A DNA stretch of 63,981 nucleotides, the filler included, from Thelocarpon superellum (taxonomy: Eukaryota), in the NCBI GenBank assembly GCA_026025795.1. It is 4 parts of 4 records of this genome, joined end to end, with 100 filler letters (N's around TTAATTAATTAA, not from the genome) between each part and the next. Parts side by side here need not be neighbours in the genome. Positions count along the whole stretch, not along the records: positions 17,782 to 35,347 come from JAPEUG010000372.1; 3 more parts are not named here. One strand, written 5' to 3'. Numbering within the stretch: the stretch's first letter is position 1; each line of letters starts with the position of its first letter. Below are positions 1-63,981 of this stretch, one piece after another. A program made the position numbers and the translations under genes. The notes under the pieces are model-generated. The model did no database searches. It was not told where the DNA came from and saw nothing but the letters and a program-made list of their open reading frames with translations.

Positions 1-408
1 CGCGAGTGGAGAGGCGGGGGGTGATGCAGCATGGGGCAGGAGCGGCGAAGATATGTGAGCGGAGATGTTGGGGGTGATCCAGCATGGGGGAGGAGCAGCG
101 GAGAATGAGATGGCGACGGGATGATGCAGCATGGGGCAGGCACGGGGATGATAGATCACGGCGCGGCAGGACCCTCGTTGCTTCCTCTTTTCCTGCAAAA
201 CACCCGGATGGCCTCCTTTCCATATCAGCACCACAGACCGCCAGATCACGCCTCGAATCATCGTTGAGCATATCACGACGTGGGGATCAGCCATCACATT
301 CGCAACGAGACTGTCACGGTCGTCTCAGGATCACTCTGTTCGTATTCCTCGTTCGCGCTAATCGCGCCTCGTATCACGTATCACGTATCACGGCTCACCC
401 CCCCTATC

Positions 409-2319
409 TTAGCCACGTGCATTCTGCCGGGCAAGCGCCTCCTTGTATTTCGTCAGGGCCACGTTCACGGCGTTGATGGTCGGCGCCATCATGTCCTGCA
501 CCGCTTGAGATCCACCTCCAACCGAGCTGGGATCCCACTTGCGCTTCTTGCCCGTCGACTGGTAGATGTCGCGGATTTCCTTCTTCTTGCGCTCCAACTC
601 CGTGTTTCGCTCCTCCTCCGCCTCCGCTGCCACGGCCTGCACGCGTTCCACGGCCCGCTTCAGCGAGTCCACGGCCTTGGCAAGCTCGCTGGCCCGCGCC
701 GGGTCGCCGGAGAGGAAGGCCTGCCAGAAGTGGCGCAGGAATTCCGTCGTCGTGGCGTGCGTCAGCGTGAGGCGATCGAAGAGCGTTCGCGAGAGACCCT
801 CGGTGGAGTCCTCGACGGCGGAGACGCCGGCGGTGGATGAAAAGTCGTCGGCGTGCGAACGGCGCTGATCGATGGCTCCGAGAATCTGCGTCGTCGCTCC
901 AGAGAGACTCTGCTGACTCCCGACGTGCGTCGTCTTGGGAGTGTCGGGTTCCGGCTCGTCGTCGGTGTCATCGTCCACACCAATGGCGATCTGGAGCCGC
1001 GAGACACCCTTCTGGTCGCTCGCGATCCGAGCCGGACGCAGCTCCTTTCGCATGGCGGACAGCACGTCCGCGGGCACCTGCGCCGCGTGTTGCTTCGTCG
1101 CGTCGGCATCGGCGGAGTCGACGTCGTCGGCAAAGAATCGCTTCTGATCCTTGATGTGCAGCACGGTGCGGTCGGGTTGCGCTTCGCTCTGTAAGTCGCG
1201 CAAGGCCAACTCGTTGAAGGTCTCCTCATCCATGCCGATGGGTGCGGATGGGTCGACGTCGATGGGCTCCACATGCGACATGATGCGCTCGCTCAGGCTG
1301 TTCAGAGTGCGGATGATGGGCACCTTGTCCGCGGCCGCGGGTCGCATGGTCCAGTCCGGTTGGTTCCCTTTCCGCTGACTATGGTTCTCTTCGTTGCCCT
1401 CGATGTCGATGGTATGGGGGATGTGGCTCGACCAGCGTCGCGGGTCACGCGTATCCTCCTCGTTCAGGTAGCGGTCCAGGACGGGATCCAGTGGGTCGCT
1501 CTCCACCAGCTTCTCCCCCTTGAGCCTCCGGAAGAGCCGACTCAGGAAAAACTTGGACCAGAATTCCGACTCGTTCAGCTTGGGCACGTTCTCGTCGTAG
1601 ACGCGCTTGACCAGGGGATGCTGGTTGAAGATGAGCTGGATCTGCTCCTTGCTGATGCTGAGCCGCGTCACATTGTCCTCCGTGCGGGCCTTGATGGTCG
1701 AGAGGACGTTGTACGCGCCCCGCGTCTGAGACTTTTCGATGGCATGCGCGCGCAGCATGGACAGGCGCATGGACCAAAACTGGTGGGTGAACTGTGAATT
1801 GGAAATGGAGTCGGGCTTGGTCCGGAGCGACTCCATGAAGGTCTTCTGCAGGGCCGGGTCGGACTTGAGCAGCGACTGCTGCAGGTCGAGATCCGCCTTG
1901 AGCCGGGCATCGTCGAACCAGCCCGAGGTCGCGTTGACGGCGGAGGCGACGGCCAAGGCACCACTCCCCGGAGCCGCGGGAACACGCGGGGTGGAGGCTG
2001 CCTTGGCCGCCTGGATGGACTTGCTCAGGGCATCTTTGACGGCGTCGGCCTCAGCGCGAGCGGTGTTGGTCGCCATGAACGCAAAGGTGTGTGTTTCTGG
2101 AAGCGGTGCGTCGGGCGCTTGGACAAAGACCTTGAGCATCACCTTGGGATTATTGGCCGGCGTCTGTTGCAGGTTCGTGATGGAGGCACAGGAGATGGTC
2201 ACCGATGGCGGAGCTCCAGGTGGGGCACTCGGCGTCCACGCCACAGATCTCAAGTCCGGCGAAAGGGCCAGGACGCCATCTTTCTTTTTGTAAGAAACGG
2301 CCGCTGGTGAAGGAGCCAT
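409..2319 (-). CDS. TFB1: TFIIH p62 subunit (PH-like N-terminus plus BSD domains)
   Basis: Intronless ORF from ATG 2319 (MAPSPAAVSYKKKDGVL...ITNLQQTP...KVMLKVF). BSD-type segments include QIQLIFNQHPLVKRVYDENVPKLNESEFWSKFF. Confidence 0.92.
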   Translation of the reverse strand: MAPSPAAVSYKKKDGVLALSPDLRSVAWTPSAPPGAPPSVTISCASITNLQQTPANNPKVMLKVFVQAPDAPLPETHTFAFMATNTARAEADAVKDALSKSIQAAKAASTPRVPAAPGSGALAVASAVNATSGWFDDARLKADLDLQQSLLKSDPALQKTFMESLRTKPDSISNSQFTHQFWSMRLSMLRAHAIEKSQTRGAYNVLSTIKARTEDNVTRLSISKEQIQLIFNQHPLVKRVYDENVPKLNESEFWSKFFLSRLFRRLKGEKLVESDPLDPVLDRYLNEEDTRDPRRWSSHIPHTIDIEGNEENHSQRKGNQPDWTMRPAAADKVPIIRTLNSLSERIMSHVEPIDVDPSAPIGMDEETFNELALRDLQSEAQPDRTVLHIKDQKRFFADDVDSADADATKQHAAQVPADVLSAMRKELRPARIASDQKGVSRLQIAIGVDDDTDDEPEPDTPKTTHVGSQQSLSGATTQILGAIDQRRSHADDFSSTAGVSAVEDSTEGLSRTLFDRLTLTHATTTEFLRHFWQAFLSGDPARASELAKAVDSLKRAVERVQAVAAEAEEERNTELERKKKEIRDIYQSTGKKRKWDPSSVGGGSQAVQDMMAPTINAVNVALTKYKEALARQNARG

Positions 2320-3003
2320 CGCTGCGACGACACTTCTCGTGTGTTGTTGCACCGTCGCCCGTTTCCACCTCACCTCACCTCACCTCATCCCAGCTTCCAC
2401 GCCTTCGTCCACTCGAGTTCCACAGTTGTGAAGCTCAGGTCCAACGTCGCTTCGGCTTTACTACTCGGACTCGTACAGCTGCGTCGAGCTTGCATCACGT
2501 GCCGCACATCTACCGAGACCTCGCGTCTCGCGTCATTTACGCTCGACGGGACCGTGCGCTAACCCATATCGGGCGTAGAGGGACGTGGCTGGGGCCGGAG
2601 ACGGCGCTCTTGACGAGTAAAAAGCGAGGAGGTGTCATGAGGCAAAGCTGGAGAAGGAGAAGAGACGTTCATTGTACGAAGGAACATACCACGACTTAGG
2701 TATCGCGTGCGGAAAGTGACTTGGAAGTCGGCCCGAGCGGATCTGCGTTACCAAACTTGCTTCTCTATACTTCTTGGACCTCCAGCGTCTGTCAGCCTCT
2801 GATCCTTTCTTTCATGCGCCGCTCTGACTTCTCTGCACAGCACCGTCTTGTCTCCCGGCATTGCTATTGCATTGCTTGCTGACCGTCCGACGTGCCACTG
2901 GTCGTGCAACAGAACCGTGTTCGCCGTCACCTGGCTCCATCAGACCGCACATGGTGCCCGGCACGACTGGTGCCTCTCCCCTCCGCCACCTCCGCTCCCT
3001 GCC

Positions 3004-6000
3004 ATGCTGCGAGCGTCGTTGCGTAAGTCGAGCGGCCTCCTGGATGGAGGCGTCTGCCGGCACTATGTCAGCCATCCCCTGAGAAGTCCCTTGGCCGCCC
3101 TCACGTCGGCTCCGAGAGGCCCACGCCTGGTTTCACGCACGACGCGATGGGTGGCCACGCCAGTGTCGCCGCGACGGTGCTATGCCGTTGCCGCCGAGGA
3201 CGCCAGCAAGGGTGTGGTGCGTGGTCTCTCTCATCCCATGCTGCGGGCGCCACGCTGACGACGCTCCCAGGATCCCAATGACTCCTTCCTCCAAGGGAAC
3301 ACGGCCAACTACATCGACGCCATGTACATGCAATGGAAACGGGACCCATCCAGCGTGCACGTGTCATGGCAGGTCTACTTTGGGAACATGGAGAATGGCA
3401 CGATGCCGACGTCGCAGGCCTTCCAGCCGCCACCGACCATCGTGCCCACCCCGACGGGCGGCGTGCCGCAGTTCGTGCCCCAGGCCGGCGCCGGCGAGAG
3501 CTCCGACGTGACGAACCATCTGAAGGTGCAGCTGCTGGTGCGTGCCTACCAAGCGCGCGGCCACCACAAGGCCAAGATCGACCCCTTGGGCATCCGCGGA
3601 GAGGCCGAGGCCTTTGGGTACAGCAAGCCCAAGGAGCTACAACTGGAGCATTATCAATTCACGGAACAGGACCTGGACCATGAGTTCGACCTGGGCCCCG
3701 GGATTCTCCCTCGCTTTAAGCGCGAGGGGCGCGAGAAGATGACGCTGCGCGAGATCATTGCGGCGTGTGAGCGCACGTACTGCGGCTCCTTTGGCGTCGA
3801 ATACATCCACATCCCGGACAAGGAGCAGTGCGACTGGATCCGGAGCCGCATCGAGATACCTAATCCCTATCGCTACTCCATCGACGAGAAGCGCCGCATC
3901 CTCGACCGCCTGATCTGGAGCTCGAGCTTCGAGAGCTTCCTGGCGACCAAATACCCCAACGACAAGCGCTTTGGACTGGAAGGATGTGAGACCCTGATCC
4001 CAGGCATGAAGGCCCTGATCGACCGCAGCGTCGACTACGGCATCAAGGACATCATCATCGGCATGCCGCATCGGGGCCGACTGAATGTGCTCAGCAACGT
4101 CGTGCGCAAGCCCAACGAGTCCATCTTCAGCGAGTTTGGCGGTTCCGCCGAGCCGTCGGACGAAGGCTCGGGCGACGTCAAGTACCACCTGGGGATGAAT
4201 TTCGAGCGGCCCACGCCGTCGGGCAAGCGCGTGCAGCTGTCGTTGGTGGCCAACCCGTCGCACCTCGAGGCCGAAGACCCCGTCGTGCTCGGCAAGGTGC
4301 GCGCCATCCAGCACTGGAACGGCGATGAGAAGGCGCAGAAGACGGCCATGGGCGTGCTGGTGCATGGCGACGCCGCCTTTGCCGCCCAGGGCATCGTGTA
4401 CGAGACCATGGGCTTCCACTCGCTGCCGGCCTACTCCACCGGCGGCACCATCCACCTGATCGTCAACAACCAGATCGGCTTCACCACGGACCCGCGCTTC
4501 GCCCGCTCGACCCCCTACTGCTCCGACATCGCCAAGGCCATCGATGCGCCGGTGTTCCACGTCAACGCGGACGACGTCGAGGCGCTCAATTTCGTGTGCC
4601 AGCTGGCGGCGGACTGGCGCGCCGAGTTCCAGCGCGACGTCGTCGTGGACATAGTGTGCTACCGCAAGCACGGGCACAACGAAACGGACCAGCCCTCGTT
4701 CACGCAGCCGCTCATGTACAAGCGCATCGAGGAGCACCGTGCGCAGATCGATCAGTACGTCGACAAGCTCCTGGCGGAGAAGACCTTCACCAAGGACGAC
4801 ATCGACGAGCACAAGAAGTGGGTGTGGGGCATGCTGGAGGAGAGCTTCGAGCGCGGCAAGGACTACCAGCCGAGCGTCAAGGAGTGGCTGACGTCGGCGT
4901 GGAACGGGTTCAAGTCGCCCAAGGAGCTGGCGACGGAGGTGTTGCCGCACCTGCCCACCGGCGTGCCGGTCGAGACGCTGCGCCACATCGGCGACGTCAT
5001 CTCCACCCCGCCCGAGGCCTTCCACGTGCACCGCAACCTGAAGCGCATCCTGGCCGGCCGCAAGAAGACCGTGGACGAGGGCAAGGCCATCGACTGGTCG
5101 ACGGGCGAGGCCCTCGCCTTTGGCTCGCTCGTGGCCGAGGGCCACCACGTGCGCGTGTCGGGGCAAGACGTCGAGCGCGGCACCTTCTCGCAGCGCCACA
5201 GCGTGCTGCATGACCAGGAGAACGAGACGTCGTACACGCCGCTGCAGCACGTCAGCGAGGACCAGGGCGCCTTTGTCATCTCCAACTCGTCGCTCAGCGA
5301 GTTCGGCGTGCTGGGCTTCGAGTACGGCTACTCGCTGTCGTCGCCCGACGCGCTGGTCATGTGGGAGGCGCAGTTCGGCGACTTTGCCAACAACGCCCAG
5401 TGCATCATCGACCAGTTCATCGCCTCGGGCGAGGTGAAATGGCTGCAGCGCTCCGGCCTGGTCATGTCGCTGCCGCACGGCTACGACGGACAGGGGCCCG
5501 AACACTCGTCGGGCCGCATGGAGCGATACCTGCAGCTGTGCAACGAGGACCCGCGCATCTTCCCCACGCCGGACAAGCTGGATCGACAGCATCAGGACTG
5601 CAACATGCAGATCGCCTACATGACCACCCCGGCCAATCTCTTCCACATCCTGCGACGACAGATGAACCGCCAGTTCCGAAAGCGTAGGGCTCCCATGCAC
5701 ACTCCCCTCGCCCCGTCTGCGCTAACACGCCCCAGCCTTGATCATCTTCTTTAGCAAGTCCCTCCTGCGGCATCCGCTGGCGCGATCGCCGATCGAGGAT
5801 TTCACCGGCGAGTCCCACTTTGAGTGGATCATCGAGGACCCGGAGCACGGGCACACGATCAACAAACCGGCGGAGATTGAGCGCGTGATCCTCTGCTCCG
5901 GCCAGGTATATGCCGCGCTGCACAAGTACCGGGGCAGCGAGGGCATCAAGGACGCGGCCATCACGCGCATCGAGCAACTGAACCCGTTCCCCTGGGCCCA

Positions 6001-6274
6001 GCTCAAGGAGAACCTCGACCAGTACCCCAACGCGAAGAACATCGTGTGGTGCCAGGAGGAGCCGCTCAACGCCGGCGCGTGGAGCTTCTCGCAGCCGCGC
6101 ATCGAGACGCTGCTCAACGCCACCGAGCACCATCATCGCAAACACGTCCTCTACGCCGGTCGCAACCCCAGCGCCTCCGTCGCCACGGGCCTCAAGGCTA
6201 GCCACATGAAGGAGGAGCTGGATCTGCTGGACATGGCCTTTTCCGTGAACCAGGACAAGTATAAAGGCGAGTGA
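3004..6274 (+). CDS. KGD1: Mitochondrial 2-oxoglutarate dehydrogenase E1 component
   Basis: Arg/Ser-rich presequence from ATG 3004. Introns at 3217-3270 and 5684-5735. Motifs [27 protein letters not shown] and [10 protein letters not shown]. Confidence 0.97.
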
Positions 6275-6527
6275 GTGAGCAGTAACCAGGTCGGGGCTTC
6301 CGGAGAGGGCGAGGTCTCGTCCATCAGAGAGTGGGAAGTGAGAACGGAGTTTCGTTCCGGTGGAAGGCTGAGCGAGAGAAGGGAGGACCGGGACGATCAA
6401 CGATCGAGCTGTACTTTTAGTCTTATTGTCGTCGTCGGCATCATCATCGACATCGTCTGCGATCCTCACCACTCAAAACAGGTGCGTTACTGTACGCAAG
6501 TACTTCGACCCATCTACCACACAGACA

Positions 6528-7598
6528 TCATCGAAACGCCTCCGTCCCGCGCAATTGGTGTAAGATCTGCGACCCCAGCGTGCGCCGGTGCTGCATCTCT
6601 GCCTCGTCGTCTCCTGCCCCTGTGCCTGCGACCGGCCCTCCGTCCACGCCGCTTGCTCTTCCCACTCCCGCTCCGCTTCCCTCACGGACCAATCTCCGCC
6701 GGAGCGCCTCGTAGGTCTCGCCGCCCGTGCCGCCAAGACCGCTCCCGCCGGTCCCGCTCTTGTCGCCGACCACCCAGCGTGGTACGCGCCACGTGCTAGT
6801 CGCCAGGGGGAGGACGTCGTTGCGCCATGCGTACCCCACCAACCAGCCCACCGCTGCCGCGAGGGCCGAGCCGGGGAACTGCGACAGCGCGAGCTGCGTC
6901 ACGAGGAGATAGGTCGTGCTCTTGTCGGTGAACGTCAGGCCGTCGTCCGTCAGTGCGGGGTGTGAGGGAGTGCGACGCGGGCCTTGCTGCTGGGACGAGG
7001 GAGGTGAGGGTCGCGTTGATACGTGGTATTTGTAGACGTGGGGGATGGCGGCGTGGTATTGAGCCAGGAGGGAGAAGACCAGCGCCGTGGGTCCGGCGGG
7101 GAGGTAGTTGATCCGGTGTAGGCTGAGGGGGCGCAGGACCAGCGTGAGGATTAGTGGCGGGAGGAGCGTGTTGTATGGAAGCGTGGAGAGGAGGAAGGAC
7201 TGGTTGGGGACTGTCAGTGAGGGTGAGAGGGAGGAGCGGAGAAGACTGTGCGTACAGCGAACTTCCGAGTTCCCCATAGTCGCTCGATGATGCGCAGGTG
7301 ATACAACGTCAGGCTTGCAAAGAGAAGCTCGGTCGAGTTCGTATAGCACGTCTAGACCAGGCACAAGAACACGTCAGTGACAGCACGGAGTACGGTCGGA
7401 GCAGGTGCACCTAGGATGGTGAGAGCGAACCTGCCACGTCAAGACACGCCACAGTTGGCCATATTGCCAAAGATGCGGCACGACTTGAATGGGAAACAAG
7501 TACTTGATATCGGTGATGCTGACGAGGATGGAGGAGGTGACGAGCGAAAAGACGAGGAAGCGCGAGACGGGCGCATGGGTGAAGCCGGAGGTGAGCAT
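6528..7598 (-). CDS. DSC2: DSC E3 ubiquitin ligase subunit Dsc2/Ucp14 (rhomboid-like membrane protein)
   Basis: Three exons: MLTSGFTHAPVSRFL...QLWRVLTWQ / TCYTNSTELLFASLTLYHLRIIERLWGTRKFA / SFLLSTLPY...NYLPAGPTALVFSLLAQYHAAIP. Introns are GT-AG with CTGAC branch points. Confidence 0.82.
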
Positions 7599-8424
7599 GC
7601 TGGGGCAATGGATGCGCCTGCTCTCAGGCGGAACAAGTGGGGTGTAACAGGCACATGGAGTGGTACGCGGGCATCATGGCGTCCAAGATCGAGGCGGCGA
7701 GCTTGTCGTGACGCCGGTCGGGGAGCTTGAGCGATATGCCACCTTGCAGGGATGTGTCAACCCGAGCACGACGATGAAGGAGCATCCGACGAGTATTTGC
7801 CGACTGCAGTACGCAACCTCAGCCACAACGGCGCTGCTGAGACAGTCACGTTTACCAGGGACCTCCGCTACGGCCGGGCGTTCCGCTCACTCGGCAAGTT
7901 GCTGCAGCATTACGACGTGCGGACTCAACTGGTCACGCTTTCATCACTGTCCTTAACGACCGACGTCCGCGGTGGGCTCCTGCCATCGGGCTAGGTCGTG
8001 GCCGAGTCGACCGAGCTGACGCCAAGATCATGGCCCGATCCGACGTACGAGACTGCACACGCATCCAGCACGAACGCTTCGAGTCGCCGGCGGCCTACGA
8101 AGCAGTCAAAGATGGCCAGGTCATCTATCAAACGACGCTGAAGCGGGCCAAACGAAGAATACTTGCGCTTGAATGATTCCCCGAGCATCACCAGCACCAA
8201 GGGAAGGGAAAACAAAATGGTTGATAATAGCAAGAACGTGTTACATGCTTGTGCTTCTCCACGTGCTCCGTGACATCCCATGCTAGATGTGAACGCCCGC
8301 CAACGCCGCAAGTGGTGACTTCCCGAACTCGTGTGTCCATTTCCACGTCCAGACCACTCATCACAGGGACCTCAATGGGACATTGAACACTCCCTTCACA
8401 CTTTGATCACGCCGATCACAGATT

Positions 8425-8820
8425 TCAGCAGCTAACGGTGGTCCCCGCTGCAGACGAGACCGCCTCCGCCACTTGATTATGCAAACCTGCGGTGATTGTG
8501 AAGGTTGCCGCTGTTTGACTGTTGACGCTCTGATAGCCACAGCTAGTGTCGCTGGCGGCTAACGCAAGCGTGGAGAGCGCGCTCCACAGATTACCACATA
8601 TTTCCGACGCATTCCAGAGATCACCCTGGCCGAAGACCACAATATATTGGTCCACGAATCCCCCAACATAGCTGCAGCTCGGGCCAGATTGGCGCGGGAC
8701 AATCAAGGGTAGTGAGGCGGGGGAAGAGGATGACGATGAGGATCTGGGCGCGGCGAGGGTCGGGGCTGCCAGAAGGCCGAAGGCGAGGGCGAGAGAAATG
8801 GTACGGAGAGAGGAATGCAT
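8425..8820 (-). CDS. Small secreted protein, 131 aa, 4 Cys, effector-like
   Basis: Signal peptide MHSSLRTISLALAFGLLAAPTLA, a Ser-rich pro-region ending ...VPR|Q, four Cys including the last residue, and an upstream TATATAA at about 9003-9009 on the minus strand. Confidence 0.7.
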   Translation of the reverse strand: MHSSLRTISLALAFGLLAAPTLAAPRSSSSSSSPASLPLIVPRQSGPSCSYVGGFVDQYIVVFGQGDLWNASEICGNLWSALSTLALAASDTSCGYQSVNSQTAATFTITAGLHNQVAEAVSSAAGTTVSC

Positions 8821-8896
8821 GTTGTTGACTGCGTAAGAAAAAGTGGAGAAGTAAGAGGTCAGGTAAGTGAACTTTTTGCCTGTCGATGCTGCTTCT

Positions 8897-8898
8897 GG

Positions 8899-8930
<32 letters not shown>

Positions 8931-8935
8931 CGTTG

Positions 8936-8966
<31 letters not shown>
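8897..8966. repeat. Compound (CAG)n/(CAA)n trinucleotide microsatellite
   Basis: Runs of gtt and gct units, lying between the TATA box and the ATG of the small secreted gene. Confidence 0.9.
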
Positions 8967-10243
8967 TTATCATGATGTGGAATGGCGAGGGAAACGTTGG
9001 ACTTATATACACACCGAATCAAGCTCTCTTCTACGGTCTCTCTCGCTTGAACGATTCTCAAGGGCCTCGTCAGGCAAACAGCATAACCAACACCGGCGCA
9101 GCAAGAATGTCAACCTGTACGTGATGCGTGTTATAGCAGAATCTACGGTAAGCGACTGATATAGCATAAGACACAAGGTGGTAGAACGCGCTGTACCGTT
9201 CTTTCATAAAACGCATAACGGGTTCCGTACTTCGAATAAAGTTCGCCTCCAGAGGCTGAGGTTATTCTTACCCTCGAAACTTCTAGGTTATCCCAGAGGC
9301 ACTGCACTGATATATACGGTTGTGCTGTATAGCATGAATATACAAGAGGTGATGGTGGTGGTTGAGGGGGGTTTCGGCAGGTGTGGTGGGGTCTGGTGTC
9401 CTCGAGACGCTATGCACCTGGGGACGGAGTTGTTCGTATTTGGTACCCACCTCTCTCGGTGCGAACAAGAAACATCAAACTCGTCTCAAGTCAAGCTTTT
9501 CATGCAAGATATGGTGAGACCACAACCACTATGGCAATGACAATAAAGTGTATCATCACATTATGCATGCATGGTCTGAAACCATTGTGCTACTTGCGTA
9601 GGTGGAAGTGGCGAGGGTGTGAAGCGTCTCGTTGACTTAGCTAGCGAGCTACGCTTATCTGCAGTAAGGCGGCAGTCACAGGGTGTACGCAGCAGTGCCG
9701 TTGCGGGCGGGGTTGAGCACGAAGACTGTAACTTATGTTAACCTTTATTACTTCGTACGGGGACCTCTGCCTGATGCTCGGAGCTCGTCTGATACGCCTA
9801 CCTGGAAACCAGCAAACAGGCATTGTCTATTCGGCTGAAAGAAAATACGTCAGCCCTTGACCAGTTTCAAAACCAATAAATCTGAAAAGGGTTTGTCCAC
9901 CATCGTGACAACCGTGACAGTTGACCATGCGGTGCTCTATGAACACCCAGTGCAACGCAAACCGGCCAAGTCCCTGGAGGGTGGGGTGCAGCAGCGAGAC
10001 CCGACCCTCGGCTCCAGTATGTTAGTGGGCGAGGCCGGCAATGGCAATGCCCCCGACCTATCCGGACTGTATGCTACTCGTACGAGAACGGACGAGTACT
10101 CGTTCTCAACCTCGTGCCTCGTATGAGGACAGCGTTCAGAGAAGCTGGAAAGACTGTGCAACTGGCCACGCCATGTCACCCGCTGCTCACGTCTCCCACC
10201 CCACCTCCCCACCATAACCCTCTCCCGCCGTCGGGCCGCCTGG

Positions 10244-11372
10244 ATGTCCTCGCTACATCTCTCGCGGGTGCGGAGCTGGGCGCTGTCGTCACCGCCCATC
10301 GAATGGGCCCTTGAACAACTGCGTGAGTTGGTCATCGGCGCCCTCAGACAGGGTCCGATCCCGGAACATGTGGCCTTTATCATGGACGGCAACCGGCGCT
10401 TCGCGCAGAGTCATCACATCGAGCGGGTCGAGGGACACCACCTGGGATTCGAGGCGTTGGCACGGGTCAGTCGGGTCGACGCTCGCCAGCAGGCCGTGGG
10501 CCGTCGGATGCTAATCGGAGCCGGCAGATCCTGGAGGTGTGCTACAAGTCCGGCGTCCGGGTGGTGACCATCTACGCCTTCAGCGTGGAAAACTTCAAGC
10601 GATCCAAGTACGAGGTGGACGCGCTCATGGACATGGCCAAGGTCAAGCTGGTGCAGCTATCACAGCATGGAGATCTCATGGATCGCTACGGCGCGCGCAT
10701 CCGCGTGCTTGGGGAGCTCGACATGCTCAAGCCCGACGTGCGCGACGCCATTGACGAGGCCGTCGAGCTGACGCGGGACAACGGCGAGTGCGTGCCTCCG
10801 AGGCCGACGATGGCGCCAGCGGGCTGACCCTTCCGCGACCTAGTGCCATCTTGAACGTCTGCTTCCCCTACACCTCGCGCGACGAGATGACCTCGGCCAT
10901 CCGCGAGACCGTGGCCGAGTATTCCCGACCCAGCCGCGACGCATCACGTCCGTGGCTGGAGGGTGTGGGCGCACGCCACGGGAGCGCCTCACCGTCGCCG
11001 CCCACTTCGGACGTGGACGACTCGCTCTCGTCGTCCATGACGCTGCAACCCGACACGCCGCCGAACAACGACCTCCGCGACCCCGCCAGCTCGCTCTTCC
11101 CCGACCCCGAGCGTATCTCGGCCGAGACACTGGACGAGCACATGTATACCTCGGGCGACCCCCCGCTCGACCTCCTGATCCGCACGAGCGGGGTGGATCG
11201 ACTGAGCGACTTTATGCTCTGGCAATGCCACCAAGACACCGACGTGGTCTTCCTGAAATGCCTCTGGCCCGAGTTCGACCTGTGGAACTTTGTCCCCGTG
11301 CTGCTGGAATGGCAATGGCGCCGGCGGAAGATGGCGGACACAGGCCATGGTATCACGGGTGGCGTCCTTTGA
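10244..11372 (+). CDS. RER2: cis-prenyltransferase (dehydrodolichyl diphosphate synthase)
   Basis: Motifs PEHVAFIMDGNRRFA, VTIYAFSVENFKRS and DLLIRTSGVDRLSDFMLWQ; two GT-AG introns. Confidence 0.92.
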
Positions 11373-12139
11373 TCTGGCGTCGTTTGATTGTACATAGGGG
11401 CATCTTAGACTGGTGGCCGATAACTGCTTCACATACCTGCGTCACCAACGATCAGCCTCGTAGAAATGTGTACTCGGACGGAGGAGCCCCTCGTCCCACC
11501 GTGCTCTCTCTCTCTCTCGCCGTGGAGAGCATCTGGTGCTGCACACTGCCATGTGCCTTCGCTACCACTGTTGTCCGTCACGCCCAGCAGACACGGTGAG
11601 GGTGGGTGAGGTGCCTACGAGTACATTCTTCCCGCCAGGGTGACCATAGCTCGCGCGGCGACGAACAATCCTCCCCAGATCGGAGGCCAGACGGTACTCG
11701 TACCAAGGCGGGCAGCAAAAGTCCCCGCCAGAATTTTGGTGGTATCGGCACCTCCCGACTGGCCCCGACTTCTGCTGCCCGCCTCGTGCTGTAGCTGAGG
11801 TAACTCACCACCAGAGTCTCGCTTCGGACGGCCAACGGCAATTGCCGGCGCGCCCTGGTCGCACCCAATTCAGCAGCCTCTCGACCCGGCCGCGGGCCCA
11901 TGACCGAATCCCATCCCACAAGCTCGTCCACCCCCCGTGGCATCACCTCGTCTGGATCGCGACCTTGCCTTTTCCCACCCGGTCCACATCTCCCTCGTCT
12001 TATGCCATCCTCATCCAGCTCTCGCTTCGTCCTCCCTGCCGTCCCGGCGGCTGGCGCGCCTGCGTCCGCCCAGCCTCGACCCTGACTCTCCGCCTATTGC
12101 TTCTCACCTCCCCCAGCTCGCACCTCACCCACGGCGAGC

Positions 12140-14588
12140 ATGAAGACCGCCCAGGCAGTGCCCACGACCACGGCTTCTGGTCGCCGTCAGCCGGTGCGTC
12201 AGACGCGCACCAATCCTCCACGGGCCCCGGCCGTGGCCCCACGAGCACATCCAGCTGGGCGCGCTGCCGACACCACCGCTCGTTCCGGCCGACCTCCGGC
12301 CGACGCCCAGCCCGGCTTCTTCCCCGCCATCACCCACTTCACCGATGCCATCACCGCGCTGCCCAAGGAGGTGGTGCGGCATTTCACCCTCCTCAAGGAG
12401 GTCGACGCCAAAGCGTGTGGTCCCGAAGAGACCCTCGGCCAATTGACCGACCTGGCCCTCCACACCCCACCTCCGCCCCGCAACCCACCGAGTGCGGCGA
12501 GCACGTCCGTTGCACCGTCCGCCGGCTCCGCCAACCCACCGCTACCTGCACAGGATGCTTCGGCCCCCGACGCCGTGGTGGAACACTCTCGTCGTGGTCC
12601 CGATGCGGCCCAGCCCGACGCGGACGCGGCCAGCATGGCGCGCCGCCACCTCTTCCTGAATCTCCGCTACGTCCTGTCGGAGATGCTCATGACGCTCGAC
12701 GAGAAGAATCACGTCATCGCCACGGCCAATGAAGCGCTCCAGAAGCAGCTCGTCCGGGCCAACTCCTCCTTCCCGTATATCGACCACGAGATCAGCGACG
12801 AGGCGCGATACGGCAGCCTCACCCATTGGGCCTACACCGACAAGACCGCGGGCAAGGTCAATGGTGCCGTCGGGACCGCCGAACGCTCGCGACGCGACGT
12901 CGCCGCCGCCAATGGTCTGGCTGCCGCCGCCGCTGCGCTCAACGAAGAAGCCGCGGCGGCGCGGAGCGAGAGTCGCCGCGAAGCCATGATGGCCCGCAGG
13001 TACCGGAACCTCGCCCTCGATCCGGATCACGAAGATGGCCGTGCTCGCCCGCGCGACCCGGCGGCCCACGTGTCCGTGGGCCCTCAGCTCAACAAGAAGA
13101 TGCGTGGTGGCGCCAATGCCCGCCGCGTCGCTGACCCCGCCGGGCCGGTGGGGCTGGGCATCGCCCACGGTCCGGCCGTCACCATCGGCAACCCCCCGGT
13201 CAAGCGCCGCCGGGCTGAGAAGGCGGTCAACGGCGTCACGGCCGCCGCGGCCGCCGCGGCGTCGACGGAACGTAGCATGACCGGCGTCTTTGGGAATTCC
13301 GGGCCTGCCACCAAGCTCCATGGTGGCAGTCGGGCCGGCACCCCCAACGCCGAAGGAGCCGGACGGAAGCGCGGCCGAGGGGGTGGTGGCGTTGGCGGTC
13401 CCCCGCGCAAACGGTCAGCATTCTCCCGACGATCTACCCCATTTTCAGCCCTGTTGTACTAATGCATCGATGTCGCAGGCATAATACCAACGGCTCCGCC
13501 ATTCCTTCTCCCCTGATGGCGTCGTCGCCCATTCAAGGTACCTTTACCACCACCAAAGATCTGCCGCGCCACAGCCCACCGACCGGCGCCAACTCGCGGC
13601 CCGTGTCGGCCCGCGCCCGCAAGAACTCGTCGCACAGCGTCGCGCCGGAGGCCACGACGGCGCGCCATCGGCCCTCGTCCTCGGCATCCGCCAAGGCCCC
13701 GCCAGCCAACGGGCTCGCCTCCAACTCCGCCGACGCAGACACTGCCGCGAAGAATGCGGGACGAGGGACCACGGACGGCAAAGAAGGGATGACGGACGAC
13801 GTCGCGCCGCCCGCGGAGCCGATGCAAGTCGACGGCAGCGTCGCCGGCGCCGGAGCTGGCAAGAGCGAGACCAACGGCACGCCCGTCGTGAGCCACTCGA
13901 CCCAGGACACGGCCGACCACGCGGTCAAGGGCGAAGAGGTCGAGACGAACCACATCGGGCCGCCGCCCGAGATCCGGCACACGAGCATCAGCACGACGCG
14001 CAAGGCTTCCAAGAACTCCACCCCCGTCACCGCCACCTTCTCCGACGCGCCAACCAAGGGACGGGCCCGGCCCGCTCGCGCCCACGCCAACTCCCACGAC
14101 GGCCTCTCCAAGCGCTCGCACAAGAAAGGCGCCGCCGTGCCCGCCGCCCCGCATCTCGTGCTCACCGTCGGTGCCCAGCCTGCCGCCGAGGAGGCCGTGT
14201 CGGCGCACGACGACGACGACGAAGACGACGACACCGAACCACGATATTGCTACTGTAATCAGGTCAGCTACGGCGAGATGGTGGCGTGTGATGCGGACAA
14301 TTGTCCGCGCGAATGGTTTCATCTGGATTGCGTCGGCCTGACCAAGGCGCCGACGAAGAATGGTGAGTTTCATTTTCCTTCTTGAGTGTCATCTTGCGTC
14401 TTTCCTTTCCACTGCTTGCTCTTCTTTTTCTCCCTCGCTTCCTTTCCCCTTTCTTACCTCGACCGATCCGCTAACCGCTGTCACTCTCCACAGCGAAATG
14501 GTACTGCGACGAATGCAAAGAGAACATCAAGAAGAGCAAAGTGGGCGGCAACGGCGGAGGCGCAGCCGGCGTCGCCGTGGCGCGGTGA
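12140..14588 (+). CDS. ING-family PHD finger protein (Pho23-like)
   Basis: N-terminal ING domain ([25 protein letters not shown]...[12 protein letters not shown]). C-terminal [38 protein letters not shown]...KWYCDEC. Two introns. Confidence 0.9.
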
Positions 14589-14950
14589 TCAAGGGATCAG
14601 ACACCCGTCGGATTCGATCCTCCCTCCTTCGTGTAGGTACGAAGCACTTTTGAGACCTGGACACCTGCCCCCTCCGGGAACGTTGTAGATGCATAGCTTG
14701 TGCCCTTTTCGTTACTTGACTCTGCGTGATACCTGTCCTTGTCTTATCCGATCTTCGACTTATATTATTCCATTATTTCACTGAACGAATGCCTCCGTCG
14801 TCACTTGGTGCTCCTCCGGTCCTTGTCTGGTGGATGGGGTCGAGGTGGCACATGACCACCACAAGTACATAGGTACGGGAGGAAATCATAGCGTTGTCAT
14901 CGACCCGTGTTCTTCCTCTCATCCGTTACTATTTGCTCCCGGTGCCGCTG

Positions 14951-15801
14951 CTACTTCTTCTTTAGCTCGCCCATCCACGTCCGCATCGCCTTGGCGCTAT
15001 CATGCGCCGCGCGAAAGACTACCAAGCCGGCGAGCTGGATTAGAAAGGCCCATCCATCGTATCCAGATGTGGTTCACAACACTTACGCTGTCGCTCCGTC
15101 TCATCCAGCCCGCGCAGGAAATCCGCGCCCTCACCCAGCGCACCACGAGGATTATGCGCGTGGTCCGCGATCTCAGCGGCGCGAGCCTTGAAGGTCTACT
15201 TCATCCATCAGTATGGAGCGAAAGGGGCAGGGTGAACAGGTAACAGGGAACAGGGAACAGGGGAATGTCTCACATCACTCAAGATATCGCCCATCTCCTC
15301 CTCCTCGAACAGCTCCAGCATCCTCGCCCCCAGACTGTAGAAATGCGTGGCGAGGCTGCGTAGATCCACGGTGCGCGGATCCGCTTGGAGCGCGTTCATG
15401 ACGCGCTGCGACAGCGCCGATGGCAGATCCAGCGTCACGAGCGGCGACGTGCCCATTCGTTGACCGACGGCGAGCATTTCCGCCAGCCAGATAGGCAGCT
15501 CGACCTTGCTGCCTCGTTTGAGCTACACTGGGGGATCAGCGACAGGTGCCTACGTGATTGTCCATCTGCACCAGGTAATAGGATAAGACGGAAGATTGTG
15601 GGCTCAGACATCACCGCCGGCATTGCCGTCCAGGAAGCCCAGGCCTGGGACGTCGAGATCGAAGGTGCAGGGGACTTTCTACACGAGCACGGCGAGTGAG
15701 ACGCCGTATTCGACTGATTGTATCTTGCCTGGACGTTGGACGCGGAAGCATCATACCTGCGCATCGGTCAAGATGGCGTCAATGTCATAATATGAGCTCA
15801 T
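14951..15801 (-). CDS. PSF3: GINS complex subunit Psf3
   Basis: Multi-exon. MSSYYDIDAILTDAQ/KVPCTFDLDVPGLGFLDGN, LPVWLAEMLAV, VMNALQADPRTVDLR, FLRGLDETERQLFRAAHD. Confidence 0.9.
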
Positions 15802-16303
15802 CTTGAAGAGTCATCATCCCCCGTCCCCTTTCCGAGACCATAGGACCATGTGTTGGTTGAGGAGGAGGACGGGGCGGGGCACATTTCATCTCACGTGAAG
15901 CATCGCCGTCAAATCCTACCGAGGACGAGTACGCGTGCTCGTACCCCCCGGAACGTGACCGTAAGCTGACGCTCGCTTTCGCCAACCTTACCAGCCATTC
16001 GGTGTCAAATTTATTCGCTTGGTCGTTTCAGTTAAAAGAGACCAATGGAGCGCAAAGGACCACGCGATTGTTAACTAAAGCTGAGACTGAACGGCTTGCA
16101 AGCTGGCTAGCGCTCGAGGTAAAAGATGACGTCGCGCCACCTGTTCACCCTCGTTGCTGATGCCAATGCCGATGCTGATGCTACCAGCATTTCTCCGCTC
16201 CAATTGAGCTCACCTCGGCTCCTGTCTCGACGAGCAGATCTAAACCATCCAACACGTTCCTCAGTATCACTCCTACTTTCCCTTTTCCTCTGATTGATCT
16301 ACC

Positions 16304-17231
16304 ATGTCGACGGCAATGCTTCGCACTTCCCTCCCTCGCGCTGCTCACCGCGCCAGCTCCGCAAGCTTCAAGGCCACCGCTGGCATCGGGGGAACGAGCT
16401 TCGTCCGGGGCAAGGCCACGCTACCGGATCTTCAATGTGCGCAGTCCATCAGCATCATCATCATCATCACCCTCAGCCCCCTCGCCCGAGGTAAAATCTA
16501 GCTCCCTCTGACCAATCTCCACACAGATGACTATGGCGCCCTCGAGCCCTCCATTTCCGGCCGAATCATGGAGCTGCACCACAACAAGCACCACAGCACC
16601 TACGTAAACTCCTACAATGATGCATCCGAAAAGTTCGCCACGGCTGAGGCCAAGTCCGACATCGCGGCCCAGATTGCCTTGCAGCCGCTCATCAACTTCC
16701 ACGGCGGCGGCCACCTCAATCATACCCTCTTCTGGGAGAACCTGGCGCCCAAGAGTGCCGGCGGGGGCGAGCCACCCTCGGGCCCACTCAAAACCGCCAT
16801 CGACCAGACGTACGGTGGTCTGGACGGCTTCAAGACCAAGTTCAACACCGCCCTGGCTAGCATACAGGGAAGCGGCTGGGCTTGGCTGGTCAGGGACACG
16901 CACACGGGCAATATCGAGATTAAGACTTATGCCGTACGTCCCCTTCGCCTCTAACTTGGCTTGACTAGTAGTCGGCAAATTTCCCCAGACACGTCCATCC
17001 ATCTGACTTGCCACAGAACCAAGACCCTGTCGTGGGCCGGTATGTACCGCTACTGGGCATCGATGCATGGGAGCACGCATACTAGTAAGCATCACCTCGA
17101 GGCCCCTTCTCCCGTGGACTTGTCCTAACCACTCGCCATCTAGCCTCGACTACCAGAACCGCAAGGCGGAGTACTTCAAGGCCATCTGGGACGTCGTCAA
17201 TTGGAAGGCGGCCGAGAAGCGATTTGGATAG
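16304..17231 (+). CDS. SOD2: Mitochondrial Mn superoxide dismutase
   Basis: Presequence followed by KATLPDL-YDYGALEP, ELHHNKHH, FHGGGHLNH, GSGWAWL, NQDP and DAWEHAYY; three introns. Confidence 0.96.
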
Positions 17232-17681
17232 ATGGATGACTGGGCATTTCATGTGCGGGACGGCGGTGGTCATGGACGAGATGCAGCGGTAGTCAATAGC
17301 TGTCTAGCTGACGATGCGAGTTGAGCAGATAGGAAAAAGCAAAGCATCAACAAAGAAAGCCAAGAACCACGCACGCACGCAAGACCGAATGAGATGACAA
17401 AGGCAATCCAGGCCACCCTCCGTTCCCTCCCTCCTCCACTCCGCCTCTTCACCACTCCCACTCCTCCGCTCCACCCCATCCCACCGCTCCAGGTCCAGCC
17501 GACGAGAGGCAAAGATGATCGCGAAGCCGTCCGATTGTCCGGCGGACCTCCCCCCCTCACCACTCGTGCGGCAAAGGGAGGGTGCGAGATCCCAATGGTC
17601 CCGGAGCCGCCGGAACAGCCGGAAGGACCTCCCTAACCAGTTAGTGGACTCACCCAATGGGGGAATTACCTGACGGGAAAG

Positions 17682-17781
17682 NNNNNNNNNNNNNNNNNNN
17701 NNNNNNNNNNNNNNNNNNNNNNNNNTTAATTAATTAANNNNNNNNNNNNNNNNNNNNNNNNNNNNNNNNNNNNNNNNNNNN
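17682..17781. other. Artificial contig spacer
   Basis: N44-TTAATTAATTAA-N44; the core gives stops in all six frames. Confidence 0.98.
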
Positions 17782-18103
17782 ATCGCCCAAATCAAAGGCG
17801 AAGGCAAAGTCGAGCACGAGCAAACCCACACCGAAGCGCCGTGCTATCTCTTCTCGATCCGCAACGCCATCGACGCCCAGCAAAGACGGCCAAACCAGCA
17901 GAGAGACAGGGAGCACGCCAACGCCAACGCCAACGCCACCTGTGCCATCGACGCGGCGGCGGCGCCGTCTCGCTGCCGAGTCTGCTTCTCCCTCGACTGC
18001 CGATGGGGCCGTGTCACCTGCACCCGTCCCCGCCCTCGCCGCCACACCCAGAACCAAGAGGAAGAGGAGACCGAGAATAGCTGCTGCTGATGCTGCCATC
18101 TGA
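17782..18103 (+). CDS. Possible 3' end of a truncated gene (basic, Ser/Thr/Pro-rich tail)
   Basis: Open frame from the contig edge, SPKSKAKAKSSTSKPTPKRRA...TKRKRRPRIAAADAAI*. No family recognised. Confidence 0.35.
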
Positions 18104-18440
18104 TGCTTACATGATGATCGTCGGCGTATCGTGTCTGCCCCCACTTTGAAGGGACCTCGCACATATCTTTGGCTTGTACCAAGTCCTATATCTTGATGCA
18201 GTGTAGTGTATTGCAACAACTATCAAATACCAACCACGAACGCAATTCATCCTTGCTTGCTCTTCCCCTTCCTTTCGGGTCCTTTCCTCTCCTTTCCTGT
18301 CTTATCGTGTCTCTGCATGATCATCGTTGTCATTGTCGTCGCCGTCACAGTCGCCGTCCAACCTTCACCCCCCTTTCATTCTCCCTTCTTCCAACGCAAT
18401 CGACAATCCCACCTCTGCCCCCCCAAGCGCTTTCAGACGG

Positions 18441-18612
18441 CTACTGCACCAACTGTTCCCGCAATTTACTGCCCGCCGGAACCGGATCCTTCTTCCCGCG
18501 TCGTCCTAGCAAGGTGGCGTTGTCGAGGCTAAGCTCAAACGGCGCGCCCTTGCGTCTCGTCTGCTGCTTGGCCGCTGCGGCGACGGCGGGGCTATGTTGA
18601 CCGTATCCTTGC

Positions 18613-18656
<44 letters not shown>

Positions 18657-20848
18657 GGCTGCTGACATGGGGAGTTTTCGGGCGGTTGGACCGATATTGG
18701 TGTTCTTCAACGTCTGCTCCACGCGCTGCACATCTGCGTCGCCAGCTCGGGGAATCTTGGAGGGTGGGGGGTTATGGTCGCTACCGTAGGCAAGGTCGGC
18801 GTCCACGCCGTCGTTGTCGTAGTACTCGTCGTCGTCGGCTTCGTCAAGTGCGTTGAGTCCTCCGACGTCCTGCGCCCCGCGGAAGCCTTGCGGGAAGTTC
18901 TTACGCCGCTTGGCTTCCTCTTCCTGTCGGTGCACCGCGTAGCCGACGTCGAAGACCTCCCGGAGATTGACGGCCCCCGGCGATCGGAAATCGTTTCGTC
19001 GCGCCCCAGGTGTCTCGAGGAGGCGTGACGGAATGGCTTGCAGCGGTGTTTCCGCGTCGTCGATCCCTACGCCCGCGCCCGCGCCCGCGCCCGCGCCCTC
19101 GCCCTCCATCGGTCGGCTTCGCTGGAGGCTGGGTGTGGCGAGAGGGGGTGCATCGGCCGCGGCGTGCGTCGCTTCCTCCGTCTCTCGTATCCACGGATGT
19201 TGTAGGAACTGCTTGATCGTGTATCGTTTCTCCGGATCGACGGTCAAGAGATGCGACACCAGGTCCTGCGCTGGCTTCGAAATGTCGTCCCACCACGGAG
19301 ACAGGAACGTATATTGTCCACGCGCCACCTTCTCCGTCAGGACCTGGATCGATTCATCGTAGAAGGGTGGGAAGCCGCAGAGAAGCGTGTACAAGACACA
19401 GCCAAGCGCCCACATGTCCACGCTCTTGGAATATCGCTCGTCCTTGACAATCTCCGGTGCGGTGTAGCCCACGGTGCCACATGGCGTCATCGTTTGGCTG
19501 TCCCACACCACCTTGGACAGTCCAAAATCGGCAATCTTGATCTGACCGATCCCGCCGGCACCTAAGCCGCGGACAAATTGGCCCTCATCTTCCTTGTCCT
19601 CGTCCTCGCTCGAACGAGGACGTGGGTTCTTGGACGGGATAAATGGAATAGGGTAGAAGAGCAGATTTTCCGGTTTGATGTCCCTACGCCTCATCAATCA
19701 TGGACATCCCATGTTATGTTGGGGAACCTACCGATGCACCACCCCCTTCTCCTCATGCAAGTTGTCCAAAGCCTTGGCAACTTGGACAATCACATGTCGA
19801 CTCAGGTCCTCGCTGAAGTATGTGAGCCGGACGATCTGGTGAAAGAGCTCGCCACCCGGGCACAGCTCAAGGATGATGTAGTAATATTGTCGCGATTCCG
19901 AAAAGTCAATGAGTTTGACGATGTTGGGATGATCCAACTGCCGCATGATCTGGACCTCTTTCAAAATGTTCGCGCGCTACGAATCGAGCATCAGCATTCG
20001 GTCTGGCCCTCCCTCGCAAGTCTCAACGGCAAACGCTTCCAGGAACGATGAGGAATGAGCCACGGTAAAGAAAGAACTTGCGCACCTCCACAAGCTTGGG
20101 TTGTTTCTTGAAGTCCGGGTGCAGGTGTTTGTCGCCCTAAGTCACTCCCAGGTCAAGTTGGTGGCCGTCCGTCGCAAGATCCGGGCTCGATCAGGAGGTG
20201 ACTGTGTGCGGACGCAGGGAAAAGCAATGCAGCAAATCACGCAGCAACTGAGTGGGTTCGCACGACAAGGAAATCGCCCGTCCGGGTGTCTGGACTTCCA
20301 TAGATACTAACCTGACTCGAGTTCATCTCAAACTTGCGGACCACCTTGATCGCCACCTCTCCCAAATCGCCCGTGCTGTCGCGGGCTCGATAGACATTGC
20401 TGAAGGCACCGTCGCCCATCTTCTCCACCAAGGTCCATCGCTCGAGGCCGGGGTACTTGGGGAGCTTTCCTTTGCTTTCGCGTTCTTCCGCCACGATGCG
20501 CTCGATGACGCTGGGGTCGTAATTCTTCGACTTGGCCTCAGCATCGCCTCCTTGAATCCGCTGGTGATCGCCCATGGCCTTGGCCGTGACCCCGCCGGCT
20601 TGAGCGGCGACGTTTCGGCCATCGACGTTGGCTGCGGAGAAGTCCCCTCCTGGGTGGGCCAGTGGAGGATGGTCCTGCCCGACGCTGGGATCGCTTATCG
20701 CATGACCATAGCCTCCCGCAGGGGCATAATGTCGACTCTGGGGATGCGCGTTGATGGGCGAGACGTTGGTGGTGGGGTCGGCATGTGGGGGCACGCGCGC
20801 CTGTTTCCCGTGCCGGATAAAATTCTTAAGGTTCTGGATGGTGCTCAT
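18441..20848 (-). CDS. srkA: MAPK-activated CaMK-like kinase SrkA/Srk1/Rck2
   Basis: MSTIQNLKNFIRHGKQAR, MGDGAFSNVY, VVHRDIKPENLL, IADFGLSK, TPCGTVGYTAPE, C-terminal LSLDNATLLGRRGKK. Three introns, including a 51-nt exon at 20086-20136. Poly-Q at about 18609-18656. Confidence 0.93.
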
Positions 20849-22773
20849 GGTTCCGATGCGACGCTGTCGGCCCTCACGTTAAGTTGGAGAAGGGTTGAGG
20901 GAGAAGGTGGCAACCACCGAGACGATGAGGGGAGGTGGGACGGCGGGGCAAACGGGCGACGCCGCTGATTACGTGATGAGGATCTGACCGGAATTTTCGC
21001 GGGTCCGACGCGCGACCGAGCATGTAGTTGTTCCGACGACGAAGAGGCAGATGAGGGAAGATTGGAAGGGGCGAGCAGGTGGCCGCCGACAGGAACCAAT
21101 CTTCAGGTCTTTCACGTTGGGCGGACTAGGTTATCAGGCACCAGAAGGATGCTGAACAAGATCTGGGGAAGGCAAGGCCAGAGAGCAAACGTCACTTTCA
21201 TGCGTCAGATGTGCGACTCGAGTTGCTACGGCACGGTCGCTTACCAGTGAGTTGGGGGGTGACCAGCGGGCCATAGGGAAGTGCTTAACTGGTATTTTCC
21301 AGGCGGCCTTTGGGTACTCGGTGCCTGTGGGGACAGAGAGTTTGGGGGGCCGCCGGTACGGGTATGACGCGGATCTGGGGAGCTACGCGAAGCCATGACG
21401 TCCCTCCCGGTATTCCTGCCTAGGACCCTGCGTCACCGCCGGATTCACTGGATTGGTACGAAGTACGAAGCGCCACACAGGTGATGGTCGACGGGGTCTC
21501 GGACTGGTGGTGGCACTCGTACGAGCCTGCTAACCCTGCGCAGGCAGCGACCTAGGCCACGTGCAGGCTCATACCATAGCTCTTCAGTCCTTGTCACTTA
21601 GATGTCATCACGTAGCCATGTCGTCCACCAGCATATCCAGCCCACAACGAACATCACTCGATGCCTTGCGTTTGCATGGATTTGACCTGATACGCACGCG
21701 AGGCAAAGACGGGCTGGGTCAGCTGTCGCGCAAATCAAATGCATCGCGATTAGTGAGCAGTCAGTCGCGTGGGCATGGCGACGAGAACGCACCTATCAGC
21801 CGCCACTGCCCGGGTGGTGCAACCGGATGGAAGAAGTCCGTACCATGTCTGGCACTGAAACATTGCCCGGCCTAATTTCTATGGCAAATAGTCAGACTGA
21901 CTAAACCCTACCCAACCCGCTGCTAAATGGCTCTACTGGACTATGCCGGACCGATTGTTTCCCGCTCAGAGGAGCAGCGCTCGTTACGATCGCTTCGAAC
22001 TGAAGAATACGCACCTTCAGATGCTCATACCGTGCGTCTTGACAGGATCCTCTGCTTACCCATATGCTGGATCCGTTCGGAAATGGTGAGCGACGCTGCT
22101 TTCTTCACCCCAGACCAGGCGAGGCGTGGGTGGCGCGAGGTGTGCTGCCGGAGCATTTGCCCAAGCTCGCAGCGCACGTGATAAGGCTTGCAATGCGTGA
22201 GGCACTAAAGGTTTCGACTACCAATGCTTAGTAATCATGATGGTACGTTTTTGGTCCTCCTATGAAGTAGAGTACCAACTCGAAGCGGAGGAATGTTGCA
22301 TCTCCCAAGCTTCATGCCTGCCACTGTACTCTCAATGGCACACTGTCAAAAGGCGGAGGTCTTAGGCCACTACACTGGACATGAGAGGAACATCGAAGTT
22401 CATGATGGGTGTCGCAGGGTGGTAACTAACGGTCTGAGCTGACGACACGAAGAGAGTAGGTAGGGGCTCGATGAGGGGATCGAGTGGGTATGTCTGTGAG
22501 TAGGGGAATTCTCTTTGTACGGGGATCTGTGACCCTCTCGCGCGTCTTAGCAGCGTCTCTTCCGAAAGATCTTCCCCATCGGCTGGGATTGCATTATTAG
22601 CGCCACTCGAGTCCCAGCCCGATCGAGGTCAAAGATGACCTCACTCGTCGTTCACTCCAAGGATACGTCTAAACGCTCATTCACTGCTAGCCCTCGCTGC
22701 GCTGGAGCAATACTCGGTTGCGGACGCTCGTCGCGTCTGTCGTCCATCGCACCGCTCGGTCGGAGGCACAAAC

Positions 22774-24490
22774 TCAGCTGTCTCGAGGCCGGGCCAGCCA
22801 CGGCTCCTCAAGCAGACCTCTGGCGGTCTTTCTTTCCTCTGGTACCCATCGTAACATTGCCCTGAGGAAGTCCAGAAACTGCCTCTTCTCCTCCACGTGT
22901 TGGAGAGAAGGCACGGATGATTCGAAACGGAAGTCAGAGGGGATCATTTCTATGTGCAGGAAATCGCCTTGTGAAAAGTACGCACATGTCAGTCAGGGAC
23001 ACGCTACTCTAGAGGCTGAAAAGAGACACGTACCCGTGCGATAGTCCCAGAATGGGCCTCCACAGAAATCCTCGACCCGATCACAAAGCTTCCCTCCTTC
23101 ATTCTCGATCGCGGGGCTCCACGTCCGCTTCCGGGCGCTTACAATTTGATTCATGATCAAAGTTTGTGGAGGGGATCCTAAGAGGGCGCTCATCTGTGCA
23201 AGATGTACGGCAGGGTTATATCTGTTTTCCGGTCCGACGCGCACGGTGAAAAGGTCACGATTTTTCAGTAGATTCCAGACCTACAACATGTCAGATGAGC
23301 GTAGCGTATGCGTCAAGACAAAACGGAATGTGTAGGCAGCGTGAACGTGAGAGGAATCATACCACGACTCCCAAGTTCCAGATATCCGCACTTTATGACC
23401 ACCCGATTCCTAAGAGGACTTCCGGCGCGCGATAAGCGTCGGGCTGAATGGGGTGTGTCTGCAACCGATCGCCTGGCTGTGCACTCCCGAAATCTGCGCT
23501 TTTGGGCAGAACCTTTGGGGACTTGAGAGGGCAAAGTCGTTGCATGAACGGTAGACGTATCGGACAGGATCTGATGACGAGGAAGAGGTTGGATCTCTGA
23601 CAAGTTTTCGTTCTACTGGATGGTTGCGTTGGTTTTGGATGAAATCGTGCAGCACGCTAGGGTCTTCGAGGCCACGGAGGATGTTGTCCAGTTTGAGGTC
23701 TGCACTCATCAGTAATCAGGCCGTAAGAACACACGTTATGCTCACCAGTATGAACCACTCGACATTCCGAACGAAGGTAGTCGAGCTCCATGAGCAGAAG
23801 TCTCACAGTGGCCTTTAGCAACTGCAGAGGAAATCTCCGCTCGGGGAGTCGCCGTTTGAAGAAGGCAAGCGTATCTCTCATCGGCTCAAATAGCATGCAT
23901 ACATGCATTCCATGGGGTCCAGCAACCTTGAAAACATCGAGACTGGTCCTCACACAATGAAATCCGTGATGGTGCGGATCTCCCTTGGCGAGGCGCTCCA
24001 ATATTCGGAGTTCATATTCTGCGACCTCCTGGTCTATGAAGCCGCAATTTGTTGGCCTTGAGGGCTACCTAGCGCTCCGATTGCCATTGCGAACTTTTAC
24101 GCAAGGCATGAGAATGGCTTTGCCGACGCAAGAGAAGAGTACGAGAAGGCTTACCGGCGCATGTCTCTTCCAAACCAGACCGATGAGGAAGTACCCCACC
24201 CGAGCTGTGCCGTGACCTCATATCGATCATGGACCTGGTCGCCGGGCCCCTTTGGGAGGTAGTGCTCCGAATCATAATCGGGGATGATTTCCTCTTCAAT
24301 CGACACATCGTCTGGCAGGCGCCGAGACGCAGGCTGCGAGGCTGGCAAAGGTCGATATGACGCGATTGAACGGTGTGCAATGCGTTCGATCCTGTCTACG
24401 ACGGAGCACCAACTGAGGACATGACTTGACCGCCCTACGCCCATGATGTGGACGTAGGCTAACTTGCTGCTTTGGTGTGAGGTGCGTCAT
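22774..24490 (-). pseudogene. Degenerate SRPK-like (CMGC) protein kinase
   Basis: Motifs YEVTAQLGWGTSSSVW, VHT-DLKLDNIL, PKSADFG, YRAPEV and DIWNLG are spread over shifted frames. In-frame stops at 24069-24071 (TAG) and 23393-23395 (TAA). Confidence 0.85.
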
Positions 24491-25524
24491 CCTGAGGCTG
24501 CTTTACACCCTCGCCTGTGCAGGACCGTGCTGGTTGGAGACGAGAAGGGTGAAGTGGCATGAATGGTGGTGACGACTATTCTCCGTTCATTCTATTCGCT
24601 CTGTCCAAGCGCTAGCCTATGCGAGTCAGTCAGCTGCTAGGCGAATGAAGAGACACTGGCGTGACCACCACCACCACCACCACCACCTCACTGGTAGACG
24701 AGCTCTTTTGCTTGGAGGGAGAAGGTCCGGCGCCGTACTCGGACCCGTCCCGTCGTGCCCGCTGTCGCCATTCCCTCCGCCGTCCACCACGCACTTCATC
24801 GTAGCGCCCGAGTGACCTCGCGATTGGCAGACACTGTGCTCGCGCCTCATTCGACCGCCGTCATTACGACTACTCGCAACTACGCTCCGCTGTCTCTCAT
24901 CCCATCTTGGCCGGATGGCTGAGCGCGCGCCAACACCTTGCTGATCACCTTGCGGCCTTGTCCGCATCAGCCGTGCGCCGCCGCGACCGCCTCGCCCTTC
25001 TCGCCCTGGCTTTTCTCCCGGCCAATCCCACGCCTTGATTCGCTTGAGCGCTGAAGCGCCGCAATTCGTCGTTAAGGGCCCAGGCTTCTTGCCACTCCAC
25101 AATCCCACCCCGGATCGCTCCACCACCGCCCGCCACTTGCCCGCCTGAGGATCCGGTCGGTTTGCAGGCCAGGAAAAGATTTGTCCACATCGTGCGCCAC
25201 CTGGAGGGCCGGCGATCATTCGTCCCCGACCACGGGCCACCGCACAGCCGGCCGCCGCATCCGTCACCCCCGGACACCTTCCTCCCTTTGCAGCTTCATC
25301 CGCCCACGGCCCCTGACTCACCGTGTGATCGCGCCAGTCGAGTCTTGACCGTGCCCCACCTATGGTGCTGAGGTCCGAAGCATCCGGAACAGAGCCAGAG
25401 GATCACGCCGCCCGTCATGAGCTCTAATTGAGCCCGCGGACCATACCTGGCTCCATCGGGCCGAGACCGGGTTGCGCATGCTGCGACCAGCTCTCTTCCT
25501 CGCGCCCCTCCCACCCCTTGAAGA

Positions 25525-28230
25525 ATGCCAGGCCGCGAGCTGTGGAATTCGGCCTCCACCGGTCCCGTTCCCTCCGCCCCGTTTCCCAAACCTCGCAAAG
25601 GCGTGTCATCCAGACCGCGGACGCAGCTGTCGAAGCCAACGGCATCATCCCCTCCGAATCACACGCGTGCAGCTAGATCGTCGAACGAGGGCTCATCCAC
25701 TCCCAGCCGGGTCAACGCCCACGCGCACGCCTCCACCTTCACCACCACCACCCTCCCCCAACGTCCCCGTCCCGATCTCCCGCCCACCCCACCGCACCAG
25801 ACGCTGGATGGCGATGGGCGGCCAGACCGTGACACCGCCGCCACGTCAGGTGTGACCATCTTGATGGAGGATGCCTCGCGGCTGAGTACGCCCCTGAATC
25901 CGCGATCTCCCCCGACTCCCGACGTTACCCCCCCACGACAGCAGGCCAAGTTGTCTACCCTGAGCGTGGAGAGCGCCCACGCCCAAGGTCACCCCTCTCC
26001 CGGCACCACGGCCTCCTTCAAGACCGCGCGGGAATTTCAAGCCTCGTCCGAAGAGGAACTTCTCTTGTCGCGCGTCTTCCCAGACAACTCGGCTCTCCGC
26101 GAGACGTGGGCCAGCATCACCCCAAGAAGGCGACGGTCGCCCGTCGCCGACCCGGTGACTGAGTCCCACACGCGGAGTCGCCCCCACGAGAGTCTCGAGG
26201 ACTTCGTTGCCTTTGACGGGATATGGGATCGGACTCACGATGCCGGATTCCTTCATGCGGATCGGGAATGGAAGAGTAATCTGACGGCGAATGCGCCGCA
26301 TGCCGATGCTCATCACGCGCCTCCGCCTACGCAAGCGCCCATGCCACCCCACGAGAGACTGGTGAATTCGGAGGAGAGTCGACCACGAGACATCTCCACG
26401 GAAGTCAGTCTCCGGGAGCGGATCCGACAGCGCCAGGCGGAAACACAACGGAGCTCCACAAGTCACTTCGCCGAACAGATGGCATGGCCCACGATGCTCG
26501 ATAACATGCTCTTCGAACTGTCCCCGCACCACACTGAGCTCCGCCGGTTTTCCAGCACATCCGGCACCTCCGCCGTCGTCGAAGCCTTGGTCGTGGACGA
26601 CACGCCCCCGCCCAAGCGACGGGTCCTCCGTCACAAGGGCAAGACCAACACGCTTCGCACGCAACATCTCTCCGCGCTGCGCTCCGTCTCCCTCCCAATC
26701 TCCATCCAGCAGTCGCCGCCGCGTCCCCTGGTGCATAGAACGTCCCACATCCCGGAACGACGCTTGTCGACGCCGGCGCGCGAGCCGGAGGCTACTCGGC
26801 GATCGCACGAGAGTTCGCGCGGGACGGGCCACGAGCGGATTTCCGTCGTGATCCCGGAGCGGCGGTCTTCGTTACGATCCTCCGGCCGCCCCACATCCGG
26901 GCCCCGGTCACAGTCGCTCACGATGGCTTTACCGCAGGCCGGGTCAAGCGCGCCCTTCCGTGGCGATTACGGCTACTTTGATATCCCCCACATCCGGAAA
27001 CGAACCCTCTCGGAGTCGGCCTCCTGGGGCCGGGCAGCCGAACGTGGACGTGGACTTAGTCACGCTCCCGTCATCCCGCCACGGAGCTCCTCGTTGTCGG
27101 CGCCGACGACGCGCGACGGCTCGAGGGCGACCTCACTCACCTCGACCAGCCCTCCCTCTCGTGCGGGCCCCAGACCAGCCGACAGCGCACTCGGCCTCGC
27201 TCCCGCGAGCGCATCGATCGTGGTGCCAACCCCCGCCGCAGCAGCCGTGCCAGGCGGGCTGCCCCGCGACGATGGCCGTCCCATCTCCCGGTACCTGTCG
27301 CCCCCCTTTACGCCCTTCTCCAATCCGTCGGACCACGGCTCCTCGCCCGAGGCGCCCGAGGTGCGCGAAGCGACGGCCGTGGCCCTCTTTCCCCACCACA
27401 ATCGGTCACTGCTCGTGGTCCAACAAGCGTCCCGACCGGTCTCGCGTGAGCGCGAACAGGAGCGTGGGCCGGGGGCGGTGAGGCCGGTGCCATCGACCAC
27501 GGCGCCGGTGACGCCGCCGATGTCGGCGCACGCCCTTGCGCTGGCCGACTCGCCGTTGAAGAATCCGCGTGCCCCGCCCTTGCCGCCTGTGCCGCCGGTG
27601 ATCCAGCTCATCTCGCCTACGCCACATCCTCCCACGCCTTCTGCGGACGGCGGGCGTGCCCGTGAGGACCGTCCCGCATCCGAACAAGGGCCGAGCGGGT
27701 CGCGTGGGCCCTTTGCACTGGTGAAGCGTGCCTTGCGTCCGCGGCGCTATTCGGACACGTTTGCCGCCTCGCTCGCGCGATGGAAAGGCATCGACGCTTC
27801 GACGCCCTCCAACGTGCAGCGCAAGGAGTCCAAGCTCTCGCCTTTCTGGCTCCCACGCGGCTTCTGGGACGATGTCGACATGGACGACCTGGACGTGGAA
27901 GACGAATTCCTCGAACGAGGCCGGTCGGACCTGCTCGACGCGCCTCGTCTGGGCCGGCGCGTCTCCTACCCCCTCGCGCCCCCTCCCGATACCGAACGTG
28001 GGAGCGAGTCGTCGCTGAGCCGCTCGCTCTCGACGGCGTCGCGGAAGACACGACGCATCAGTCCGCTCCCGGGGCTGAGTGTGCAGATTGAGTACGTGGG
28101 GTTGAAGGAGGTCTCGCTCCGCCTGCGTGAAGCAAGGGCGGCCCGAGTGGAGAAGGCAAGGGAGAAGGAGCGGAACAAGATCAAGGGACGCATCTCCCCG
28201 CCTCGCGCCATTGGAGCGTCGGTTGGATGA
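25525..28230 (+). CDS. Hypothetical 901-aa Ser/Pro/Arg-rich, probably disordered protein
   Basis: Long intronless ORF with islands that look conserved (EVREATAVALFPHHNRSLLVVQQ, KLSPFWLPRGFWDD). Confidence 0.75.
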   Translation: MPGRELWNSASTGPVPSAPFPKPRKGVSSRPRTQLSKPTASSPPNHTRAARSSNEGSSTPSRVNAHAHASTFTTTTLPQRPRPDLPPTPPHQTLDGDGRPDRDTAATSGVTILMEDASRLSTPLNPRSPPTPDVTPPRQQAKLSTLSVESAHAQGHPSPGTTASFKTAREFQASSEEELLLSRVFPDNSALRETWASITPRRRRSPVADPVTESHTRSRPHESLEDFVAFDGIWDRTHDAGFLHADREWKSNLTANAPHADAHHAPPPTQAPMPPHERLVNSEESRPRDISTEVSLRERIRQRQAETQRSSTSHFAEQMAWPTMLDNMLFELSPHHTELRRFSSTSGTSAVVEALVVDDTPPPKRRVLRHKGKTNTLRTQHLSALRSVSLPISIQQSPPRPLVHRTSHIPERRLSTPAREPEATRRSHESSRGTGHERISVVIPERRSSLRSSGRPTSGPRSQSLTMALPQAGSSAPFRGDYGYFDIPHIRKRTLSESASWGRAAERGRGLSHAPVIPPRSSSLSAPTTRDGSRATSLTSTSPPSRAGPRPADSALGLAPASASIVVPTPAAAAVPGGLPRDDGRPISRYLSPPFTPFSNPSDHGSSPEAPEVREATAVALFPHHNRSLLVVQQASRPVSREREQERGPGAVRPVPSTTAPVTPPMSAHALALADSPLKNPRAPPLPPVPPVIQLISPTPHPPTPSADGGRAREDRPASEQGPSGSRGPFALVKRALRPRRYSDTFAASLARWKGIDASTPSNVQRKESKLSPFWLPRGFWDDVDMDDLDVEDEFLERGRSDLLDAPRLGRRVSYPLAPPPDTERGSESSLSRSLSTASRKTRRISPLPGLSVQIEYVGLKEVSLRLREARAARVEKAREKERNKIKGRISPPRAIGASVG

Positions 28231-29207
28231 AGGAGACGACGATCTACGGCCGGGCAATGTGCACAGTTACGACTGATGAAGCGTGTCTCTCTCTCTTTCT
28301 CGACCTCATGTGACGACTGAGCCGCCGTGATGGTTTCGTGATGCTTTCTGCGCTGTTCATCTAGCGTTCATATGCAACGTATACCCACGCCCACCGTGAT
28401 CCTCATCGCGTCATCGCGAAGCGTCCGCCGTACTCGTAGACAGGCGTTGGGCCGCCGCGTGAGCCCGCTTCGCCCGAGCCTCGAGGAGGGCGGGCTGCAG
28501 CAAGGGCTGCGGCAACGCGGTCGACGAGAAGAAGACCACTAGGCGGCCTCAGTACGTACGAACCATCGTCGTCGACGTGGCGCGTCCGCTGCACTCACCC
28601 TTGGTCTTGCATTGCTCTCGTGGCGGGATCAATGGTTCGTGAGACGTCGCCGGCTGCGTGTGCGACCGCGGCTTGGCTGCCTTGGCCGGAGGCAGGAGTG
28701 GCCGTCGGGCCCATCGTTGCTCTGCATCTGTCGTCATCTGGCCCGACCCCGCCCGGCGTGCTCGACGCGGGGTGGTACGAAGGGCGCTCGACGGCACCAA
28801 GTACGATGTCGGCGGGGACGAGGCGGATCACCGGCGGCGGACGGGTTCTTCGACCGCACCCTCCACCGTGGAGAGCGATAGACGACCTCCTCAGTCCGCG
28901 CCCGGTACCTGGCCCCAGTAGGGTACCAAGTACGAAGTACGAAGTACAAAGAACGAGGAGACCGGTACCTCAACCGTCGACCGGCTCGTGGCGAATCCAC
29001 CCGACCGTTACCCACCGCCCTTGCAACCGCCGTGGCGCGGGCGCGGGTGCGCGACGACACACTAGAGGCCCCCCACCATTCCGAGCATCGGAGTCATCGC
29101 CCCGTCACCCTCAGCGACACCGGAGAGGAGCACGTTCCAGCCCCTGGATTTCGCGACGTCGTCCATTCGGCCTCCTCTGACGCCGTATCTGCTCAGTGCA
29201 CTGGTAT

Positions 29208-31767
29208 ATGGCCGGAGTGAGCTCGGGTGGGAGTGGGGGAGTCGGTGTCGGCGTCGGCGTCGGCGTCGGCGTCGCGGTCGGCGCCGGCAGTGGGGGGAGC
29301 GCCCTGAGCTCGCCCTCCAGCGCACGCGCCGGCGGCGCCCGCAAGAAACGCGACCAGTCGGCCGCCGGTCTCGACAGCAGTCCCGGTAGCGTAGACGACG
29401 GGGCCGACGACGATGGCACCGACGACCGACGGCGGACCCCCGGCGTCAAGCGGGCCTGCAACGAGTGCCGGCAGCAGAAGGTGAGTCAGCCTCCCTTGTG
29501 TCCGCCGTCCGCCATCCGCCGCCGGCGGTCGGTGGCCCCGGAGCATGGACCATGCTGATGTGGATTAGCTGCGATGTGATGTCGTGCCTGAGCCCTATTC
29601 CATCTGTTCGCGATGTCAACGCCTGAAGCTGGACTGCAAGATCGAGTCCAGCTTCAAGCGCATCGGCAAGCGCAGCAAGAACGCCGAGATGGAGCGCGAG
29701 ATTATCGAGCTGCGCCGGCAATTGGCCTCGACGACGCACGGCCAGCCCCCCCTCCAGTCGCCCGCCCTCAGCATGACGGCTACGGGCCCACACAGCCCCG
29801 AGCTGTATCAGGTCCCGCGTCCGACGGAGCCGTACATGGCTCCGGATGAAGCGGTGGCGTCCCTGTTAGACTTGCGACAAGGCCTGGAAGGCGGGACCGG
29901 ATACCTGAAGGGCCCCCATGGCTCCATGACGGGCATTCGCCGGCTCGAAAACGTGGCCATCTCGGGACCCTGCATCATCGAGCTCTTTCAGCAGTACGCT
30001 TCCGATGCGCCCCCCTCCCCCGCCCCGTCCGCCCGGCTTCGTGCGTGAGAGGTCACTGACAGATGGTCGTGGCATCGGTCCAGATATTTTCGATGCTATC
30101 ATCCATTCCTTCCCCTGCTGGACCCCGCCAAACCTCCCGACTATTACTTTGACACCTGCCCGCTGCTCTTCTGGGCCGTCATCTCCGTCGCCGCGCGCCG
30201 CTTTCCACAAGAGCCGACCCTCTTCGCCGCGCTTCCGCCCGTCGTCTCGCGCTTGGTCTGGTCAGTGCTGGCGGACGTGCCGCAGAGTTACCATGTCGTC
30301 AAGGCGCTCTGCTTGCTCTGCACCTGGCCCCTGCCCATCAGCAGCACCTCGGCCGACCCAACGTTTATGCTGAGCGGCGTCATGACCCACGTGGCCATGC
30401 AGATCGGCTTACACCGGCCGTCACACGCTCAAGACTTCACCAAGTTCCACGTTCAGCTCCGTGAGGGGGAGCTCCGCGATCGGGTCAAGACCTGGGCCGC
30501 CTGTAACATCGTTGCACAGAGGTATGTCTGAGGCGCTTCCATATGCAGGCTTCGAGCGCCGGTCGCTCCCGGTCGAATGGTCATTGAAATGTCTTGTGTC
30601 CGACAGCGTCTCCACGGGTTATGGTCAGCCGCCGTCGAGTTTGTTCGATTGGACGCTGAAGCCGTCATCGGACAAGGAGATGAGCTACCGTCTCCCGGAC
30701 GAGCTCGACGCGCGCTTGCGCGTCGAGAAATTTTGCGACAAGGTCACCAAAGGCCTCTACAGCAGTACGAACGACCCCGTCGGCCTGACCGACGACGTTG
30801 GGCGTGCCTCCATCAGCAGTCTTTTGGCCAAGGAATTCGAAGAGCTCGAGGCGCGCGTCCGGGCTCAGGGCTCAGGTCGGTCGCCCCGCACCGCACACGA
30901 GACGCCCGACTAACTCATGTAGCCATCAATCTCCTCCACCTCCGCGCGGCCGGCCTCCACCTGCGCCTGTCCGCCTTTTTCGACTCCAACAAGGCCAACG
31001 ACTACCAGAAGAACCTGCTTAATTTGTACTTTGCCACCACCACCTTTCTGGACTACGCCCTTACGCTCGAGGCCTCGGACGGCGGCGTCTTCTCCTTTGC
31101 CAGCAACTTCATCCTCCAGATGACGGTCGCGGGCGGGTTCACGCTCTTGAAGCTGCTCAACAGCTTCTTTGCCAAGCACATCAATCTCGATGACGGCAAG
31201 GCCTTGTTCCATCGGACCATCGGCGCCATCCGAAAGATCAGCGTCGTGACCAATGACTTACCCAGCCGCTTGGCCGAAGTGCTGGCACAGTTGTGGCGCG
31301 GCGGTGGCGAGGGCGCCCGCGTCGAGGGTCGGCGCGAGGGCGAGATGGACGGGTCCCTCCAGCTCAAGGTGCGCTGTCGCATGAGCATGAGCCTCGTCTT
31401 CGATTCCGTCTGGCGGTGGCGCGAAGAGTTTCAGGCCAAAGGGCGAGGCAATCTGGACTGTACGACTCCTCCTTCCCACTCTCGCTCGCACGCTAATCGT
31501 GCCGCAGCGGCGGTCAATAACCCGACCAATCCGGATGCCACGGCGGACGAATCCGCCGCCAGCTCGCTCGTCGATCACTCTCTCAACCCCGCCCTCGGCC
31601 TCGGTCTGACCGGCCCCCCGGGCATCGTGACACCGGGTCCGAGCAACGGCTTTGGCGAGACCAACTACGAAGTGTTCGACCCCTTGAACTGGATGCTCGA
31701 TGGCTTTGTCGATTTTCCTTATCCGTTTACCGCCGCTGCCGGCATGGAGGAGCACACCCTGGCGTGA
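29208..31767 (+). CDS. LEU3: Zn(II)2Cys6 transcription factor, Leu3/LeuB-like
   Basis: KRACNECRQQK/LRCD...CSRCQRLKLDC binuclear cluster, a fungal middle-homology region (AMQIGLHRP), RCRMSMSLVFD and an acidic-aromatic C-terminal activation tail. Five introns. Confidence 0.75.
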
Positions 31768-32284
31768 TGTGCCGATGCTTGAATGGCGTTGTTGCCGACA
31801 CCATCTTGGGGTATTGAGAGAGTTCCTTGGTCGCTCTTTACCCTTTGCCCACCGCCCTTGAGATCGCGTTGCAGCCTCATCCTCCACCTGAGGTCGGTCT
31901 TTCTGCAGTTTCAGGGGAGGGAGGCGTTTCCGACTGGTTGACGCTGGTTGACACATCATCCCATCTCACTCGCTACTCTTCCGAGCAAACCCGATTTAGG
32001 TGGTCCTTCCTCTCGACCTATCCTCGTGCCGCGCCGTCCCAATCACAGGAAAGTCCTCCGGGTCCAGTGACACGCCAGCTCCCCGCGCCCCTGCGGAAGA
32101 TGCAGGGCTACTAGCAGCCCACCTTGGTTACCTAATCAGTGATATGACCTCTGATTGGTCGAATTCCATCAGCCTTCACTCTGATTCGTCGAGCCCTCGC
32201 TACCCTGACGCATGCCATCGCTCTATATAACCCGGGCCCTCCCCCCTCCGCCCTTCTCCCCCCTCCCCATCTTCTACTTCTCGC

Positions 32285-33061
32285 TTGTGTCCTTCTACCT
32301 CTCCTCCTGGAAATTCTCCACTGGGAACTCCAGACCGCCCTGAGAAGGGAGCGAGACTTGTTGAGACACGAGGACGTGCACTTCGGACGACCCCCTCCCC
32401 GATTCCGATCCCCGCTCCCGTGGGTCCCTTCCATGGTGCACCCTACGCCCTCGGCCCCATGTGTCATCGAGACGTCACCGTGGCTCCCCACACGTCTCGA
32501 CCAACAACACATCATCCGTCATGCATCGCGCATCATCCCGACGCATGCCCGCACACATGCTCCGTAGATTCACACGTGGAGCTTCCATGCATGCATGCCG
32601 ACACGTCATCGACGCCCATGTCGGCGCCCTCTCACAACCATCTTGGCCCTGCTTGTCCACTCGAACGCCGCTCGGCCATGCGTCGTCGCCTCTCTGAACG
32701 AGATCCCTGCGATCCTGTCTCCTCACGCATCAATATGCCCCTGACAAGTGATCGAGTCGGTAAAGTCGCCGACTGCAATGTCGGTGAGGGAAAAGTACGA
32801 GGAACTCGAGGCGTGCGCCCGACAACGGTGCTTCCACCCTCCCCACCGCCCGCCTCGACGAGACATGAAGAAACGGCCCCCGCCTTTGAAATCATGAGTC
32901 TAGCTGCCGAGCCCCCTCGGCCTACGCGCCCACCACCAGTGCCACGACCTCCACGATTACCCACGCCCGACCTCGATGATCTGAAGGATGAAATGGCCTT
33001 TTGTTTTTGCTGTGATGCTTTGAAGGGGAAGCAATGCGTGCGGGAGCCCCTCCGAGCCTAA
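32285..33061 (+). CDS. Hypothetical Pro-rich protein
   Basis: 258-codon ORF after TATATAA at about 32224 and a pyrimidine-rich leader. C-terminal PPRLPTPDLDDL...FCFCC motif. The annotated start is GTG, so the true start is uncertain. Confidence 0.4.
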   Translation: MCPSTSPPGNSPLGTPDRPEKGARLVETRGRALRTTPSPIPIPAPVGPFHGAPYALGPMCHRDVTVAPHTSRPTTHHPSCIAHHPDACPHTCSVDSHVELPCMHADTSSTPMSAPSHNHLGPACPLERRSAMRRRLSERDPCDPVSSRINMPLTSDRVGKVADCNVGEGKVRGTRGVRPTTVLPPSPPPASTRHEETAPAFEIMSLAAEPPRPTRPPPVPRPPRLPTPDLDDLKDEMAFCFCCDALKGKQCVREPLRA

Positions 33062-34551
33062 CGACTGGCCTACACTTGGGGGCTCAGGGGCCGGGGGCCG
33101 GAGGCCTGGGGCCAGGGGCCATTCCATGGCCACGAGTGCTGCAGCGTGGATCCAAGACTAGTGATTGTGCAGCAAAGGTACTGTTCACGGGGTCGCTCCC
33201 AGATTGTTCTCACCAGATTGTGTCGGTAAACGGGGGAGATTCTTATGATATGAGCAACGGCTGAGACGGCCGTGCGAAGAATGGATCATGATTTGTGCAC
33301 TAACACTGGATTTGATCGTGTGAAACGTGTCATCTTGCAGTCTCCAACGTCTCCCGGCCAGCCTTGGCTGCCGTACCTGACCCTCAGCTCCACCACTCCC
33401 CAAGGAGGCTGCCACAAGCCGTGGCCCCTCCGCATCTCACTCCCGCATGATGACATTCCTCACCACCTAGCAGATGGACACAGCACGACACACCGTCAAC
33501 ATTGCTACCGTGGACTAGGAGCCGCTCATGTCCGCTCTGGCGCTCGGACTCAGCACTTACCGAGCCCTGTCAAATGCTTTCCGGGTTGCGACGAGGTCCG
33601 CTTGCCGCCTCTCCATGCCACCACACACTTCACCACGTGCACATATTATCGCAGATCGATCCAAGGCGCAGCTGGGTTTCGTGACGTCGGGTTTGGCGTG
33701 CTCGGGGGGACGTCCGGTAGAGAATTCGCGCAAGATCGAGGTCACGGATGGATCTTAACGGCCATCTCACCATTCTAGATGAATGCCGCAACAAGGATAC
33801 GCATTCTTGGTGAGTGTTCTTGCTTGCTTGGCGAGGTTGAGCGTTTCGGTCACTGCGAAAGCCCTGAGAAACATTGCTAAATCGGTCATCTACTGACAGT
33901 AGGTTTCCAACTTGATGGCGACTTCCTCCTCACTTCATACCGCCTTCCTTCTACCATGATTGAATTGATCTGTTCTTGAACCAGCTAGAACTACTCACGC
34001 CTGCTTGTGGGCATACACCTCCTTCTTCACAGTCAGCTTCGGCAGCATTCGCCCCGGCGGATCCCTCTCTAGTCCAGGACATCGCTCAACCGATGGCGCC
34101 AAAGAGTCCGGACGCGGGGTTTCGATGGATCAATACCCACCTCTACCTCAACCTGAGCCGTACTGTATGATGGCCGTATCGTCGCTTGGCTCGGTGATGA
34201 TTTGCTTTGCTGCAATTGTAGTGATCTAGAGATTTTCCGTTGCGCTCGCGTCTGCAACAACCATGCCAATAGAGGCAGAAAAGCATGGCTCACCCGGATT
34301 ACCTATCAGCGCTTGTTCTACCACGAGGGATTGCGCTAGTACATAAAGTAGCACTCAGTCCAGTATCATTGCCAATGAAAGAGCACGTGTCTAAGCTGAA
34401 ATTTGCCGGCCAGATGTGAGAAGAGATCTCTTCGAAGTGGAGAATTCGTAGTAACTGCTCAAGCGCGCATTTTTCGTGGCGCGGATTAGGGTCGGTTTAT
34501 AATTTGTTCTAACGAAAATTTGCGAATGGCAAAGTGGCCGAGTGGTTATGG

Positions 34552-34604
34552 GTACGTCCAGTAATTCGTCGAAGATAACCCAACCCAGTTAACAAGATTT
34601 CTAG
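34552..34604 (+). other. Spliceosomal-type intron (53 nt) in the tRNA D-arm
   Basis: 5' GTACGT, branch-like GTTAAC at 34588-34593, 3' TTTCTAG. Precise removal rejoins TATGG|CGGCAG. Confidence 0.82.
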
Positions 34605-34617
34605 CGGCAGTCTCAAG

Positions 34618-34669
34618 TTCGCATTATCAGAGTGGGATAATGAATCTTGCATCATTTAATGATGTTGCA
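34618..34669 (+). other. Canonical tRNA intron at position 37/38 (52 nt)
   Basis: Starts one nucleotide 3' of the CAA anticodon. Contains a CATTATC/GATAATG hairpin and a CTTG complementary to CAAG. Confidence 0.85.
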
Positions 34670-34723
34670 ATCTGCTGGGGCAACCCGCACGAGTTCGAAT
34701 CTCGTCTTTGTCAGATGAATATA

Positions 34724-34728
34724 TTTTT
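34724..34728 (+). terminator. RNA polymerase III oligo-T terminator
   Basis: TTTTT about 10 nt after the tRNA 3' end, with a second T run at 34740-34744. Confidence 0.7.
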
Positions 34729-35347
34729 GGCTATGATATATTTTGTGGCTCCGATGGAAACGAGACGTATTGGATAGGTATATCGTTGATATGATTAAAA
34801 ATGGTAGAACAAAAGGCGTCACTTTCTTCGCCGTCGCTGGGAAATTGCTTGGCGGATAAACATCGTACGGGGATGTTATTCCTACAAGTACTCGCTTTAC
34901 TGCTTCCGCTGAACGCGACATTAGTCATTCGGCCTGAATTACCGCTACAATTGTACCATTCGAAGTACAGAGGGTGGGCAGAGAGGTGGGTTTGACAGGT
35001 AGTATGCCCTGGGGCAGACTGAAATGAGAACTCAATCGCCGGCACCTGGATGTTGAGACCACAAGGAGAGCTGGGACGACATGTCTGGGAGGGCACTGAT
35101 CGAGCGAATCCGCACATGTCAGTTGTAAAGGGGAGTGGATTGGGATGGTGAAACCACGCATCCCAGTCCCCGGACCCATGTACGGCGAGTACCAGTCTCT
35201 AGAGTAGACTTGATAGAGGATGATCTCTGCTCTAGTTCTAATTGTGGTCCAAATGCACTGCAAGGCTTAGGGTCCGGAGGGAACTAGTTACCCCCTACTT
35301 AGCCCCTACCCGGATAGATCCGAATCGAGACCGTTTGTTGAAAGGAG

Positions 35348-35447
35348 NNNNNNNNNNNNNNNNNNNNNNNNNNNNNNNNNNNNNNNNNNNNTTAATTAAT
35401 TAANNNNNNNNNNNNNNNNNNNNNNNNNNNNNNNNNNNNNNNNNNNN
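35348..35447. other. Artificial contig spacer
   Basis: N44-TTAATTAATTAA-N44. Confidence 0.98.
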
Positions 35448-35923
35448 CCGATCTGCCAGGACGGATGAAGATGTTTGAGATGTCCGTAGGCACGACCCCC
35501 TGCGAGCTCAAGCCCGCCGACTTCAGGACGCTGGGGCAGCTGAGCGAAGGATACTCAGGCAGCGATATTAGCATAGCTGTCCAAGACGCGCTGATGCAAC
35601 CCGTGCGGAAGATCCAGACGGCGACACACTACAAAAAGGTAGCCTCTTCCCCTTCCCCGCCCTTTCTCTCCACCCGCCTCCTTACTAATCAATGGATGAA
35701 GGTCATGGTCGACGGCGTGGAAAAGGTCACGCCCTGTTCACCTGGCGACGAGGGAGCCATGGAGATGACGTGGACGGAGATCGACTCGGACAAGCTCCTC
35801 GAACCCATGCTGGTGCTGAAAGATTTCGTCAAGGCAGTCAAAGGTGCTCGACCGACCGTGAGCGCCGAGGATATCAAACGAAGTGAGGAGTGGACCAAGG
35901 AATTCGGAAGCGAAGGCGCATGA
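35448..35923 (+). CDS. VPS4: Vps4 AAA ATPase, 3' fragment truncated by the contig edge
   Basis: SEGYSGSDISIAVQDALMQPVRKIQTATHYKKV, TPCSPGDEGAMEMTW, RPTVSAEDI...WTKEFGSEGA. Probable intron at 35639-35701. Confidence 0.95.
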
Positions 35924-36679
35924 ACGTTGGGGAGGGGATAGAAAGTGGGAGGCAGAGTGACAAGGAGAAGAAGGGAGACGGAAGACGGGCGTTTCAAGGG
36001 GATTACTGCCAGGAACCATTCAAAAACGTTCATAGCATAGGGAGTCATCATGAGCGAACCATCTGCGAATATAAATGATTTCGAATCAAGGCGTTGTGAT
36101 CTGTTCGACACTCTCCAAAGGCTACTGTGGCTGGCGGCTGTATGCCAAGGTGGAGAGATTGGGCAAGCATCAGAGACCACAATGGCGAGACCATGTTATC
36201 ATGTTATGCGCCGTGTATACGTGCACTCTAGCGATGGGTGAGACGGGTTCGGTCAAGCCCGTTTTCCCTTTCCGAAGAAACTCCGTGGGCGGTCAGGAGT
36301 ACGGAGGACGAGAGTGTCGCTCCGCCTGGAGGCCTGTCGTGCCATCTCTCGGGAGCGCTCCCGCGGAGCTCCCCGGAGCTACGAGTAGCGAGGAGCTATG
36401 CGACTAAGCCCCGCCGCCGCCACGGGACGAGTACGACCACATAACTTGACGCTTTCGCACACAAAGAATGCGTCACTGCGACCGGCAGGCCTCGTCGGTA
36501 TTAACAGCTTCTGGTAGCGACCATCCGACCGTGACAGACGGAGTCCTGGAGATGTATACGTGAAGGATCCACCATCATATCTTTGTCATCGGACCTACGA
36601 TGATTGCCTCGGTCATATAGACTTACCAGTGGACGACACCAGCAAGATCTGGTTGCAGACTTGATGGACCTGCCTCATC

Positions 36680-38417
36680 ATGGCGGCAATCAACCAATTC
36701 TTGATGATGGTGTACTCGTACCTGCTCTTCTGCCATGGTCTCGTTTCGCTGTGCACTGGCGCCGGTAGTGCTGCGGCGTATCATTCAAATGGACAACGGC
36801 CGATTCTGGACACGCCTGCCAGGCGAGTTGCAATCATCGGTACGTACAGCTCACGAGCATGACCATGGCCATTGCAACTGACGGTTGACCTTAGGGGCTG
36901 GATCCGGGGGCGCCTCCACCGCCTACTATGTCCATAAATATGCGGAGGAGCTCGGGGAGGCGGTCAACATGACAGTCTTTGAGCGGTCTCCCTATGTTGG
37001 CGGACGCTCTACCACGGTCGACGTGTACGCAGATCCATCTCAGCCAGTGGAGCTTGGGGCCTCGATCTTTGTCAAGGTCAACAAGAATCTGGTGGCGGCG
37101 TCAACGGAGTTTGGCTTGAACATGACGAGTTTCATCGCCTCACGACCTCAAGACGCCGCCGACGAGCTTGGAGTGTGGGACGGGCAGCAGTTCCGCTTCA
37201 GGCAGAGCAAGGGAGGGAGGAGCTGGTGGAACATTGGCAAGCTGATCTGGAAGTACGGGCTCGCGCCATACCGCACCCAACGACTGATGCAGGCGACCGT
37301 GAAGAGCTTCCTTCAGCTCTACGAAGCGCCCTACTTTCCGTTCCAGTCACTATCCCAAGCCACTTACGACCTGAACCTGACAGAGGCGACATCGTCCACG
37401 GGCGAGGAGTACCTCAGGAGAAACTACATCGAGCCGCCCTTCTCTACGGAAATCATTCAAGCCAGCACGCGCGTTAATTACGGCCAGAACCTCGGGCTCA
37501 TCCACGGTCTAGAGACGATCGTGTGCATGTCTACGGACGGCGCCATGGCCATCGAGGGAGGCAACTGGCAGATCTTCTCGGGGATGGTGCAAGCCGCGGG
37601 GGCAGAGCTCAAGCTCAACACCTCCGTAACATCGATCGCACGAGGATCAGACGGGACCTACAGGCTCGAGACGAGCGCAGCCGGGCCCAACACACCCCCT
37701 GAGATCTACGACGACGTCGTCCTAGCCGCGCCCCTCCAGTTCGCCGATCTGACCATCACGCCGCCCCTCGCTCACTCGCCCGACAAGATCCCCTACGTCA
37801 CCCTTCACGTAACGCTCTTCACGAGCCCCCACCGCCTCTCACCTGCCTTCTTCAACCTACCACCATCCACCGCCGTCCCAAACGTCATCCTCACCACCTT
37901 GGCCGAGACGGATCACCCAGGGAGCGACCGTCACGGCGTCGGCAGCGCAGGCTTCTTCAGCATCAGCACGCTCCGTCAAGTCTTTAACCCGGCCGAGGAG
38001 GAGCGGCATAGGCCCGAATATCTGTACAAGATCTTTTCGCCGACGGAACCAAGCGAGGAGTTTCTTGCTTCTCTCCTTGGTCTCCCTCTTCCCTCTTCCT
38101 CCTCCTCTTCCTCCTCCTCCTCCTCCTCCTCCTCTACGATCACCGGAATATCATGGCTCCACCGCAAAAAATGGCATTCCTATCCCTACCTCTACCCGCG
38201 CGTCACCTTCGAAGAGATCCAGCTGGCGCCAGGCCTGTGGTACACGAGTGGCATCGAGAGCTTCATCAGCACCATGGAAACCTCGTCGCTTATGGGCATG
38301 AATGTTGCGCGGTTGCTGGTTGATTCGTGGTTGCGAGGCGCCAAGCTCGCGGTAAATGACGAGAATGAGAATGGAGACGGTGGAGACGATGGTGCGGGTG
38401 GCAGGGTCGAGCTGTGA
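36680..38417 (+). CDS. Prenylcysteine oxidase/lyase (FAD-dependent)
   Basis: Signal peptide, RRVAIIG/AGSGGASTAY Rossmann motif split by one intron, VELGASIFV, ASTRVNYGQ, SFISTMETSSLMGMNVARL. Confidence 0.92.
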
Positions 38418-38554
38418 CGTTTGCTGGTTGATCTGGCTCTTACTCTTGACTATTCATAGTAGGTACACTAGCCGGCTCTCGAAGTATGAAAGGGAATGCA
38501 CTACCCCTCCCCCCAAACGTCCATAACCACCCTTGGCGATGACCCGATAAAGTG

Positions 38555-40332
38555 CTAAGTCGAAAAAGGACGAAGGTACGCACGGGCCCAAAGCGCCATA
38601 TTCGCACCCACGGCCAGATCTACCATCTGCAGTGCCTCGTGGTGCAGGATCAACTTTCCCAGTTTGGCATCTTGCCCTTTGCGCCCTCCGCCGGGTGCCT
38701 GTAAGAGGTCGGGCGTGATGGACGGATAAAGGGACGTGGCGGTGTCGAGATGTCGAGACGACGAGGAAGAGGGAGAGAGAGATGGGGGCAAGGAGGGATT
38801 GAGGGATGGAGGTGGGTCCCGAGACGATGGAATAGACCGGCGTCGGAGCGAGGAAACGGTCGACGATGCAGCGGACGATAGACGCTGCGTCATTGAAGCT
38901 TTCCCTCCTGCTGCTGTCTTCGTCGATCGAGGTAGGTTAAATCGCAGCTCGCTGGCAGGCTGGCCGGCGGATGATGATGAAGGGAGGAAATGCTGGCACT
39001 TTTGGGTGCTTCCGTCAGAGAGTACTTTCTCGCATTCTTGCAGACTTGCGTACCTTCAAGCTGCGTCCTCCACCTCCTGTCATGAATTCGCATCGGCCTC
39101 CCCACGGACTCGTGACGTGGTACCCCCTCGAAGGCGGGAGCTTTCTCTCTTCCACCTCCGCAGTGCTGTCCCTTTCCCCAGACGGGTTTGGTCCGTCCAG
39201 GCTCTTCCCGGACGACGAACTTCTCCGGGAGTAATCCTCCGATCCGGGTCGAGCTCGGGATGTTGTTGGTAGGGAGCGCGTCCAGAAAGAAGTCGGCTCG
39301 CCTGAACAGATATCCCGTCGGAACACACCATCGCCTGTCCCACGAGTGATGAATTGGTCGTAGCCGGGGTTGAAGATCTCGACGCTGGCCAAAGGCTCGT
39401 TCGTCTTCTGCAAGGTCTTTGACCCTGGGATGGATGATGATCGTCGGCTGTGGTAGCTGTCTGACTTGATCACAATCTTCCCTACGTTCCACTGGTTGCC
39501 GGATGCGGGATCGCGGCGGATCACGGTCATCGATAAGACCTCGGGGGTAGCCGCCAGGGCATCATCGCCATGCTGGCTCGTTCTGGCGGTTCCTACGGAG
39601 GCGGTAAGATTATCCTTGGTAGCAGAGACGTTCCATCGATGAGGATCGTCGTGAGATAGGGACCCACGAGGGTAGACGCCTTCTCGCGAAACCCTGTTCG
39701 GAGGTTCGTTCTCCCTTCCACCACAGACAGCGTAGCCAGCTTGAGCCACAACATGCTCCCCGCGTGGTCCCAAGGGCTTCCTATCGCCCCATTGCACCGA
39801 AGCAGACGAGTGTCCTTGACGCGTGGTCACGACCGGCTTCCGTCTGATCTGTGAGGAGGCTGCTGGAGGAAGTGTACGCATGGTAGGTCGGGGATTCCAC
39901 CCCGATGAGGTCGATGCCGTATCCGACTGAGAGTCTTCGAGATCGTGGCTCCGTTGCCCCGGTCTGGACGGCGTGGGTCCCGACCGCAAAGAGCTCTGAA
40001 CCTGCAGCTCTTCAACACCTCCGGTGGAAAGCTCTCCGTCATTCATGTGGAGGTAATACAGAGAGCTGGAAACGTCCTCAGCCGTGACGACCTCCAGACG
40101 TGGCTTCATAGTGGTCAGGAACACGTCTTGAATCTGTGATCAGCATCAAGACATTATCAACGTAGCCTCGAGGATGAGATCCCACACCTCGACTACCGGG
40201 CACGCGGGCAATGTACAGCACCAAGGAGTCCAGGGAGGAGGGTTGAGTCAGACTCCGGGGATTTGGCGGCGGATTGGACGCCAGTTGCGTCACCAACGAA
40301 AGCGACTTTGCATGGATGACAGAAGACGACAT
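38555..40332 (-). CDS. Conserved fungal hypothetical protein
   Basis: Three exons joined at GT-AG signals. Blocks LVLYIARVPGSR/DVFLTTMKP...SSLYYLH, IRRDPASGNQWNVGKI, SPWGGRCEF...GRSLK/C and AKLGKLIL...MVDLAVGANM. Confidence 0.75.
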
Positions 40333-41891
40333 GTCTACGGAGTGTGGAAAGCAATAAGCTTGACGATCATGAGCGGACGATGGGTGTCATGGCAAGGCTC
40401 GTAGGCCACGTCAAGCATCCACCAATTCGGAAGGAAAGGTCAAGAGACATTGCTATCTTGGGGTGTCCACCCGTCAATGTTGTTGCCTCTGCGCGTAACA
40501 TATCCGCAGCATGCCTAAGTGGTATTGGGACCCGACACGTATCTATATTGCGGTGGTATGACCAAACGACCAGGGGAGAGTATGGGGGCGTGGGAGCATC
40601 GGAGCGTGAAAGCTCGAGAGCTCGGGAGTATGGGGCAGGGAGTACGGGAGCATGGACGCACCGCCTTGGTGGCGGTGACGTGGACGAGGCAGACTGGCGT
40701 GGTCCGAGCCTATCGGTCCGTGCCGTTCAGTGTGGCTCAGCACGAGAAAGCCGAGCCCACGGTTCGCAGCTCGGTGGAACGCAATGATTGCTACAGCCCG
40801 AGGTCGTAAGTGTTGCAAATCCTTCCTAGCCGCAAGTATAGCCACCCCAGTCTCAGTAACGGCTGCTGAGACTCGAAATGTCATTATCGATGAGGATTTC
40901 TGATTCTATCTCTTATGCTCCCTCGAGAAGTCTGCCAGGGTCTTCCAAGTGCCCTTATTGTGGCACTGGAACCTGTTAATTGCGGGAAACAAAGTCGGTT
41001 CGGTAGGGTATGTTTATCCTCGTAGGGTTAGCAACACGTGCGACCTCTTGCCTACGTGACCGACCGAGGCGGGCAGCAGAAGTTTGTGCCGGCCAGGAGG
41101 GGTCGACACCACCCGCCAAGATTCGGGCGTGGACTCTTGCTGGCCGCCTCAAATTACTGATTATGTCATCCTCCAACCACAGCGAGCCGTGCAGGCGGGA
41201 AGCAAAGCTCCCGTACCTCGACAATCACGACGGAGTCGGAAATAGGTCTTGGAACCCTACAACATCACGATATCCTAGTCAATGGTCGATGTCTACAAGT
41301 CCGCCCAGCTGTTCGCTTCGTCGTCACACTCGGTTCCAAAGTCAGTGGCATGGAAACTCGCAACGTGATGCAGATGACGTGTCAGCTGCATGGAAGAATT
41401 GATCTGTGTTTGAGCAGGAATAGCATTGATGAGAATGAGTTGGTTGGCTATCTTGATCATCCTTATGCCTCATGCTAGTTCGATATCCTTCCGCATGGAT
41501 ATGGGAAGACAGGGACTAAGTACCGAGTCTCAGCAGGGTTGGAGCACAGCAAGAAACCAGAGTTGAGAGCGCTTTTGGCATGGAGGTTGCCACTTCAGAG
41601 CGCGGACAGCAATCGAGCAAGTCAAACAACCATCACACTTGACCATGTTCATGCACTGTGTCTGATTGGATGATCTGATGGCATCCTTGGCTCCACCTAT
41701 GGAGCTCTTGGCCATCATGTTTGGTTTCAGATTGACAGTGGCTGGCGTTTGCTTGGCGTAGCAGCTTCTCGGTCCGTATATGATGAACGCAGTGCCCCTC
41801 CATTGAAATGCTTTCTCGGCGCGCCAACGTTGAGACCGTGCCGGTCAAGAGTTGAGACCAATTGGTCCATCGTCTACCTTTGACTCAAGTC

Positions 41892-43501
41892 ATGATGTGT
41901 CGTCGCACATTCGGCATTGCTAGATTATGTTGCAGCCTGGACACATATTGCCTGGTCACGTACTTCGTCCTTTACTGTCCAACATTCTTGACGATATCCA
42001 AGTCCACGTCCACATCTACTCCGTTGTCCATGAATAATACACACAGCCATCTCGCTGTGGCCGCCTTCCGCAATGTGCTGGGCATTGCTCATCCGCGGAT
42101 GAAAGAGCTGGCGGGAGCGGCCCGACGGGAGCTGGAGGAAACAATTGCACCCGCCCGGTTCTCGGACTTGTCTGACTTGGCGGAGCGGATGAGAGCGTTT
42201 ATCAAGCTGGCAACTGCCATTTGAACCGAGCCGCGCCTGAACGCTGGGCCGCTCGGGGACCTCCTGCACCTGCAATTTCCGTGGCTAAGTGCGTCGCAAC
42301 TCGAATACACGCCCTGGTCACCACCGTCGCCGCCGTCGCCCGGGCATCGGCATCAACCACGGCGGATGTCACCCAATCAGCTAGGCCGAAAGGCACTCGA
42401 GACCACCGGAATAGGGGTGTGCGTGGGGAATGGCAACGTGGTGCTCGCTGGACACCTGATCCGCACGCTACGTACTGTCCTCAATTCAACGCTCCCGATC
42501 GAAATTGCCTTCCACGGAGAACAGGACCTCACGCAGGAAGCGCACGACACGGTGATGGCACTCGCAGAGAACATGTCACTGCTGGGTTTGTCCAAAATCT
42601 TCCAACATCCCAGTGTGGGTCTCTACCAGAGCTGGGCGCTGAAGCCTTTTGATTTGCTTGCTAGTCGTTTCCAGCGCGTCATCCTCGTCGACGCAGACGT
42701 CATCTTCATGCCAAAGCCCGACAACCTCTTCGAGACAGAGCCGGGCCTGATGGAGACAGGCACTTTGTTCTGGCACGACCGGGCCATTGACTGTCTGATG
42801 GGCAGTCTTCGCGATTGGCTGAAGCCCATCCTAGGAGATTGACGGCCTAGCTCGACGCTGCAAAGAAGCTTGATGTGGACCAACAACTCGCGCGTGGAGA
42901 TGGAGTCCGGGGTGATATGCATGGACAAGGGCCGACCAGGGGTTTTCTTCAGCACGGTGCTTGCTGCGTGGATGAACACCGGTGACATCCGACCAGACAT
43001 CTACAAGGACTTGCATGGTATGTCTTTTCCCCCCTCCACATGCCCCGGCCATGTCCATCCCCTCAACTGACAGCGCGCACAGGCGACAAAGAAACATACT
43101 GGCTTGCGACGGAGCTGACGGCAACGTCCTACCACTTCGTGGCCGAGTACGCCGGCTCAGTCAGGGTGCTCAACAACTCGACGTCAATCTGTGGCCCGCA
43201 AGTAGCTCACAGCGACAGCGCCGGAAGGCTATTCTGGGTCGATTGCAGCCTGCGCCGCGACAAACGCCGCAGTCGCGACTTGGCCGTCTTCACGCACTGG
43301 CAGCGCGGCATGTCCTCCTTCCCCGGCAACGGGTCGTGGGTGATGGACAGCGCGGCGCGCTGGTGTTTGAACGGCTCGGCGCCCATTCTGCTCTCCGAAG
43401 TGGGCCTGGACAGCGTCATGCAGGCTTCGCTGCGCGAGATGCAACGTATCGAAGACTCGTCTGATTGTGTGGGCTGGAACGAGACCTTTTCTTCGGATTA
43501 G
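41892..43501 (+). pseudogene. GT71 (Mnn1/Mnt-type) alpha-mannosyltransferase interrupted by two in-frame TGA codons
   Basis: One frame carries QFPW, HLIRTLRTVLNSTLPIEI, WALKPF...VILVDADVIF, TGTLFWHDR, EMESGVICMDK and HGDKETYWLA. TGA at 42222-42224 and 42840-42842. One intron at about 43018-43083. Confidence 0.8.
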
Positions 43502-44048
43502 CAGACGTGAGGCCTGCTTTCTACCTCAATTGCTTCCTTCGAGCTTTCGTACGGGCCTTTCTTCCCCATCAGGCGGCATTTCAGTGGATGCAATCGAGTG
43601 AAATGGCAACGAGCCCCCGCCGGGGATAGATTGTGCACTACTTTGGCCTTGGCGCTCTGCTAGCTGTCGACCACGACCGTACACCTCATGTCGCTGGCCA
43701 GACATTGGTCCACGAAAGATGAGATTCAGCACTTCATTTCTATACTTCATCCGAGCCTCTTCCAGGACATCCTGGAGATGAGAAGACAGGGAGTGGGAAA
43801 TAACGACGGAAAGATGATGGAGACAGGGCCGATCACGCGTGTATGAGTACGAACAGGGCCGAGTCAATCCGACCTACGGACAATTCATCGTCGCTTCCTT
43901 CGGAAAAGCATGGTGCATCCATTCTGCCATCGCTACCAAAGAAAACGAAAAACCCCGTGCTGGTCCTGATTCCGATCCCGATCCCGATCCCGATCCCGTT
44001 CCCGGCCTTGGTCCTAATCCTGATGTCGCGCTAGAGGATTCGCCCTGT

Positions 44049-45326
44049 CTATACCACCGTCTCCGCTCCTTCCCCTTCCGCCACGATCGGGACGGATAAG
44101 CCGCGATCGGGGCTCTGCAAGACGAGCTGTTCGTGGCGTCGGGCCTTAAGAAAGTTGCTGACGGCGCGGATCAAGATGAACCAGCCGACAATCATGAGCA
44201 GATAGGCCAGCCAATCACTGCTGGTGATGCTGGCCATGGCCCCGCGTGAGCTCGCACTGGTGTTGCCATCGGACGCATCGGCCATGGCCGCCACGGCCAC
44301 CGCGGCGTTCGAGATGCTGGACGTGTCAAAGTCGTGGCTGTTGGGATCTTGCGGTTGGGCATATGCCGGATCGGCCGATGGAGTTCCGGCCCGACCCTTC
44401 GCGCTCTTCATGTAGAACCCGTACTGCACCAAGGTGATACCGAGGCCCGCCTTGCTACCATTCTTCGCCGCGTGCGTCGTGTGGAGGAGGTAGGTGAGGA
44501 GGAAGCCGACGAGCTGAAATGACATCGAGATCATGCCGTTCCAGACAAAGGAGAAGGCCGAGCCCACAGGAAGGCCATCGATGAAGACTTCGTCGGGACC
44601 CACGCCGGGCGCCAGGATGGTCGTCTCCCAGTACGGTGGCGTGGCATCGGCAGCGGCTTGCTCATAACTCTGCGTCATTATCAGTCTACCTTCCTCTTGG
44701 TCGGTCGATGTAGATCCATTTCACCTACCGGTGGCTGTTCCTCCGTCTTCTCTCCCCGCTCGGGCTTGGCGTCGAGGTTGGCAAACACGCCGTCGTTGAC
44801 CGAGGCCGACCCACCGCCGTACACTCGGCCCGAAGGCGTGGCAGGAGCCGCGTCTGCGACCGATGGGAAGAGGGTGTTACGTCGCGGGAGGGCGTTCGGC
44901 CGGCCGCCATCCTGCCCGGCTCGGGTGTCGTCCATGGGTGTCGTTGCGGGCTCGGCGGTGCCGGTCGTCATCCGGTGCATCAGTCGTTCTCGGTCATCGC
45001 CATCTCCCTCGTCACTGCTCTCCAGTCCATCTTCATCCGACGGTACGTCGAAGCTATCGGCCAGAGCTTGATCGGCCTCGGCGGTTAAAGGGTCATGGGA
45101 CAGCACATGTCGTGATGCAGGCGACGACGCTCGCGACCGGAATGACGGTGGCGGCGAGTTGGGCACTTCGTTCTGAGGACTCGTCGGGCTGTCGCCCTCC
45201 TCGTGCCCCGAAACCTGTGTGTTGATGGATTAGCTAACGTCGACGGGGACGGTCGGGATGAGGTGTGGTTGTGGCGGTGTCGCCTTAACCAAGACCACGT
45301 ACCCTCTCATAGCGATGCGAGCTCAT
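44049..45326 (-). CDS. BSD2: Bsd2 metal-homeostasis protein (Rsp5 adaptor)
   Basis: MSSHRYER first exon, DGVFANLDAKP, PP/SYEQAAADATPPYWETTI, SFQLVGFLLTYLLHTTHAAKNGSKAGLGITL. Confidence 0.92.
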
Positions 45327-46012
45327 GATGAGCCGCCGAGCAGGCTGACTCTTGCAGTCAGAGAAGATGCGCGATGCGAAGCTCCAACGAGGCGGAGGGA
45401 AGGTGAAGAGGAAAGAAGGGAACGAGTGGTGAGATGAGCGCCGTCTCGGTTGGCTTGACCCCGATGAGTCCTCACAGGGCACGGGTTGAGGGGGCGAGGC
45501 GTCAACCCAGCGTAGGCGTGACGACGTAGCCGGGAGCCGTCTATTTCCGGTCACGTTTACTGGGTACGAATGCCGGCAGATCGGGCCTGTTGGCGTCCTG
45601 GTATCTTCTCGGCGCTCGCTTTCCCGTGGCTCCGGCACGTTAAATACAGTCACCGCGACTGCTTAAAAGCATGGATATCGCATGTTCGCACCTCTCGTCC
45701 TGGACAGGTCCTCTCTACGACGACAGTGACACCAAGGCCCAGGTACATTTGTGGTGAAAGCGGTCCAGCATGACTTTGGTGGGACGCTTGGGAACGCCCC
45801 ATGGCCCGGCAGGAGTTGTTTTGGTTAGGCGAGATTAGCTAATGGCCAGCATCGATGCTAAGCCCGCCGGCCGGACCGACGTTGATGAGTCAGCATTATC
45901 GAAGGTCAAATGCAATTCCATTCCAAGTCTTACGCGTCATCGGATTGCGTTGTTGGGTTGAAGACCATTTGGTAGCATTGGAAACCCTACATTACGCGGC
46001 AACGCTGTCGCG

Positions 46013-46535
46013 ATGGCACAGTCGGTGAGTGCTACCTGCGCGTGCTTCCTCGAAAAGACTAGAAGTGGTACTGATCGTTCCTCCAACGTTAGGCCGCATA
46101 TAAGCATTTCCTACGGATCATCAACCGATGGCCCAAGGACATTCTCCGCCCCGAAGTGTCTTTCGAGAAGGCACTCCGCCGACGGGTTGACGCGCAATTC
46201 CTCCCCAAGCCTCCCACGGGGGTAGGGAAAGATGGTGCGCCGCTCGCCTCAGCAACACCGGCACCTATCGCGGAAGCTGCGGCGCTGAAGGAAGCGAATG
46301 TGCTGTACTCTCTACTTGAGAATCGCTACTCCAACAAGGTGAGCTCTCACCGCCACCCGTGAGCACTTTCGAGGTTCTGAGCTATGCGCAGTATCCTCTC
46401 TCGGAATCCTACCTACGACCCGCGTCAAATCCGACGCACTACACGGACCTGCTGGCGGAACTGGAGGCCGCGCCAAAGCGTACCTGGCTGCAGCAACGAC
46501 TGAACAAGTGGAAGGGCTTTCTGCGCTTCTCATGA
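46013..46535 (+). CDS. CBP6: Cbp6/UQCC2-like complex III assembly factor
   Basis: Exons MAQS / AAYKHFLRIINRWPKDILRP...NVLYSLLENRYSNK / YPLSESYLRPASNPTHYTDLLAELEAAPKR...FLRFS*. Not present as a single ORF in the ORF track. Confidence 0.8.
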
Positions 46536-46660
46536 GTCTACCTTGATCCACACCACTGCATTGTCGGCGTTCTGGACGGATAGAGGGAAAATCAGATCTT
46601 CGGCTTGTTGTACCTCCCTGATATCGAATCTTGACAGCTACTCTTGCAGAACGAGTTACG

Positions 46661-46894
46661 GGGGGCCAGGAGCCACGACGTCCGACGAGAAACTTAGCGC
46701 TGGGATACAGGTGTGAATGCGAATACCATTGCGGACGCTAAGTATCTCGTCGAACGTCGCGGCCCCTAGGCTCCCGCCTCTATAACTGGTATGATCCTAT
46801 ATCGTTGAGATCGTTCATACTCTCCCGAGAGCCAGGGGGCCCGGGGCCCGGGGGCTGGGGGCCAGGAGCCGCGACGTTCGATGACGAGTTTAGC
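46661..46894. repeat. Three copies of a ~40-bp unit in forward-reverse-forward order
   Basis: GGGGCCAGGAGCCACGACGTCCGACGAGAAACTTAGCG at about 46662, its imperfect reverse complement at about 46736-46775, and a diverged direct copy at about 46857-46894. Confidence 0.7.
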
Positions 46895-47206
46895 TCCACG
46901 CGCTTACATTTTTAGCATCGTGTCAAGGCAGTACGGGACCATGTACCCCGACGGGCGAAATACACAAGAAATTCTATGCAGTGTCTAGCTAGCGGAACAA
47001 AACTACCTAAGGGTAGATACCTTTCCAGGATCAGCAAGTCCCCAGCGCCAGCCTGATGATATCGACAACGCCGTCTGCTATGTACATGGAGAGGCACTCG
47101 GTCCCATCCAGCGGAATGAGCTGGCGAAGCCGCCGTCCGGCCGGCGAACGGATAGGTGGAGAGGGATGGGCGATGGAGAGAGTCGAGATGGCGTGCCAGC
47201 CCTAGT

Positions 47207-48379
47207 CTAGGGCACGTAGTTGCTCGGCTTGGCGGCCAAAGTAGCCATTTTTTCACGTTCCTGCTTTTCTAGCTCTCGCTTTTGCCGATCGGCTTTGGTG
47301 ATGCGGGGCTTCCGCACGACGTTGCCACCTCGCGTGCTGTTGCCTGACGCGGAGGCGCTGGCCCCACGGCCTGCCCCTCCTCCGCGGGTTGAGCCACCTC
47401 GACCACGACCTCGTCCACGCTTGGCCGGTCCACCGGCGCTGAGGCACATGTAAGCATATGAGAGGGAGTCCGGAGCAACAAAGACGTACCGCTCGATGGT
47501 CGGTTTCTCGCCGGCGGGCACAAGGGGGCCGCTGTAGACGAAGAAGCCGTCCTTGCTGGCGGCTGCTTGCTCCTCCCAGAGCATCTCCGCGTCATCAACA
47601 AAGGGATCGTCTTTGTCATACTCCTCGGTCTTGGTCTGCCGCTTCTTCTTCACTTTGCCAGTCCCGGTGGGCGCGGTGACGCCGCTCATCTCGACATTGC
47701 TCTCGGGATCGGAGAGGTCGACGGACATATCGTCGCCCGACGCCCCCGCCGATTCCGGTCCTAGCGCTGCCCCTGCCGCCGCCACCCGGGCTAGGCGGTC
47801 GCGCTGCGCGGCGATGCGGGGATAGAGGGCGTTGAAGCCATAACGTTCTTCGGCCATGCGGGCAAAGTTGATGGTCTTGTTCGTCTCGCCGTTCATGGCG
47901 ACTTCCAAGATAATGGTAGGCGCGCGATTCTCGGTCTGGTCACCTTGGGGCGCGGACGTGGGGCCCCCAAACAGCGCACTTGACAGCAGTCCATTTCCCT
48001 GTGGGAGGGGCGGGGGGGCGGCCTTCTGCCGAGCGGGTTTGGGCGAGGGTGTGGCGGACGCTGCCCCATTATTGGCGACGGCGGAACTCCGCTTCGTCGA
48101 GCTGTTGGCAGCGCCGGGGGAGTGGGTGGTGGACATGCGTGCGTCGTCGTCGAAGGGGGCCGTCATTCCCGACTTCCCTTGATCCCCGCTGGGGCATGGC
48201 GCCGCGGGTGGGGCGATCTCTACCGTGGAGGGCGACGAAGGTGAAGACACCACGCCATCACGCGACTGTAGACGCGGACCTTGCGAGAACGGATGGGGAT
48301 GCGTCGGCACCGTGCCTGAGGGTGGATCGATCAGACTGGCGATGGAGGGTGACGCACTGGCCCGGTTGACGGTCGCCAT
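47207..48379 (-). CDS. HPC2: HIR complex subunit Hpc2 (HUN/HRD domain)
   Basis: INFARMAEERYG and EEYDKDDPFVDDAEMLWEEQAAASKDGFFVYSGPL. Probable 51-nt intron at 47439-47489. Confidence 0.85.
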   Translation of the reverse strand: MATVNRASASPSIASLIDPPSGTVPTHPHPFSQGPRLQSRDGVVSSPSSPSTVEIAPPAAPCPSGDQGKSGMTAPFDDDARMSTTHSPGAANSSTKRSSAVANNGAASATPSPKPARQKAAPPPLPQGNGLLSSALFGGPTSAPQGDQTENRAPTIILEVAMNGETNKTINFARMAEERYGFNALYPRIAAQRDRLARVAAAGAALGPESAGASGDDMSVDLSDPESNVEMSGVTAPTGTGKVKKKRQTKTEEYDKDDPFVDDAEMLWEEQAAASKDGFFVYSGPLVPAGEKPTIERYVFVAPDSLSYAYMCLSAGGPAKRGRGRGRGGSTRGGGAGRGASASASGNSTRGGNVVRKPRITKADRQKRELEKQEREKMATLAAKPSNYVP

Positions 48380-49085
48380 GACAGACGTGGCAGCCGCGGG
48401 CGGACGTGGGTCGGGGAGCGGAGGCGGGGATGGCTTGGAATTATGCTGGAATGAGGGATGGCCCGACGGGCGTGGCCATGGCCGGGGGGCAGCTTGCTCG
48501 TGATGTGAGGGGGCAGATGAGAATAGGTGATATAGATGTAGTAGATGGAGGCTGATGCGAACGGGAATCGGCGGTGCGGCAGATCAGCAGCCGCAGTGGA
48601 ACTGGGCGCCGCTTCCGATCTGGACCTGCATGTAACCGCGGTGCGAGCGAAGAGACCCTGCGCCAATGAGCGGGGACCACAGTGGCGAGTCACCGAGACA
48701 TGCGACCGCTGGCGCAGCTGCCCTACTGGTCAGCTGTGCTCGATGGCCACCGGTTCAAACAGACGCGACCTGGGGGTTCGAAAGTGGTAGCCCTCGCTAC
48801 GGGCCATCGCTGGCCGCTGGTGCCGTGCCACGGGAGCGTCCTAGGGGCGTTAGCTAGGCCTGAGGCCTGGGCAAGGAGCCGAGGAGTGAGGAGTAGCCCC
48901 AGTCCTCTTCCATACCGTTAGGCTGCGTCCTCGGGGAGGGTCCCAAGCGATGGCTTGCAGCTGGCGCCCCCCCCCGGAAACGAGCAACTCTAAATCTAGG
49001 GACGGCACGGTAGTGTTCGAGTGGAGCTTCAAAGAGCCCCGCCCTGCCGCCACACTCAACTTGTAGAAATGATCATCGCAACAAC

Positions 49086-50366
49086 ATGGCTGTCGCCGGA
49101 CAACGTTTCGAGCTGGACGTCTCGTCGGATGCCTCGGAGGATGTGCACCTGGACCGCTCGACCTCGATGCTTGGTGTCGCGCCAAATCTCCTGGCCGACG
49201 TTAAGGAGCATGTACCAGCAGCTCTGACCATGCCCCCATCAGCCCCATCGCAGAAGCATGCCGGCACAGGCTTTCCCGCTCACCGGAAGCGGACGACGAC
49301 GTCGAAATTTAAGCAGCAGCGAGCATCTGAGGCCCCATCGAAGGACTCGTCGATGCTTGGCCGGGATGACTCGTCAGCCGCTGTCCAGGATCCAAAGCTT
49401 GAAGCTGCAGGTGGCAACGAGCAAATGCAGATCGACGAGGAGAACAGGCAGAAAATTGCGTCCATGTCGGAGGAAGAGATTCAGCGGGAGAGAGCAGACT
49501 TGTTGGCTGGTTTGACTCCGTCCTTGGTCGAGAGATTGTTGAGGCGGTCCACCATCGACGACCCTACAGATGCCTCCACCATGGGAACACCAGCGGATTC
49601 ACCAGACGCCGATGTTTCAAGCAGCCGACGGCCGACACAAGGACGTACCCATCCTGAGCAATCTCCTCGGCACCAAGACCAAGATCCAGACGCGGAGCCC
49701 ACCTTTCCCCCGGCAGACCTCACCCCGGCGTCCGGAGGAAAACCCCCCCCCCAACCGACCATCCACTTCCCTCGCCCCCCCAAGCCACCAGAACTAGACC
49801 CCTCATCGCCTTCATTTCTCGAAGCCCTGCATGAGAACTACTTCCCAAACCTCTCCCCCGACCCGTCACGCCTAGCTTGGATGGCCCCCCTCCCGACCGA
49901 TAGCTCGCCAGCGGACCAAACATCCCCCTACTCCCCCACGCAAGACTCGCTCGCACCGTCCACCCTCCGCTTCGACTTCCGCGGCGCCCTCCTCGCACCA
50001 CGTACCGCGCGCGCCGTCCCCGTCACCAAAGGGCTGCACCACCACGGCGAAGCACCCGAAGCAGCGGGCTACACAATCCCCGAGCTCTCGCGGCTCGCGC
50101 GCAGCGCCTTCGCCGCACAGCGATGCATGGCGTTCCAGACGCTGGGCCGCCTTCTCTATCGGCTCGGGAAAGGATATTTGGGCGACGAGGGCAGTGATTT
50201 GGTCATGGGCTTGTGGCGGTGCGTTGAGGAGGGCCGCATTGTCGAGGTGCTCCAGGCTGAGGCGACGCGCGAGGACGGACAGGGCCATCTGAGCGCGAAG
50301 ACGTACGCCACTGAAGCCGTGTGGAACTGGCAGCGTGGCGGCGGGAAGCGGTGGAAGGCCAAGTAG
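49086..50366 (+). CDS. RBA50: RNA polymerase II assembly factor Rba50/RPAP1
   Basis: RPAP1_N segment IDEENRQKIASMSEEEIQRERADLL and RPAP1_C segment RFDFRG...GLHHHGEAPEAAGYTIPELSRLARS. Confidence 0.9.
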   Translation: MAVAGQRFELDVSSDASEDVHLDRSTSMLGVAPNLLADVKEHVPAALTMPPSAPSQKHAGTGFPAHRKRTTTSKFKQQRASEAPSKDSSMLGRDDSSAAVQDPKLEAAGGNEQMQIDEENRQKIASMSEEEIQRERADLLAGLTPSLVERLLRRSTIDDPTDASTMGTPADSPDADVSSSRRPTQGRTHPEQSPRHQDQDPDAEPTFPPADLTPASGGKPPPQPTIHFPRPPKPPELDPSSPSFLEALHENYFPNLSPDPSRLAWMAPLPTDSSPADQTSPYSPTQDSLAPSTLRFDFRGALLAPRTARAVPVTKGLHHHGEAPEAAGYTIPELSRLARSAFAAQRCMAFQTLGRLLYRLGKGYLGDEGSDLVMGLWRCVEEGRIVEVLQAEATREDGQGHLSAKTYATEAVWNWQRGGGKRWKAK

Positions 50367-50555
50367 ATATGAGACGGCGAGGGAGAGGGGAAGGAGGAGC
50401 GAATTGTGATTGTGGAGATATTACTAAACCGTCCGACTACGATACACCAATTGTTGACCGTTCCACCACTACCCCAACCATGAGACGAACAGGTGTGGAA
50501 ATGCGATGGGCGATTTTCGAGGAAGCGCCCAACTCCCGACGGGACCTCCTCGCTG

Positions 50556-51943
50556 TCATTGTTCCCTCTTGGCCGGCAGACCATCCACGATCCCGACCGT
50601 GCGCGCCAAGATATCCGCGAGTGCCACGCCCGGCCCGCCGGGGACGAGATCAGTCCATACGTCCGTAGGGAGACGATCTTCGGGCGCCAAGACGGACCAA
50701 TTGGGACTGTGTTCGGCTTTAAGCCACTTGAAGTCGTCGACTTGGTCCCAGTGATTCGACAGCGGTTTCTCCGCCGCGGTCACCTGGTGCGTGGCGAGAG
50801 TTAGTGGTGGGATGGGGGAAGCAGGAAGGAGGAAGGAGGAAGGGGAGAGGAGGTGGGAAAGGTCCCTTACGTGATGGCTGGGGATCGGGGCGAAGCGGAT
50901 GCCCGTGCAATCTTCGATGATGGGACGAGAAGCACACAGAAGGTAGACGTCGACATTGTGGCACTCATGCATCCGGAACTGTCGGCATGCTACTACCACG
51001 ATGCTGTGCTCTACACCCGTCACGTGCGCCGGTCCGGTGACGTGGCCGCAGATGATCAGCGAGTCGCGCACGGACCGGAGTACCAAGCCGGCAAAGGGAT
51101 GTCCCGTGGCCGTGGGACTGGCCATATCAATGACGCAGCGGCGAATGGACGTGACGGAGCTCGAGGACGTGGCATTGGAGGCTGAGGTGGGTAGGATGAT
51201 ATGGACGTCCTTGTGGTTCGACATGACGACGCTATTGGATTTGGAGAAGCTAGGCTTTCGGATGGCTGCACTCTGCGAGCTCAACAGAGTCGGGTCCTTG
51301 GTCTCGCCGTCGTTGAGTTCGCTTGGGGGAGATCGGAGAATGGGCGTAGGGGCAAAAGAGGACTCGTTCGAGGACGAGACATTGGACGGATTGCCCGGGA
51401 CCTTCAGCCGTTGTGCTTTGGCCATCTCGGCCGCGTCCTGCAGTGAGATGGCGGAGTTGTTCTTCCGCGTCTTGAAGGAGAACTTGGGCTTGGGCGCAAA
51501 TGTGGCGCGGGTCTCCTGGAGCTTCTCGGACAACGCTTTGATGGCCTAGCATATTCTGATCAGAGCGGGTCACCTCGACGCCCCGCGCCCGTCTGGGGCT
51601 TGCATACTGTGGAATAGGTCCGCTGGTCGTAGGCTGGTAGATAGCTTGATGCGTCTTTGACCTCGCTGGAGAGACGGGCGATGCCGGCCAGGCAATGGTC
51701 CACGGCGTCGGCCCGCTCGCCGCCCACCATAGCCGTAGTCTCAAAGCGGTCCATCTGGTCTTGCAGTGCTTTTCGCGGCGGCCCATCGTCAGCACTCGAC
51801 CCACGAACAGTGGTCGAGAGGGTGACGATGAAAATGTCGACCTTACCTGTGGCTTCATGTTGGAAATAGCGGAAAAAACGGTCATTTTGGGCAGAGTCTG
51901 ACGTCGCCCCCGCATCTGAGGTTTTGGGTGTCATGGTTGGCAT
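50556..51943 (-). CDS. TBCC: Tubulin-folding cofactor C (TBCC/Cin2)
   Basis: VKDASSYLPAYDQRTYS, APKPKFSFK, VACRQFRMHECHNVDVYL...SRPIIEDC...IRFAP, NHWDQVDDFKWLK. Three introns. Confidence 0.9.
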
Positions 51944-52902
51944 GGGACGGGACTCTGATGCCGGGCGGCGATGAGCGATGTCTGATGCGATCGCGCGAGC
52001 TGCGCGGGGCAGCTGCAGACGTGCAAGATGTAAACGTCTGGGCAACAAAAATACCCACGATATCGACGAGGTCAGGGCGAACAGATGAGGAGGAGCAAAG
52101 TGCTAGACCCAATGGGCAAGGCCGCATGGTGGCAGACGGTAACCCACGGAAGCGCCGGGGTCAGGTCAAGCCTTCGGCCAGCGGATCCGGAGCTCCTGGC
52201 CCACATATCTGGCGGGGTTCGTTGGCTCGGGCCTAATGCAAACGATGGAGGGGTCAGATCGAAACCGGAAGCCGAGCGAGGGTCCATGATTGTGGGGTAC
52301 GAGTACGACGAGCTATAGTGAGGGCTCTGCCTACTAGTAGTACTAGTAGAGGTGTGTTACTGGTAACAAGTAGGCAATGGGGCGAGGCACGTTCAATCAC
52401 CCTCGCCTCGCTTGGCTCGGGTGATTAAAGCAGCCCTGCTCACCTTTCCTCATGGATAATACGGGTTTTTTCCGACGGAAGATTCGGTCTGTACTCGGGT
52501 ACGAGTACCACGCGAATCTGCACGTCGCCCGCGACCTTCCCCCACCCTATTAAGTCTCACCCTCTCGCTGCTCTACTTACTGTGAGGCCGGGGACCTTGC
52601 GCCTCATGGTAGGGATTGGGGAAGTCAGGGGTGACCATGTGATAGCACCGTGACGTACCCACTGTATATAAGGTGAGTCGCGCAGCGAGCTAGCAGAGCT
52701 CCAGCGTTCAACTCAAGTAACTCGAGGAGGCCTGGAATATGTTACGAGTCCTATCGAGCCAGAACGTCAACTCCTACTAAAATAGTATTTTGACTTCAAC
52801 TCTCCTTGTACCTGCAATTGTGTTGTCCACATGTACTTAATCCCTGGCCTTGTTGGATGTCTGTGCCGAAAACCGGGAGCTGAAACAGTCTTTGTCAAAC
52901 TT

Positions 52903-53002
52903 NNNNNNNNNNNNNNNNNNNNNNNNNNNNNNNNNNNNNNNNNNNNTTAATTAATTAANNNNNNNNNNNNNNNNNNNNNNNNNNNNNNNNNNNNNNNNNN
53001 NN
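52903..53002. other. Artificial contig spacer
   Basis: N44-TTAATTAATTAA-N44. Confidence 0.98.
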
Positions 53003-53021
53003 ACAGACGACTCCCGGCAAG

Positions 53022-54548
53022 ATGCGGACATCGCGCATCGCCCGAGAAACGTCCAAAGTCAGCCAAACGATCCGCGCTCGAGTGTCTGAGAAATCGGCAA
53101 CGGCAGGCAAGACGACGCGGCAGACGCGATCGTTCGCCAACCAATTAAGCCGGTACGCATCTCGAGACCCTCACGCCGCTTCTAAGATCAAGATCGAGAC
53201 GGAGGGGAAGGAAGAGGTAAAGGAAGAGAAGGAGGGTTCTAAATCGTCCCTGAGATCCCCATCCAGCACTTCAACAGAGGACAATGAAGCGACGGTGCCG
53301 GCGGCAATATCGGCATCATCTGTCTCCCTGAAACGAAAGCGCGGAGTCGATGCCCCTCCCACGCCTCTGACGACACCGTCGACAGTCTCGCGCGCTCAAT
53401 CCTCTGTGCGCGGCGGCGAGGGCGAGGATGAGAAGACCCTCCCTCGTCGAAGTAGCGGACGCCCCAACCGTGTACCGGCACGCGAACGACGCCCGGCGCG
53501 CAACGTGACGAGAGCAGACGGCGAGGTGGAAGTGCAGGCGCCGCTCTACTGGGAGGAGGTCTACGAGACGGTGACGGAGATGCGCAAACACCTCCTTGCC
53601 CCCGTGGATACGATGGGATGTGAGACGCTGGCACAAGAGAACATCAGCCCGAGGGTGAGTTTCCTCTCCCTCCTTCCTCCCGTCCAGTCCTAACAGAACC
53701 TCCCCCTCGTGCAGGACAAACGCTTTCAGACGCTTATAGCGCTGATGCTCTCGTCGCAAACGAAAGACACCACGACAGCCGCGGCCATCCGAGCGCTGCA
53801 GACGACGCTGCCGGCGCCGGGGCTGACTCTGGAAAACATCCTTGCGGTGGAGCCGACGCAGCTCAACCAGCTGATCGGCAGCGTGGGCTTCCACAACATC
53901 AAAACGGGCAACATCAAGCGCGTGGCGACGATCCTCGCGACGGGGCACTCGAGCGACATCCCCTCCACCCTGTCGGGCCTGCTGGCCCTCCCCGGCGTCG
54001 GGCCCAAAATGGCCCATCTCTGCCTCTCCGCCGCCTGGGGCCGTACCGAGGGCATCGGCGTCGACGTGCACGTGCACCGCATCACGAACTTGTGGGGATG
54101 GCACCGCACGCGCGATCCAGAGGGCACCAGGGCCGCGCTGGAATCCTGGCTGCCCCGCGAGAAGTGGCACGAGATCAATCGCCTCTTGGTCGGCTTCGGC
54201 CAGACGCTGTGTAAACCGGTGAAGAGGGAGTGCTGGCGCTGCGACGTCGGTGCCAAGGGCCTGTGTCCCGGTATGGTCAGGGGGTCCGGGCCGTCGCCGC
54301 GGACGACGAAGGTGAAGAAGGAGGAGGCGGTGGTGAAGGAAGAGATGAGGATGAGGGAGGAAGGCGAGGAGGAGATCACGACGAGGATGATCAAGCGGGA
54401 AGAAGCGGAAGAAGCGGAACCGGAAATCAAGATGCAGGACATGGAGGACATAGGACCCACCTTGGAGACCTCCCCTACCACTGCCGCCACTGAGGTCACC
54501 ACGAAGGCGAGAAGGGTGAGCGGCAGGAGGAGGATGGTATCTCGTTGA
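53022..54548 (+). CDS. NTH1: Endonuclease III-like DNA glycosylase/AP lyase
   Basis: [17 protein letters not shown], HhH motif [20 protein letters not shown] and the [4Fe-4S] motif C-X6-C-X2-C-X7-C. One intron. Confidence 0.94.
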
Positions 54549-54916
54549 CAGAGATCACGTTCCGATGGATCGATGGTTCAGATATATGGATCGATAGATG
54601 GCTAGGTATATAGGATGGTGTGTGGATAGAGACACAAGCAATCAAATGAATATCAAACAGTCAAGCAAGCAGGCTAACTAGATACAAAACATGCTAAATC
54701 GACATCAAAACGCAAGCTCAAGCACAAGCACGAGCACGTCTCTTGAAGGGAATTTGAAGACGGGCAAGCGGACGGCTGAAGCGTACAGTAGACCGAATCA
54801 CACGCATCGCGTCGCACAGGGATCGACTCAACGTTGCGAGGAGTGTTGGGACGCAATGCTGGATCCAGGCGGTAGAATATATGGCGCAGGGGTGGGATCG
54901 GTGGAATTGGTGGGAT

Positions 54917-54971
54917 GATGGTAGCGTAGATGGTAGCGTAGATGGTAGCGTAGATGGTAACGTAGATGGTA
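54917..54971. repeat. 12-bp tandem repeat (GATGGTAGCGTA) x ~4.5
   Basis: Directly visible between the convergent 3' ends of NTH1 and the Ub-AN1 gene. Confidence 0.9.
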
Positions 54972-55043
54972 TGGTGATGGATGGCGCGGAATGAATGATC
55001 ATGGGGTGCCTCTTCCTCCTCCTCCTCCTCTCCCAACCGCTCC

Positions 55044-55663
55044 TTAGATCCCCTTGATGACCGTCGTTCGTTCCGAGATCAGCTTGTTCGCGTTGGCATC
55101 ATGGGACTCTCGCTTGCACTGTGTCACCCGTCAGCACCCTTGTCTTTCAATCAACCAGTATCCATGTCGGTCATGACTTACGTCTTCCAAGCCATCACAT
55201 TTATGATCCTCCAGTAATCGGTGCTTGCCGCAGAAATGCCCCCCACAGAACCCACAGTCCCCCACGATTCGCTGCGCCCCGTCCTTGCAGTCCTTAAAGG
55301 TACATCGTTGTTTCTTGGGTGGCATCCCGCCGCGCAGGGGCAAGGCCAGATGTAAGGTCGACTCGCGTTGGATCGAGTAATCTGCGAGAGACGCCGTGGG
55401 CGAGGACAGGTGCTTTCCGGCGAAGACGAGTCGGAGATCTGACGTGGGGACGGAAGATCGGACGGAGAGAAGAGTAAGGAGGGTGGAAATGGTCAGATCG
55501 GGTGAGACGGTTATGCTGATGGCTAAGGACATTTAGTGACGTTCTGCAGCGTCTACCTGCGGCATTCCGTCGACTCACTTTCGCCAGCTAGGCTTTTGAC
55601 GAAGATCTGAATGGTCTCTTCTGGAACCGGCGAGCTCGAAGGTGAGGTACTAGAGACGCGCAT
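55044..55663 (-). CDS. Ubiquitin-like domain plus AN1-type zinc finger protein
   Basis: IQIFVKSLAGE...DLRLVFAGKHL...STLHLALPLRGG followed by CTFKDC...CGFCGGHFCGKHRLLEDHKC. Two introns. Confidence 0.88.
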
Positions 55664-58600
55664 GGTGGGAGAAGGGGGGTGGGAGGAAGGGGCCCCGAGG
55701 GAAGAGAGAGCGGGCGTGGCGAGGTGAGTCAGATAGACCGAGGCCTTTCTCACGAAGAGTAAATTTCTACGCGATGCAAATTCGATGGCACGCTTTTGGC
55801 TTCTAGGTCGAGCGAGGGTGGAGAGAGGAGTGGCAGTGGGGAAGAGGGAGGGATTGCGTGAGGTGGTGGTTGGGTAGGGCCACTTATAAATGCACTGGCC
55901 GTATGAGGAGGACGGAAGTGGTCCGATGACGGCCCGGGGTGCAAAGCGTGCGAACTAGGAGCGTCCCGCAAGGCACGAGTAACATCCACTAATCGCCTTC
56001 CATGGCCATGGCAGAGGGCGGATAAGGCTGCCCGGTCTTGTCTCTCCCTCTTTGTACGCCTCCTGTCTCGTGGACGGGTGGTGGCGCCGGCGAACGAGTC
56101 AGGTCCACGCCATGCCAGGCCCGGGGGCAAGAGGGCGGGTAGGGAGAAATGAGCAGGGCGAGTCTGGGCTCTTGCGCGGAATCACGCACATGGCCTAGGT
56201 TGCCTATCGACACGATACCCAGGGGTGGAGTACCGGCACGGAAGGATGACTGGTGGCGCGGGCGGTGGCGGCATCTAGGTAATCATCTGGAACTCATCTG
56301 GCACCAAGGACTTCTCCGGAGGATCGTCGGATCAGTTAGGAAGACAGCGGATCGACGGCGCTGGCCATCGGCTGAGGGACCCAGACATAGGCTGGACCCA
56401 CGCCGCAACGCCGGAGACCGTGCGTGCGCGCGTGCATCTGACCTGCGGCCAGCGGCGTGCCTACGGGTAGTCGTACTCGTACGCGGACGCCCTTAAGCTC
56501 CGTCTTCCTTCCAACGACGACGAGCAACCTGACCTGAGGTAAAGCCAGACGGCTGCCGTACCGTACGTCCTACCGTGTACGACTACAGTACCTCGCACCT
56601 CTCGTGTGATGTAGCGTGGACCGGCCGAGGCCGCGAGCGGGATTCGTAAGTCCCAGGCTACCGGCAGCTAACCACCAAGCTACGTTGGCCCCGAGACATG
56701 AGACTGGGGGGCGGTGGGAGCGAGTCAGTGGAGGCACCCTGAGCGGGGAACTGTCTGGATGGGAGGGTGAGTACGAAGTACGTTGGATGGGCGTAGGCGT
56801 CGCGGGGGGTGGTCGTGCTCCGGGTGTGGACGTGCCTGGTTGGGTGTTTCCTGAGGGCGGAAATGCCTGCCTGCCCGACGGCCAGGCCATGAGGATCCGA
56901 TCGGTCCGGCCGTGGCGGCTGCTGACGCTGCACCATCATTTCCATGCCCGTGGACCAGCCCACCCAGCCAGGTAAAGCCACCGAACTCGCCAAGGCCCAA
57001 CACGCAGCTCCGCCTTGACGCCCACTCGTCATCGTGGTACAGGTCGTGACTGGGCACGAGCATCGGAGCTGCGACCCACAAGCAAGGTCCGAGTACGCCC
57101 CCCGTGCCCATCGTGCGAGTCATGCTGGTACCAAGTATCTCTCTCATGGGGTAAGCGGTCATGGCGGCGTTGGCCTAGAATCATCACTGCAGACGTAGAC
57201 TTCTGCCCTAGGCATACCGCCTCCGGCGCCAGCGCTGCTGTGAAGCAGGTCTGCATACACCTTGGCTGGCTCCCCCCTGATGACTCGTACATCCATCCAG
57301 TTGGCCCTGAGCTCGCCACCTTGGCTCACTCCCTATGGCTACGTAAGGACGAGACGGTCGGACGCATCCGACGTCGCCGGAGATCTTCGCCTGGCGTGCG
57401 AGTACTCGCACTCGGAGGAAAACCTGTGGAAAAGCATACGAGCGAGTGACGTCGATGCGTTGGCCGCACAAAGAGGAGGAATTTGGTCCGTCATCATGGA
57501 TTGAGCGCCTCGTTCACGAGATCCTGTCGACGCCCTAATGTTCCGCCACGCAAACGCATACGCATACGCACACAGTGGACGGGGAACATCCGGAACATCA
57601 GATCCACTTATTCTGATACATTTACACATGGCCCGGGTCTCTCCACCTCGTCGATCTAGAGCGTTAGCAGGATTCTAGATGCGATCGAGAAGGAGGGCCA
57701 GTATCGTACCACTAGTCGCAGGGGTGCGGGAAGCCACGCGACTAGAGAGATACATGTTAGGTAAATCAGGCTGCCCGGGAGGGAGGGGATCGGGCGGATC
57801 GACTTTATCGTGCAGCTTTCAGGCCGGTTCCATAGACACGGTTCGCTGCAGATCCACCCCAGCTTGACCCGCGACAAGGGAACCCCTTCTGACGAGATCC
57901 CACGGGCGACCAACCTTCTTAGCTTGGAGTAGGGGAGATGACTTTCCACGACAGTCGTCCACGACAGTGGTGGTTCCGCTAGTATGTGCCGACGCCTGGG
58001 TCTCCGAATACTCAGGCTTCGTACAAGTGGTCGAAATCATTTCTCGGAGACGGTGACCGGGTAGGCAGGTAACTTTAGAGTGTTCCGATCAGAGCGTGTG
58101 AGTGAAGAACAAGTCGGACACGCGAGAGCCAGGTCTGAAGGCTGTATCCCCCACAAGGGACAGGCATCATACCGAACAGCAAACCACCAAATCCCTTTTT
58201 GCCGGATCGGAAGCGAAGCACTGGGAGGAGAACATAACGAACACGCACATGTCGAGAAGATCAGTAGATTACAGCAACCACCTACAGGTACGGACTAGTA
58301 GTTCTTGCTTCATCCGAAGCCCTCCATCTACTCTACGCATGTCGGGCATCAAACCCTGTAGGAGACACGCACCTCACCCAACGACCAGGATGGAGAGGGA
58401 AGCAGGAAGAAAAGTGCGAGAAATTGTACAACGTTGGTGAGCTACACCCGGGCATGACCATTAGGAAAGACGTGGAGGTAGACGCATGTCTGCATCGCCT
58501 GGGCCTCCTCGCCTACAGGATCTTGCATAGTTGGCTGCACGCGTCCAGGCCTCGCCTTGTTCGCCTCTTTCGCCTTTTTCGCCTCTTCCTCGCTTCTCCC

Positions 58601-59504
58601 GAATCTTTCGCCTTCGCCTTTCGCCGCATATGCACTATTCCAGATTTGAAAGAGCATGAGTGTAGGGACCATGTGTACATCATCGACGTGCAGCCTACAT
58701 GCATGCACCATGCATCTCGCGTCCTCAGCCATGTGCTTGCAGACCCGAGCAGGCGTGTTCACAGGTGCTGCGCAGGAGGGAAGGCTGTCTGCCCCAGTCA
58801 CCAGGCAGGAGTTGAGGCAGCCGAACTCCACCCACCCAGGAAGAGCGTCACACACAGTCACCTCGCCATTCCGTATGACTGACTGAATGGCTGGTGTCCA
58901 TGTCAGATTGAAAGGGGTGGTCTTGATGGCGGAAACATGTCTCGTTGCGCCATAGCATTCACCCACTCATATCTACTAAACCCATACCAGAAAGACGGAA
59001 CGTGACGGTTGTCATTCCCCAGCTGTTCGCATGCATGTGCCCGTTGGTACCTGTACCCGGGCCTTGTCGTCACAGGTGTTCATTCTCGCTGCCTTGGCCC
59101 CCGGGGCCCGGGCCCGGCGTCCTTAGGCTCCACGTCATCAGCAGAAGAGATGCCGGATGAGGAAGTCAGAAGAAGCACGGGTGCACGAGCGTGTGGGTCC
59201 ATGTGCCAGTGTATCTAGGCTCCTCATCTGCATCTGCATCTGCACCGCGCCCAGGATGGTAGATGCATCGACACTTGGAGCTGGTGTCGGGTTGAGGTTC
59301 GTCTAGCCTCGTCGTCTTCAAATTCAGGTGGCTTGAACTCTTGAGATGCGCGTGCCGCGTATCAATATCAACGGGGAGATAGGACCATGCGAAGCCGAAA
59401 CTGAGTGCTCCACCAAAACGCCACTTTGTCATTGCCTCGTTGGCCTCGTCCATCTACACTCGCGCAACGAGAGAATCCCCCCCCCAAAGTCATTTCATTT
59501 CACT

Positions 59505-61426
59505 TCACGCTGCGCCTCCTTCGCCCGTCTCGGCTTTCCCTGCGTCAGGGTTCAGGTAATCCGCGTTCTCCGCCGCCTCGTATTCTGCAATCAGGTCCGT
59601 CACGACGGCTTTGGCTTCGTCGAATTCGCCTAGGCCATCGGAGAAGGGCGCTTCTTTCTTGTATTGTTCGAGGAAGGCGTTGCGTTTTCGGAGGCGGTCG
59701 TACTGCAGCACGATTCGTTTGAAGAGCTACGAGGGCTAGATGAGCCTTGGCTTTCGGGGCAGGCCAGGACGTATCGATCTGACGTACCGTGGCTATGCTG
59801 GTGTGGTTTGCCAGCATCAGTCCGCTGACCCGATGTGACATGGGCATGTATGGCGATTTCTTCGTTAGCGCTACCTGGATGCTGGCAGGGCCCCAGGGTA
59901 TGAAAGTCGCCAGGCGTCGTTCCCGGATACGGAGCAGTGATTTGTGCACCTGCGCATCTTCGTCAGTCACTGTCTTCTTCCGGCCCTTTGCAACCTACAT
60001 CATTCGGATCCGCCTCGCCTTGGATGATGTTGAGGATGGAAACGTAACAGCTCTTTTTGCTCGGGTTGGTCGACACCATCCGGTTCTTCGGCTGCAGTAG
60101 TCGGCGCATCACGTCCAAGACCGTCGTCTTCCGCACCGTCTTGGCTTGTTCAAGATTGTCGCCGGTGAAGGGCGTGTATGAGGTCATGAGGAAGTGGCAG
60201 CGCGGGGTAGGGATGAGGGACGCCACGATGCCCACCAGGTCGTTGTGCATGTACCCTGGATAACGAAGCGTCGTGGTGCTCGCCGACATGACCGTCGATA
60301 CCTGGAGGCGTCAGCGGGAGCGACCTCCGGGACGTGTACCTGCATACCAACTGATTCGTCTGCTGGAACGATGGCTCTTGCACATGTAATCGATCCGCCG
60401 CAATTCTCGACAGTGCCCCATTGTCCAGAACGACCTGCGGGGTCAGCCGAGATCATGCTGCATTGTGCGTTCTACGGTCCAAGGAACATACCACCGAATC
60501 CGCGTTTTGCGTCAGCCGTCTCATGGCCAACAGGCTGTTGTAGGGGTGGACGACGACGTCGCCTGCACTCTGTGTATCCGGAAATACCGAATACGTCTGG
60601 ATCAGCTTCTTGGGAAAGCGATCGTTGAGTCGTTCCAGCAAGAAGGAGCCCAGGCCGGATCCAGTCCCACCAGCAATGGAATGCAGTAACATGAAGCCCT
60701 GTGCTGGGTTAAGCTCGGAATGGACGCCTGGACGCGTGGACGCAAGGCCGTGTCGCATACCTCCAAGGAATCGCTCCCGTCTGCCTCTCGATCGATCATT
60801 TCCATCACCTCCTCATGTACGCTCTCGCCCGTCGCGTATCCCGCCGCCCAATTGTTGCCTGCCCCGATCCCATCTTTCCCCACGTAGAAATTCTCGGGGT
60901 TGTAAATGTTCTTGTAGGCGCCGGTCTGGATGCCATTGATGACCTAGACGGAGCATCAGCCGGAGCATGTTCTCATGTTCTCGTCAAGACCATCTCCCTA
61001 CCCTAGGCTCGAGATCAAGAAGGATGGCGCGCGGGATGTACCGGGTATCATCTGACTGGATATGGTCGTCAGCGAGGATTGTCGCGGGGTGGTTGGCCCG
61101 TTGGGTCGGCGGGCCAGCGCGCGGAACATACCTGGTAGAAGAAGACATCCTTGCGGTCCCCGCCCTCCGTGGCAAAATCTTCTAGATTTCCATCTTGGCT
61201 TATGCCGTGCTCCTGGCAGAGCTGTTGCCAGAATTGACTGCCCACTGCGGGAACTACATCAGCGGGTGCAGCCCACACAAGCGCGTCGAACGCCCAGCGT
61301 GACGCGCCCCCCTCAACGCGCCCTACGTACCGCTGTTTCCGCACTGGCCCGCCTGGATGGTGATGATCTCCCTGCAGTCATGTCAGAGCCGAAAGGCAAC
61401 ATTGGCACCGGCGCCTACCGCGGCAT
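59505..61426 (-). CDS. mipA: Gamma-tubulin
   Basis: [63 protein letters not shown]. Multiple short introns. Confidence 0.97.
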
Positions 61427-61931
61427 TATGAGGGCATGGTCCGTCGAAATCGGTTGGATGGGCTGCCACTTGTCGCTCGTCGGGCGAGGGCGAGGGCGAG
61501 AGCGGGAGGCGTAGCGACGGCGACGCTCGGCTTCGCGATTTGCGAGTGGCGGCACTGTCCCTGGCTTGTCTACATATGCAAGACACCAATCCTGGCCACA
61601 AGAACCTCCCGTTCGACAACGCACGATCAAGGTTGTCCTACTACCCGCGTAACGCGGCAGCGCCTTGACGTCATGCTAGCTGGCAGTGAGCCACGAGGGT
61701 CATCTGAAAATATACGTGCTGATCATCGTCGTCCATCGTGTGCGTGATCGCGACAGGATAAGATTAAGAACAGATGTGCATTGTAGAGATGAATCAGCGC
61801 CTGTTTATCCCATTTTCCAGGTACGCTATTATACGAGGACTCATCTAGCCTCGCCCCGCACCGTTTCCCATATGATCAATTACAGTGGAGCGTTATCAGA
61901 GTGCCGCCGAACACAGCCACAGGCAAAGCCG

Positions 61932-63165
61932 TCATGCCGACTTGATCGCTGCTCGCGCGATCAAAGGCTCGGAAAAGCGCCGCCAGAACATGGCGCCGAA
62001 GAAGAGGAGCATGAACTGTATGCGCACCAGGTTGAACAGGTCGGACCATGTCAGTCGATCGGGCTTGGCGTGTGGGTCGAAGCTGTCACACGTGTCCAAG
62101 ACCATCTTGGGGTCGTCGCCGATGACGCCGTCCACCTGATGGCGAATGCACCATCGCACCATGCTGGGCTTATTGACCGTCCATACGAAGAGCGAGCGCT
62201 CGGCCGCCTTGACGTCCTGGATGAAGGACTGACCCATGGGCCCCATGAGGACTTGTTGGAGCATGTTGAAGGAGACGTTGGGCAGCTTCAGGAATTGCCG
62301 TGCATAAAGGATGCCGAAGCCGATGTGGGTGATGGGAAAGGTGGGAAGGTACCTTTGGCAGAGATGAACCTGCTTGGTCTAGAGAGCCGTCATCAGGCCG
62401 GTGCTCTCGGTCAGGCGCGGGGAAGGTGGGGTTCACTCACGGCCCAGCAACCGAGTATTATCCGCCCATCCCAGGGCGTGCTTGAGGGAGCCACTTCGTG
62501 GATGGCTTTGGCGATTTGGCGTATGGTGGTTTCATGATCGGTGTCGACCTGACGCAACGTCAGCATCGAGATTCACGTCACGCCCCGAGCGGACTGCGGA
62601 CTGCGGACTGCGGACTGCGGACCTTGATGTCCAGTAGGAGCCAGAGATGGCTAGCTCCTGGGGTGGCGAGAAGCCCGAGCAGGTCGGTCAGTCGCGGCAA
62701 GGGCTCATGAGGAGCTTTGATGGTCCGAAGATGCTTGAGCTCCTCCCAGGTGCAGTCGATGATCTTCGCATCGCGACCGTAGCACCGTTGGAGCGTGGCG
62801 TCCTGCTCAACGGGTCAGCGACGGGCTGGGAGCAGACATGTCCGCGAGCTCCACTGACATGCGACAGCACCACCACGCCATCTTTGGAGAGGTGAATGTC
62901 CGTCTCGATGGCATGAGCGCCAATCGCTACGGCGCCGTTGAAGGCGGCCATGGTATTCTCGGGGTGCTGCGCTTTGTATCCTCGATGCGCAATGGCTTGG
63001 GGCATCCGCCATCCTCTTCGATCACGCCTCGCTCGGACAAAGGTGGCCGCTGCTTGATGGTCAGAGGAACGGCAGATCAGCCGGGCCATTCCGGAGGGGT
63101 AGCTTGGGCATACGACGGGGATATGATGCTGTGGTCGCCAGTAACGGTGACGTCTCGGACTTCAT
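61932..63165 (-). CDS. PGC1: Glycerophosphodiester phosphodiesterase, Pgc1-like
   Basis: IAHRGYKAQHPENTMAAF, IETDIHLSKDGVVVLSH, FVWTVN, VDGVIGDDP and a C-terminal hydrophobic anchor. Short first exon from ATG 63165 (MKSETSPLL). Confidence 0.85.
62589..62622. repeat. 7-bp tandem repeat (GCGGACT) x ~4.8 inside a PGC1 intron
   Basis: Directly visible. Confidence 0.85.
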
Positions 63166-63981
63166 CGTGGAGATGTGGGTAGCGATCTGTTGATAACTTT
63201 CGACCTTTCACCCCCGTCAAGAATTAAAGGATGTACGGTTGCTGGGAGCAGGTAAGAGCGACGATGCAGTGACCGAGAAGCGGATGCGTAGATCCTCGAA
63301 CACACCAGCCGCCATTCTGACCCTCTACCTAACCTAGTACAACTAAGTTGATGCGGCGAAGGACCAGGATCCACCCGCACGACTCACGCCGGACGCCCTC
63401 AAGTCCCATGGCCGCGTCATAAGTGAGCTTGACGCTAGGGGCTGCCCGCCTATCCGAAGGGGGCATGGGTTGGGCCAGGCAGAGGGTGGGATGACCCGGG
63501 TTGTCCAGTTGCAACGACTGTGGCGGGCGCCGCTGCCCAGTTCGGGGCTCGCCAGGACCAACTCCCGCCCAAGCACAGCCCGGATGCTCGGATTATGATT
63601 GCCGACCGTGGTTGCTGCAGGTGCTGCGTGCGCCGTGCTGCGTGCTCCGTGCTGCGTGCGGAGCAGCAGAAGAAAAACTTGGGCTGATTCATCCGTCCTC
63701 CCCACGCCCACCCAACCCGGTCGTTGGTCGACAAGCTTGAGCGCGACTCTCACCTGGTGTAACGGAGATCCGAGGTCTGCTCACCGCCATGTGGCCTGCC
63801 GTGCCCCTCCTCCCGCCGATCGCAAGGGGACCTCCAGCCCTCTGGCGGCCCTGGGCGCCTTTCTGTCCCGATCGGACGGGCCGGGTTGTTACTGGGGGCC
63901 GCTACGGCGCCGGTGCTAACTCCGGGCGGTAGCCGAGGGCCGCCAGACTGCCAGTTCTGGTCGGCACGCCATGGGCTAGAC

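Follow-up and report, generated by a model that had tools for sequence, protein, structure and literature searches.

A candidate spliceosomal intron in the D-stem of a tRNA-Leu(CAA) gene of Thelocarpon superellum

A tRNA-Leu(CAA) gene of Thelocarpon superellum is interrupted in its D-arm by 53 nt that begin and end like an intron of a protein-coding gene, which raises the question of whether a tRNA may have to pass through the spliceosome in order to mature. The gene lies in a stretch of 63,981 nt, filler included, that joins four parts of the genome assembly GCA_026025795.1 and is referred to here as the window; the locus itself falls within the part taken from record JAPEUG010000372.1. The answer that we favor, and that we consider likely, is that tRNA-Leu(CAA) is a working nuclear gene in which the D-stem insert would be a U2-type (GT-AG) spliceosomal intron and a second interruption, at position 37/38, an intron of the ordinary type. 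We infer the splicing of the D-stem insert from sequence; the interrupted gene is real and probably functional.

Organization of the interrupted tRNA-Leu(CAA) gene

Read against the standard cloverleaf, the locus is a class II tRNA gene of 186 nt (34528-34713, + strand) with three exons and two inserts. The boundaries of the exons and of the 37/38 intron correspond to the cloverleaf drawn by ARAGORN with both inserts taken out. The features are, in window positions:

34496..34503, + strand: TATA-like element TTTATAAT, read from sequence, 25-32 nt upstream of tRNA-Leu(CAA); a candidate upstream Pol III element with a possible role in transcription
34528..34551, + strand: exon 1, 24 nt, tRNA positions 1-24, comprising the acceptor 5' strand, U8 and G9, the D-stem 5' strand, the D-loop and the first 3 nt of the D-stem 3' strand
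34535-34546, + strand: A box, inside exon 1
34552..34604, + strand: D-stem insert of the spliceosomal type, 53 nt, between positions 24 and 25, dividing the D-stem 3' strand
34605..34617, + strand: exon 2, comprising C25, G26, the anticodon-stem 5' strand and the loop up to G37
34614-34616, + strand: anticodon CAA, inside exon 2
34618..34669, + strand: canonical tRNA intron at 37/38, 52 nt
34670..34713, + strand: exon 3, position 38 to the discriminator A73, comprising the anticodon-stem 3' strand, the long variable arm, the T-arm and the acceptor 3' strand
about 34692-34702, + strand: B box, inside exon 3
34724..34728, + strand: run of five T (T5), 11 nt past the discriminator; likely the Pol III terminator

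With both inserts removed, a form of 81 nt remains, which ARAGORN identifies as tRNA-Leu(caa) with all four arms paired (acceptor stem of 7 bp, D-stem of 4 bp, T-stem of 5 bp, long variable arm). The only flaw in this cloverleaf is a T.T mismatch at 31-39. The locus combines the features of a class II tRNA-Leu gene, that is, a cloverleaf, a Leu anticodon, A73, A and B boxes and a downstream T run. The A and B boxes are approximately 145 nt apart, which exceeds the usual spacing in tRNA genes and is a point against a working gene. The 52 nt at 34618-34669 are an ordinary tRNA intron and the expected substrate of the tRNA splicing endonuclease. A scan for T-arms with matching acceptor strands indicated that tRNA-Leu(CAA) is the only tRNA gene in the 64-kb window.

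A preliminary description of the locus had delimited exon 1 at 34528-34551 and a following block of 53 nt at 34552-34604 that starts with GTACGT, contains GTTAAC and ends with TTTCTAG, all of which we recovered on re-reading the window. It had further proposed that excision of this block restores a full 81-nt Leu cloverleaf. The cloverleaf is indeed restored, but removal of the 53 nt alone leaves 133 nt, and the 52-nt intron at 37/38, which the description did not mention, has to be removed as well.

The expectation that standard tRNA finders would miss or misread the gene was borne out. In default mode, ARAGORN reported a false tRNA-Stop(tta) derived from the 3' part of the locus, and in intron mode another false Stop(tta) with an intron of 95 nt. 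With the Rfam covariance models, no tRNA was detected at gathering score in the whole window, and none at E<=1 within 34300-34900. It had also been predicted that deletion of 34552-34604 would be sufficient to obtain the score of a normal Leu-CAA. Instead, ARAGORN returned a false tRNA-Cys(gca), because the second intron is read out of register; the correct Leu(caa) call appeared once both inserts were out. ARAGORN intron-mode calls on every deletion length were also tried as a test of the insert boundaries. Nearly any deletion yields a call, and the series was dropped for this purpose as being too permissive.

The window stems from a filamentous ascomycete and harbors a fungal Zn-cluster transcription factor, an HPC2/HUN-domain gene and further genes typical of this group. 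For a predicted prenylcysteine oxidase in the window, the nearest Atlas clusters include Ascomycota, while the top-ranked cluster belongs to Chordata.

The D-stem insert as a candidate mRNA-type intron

The cloverleaf sets the boundaries of the 53-nt insert to within 1 nt, and the splice signals coincide with them. The donor GTACGT (34552-34557) is located exactly on the 5' boundary, and the acceptor TAG (34602-34604), the end of TTTCTAG, exactly on the 3' boundary. The cut site can be shifted by 1 nt (G|G) to give the same product; the splice signals occur in the GT..AG register only. GTTAAC at 34588-34593 provides the branch motif TTAAC with the branch A at 34592. The preliminary description had correctly noted this motif near the end of the insert and had put the spacing at about 11 nt; the branch A is located 12 nt from the insert end. 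The longest T run within the insert is 3. Since the insert sits at 24/25, it does not occupy the canonical 37/38 position. No second copy of it was found within the 64-kb window or in any of the fetched loci.

For comparison with protein-coding genes, we aligned the gamma-tubulin gene of the window to a homologue and mapped eight introns. The homologue, which is 98-100% identical exon by exon, comes from a Thelocarpon genome assembled from a metagenome. The intron lengths are 86, 76, 58, 62, 57, 46, 49, and 61 nt (median 59.5). Their donors are GTACGT, GTATGT and GTATGC (two each) and GTAGGG and GTAGGT (one each), so that the GTACGT donors ascribed earlier to this gene occur in 2 of the 8. Seven of the 8 introns contain a yTRAy branch motif, which is CTGAC or CTGAT in most of them and TTAAC in one, and the acceptors are CAG in 6/8 and TAG in 2/8. 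The D-stem insert has a GTRNGT-like donor, a yTRAy branch, a YAG acceptor and a length of 53 nt as against 46-86 nt, as would be characteristic of a U2-type intron, and the earlier statement that its signals and length match those of protein-gene introns in the window agrees with the eight gamma-tubulin introns. In base composition the insert differs: its G+C content is 42%, compared to 49% for the local intergenic DNA and 60% for the whole window, and the gamma-tubulin introns appear G+C-rich as judged by eye, which is a point against a spliceosomal reading. HPC2, which had also been credited with a GTACGT donor, shows this hexamer at 47489 (- strand), followed by a plausible candidate intron of 51 nt; homology mapping covered gamma-tubulin.

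We then scanned the window for segments that start with a donor GTA[CTG]G[TCG], finish with YAG and have a yTRAy branch located 6-30 nt before the end. On both strands of the whole window, 1 of 126,944 segments of 53 nt passed. This single segment is the insert itself, as the insert carries all three elements of the scan. When all pairs of start and length between 40 and 100 nt were considered, 59 of 7,793,482 passed (7.6e-6, true introns included). At this rate, a random insertion would resemble an intron about once in 100,000 tries.

Interrupted tRNA-Leu genes in metagenomes

The preliminary description had suggested scanning for tRNA genes that fold only after removal of a GT..AG segment, and such genes were found. 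A metagenome query with 24 nt of exon 3 gave no matches. A second pattern, in which GG and then a donor-like GTRNGT come after a class II A-box region, gave at least 120 matches in at least 119 metagenome loci. Of the 120 matches listed, 6 passed a B-box filter, and 5 passed another that required a T-arm and matching acceptor strands. Two of the 120 matches listed, both on eukaryote-like contigs, were true interrupted class II Leu genes:

L013, on a 29-kb contig: tRNA-Leu(AAG) with a 71-nt insert (GTATGT..CTCTAAC..CAG), without a 37/38 intron
L033, on a 760-kb contig: tRNA-Leu(CAG) with a 74-nt insert (GTACGT..TTCTAAC..CAG) and a 21-nt 37/38 intron

After splicing in silico, ARAGORN calls Leu for both, and long T runs are located downstream of both; the variable arm of L033 is poorly paired. 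Calls on the unspliced genes were again misleading: ARAGORN reported L013 and L033 as Cys or Thr, and Rfam detected no tRNA in either at E<=1. The mature sequences of the three genes share 50-59 identical positions among 81-87 aligned, and their D-arm inserts have little in common beyond the splice signals. T4 runs are absent from all three inserts, which is not significant on its own (joint expectation about 0.24).

As the search pattern itself imposed the insertion site and the donor, the shared site is not independent evidence. The CTAAC branch and the YAG that restores C25 were unforced. Given the donor, a branch together with YAG at the fixed end occurred in 13 of 7,109 cases (~2e-3) in non-tRNA matches. 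The same pattern identified no interrupted tRNA among 120 matches in a prokaryote control, where two weak matches were rejected as chance on inspection, and none among 7 matches in viral contigs. Further candidates from the metagenome matches were discarded: L012 is a chance match, L034, L067 and L069 are tRNA-like but uninterrupted, and L052 and L078 contain only a B-box-like string. A match of L013 to the snoRNA sR20 (E=0.4, below gathering score) is probably due to chance.

A neighbor of L013 encodes the start of a Dak2/FakA-DegV-like protein whose nearest named relatives are diatom/MMETSP proteins with 35-42% identity, bacterial ones reaching about 30%; a search of this protein gave no usable Atlas match. 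Based on the diatom/MMETSP-like neighbor and the G+C content of 31% at the locus, the sequence suggests that the host of L013 is a protist and not a fungus.

The reuse of site 24/25 in the D-stems of three Leu isoacceptors could go back to an ancient intron of the Leu tRNAs, or the site could be one that reverse splicing into an abundant RNA favors. More broadly, spliceosomal tRNA introns may form an overlooked class that recurs in widely separated eukaryotes, its hosts being one or more ascomycete lineages and what is probably a marine protist. The tRNAs concerned, made by Pol III, would need first the spliceosome and then the endonuclease and would be dropped by tRNA finders; for this wider proposal we see the balance as even. 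If it is true, some of the 'missing' isoacceptors in eukaryotic annotations could be artefacts. Since ARAGORN and Rfam fail on all three genes, decoding tables derived from automatic annotation could be wrong in such cases.

Alternative readings, proposed maturation and relation to known systems

The main rival to a spliceosomal intron is an inactive gene copy: an intron-like insertion would have broken one dead or redundant copy, and an intact tRNA-Leu(CAA) elsewhere would supply the cell. The T.T mismatch at 31-39 of the spliced product and the fact that standard finders score nothing at the locus would fit such a copy, whereas the locus has kept all its arms, its A and B boxes and its terminator intact. 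The chance of meeting the three signals at the ends defined by the cloverleaf is about 8e-6, and the same design recurs in two unrelated genes, L013 and L033. A close relative provides further evidence against decay. In a moss metagenome from another study, a 235-nt contig covers 34517-34751 at approximately 96% identity, with 9 substitutions and no gaps, and keeps both inserts. Runs from other organisms of the source study yielded nothing usable for the gene. The substituted positions in the moss contig are:

34574: interior of the 53-nt insert, outside donor, branch and acceptor
34637, 34645, 34668, 34669: 37/38 intron (4 of the 5 changes within the gene)
34714, 34716, 34717, 34718: 3' trailer

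The splice signals, for which the preliminary description had looked to orthologous loci that keep the insertion, are thus intact in the relative; the single change in the insert lies outside them and the exons are unchanged. Changes affect 0 of 81 exon positions compared to 9 of 154 positions in introns and flanks (Fisher one-sided p=0.02, from one low-depth contig with 9 substitutions). As a single low-depth contig is concerned, this contrast is a hint of exon constraint and not proof. With its arms intact and, in this small sample, its exons unchanged (0/81 vs 9/154), the locus does not resemble a pseudogene, and we regard an inactive copy as unlikely.

Removal of the insert without the spliceosome, by the tRNA splicing endonuclease acting on an ectopic bulge-helix-bulge (BHB)-like structure or by another nuclease-ligase route, is a second alternative. 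According to the available text of two reports, non-canonical tRNA introns, including introns in the D-arm, are known in archaea and in the red alga Cyanidioschyzon merolae (PMC3978253, PMC3728597). We looked for two 3-nt bulges carrying the cut sites with a 4-bp helix between them. At the junctions of the D-stem insert no BHB can form in either cut register, the central helix having 1-2 of 4 pairs, nor can one form in L013 or L033. Across all three genes and every register, no more than 2 of the 4 central-helix pairs are available, and minimum free energy (MFE) folds contain no helix joining the two insert junctions. An endonuclease route would also leave the donor, branch and acceptor signals unexplained, and we consider it very unlikely.

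Less probable again is a third scheme, in which the spliceosome would act on a Pol II read-through or host RNA from which RNase P and RNase Z would then free the tRNA. Recruitment of the spliceosome is usually coupled to Pol II, which would favor this scheme. Against it stand the intact A and B boxes, the TATA-like element upstream, the T5 run directly after the gene and the absence of TTTT throughout the 186 nt of 34528-34713. No host gene model was found around tRNA-Leu(CAA). In addition, intron-bearing U6 genes indicate that Pol III transcripts can be spliced, as reported in the available text of a review (PMC5855946). Finally, an assembly or sequencing artefact is hardly conceivable, as the probable source run, when assembled independently, yields the whole region without a difference, and the moss relative, a second data set from another study, shows this structure too at about 96% identity.

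The reading that we retain is that of a spliceosomal intron in a working gene, and every prediction from the preliminary description that could be tested in silico came out as this reading would predict. In the proposed pathway, Pol III would begin at the internal A and B boxes and terminate at T5, as the presence of these elements suggests. The spliceosome would then remove the D-arm intron via GUACGU, the branch A of UUAAC and the terminal UAG, and only thereafter could the D-stem pair and the L-shaped body form. Introns at 37/38 of eukaryotic tRNAs are removed by the TSEN endonuclease and tRNA ligase, and the endonuclease measures from the mature tRNA domain. Once the precursor has folded, the endonuclease could take its measure from this domain and excise the 37/38 intron, the ligase would join the halves, and end processing and CCA addition would come last. 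As removal by the spliceosome would be needed for the D-stem to form, maturation of tRNA-Leu(CAA) would depend on the spliceosome, a dependence shared with the intron-bearing U6 snRNA genes of some fungi.

According to the preliminary description, spliceosomal introns are not known to be established in tRNAs. Our search of the full-text literature, with subscription journals and supplements largely outside its reach, likewise turned up no account of a tRNA gene that has a spliceosomal intron. The available text of PMC5855946, PMC11342251, PMC3879985, PMC3978253, PMC6619189 and PMC12621601 does not describe such a gene. If RNA data confirm the proposed splicing, tRNA-Leu(CAA) would be the first tRNA that needs the spliceosome for its maturation. 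The group of non-coding RNAs with mRNA-type introns (U1, U2, U5, U6, rRNA) would be extended to the most abundant class of Pol III transcripts, and the gene would provide a natural substrate for studying the engagement of the spliceosome with Pol III transcripts. It would also reveal the order in which two splicing systems act on a single precursor of 186 nt, and would allow a test of reverse splicing into abundant RNAs as a seed of new introns.

The closest known systems are other structured non-coding RNA genes. In its available text, the 2018 review (PMC5855946) lists spliceosomal introns in U1, U2, U5, U6 and rRNA genes and names no tRNA. It describes mRNA-type introns for U6 snRNA genes, in fission yeast as well as in other fungi, and for the U1, U2 and U5 genes from Rhodotorula (Tani and Ohshima 1989, 1991; Takahashi et al. 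1993, 1996, as cited there), and reports reverse splicing as a suggested source of spliceosomal introns in non-coding RNAs. The snRNA introns resemble the D-stem insert in that GT-AG ends and a branch site occur within a short, structured non-coding gene, which in the case of U6 is also transcribed by Pol III. [quoted passage not shown] As a tRNA is not part of the spliceosome, nearness to the catalytic center cannot explain the gain of the intron. Spliceosomal introns also occur in the rRNA genes of ascomycetes (Bhattacharya et al. 2000, as cited in the available text of PMC5855946). In these, too, a spliceosome-type intron interrupts an RNA of the translation machinery, and Thelocarpon belongs to a lichen-associated lineage; rRNA, however, is a Pol I transcript, whereas tRNA-Leu(CAA) has Pol III signals.

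Among tRNA introns, the canonical type at 37/38 is represented in tRNA-Leu(CAA) itself (34618-34669). The D-arm insert differs from it in being located at 24/25, in having mRNA-type signals and in disrupting the very domain that serves as the ruler of the endonuclease. Ectopic BHB introns of archaea, Cyanidioschyzon merolae and nucleomorphs, as described in the available text of PMC3978253 and PMC3728597, share with it a non-canonical site, which may be in the D-arm, and the failure of tRNA finders. In contrast to the insert in tRNA-Leu(CAA), where a BHB is absent, they are defined by the BHB and do not have the arrangement GT..branch..AG. Thus, while spliceosomal introns in other structured non-coding RNA genes are known, the candidate described here would be new in residing in a tRNA gene, the first as far as our literature search reaches.

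Anticodon arm and 37/38 intron of the tRNA-Leu(CAA) gene

In the spliced tRNA-Leu(CAA), the final pair of the anticodon stem is a T.T mismatch at positions 31-39 (window 34611 and 34671), and identical bases occur at both sites in the approximately 96%-identical relative from a moss metagenome. The final two bases of the 37/38 intron (window 34668-34669), which immediately adjoin its 3' cut site, are swapped in this relative from CA to AC.

Genes and filler in the window

The following features were located in the window:
17682-17781, 35348-35447 and 52903-53002: paired 44-N blocks (3 pairs, 264 N in total), lying in the filler between joined parts
47439-47489 (-): candidate 51-nt intron within the HPC2/HUN-domain ORF
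59514-61373 (-): gamma-tubulin gene
61935-63161 (-): adjoining GDPD-domain gene

As read along the joined sequence, a VPS4-like gene directly 3' of tRNA-Leu(CAA) contains the middle N pair (35348-35447). The GTACGT donor that the preliminary description had placed in HPC2 is present and, judged from the sequence, would open a plausible intron with a CTTAC branch. Tubulin and GDPD domains are fused in two database gene models from the lichen-associated fungi Chaenotheca and Sarcosagium, suggesting that the gene order there is the same as in the window; these entries are probably merged gene models.

Metagenome loci matching the A-box and donor pattern

Three of these loci (L034, L067 and L069) are tRNA-like, with normal A-to-B box spacing and GGGT as the 3' strand of the D-stem. 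ARAGORN returned no tRNA call on any of them, and they may represent tRNA-derived repeats or pseudogenes.

The interrupted tRNA-Leu(AAG) on L013 adjoins a protein-coding gene:
L013 1063-1224 (+): start of a Dak2/FakA-DegV fusion-type protein gene (P0123, 692 aa)

By sequence comparison, P0123 is a predicted bacterial-type fatty-acid-kinase fusion found in protists: among named sequences, those most closely related to it come from diatoms and MMETSP, and bacterial YloV/DegV proteins rank behind them.
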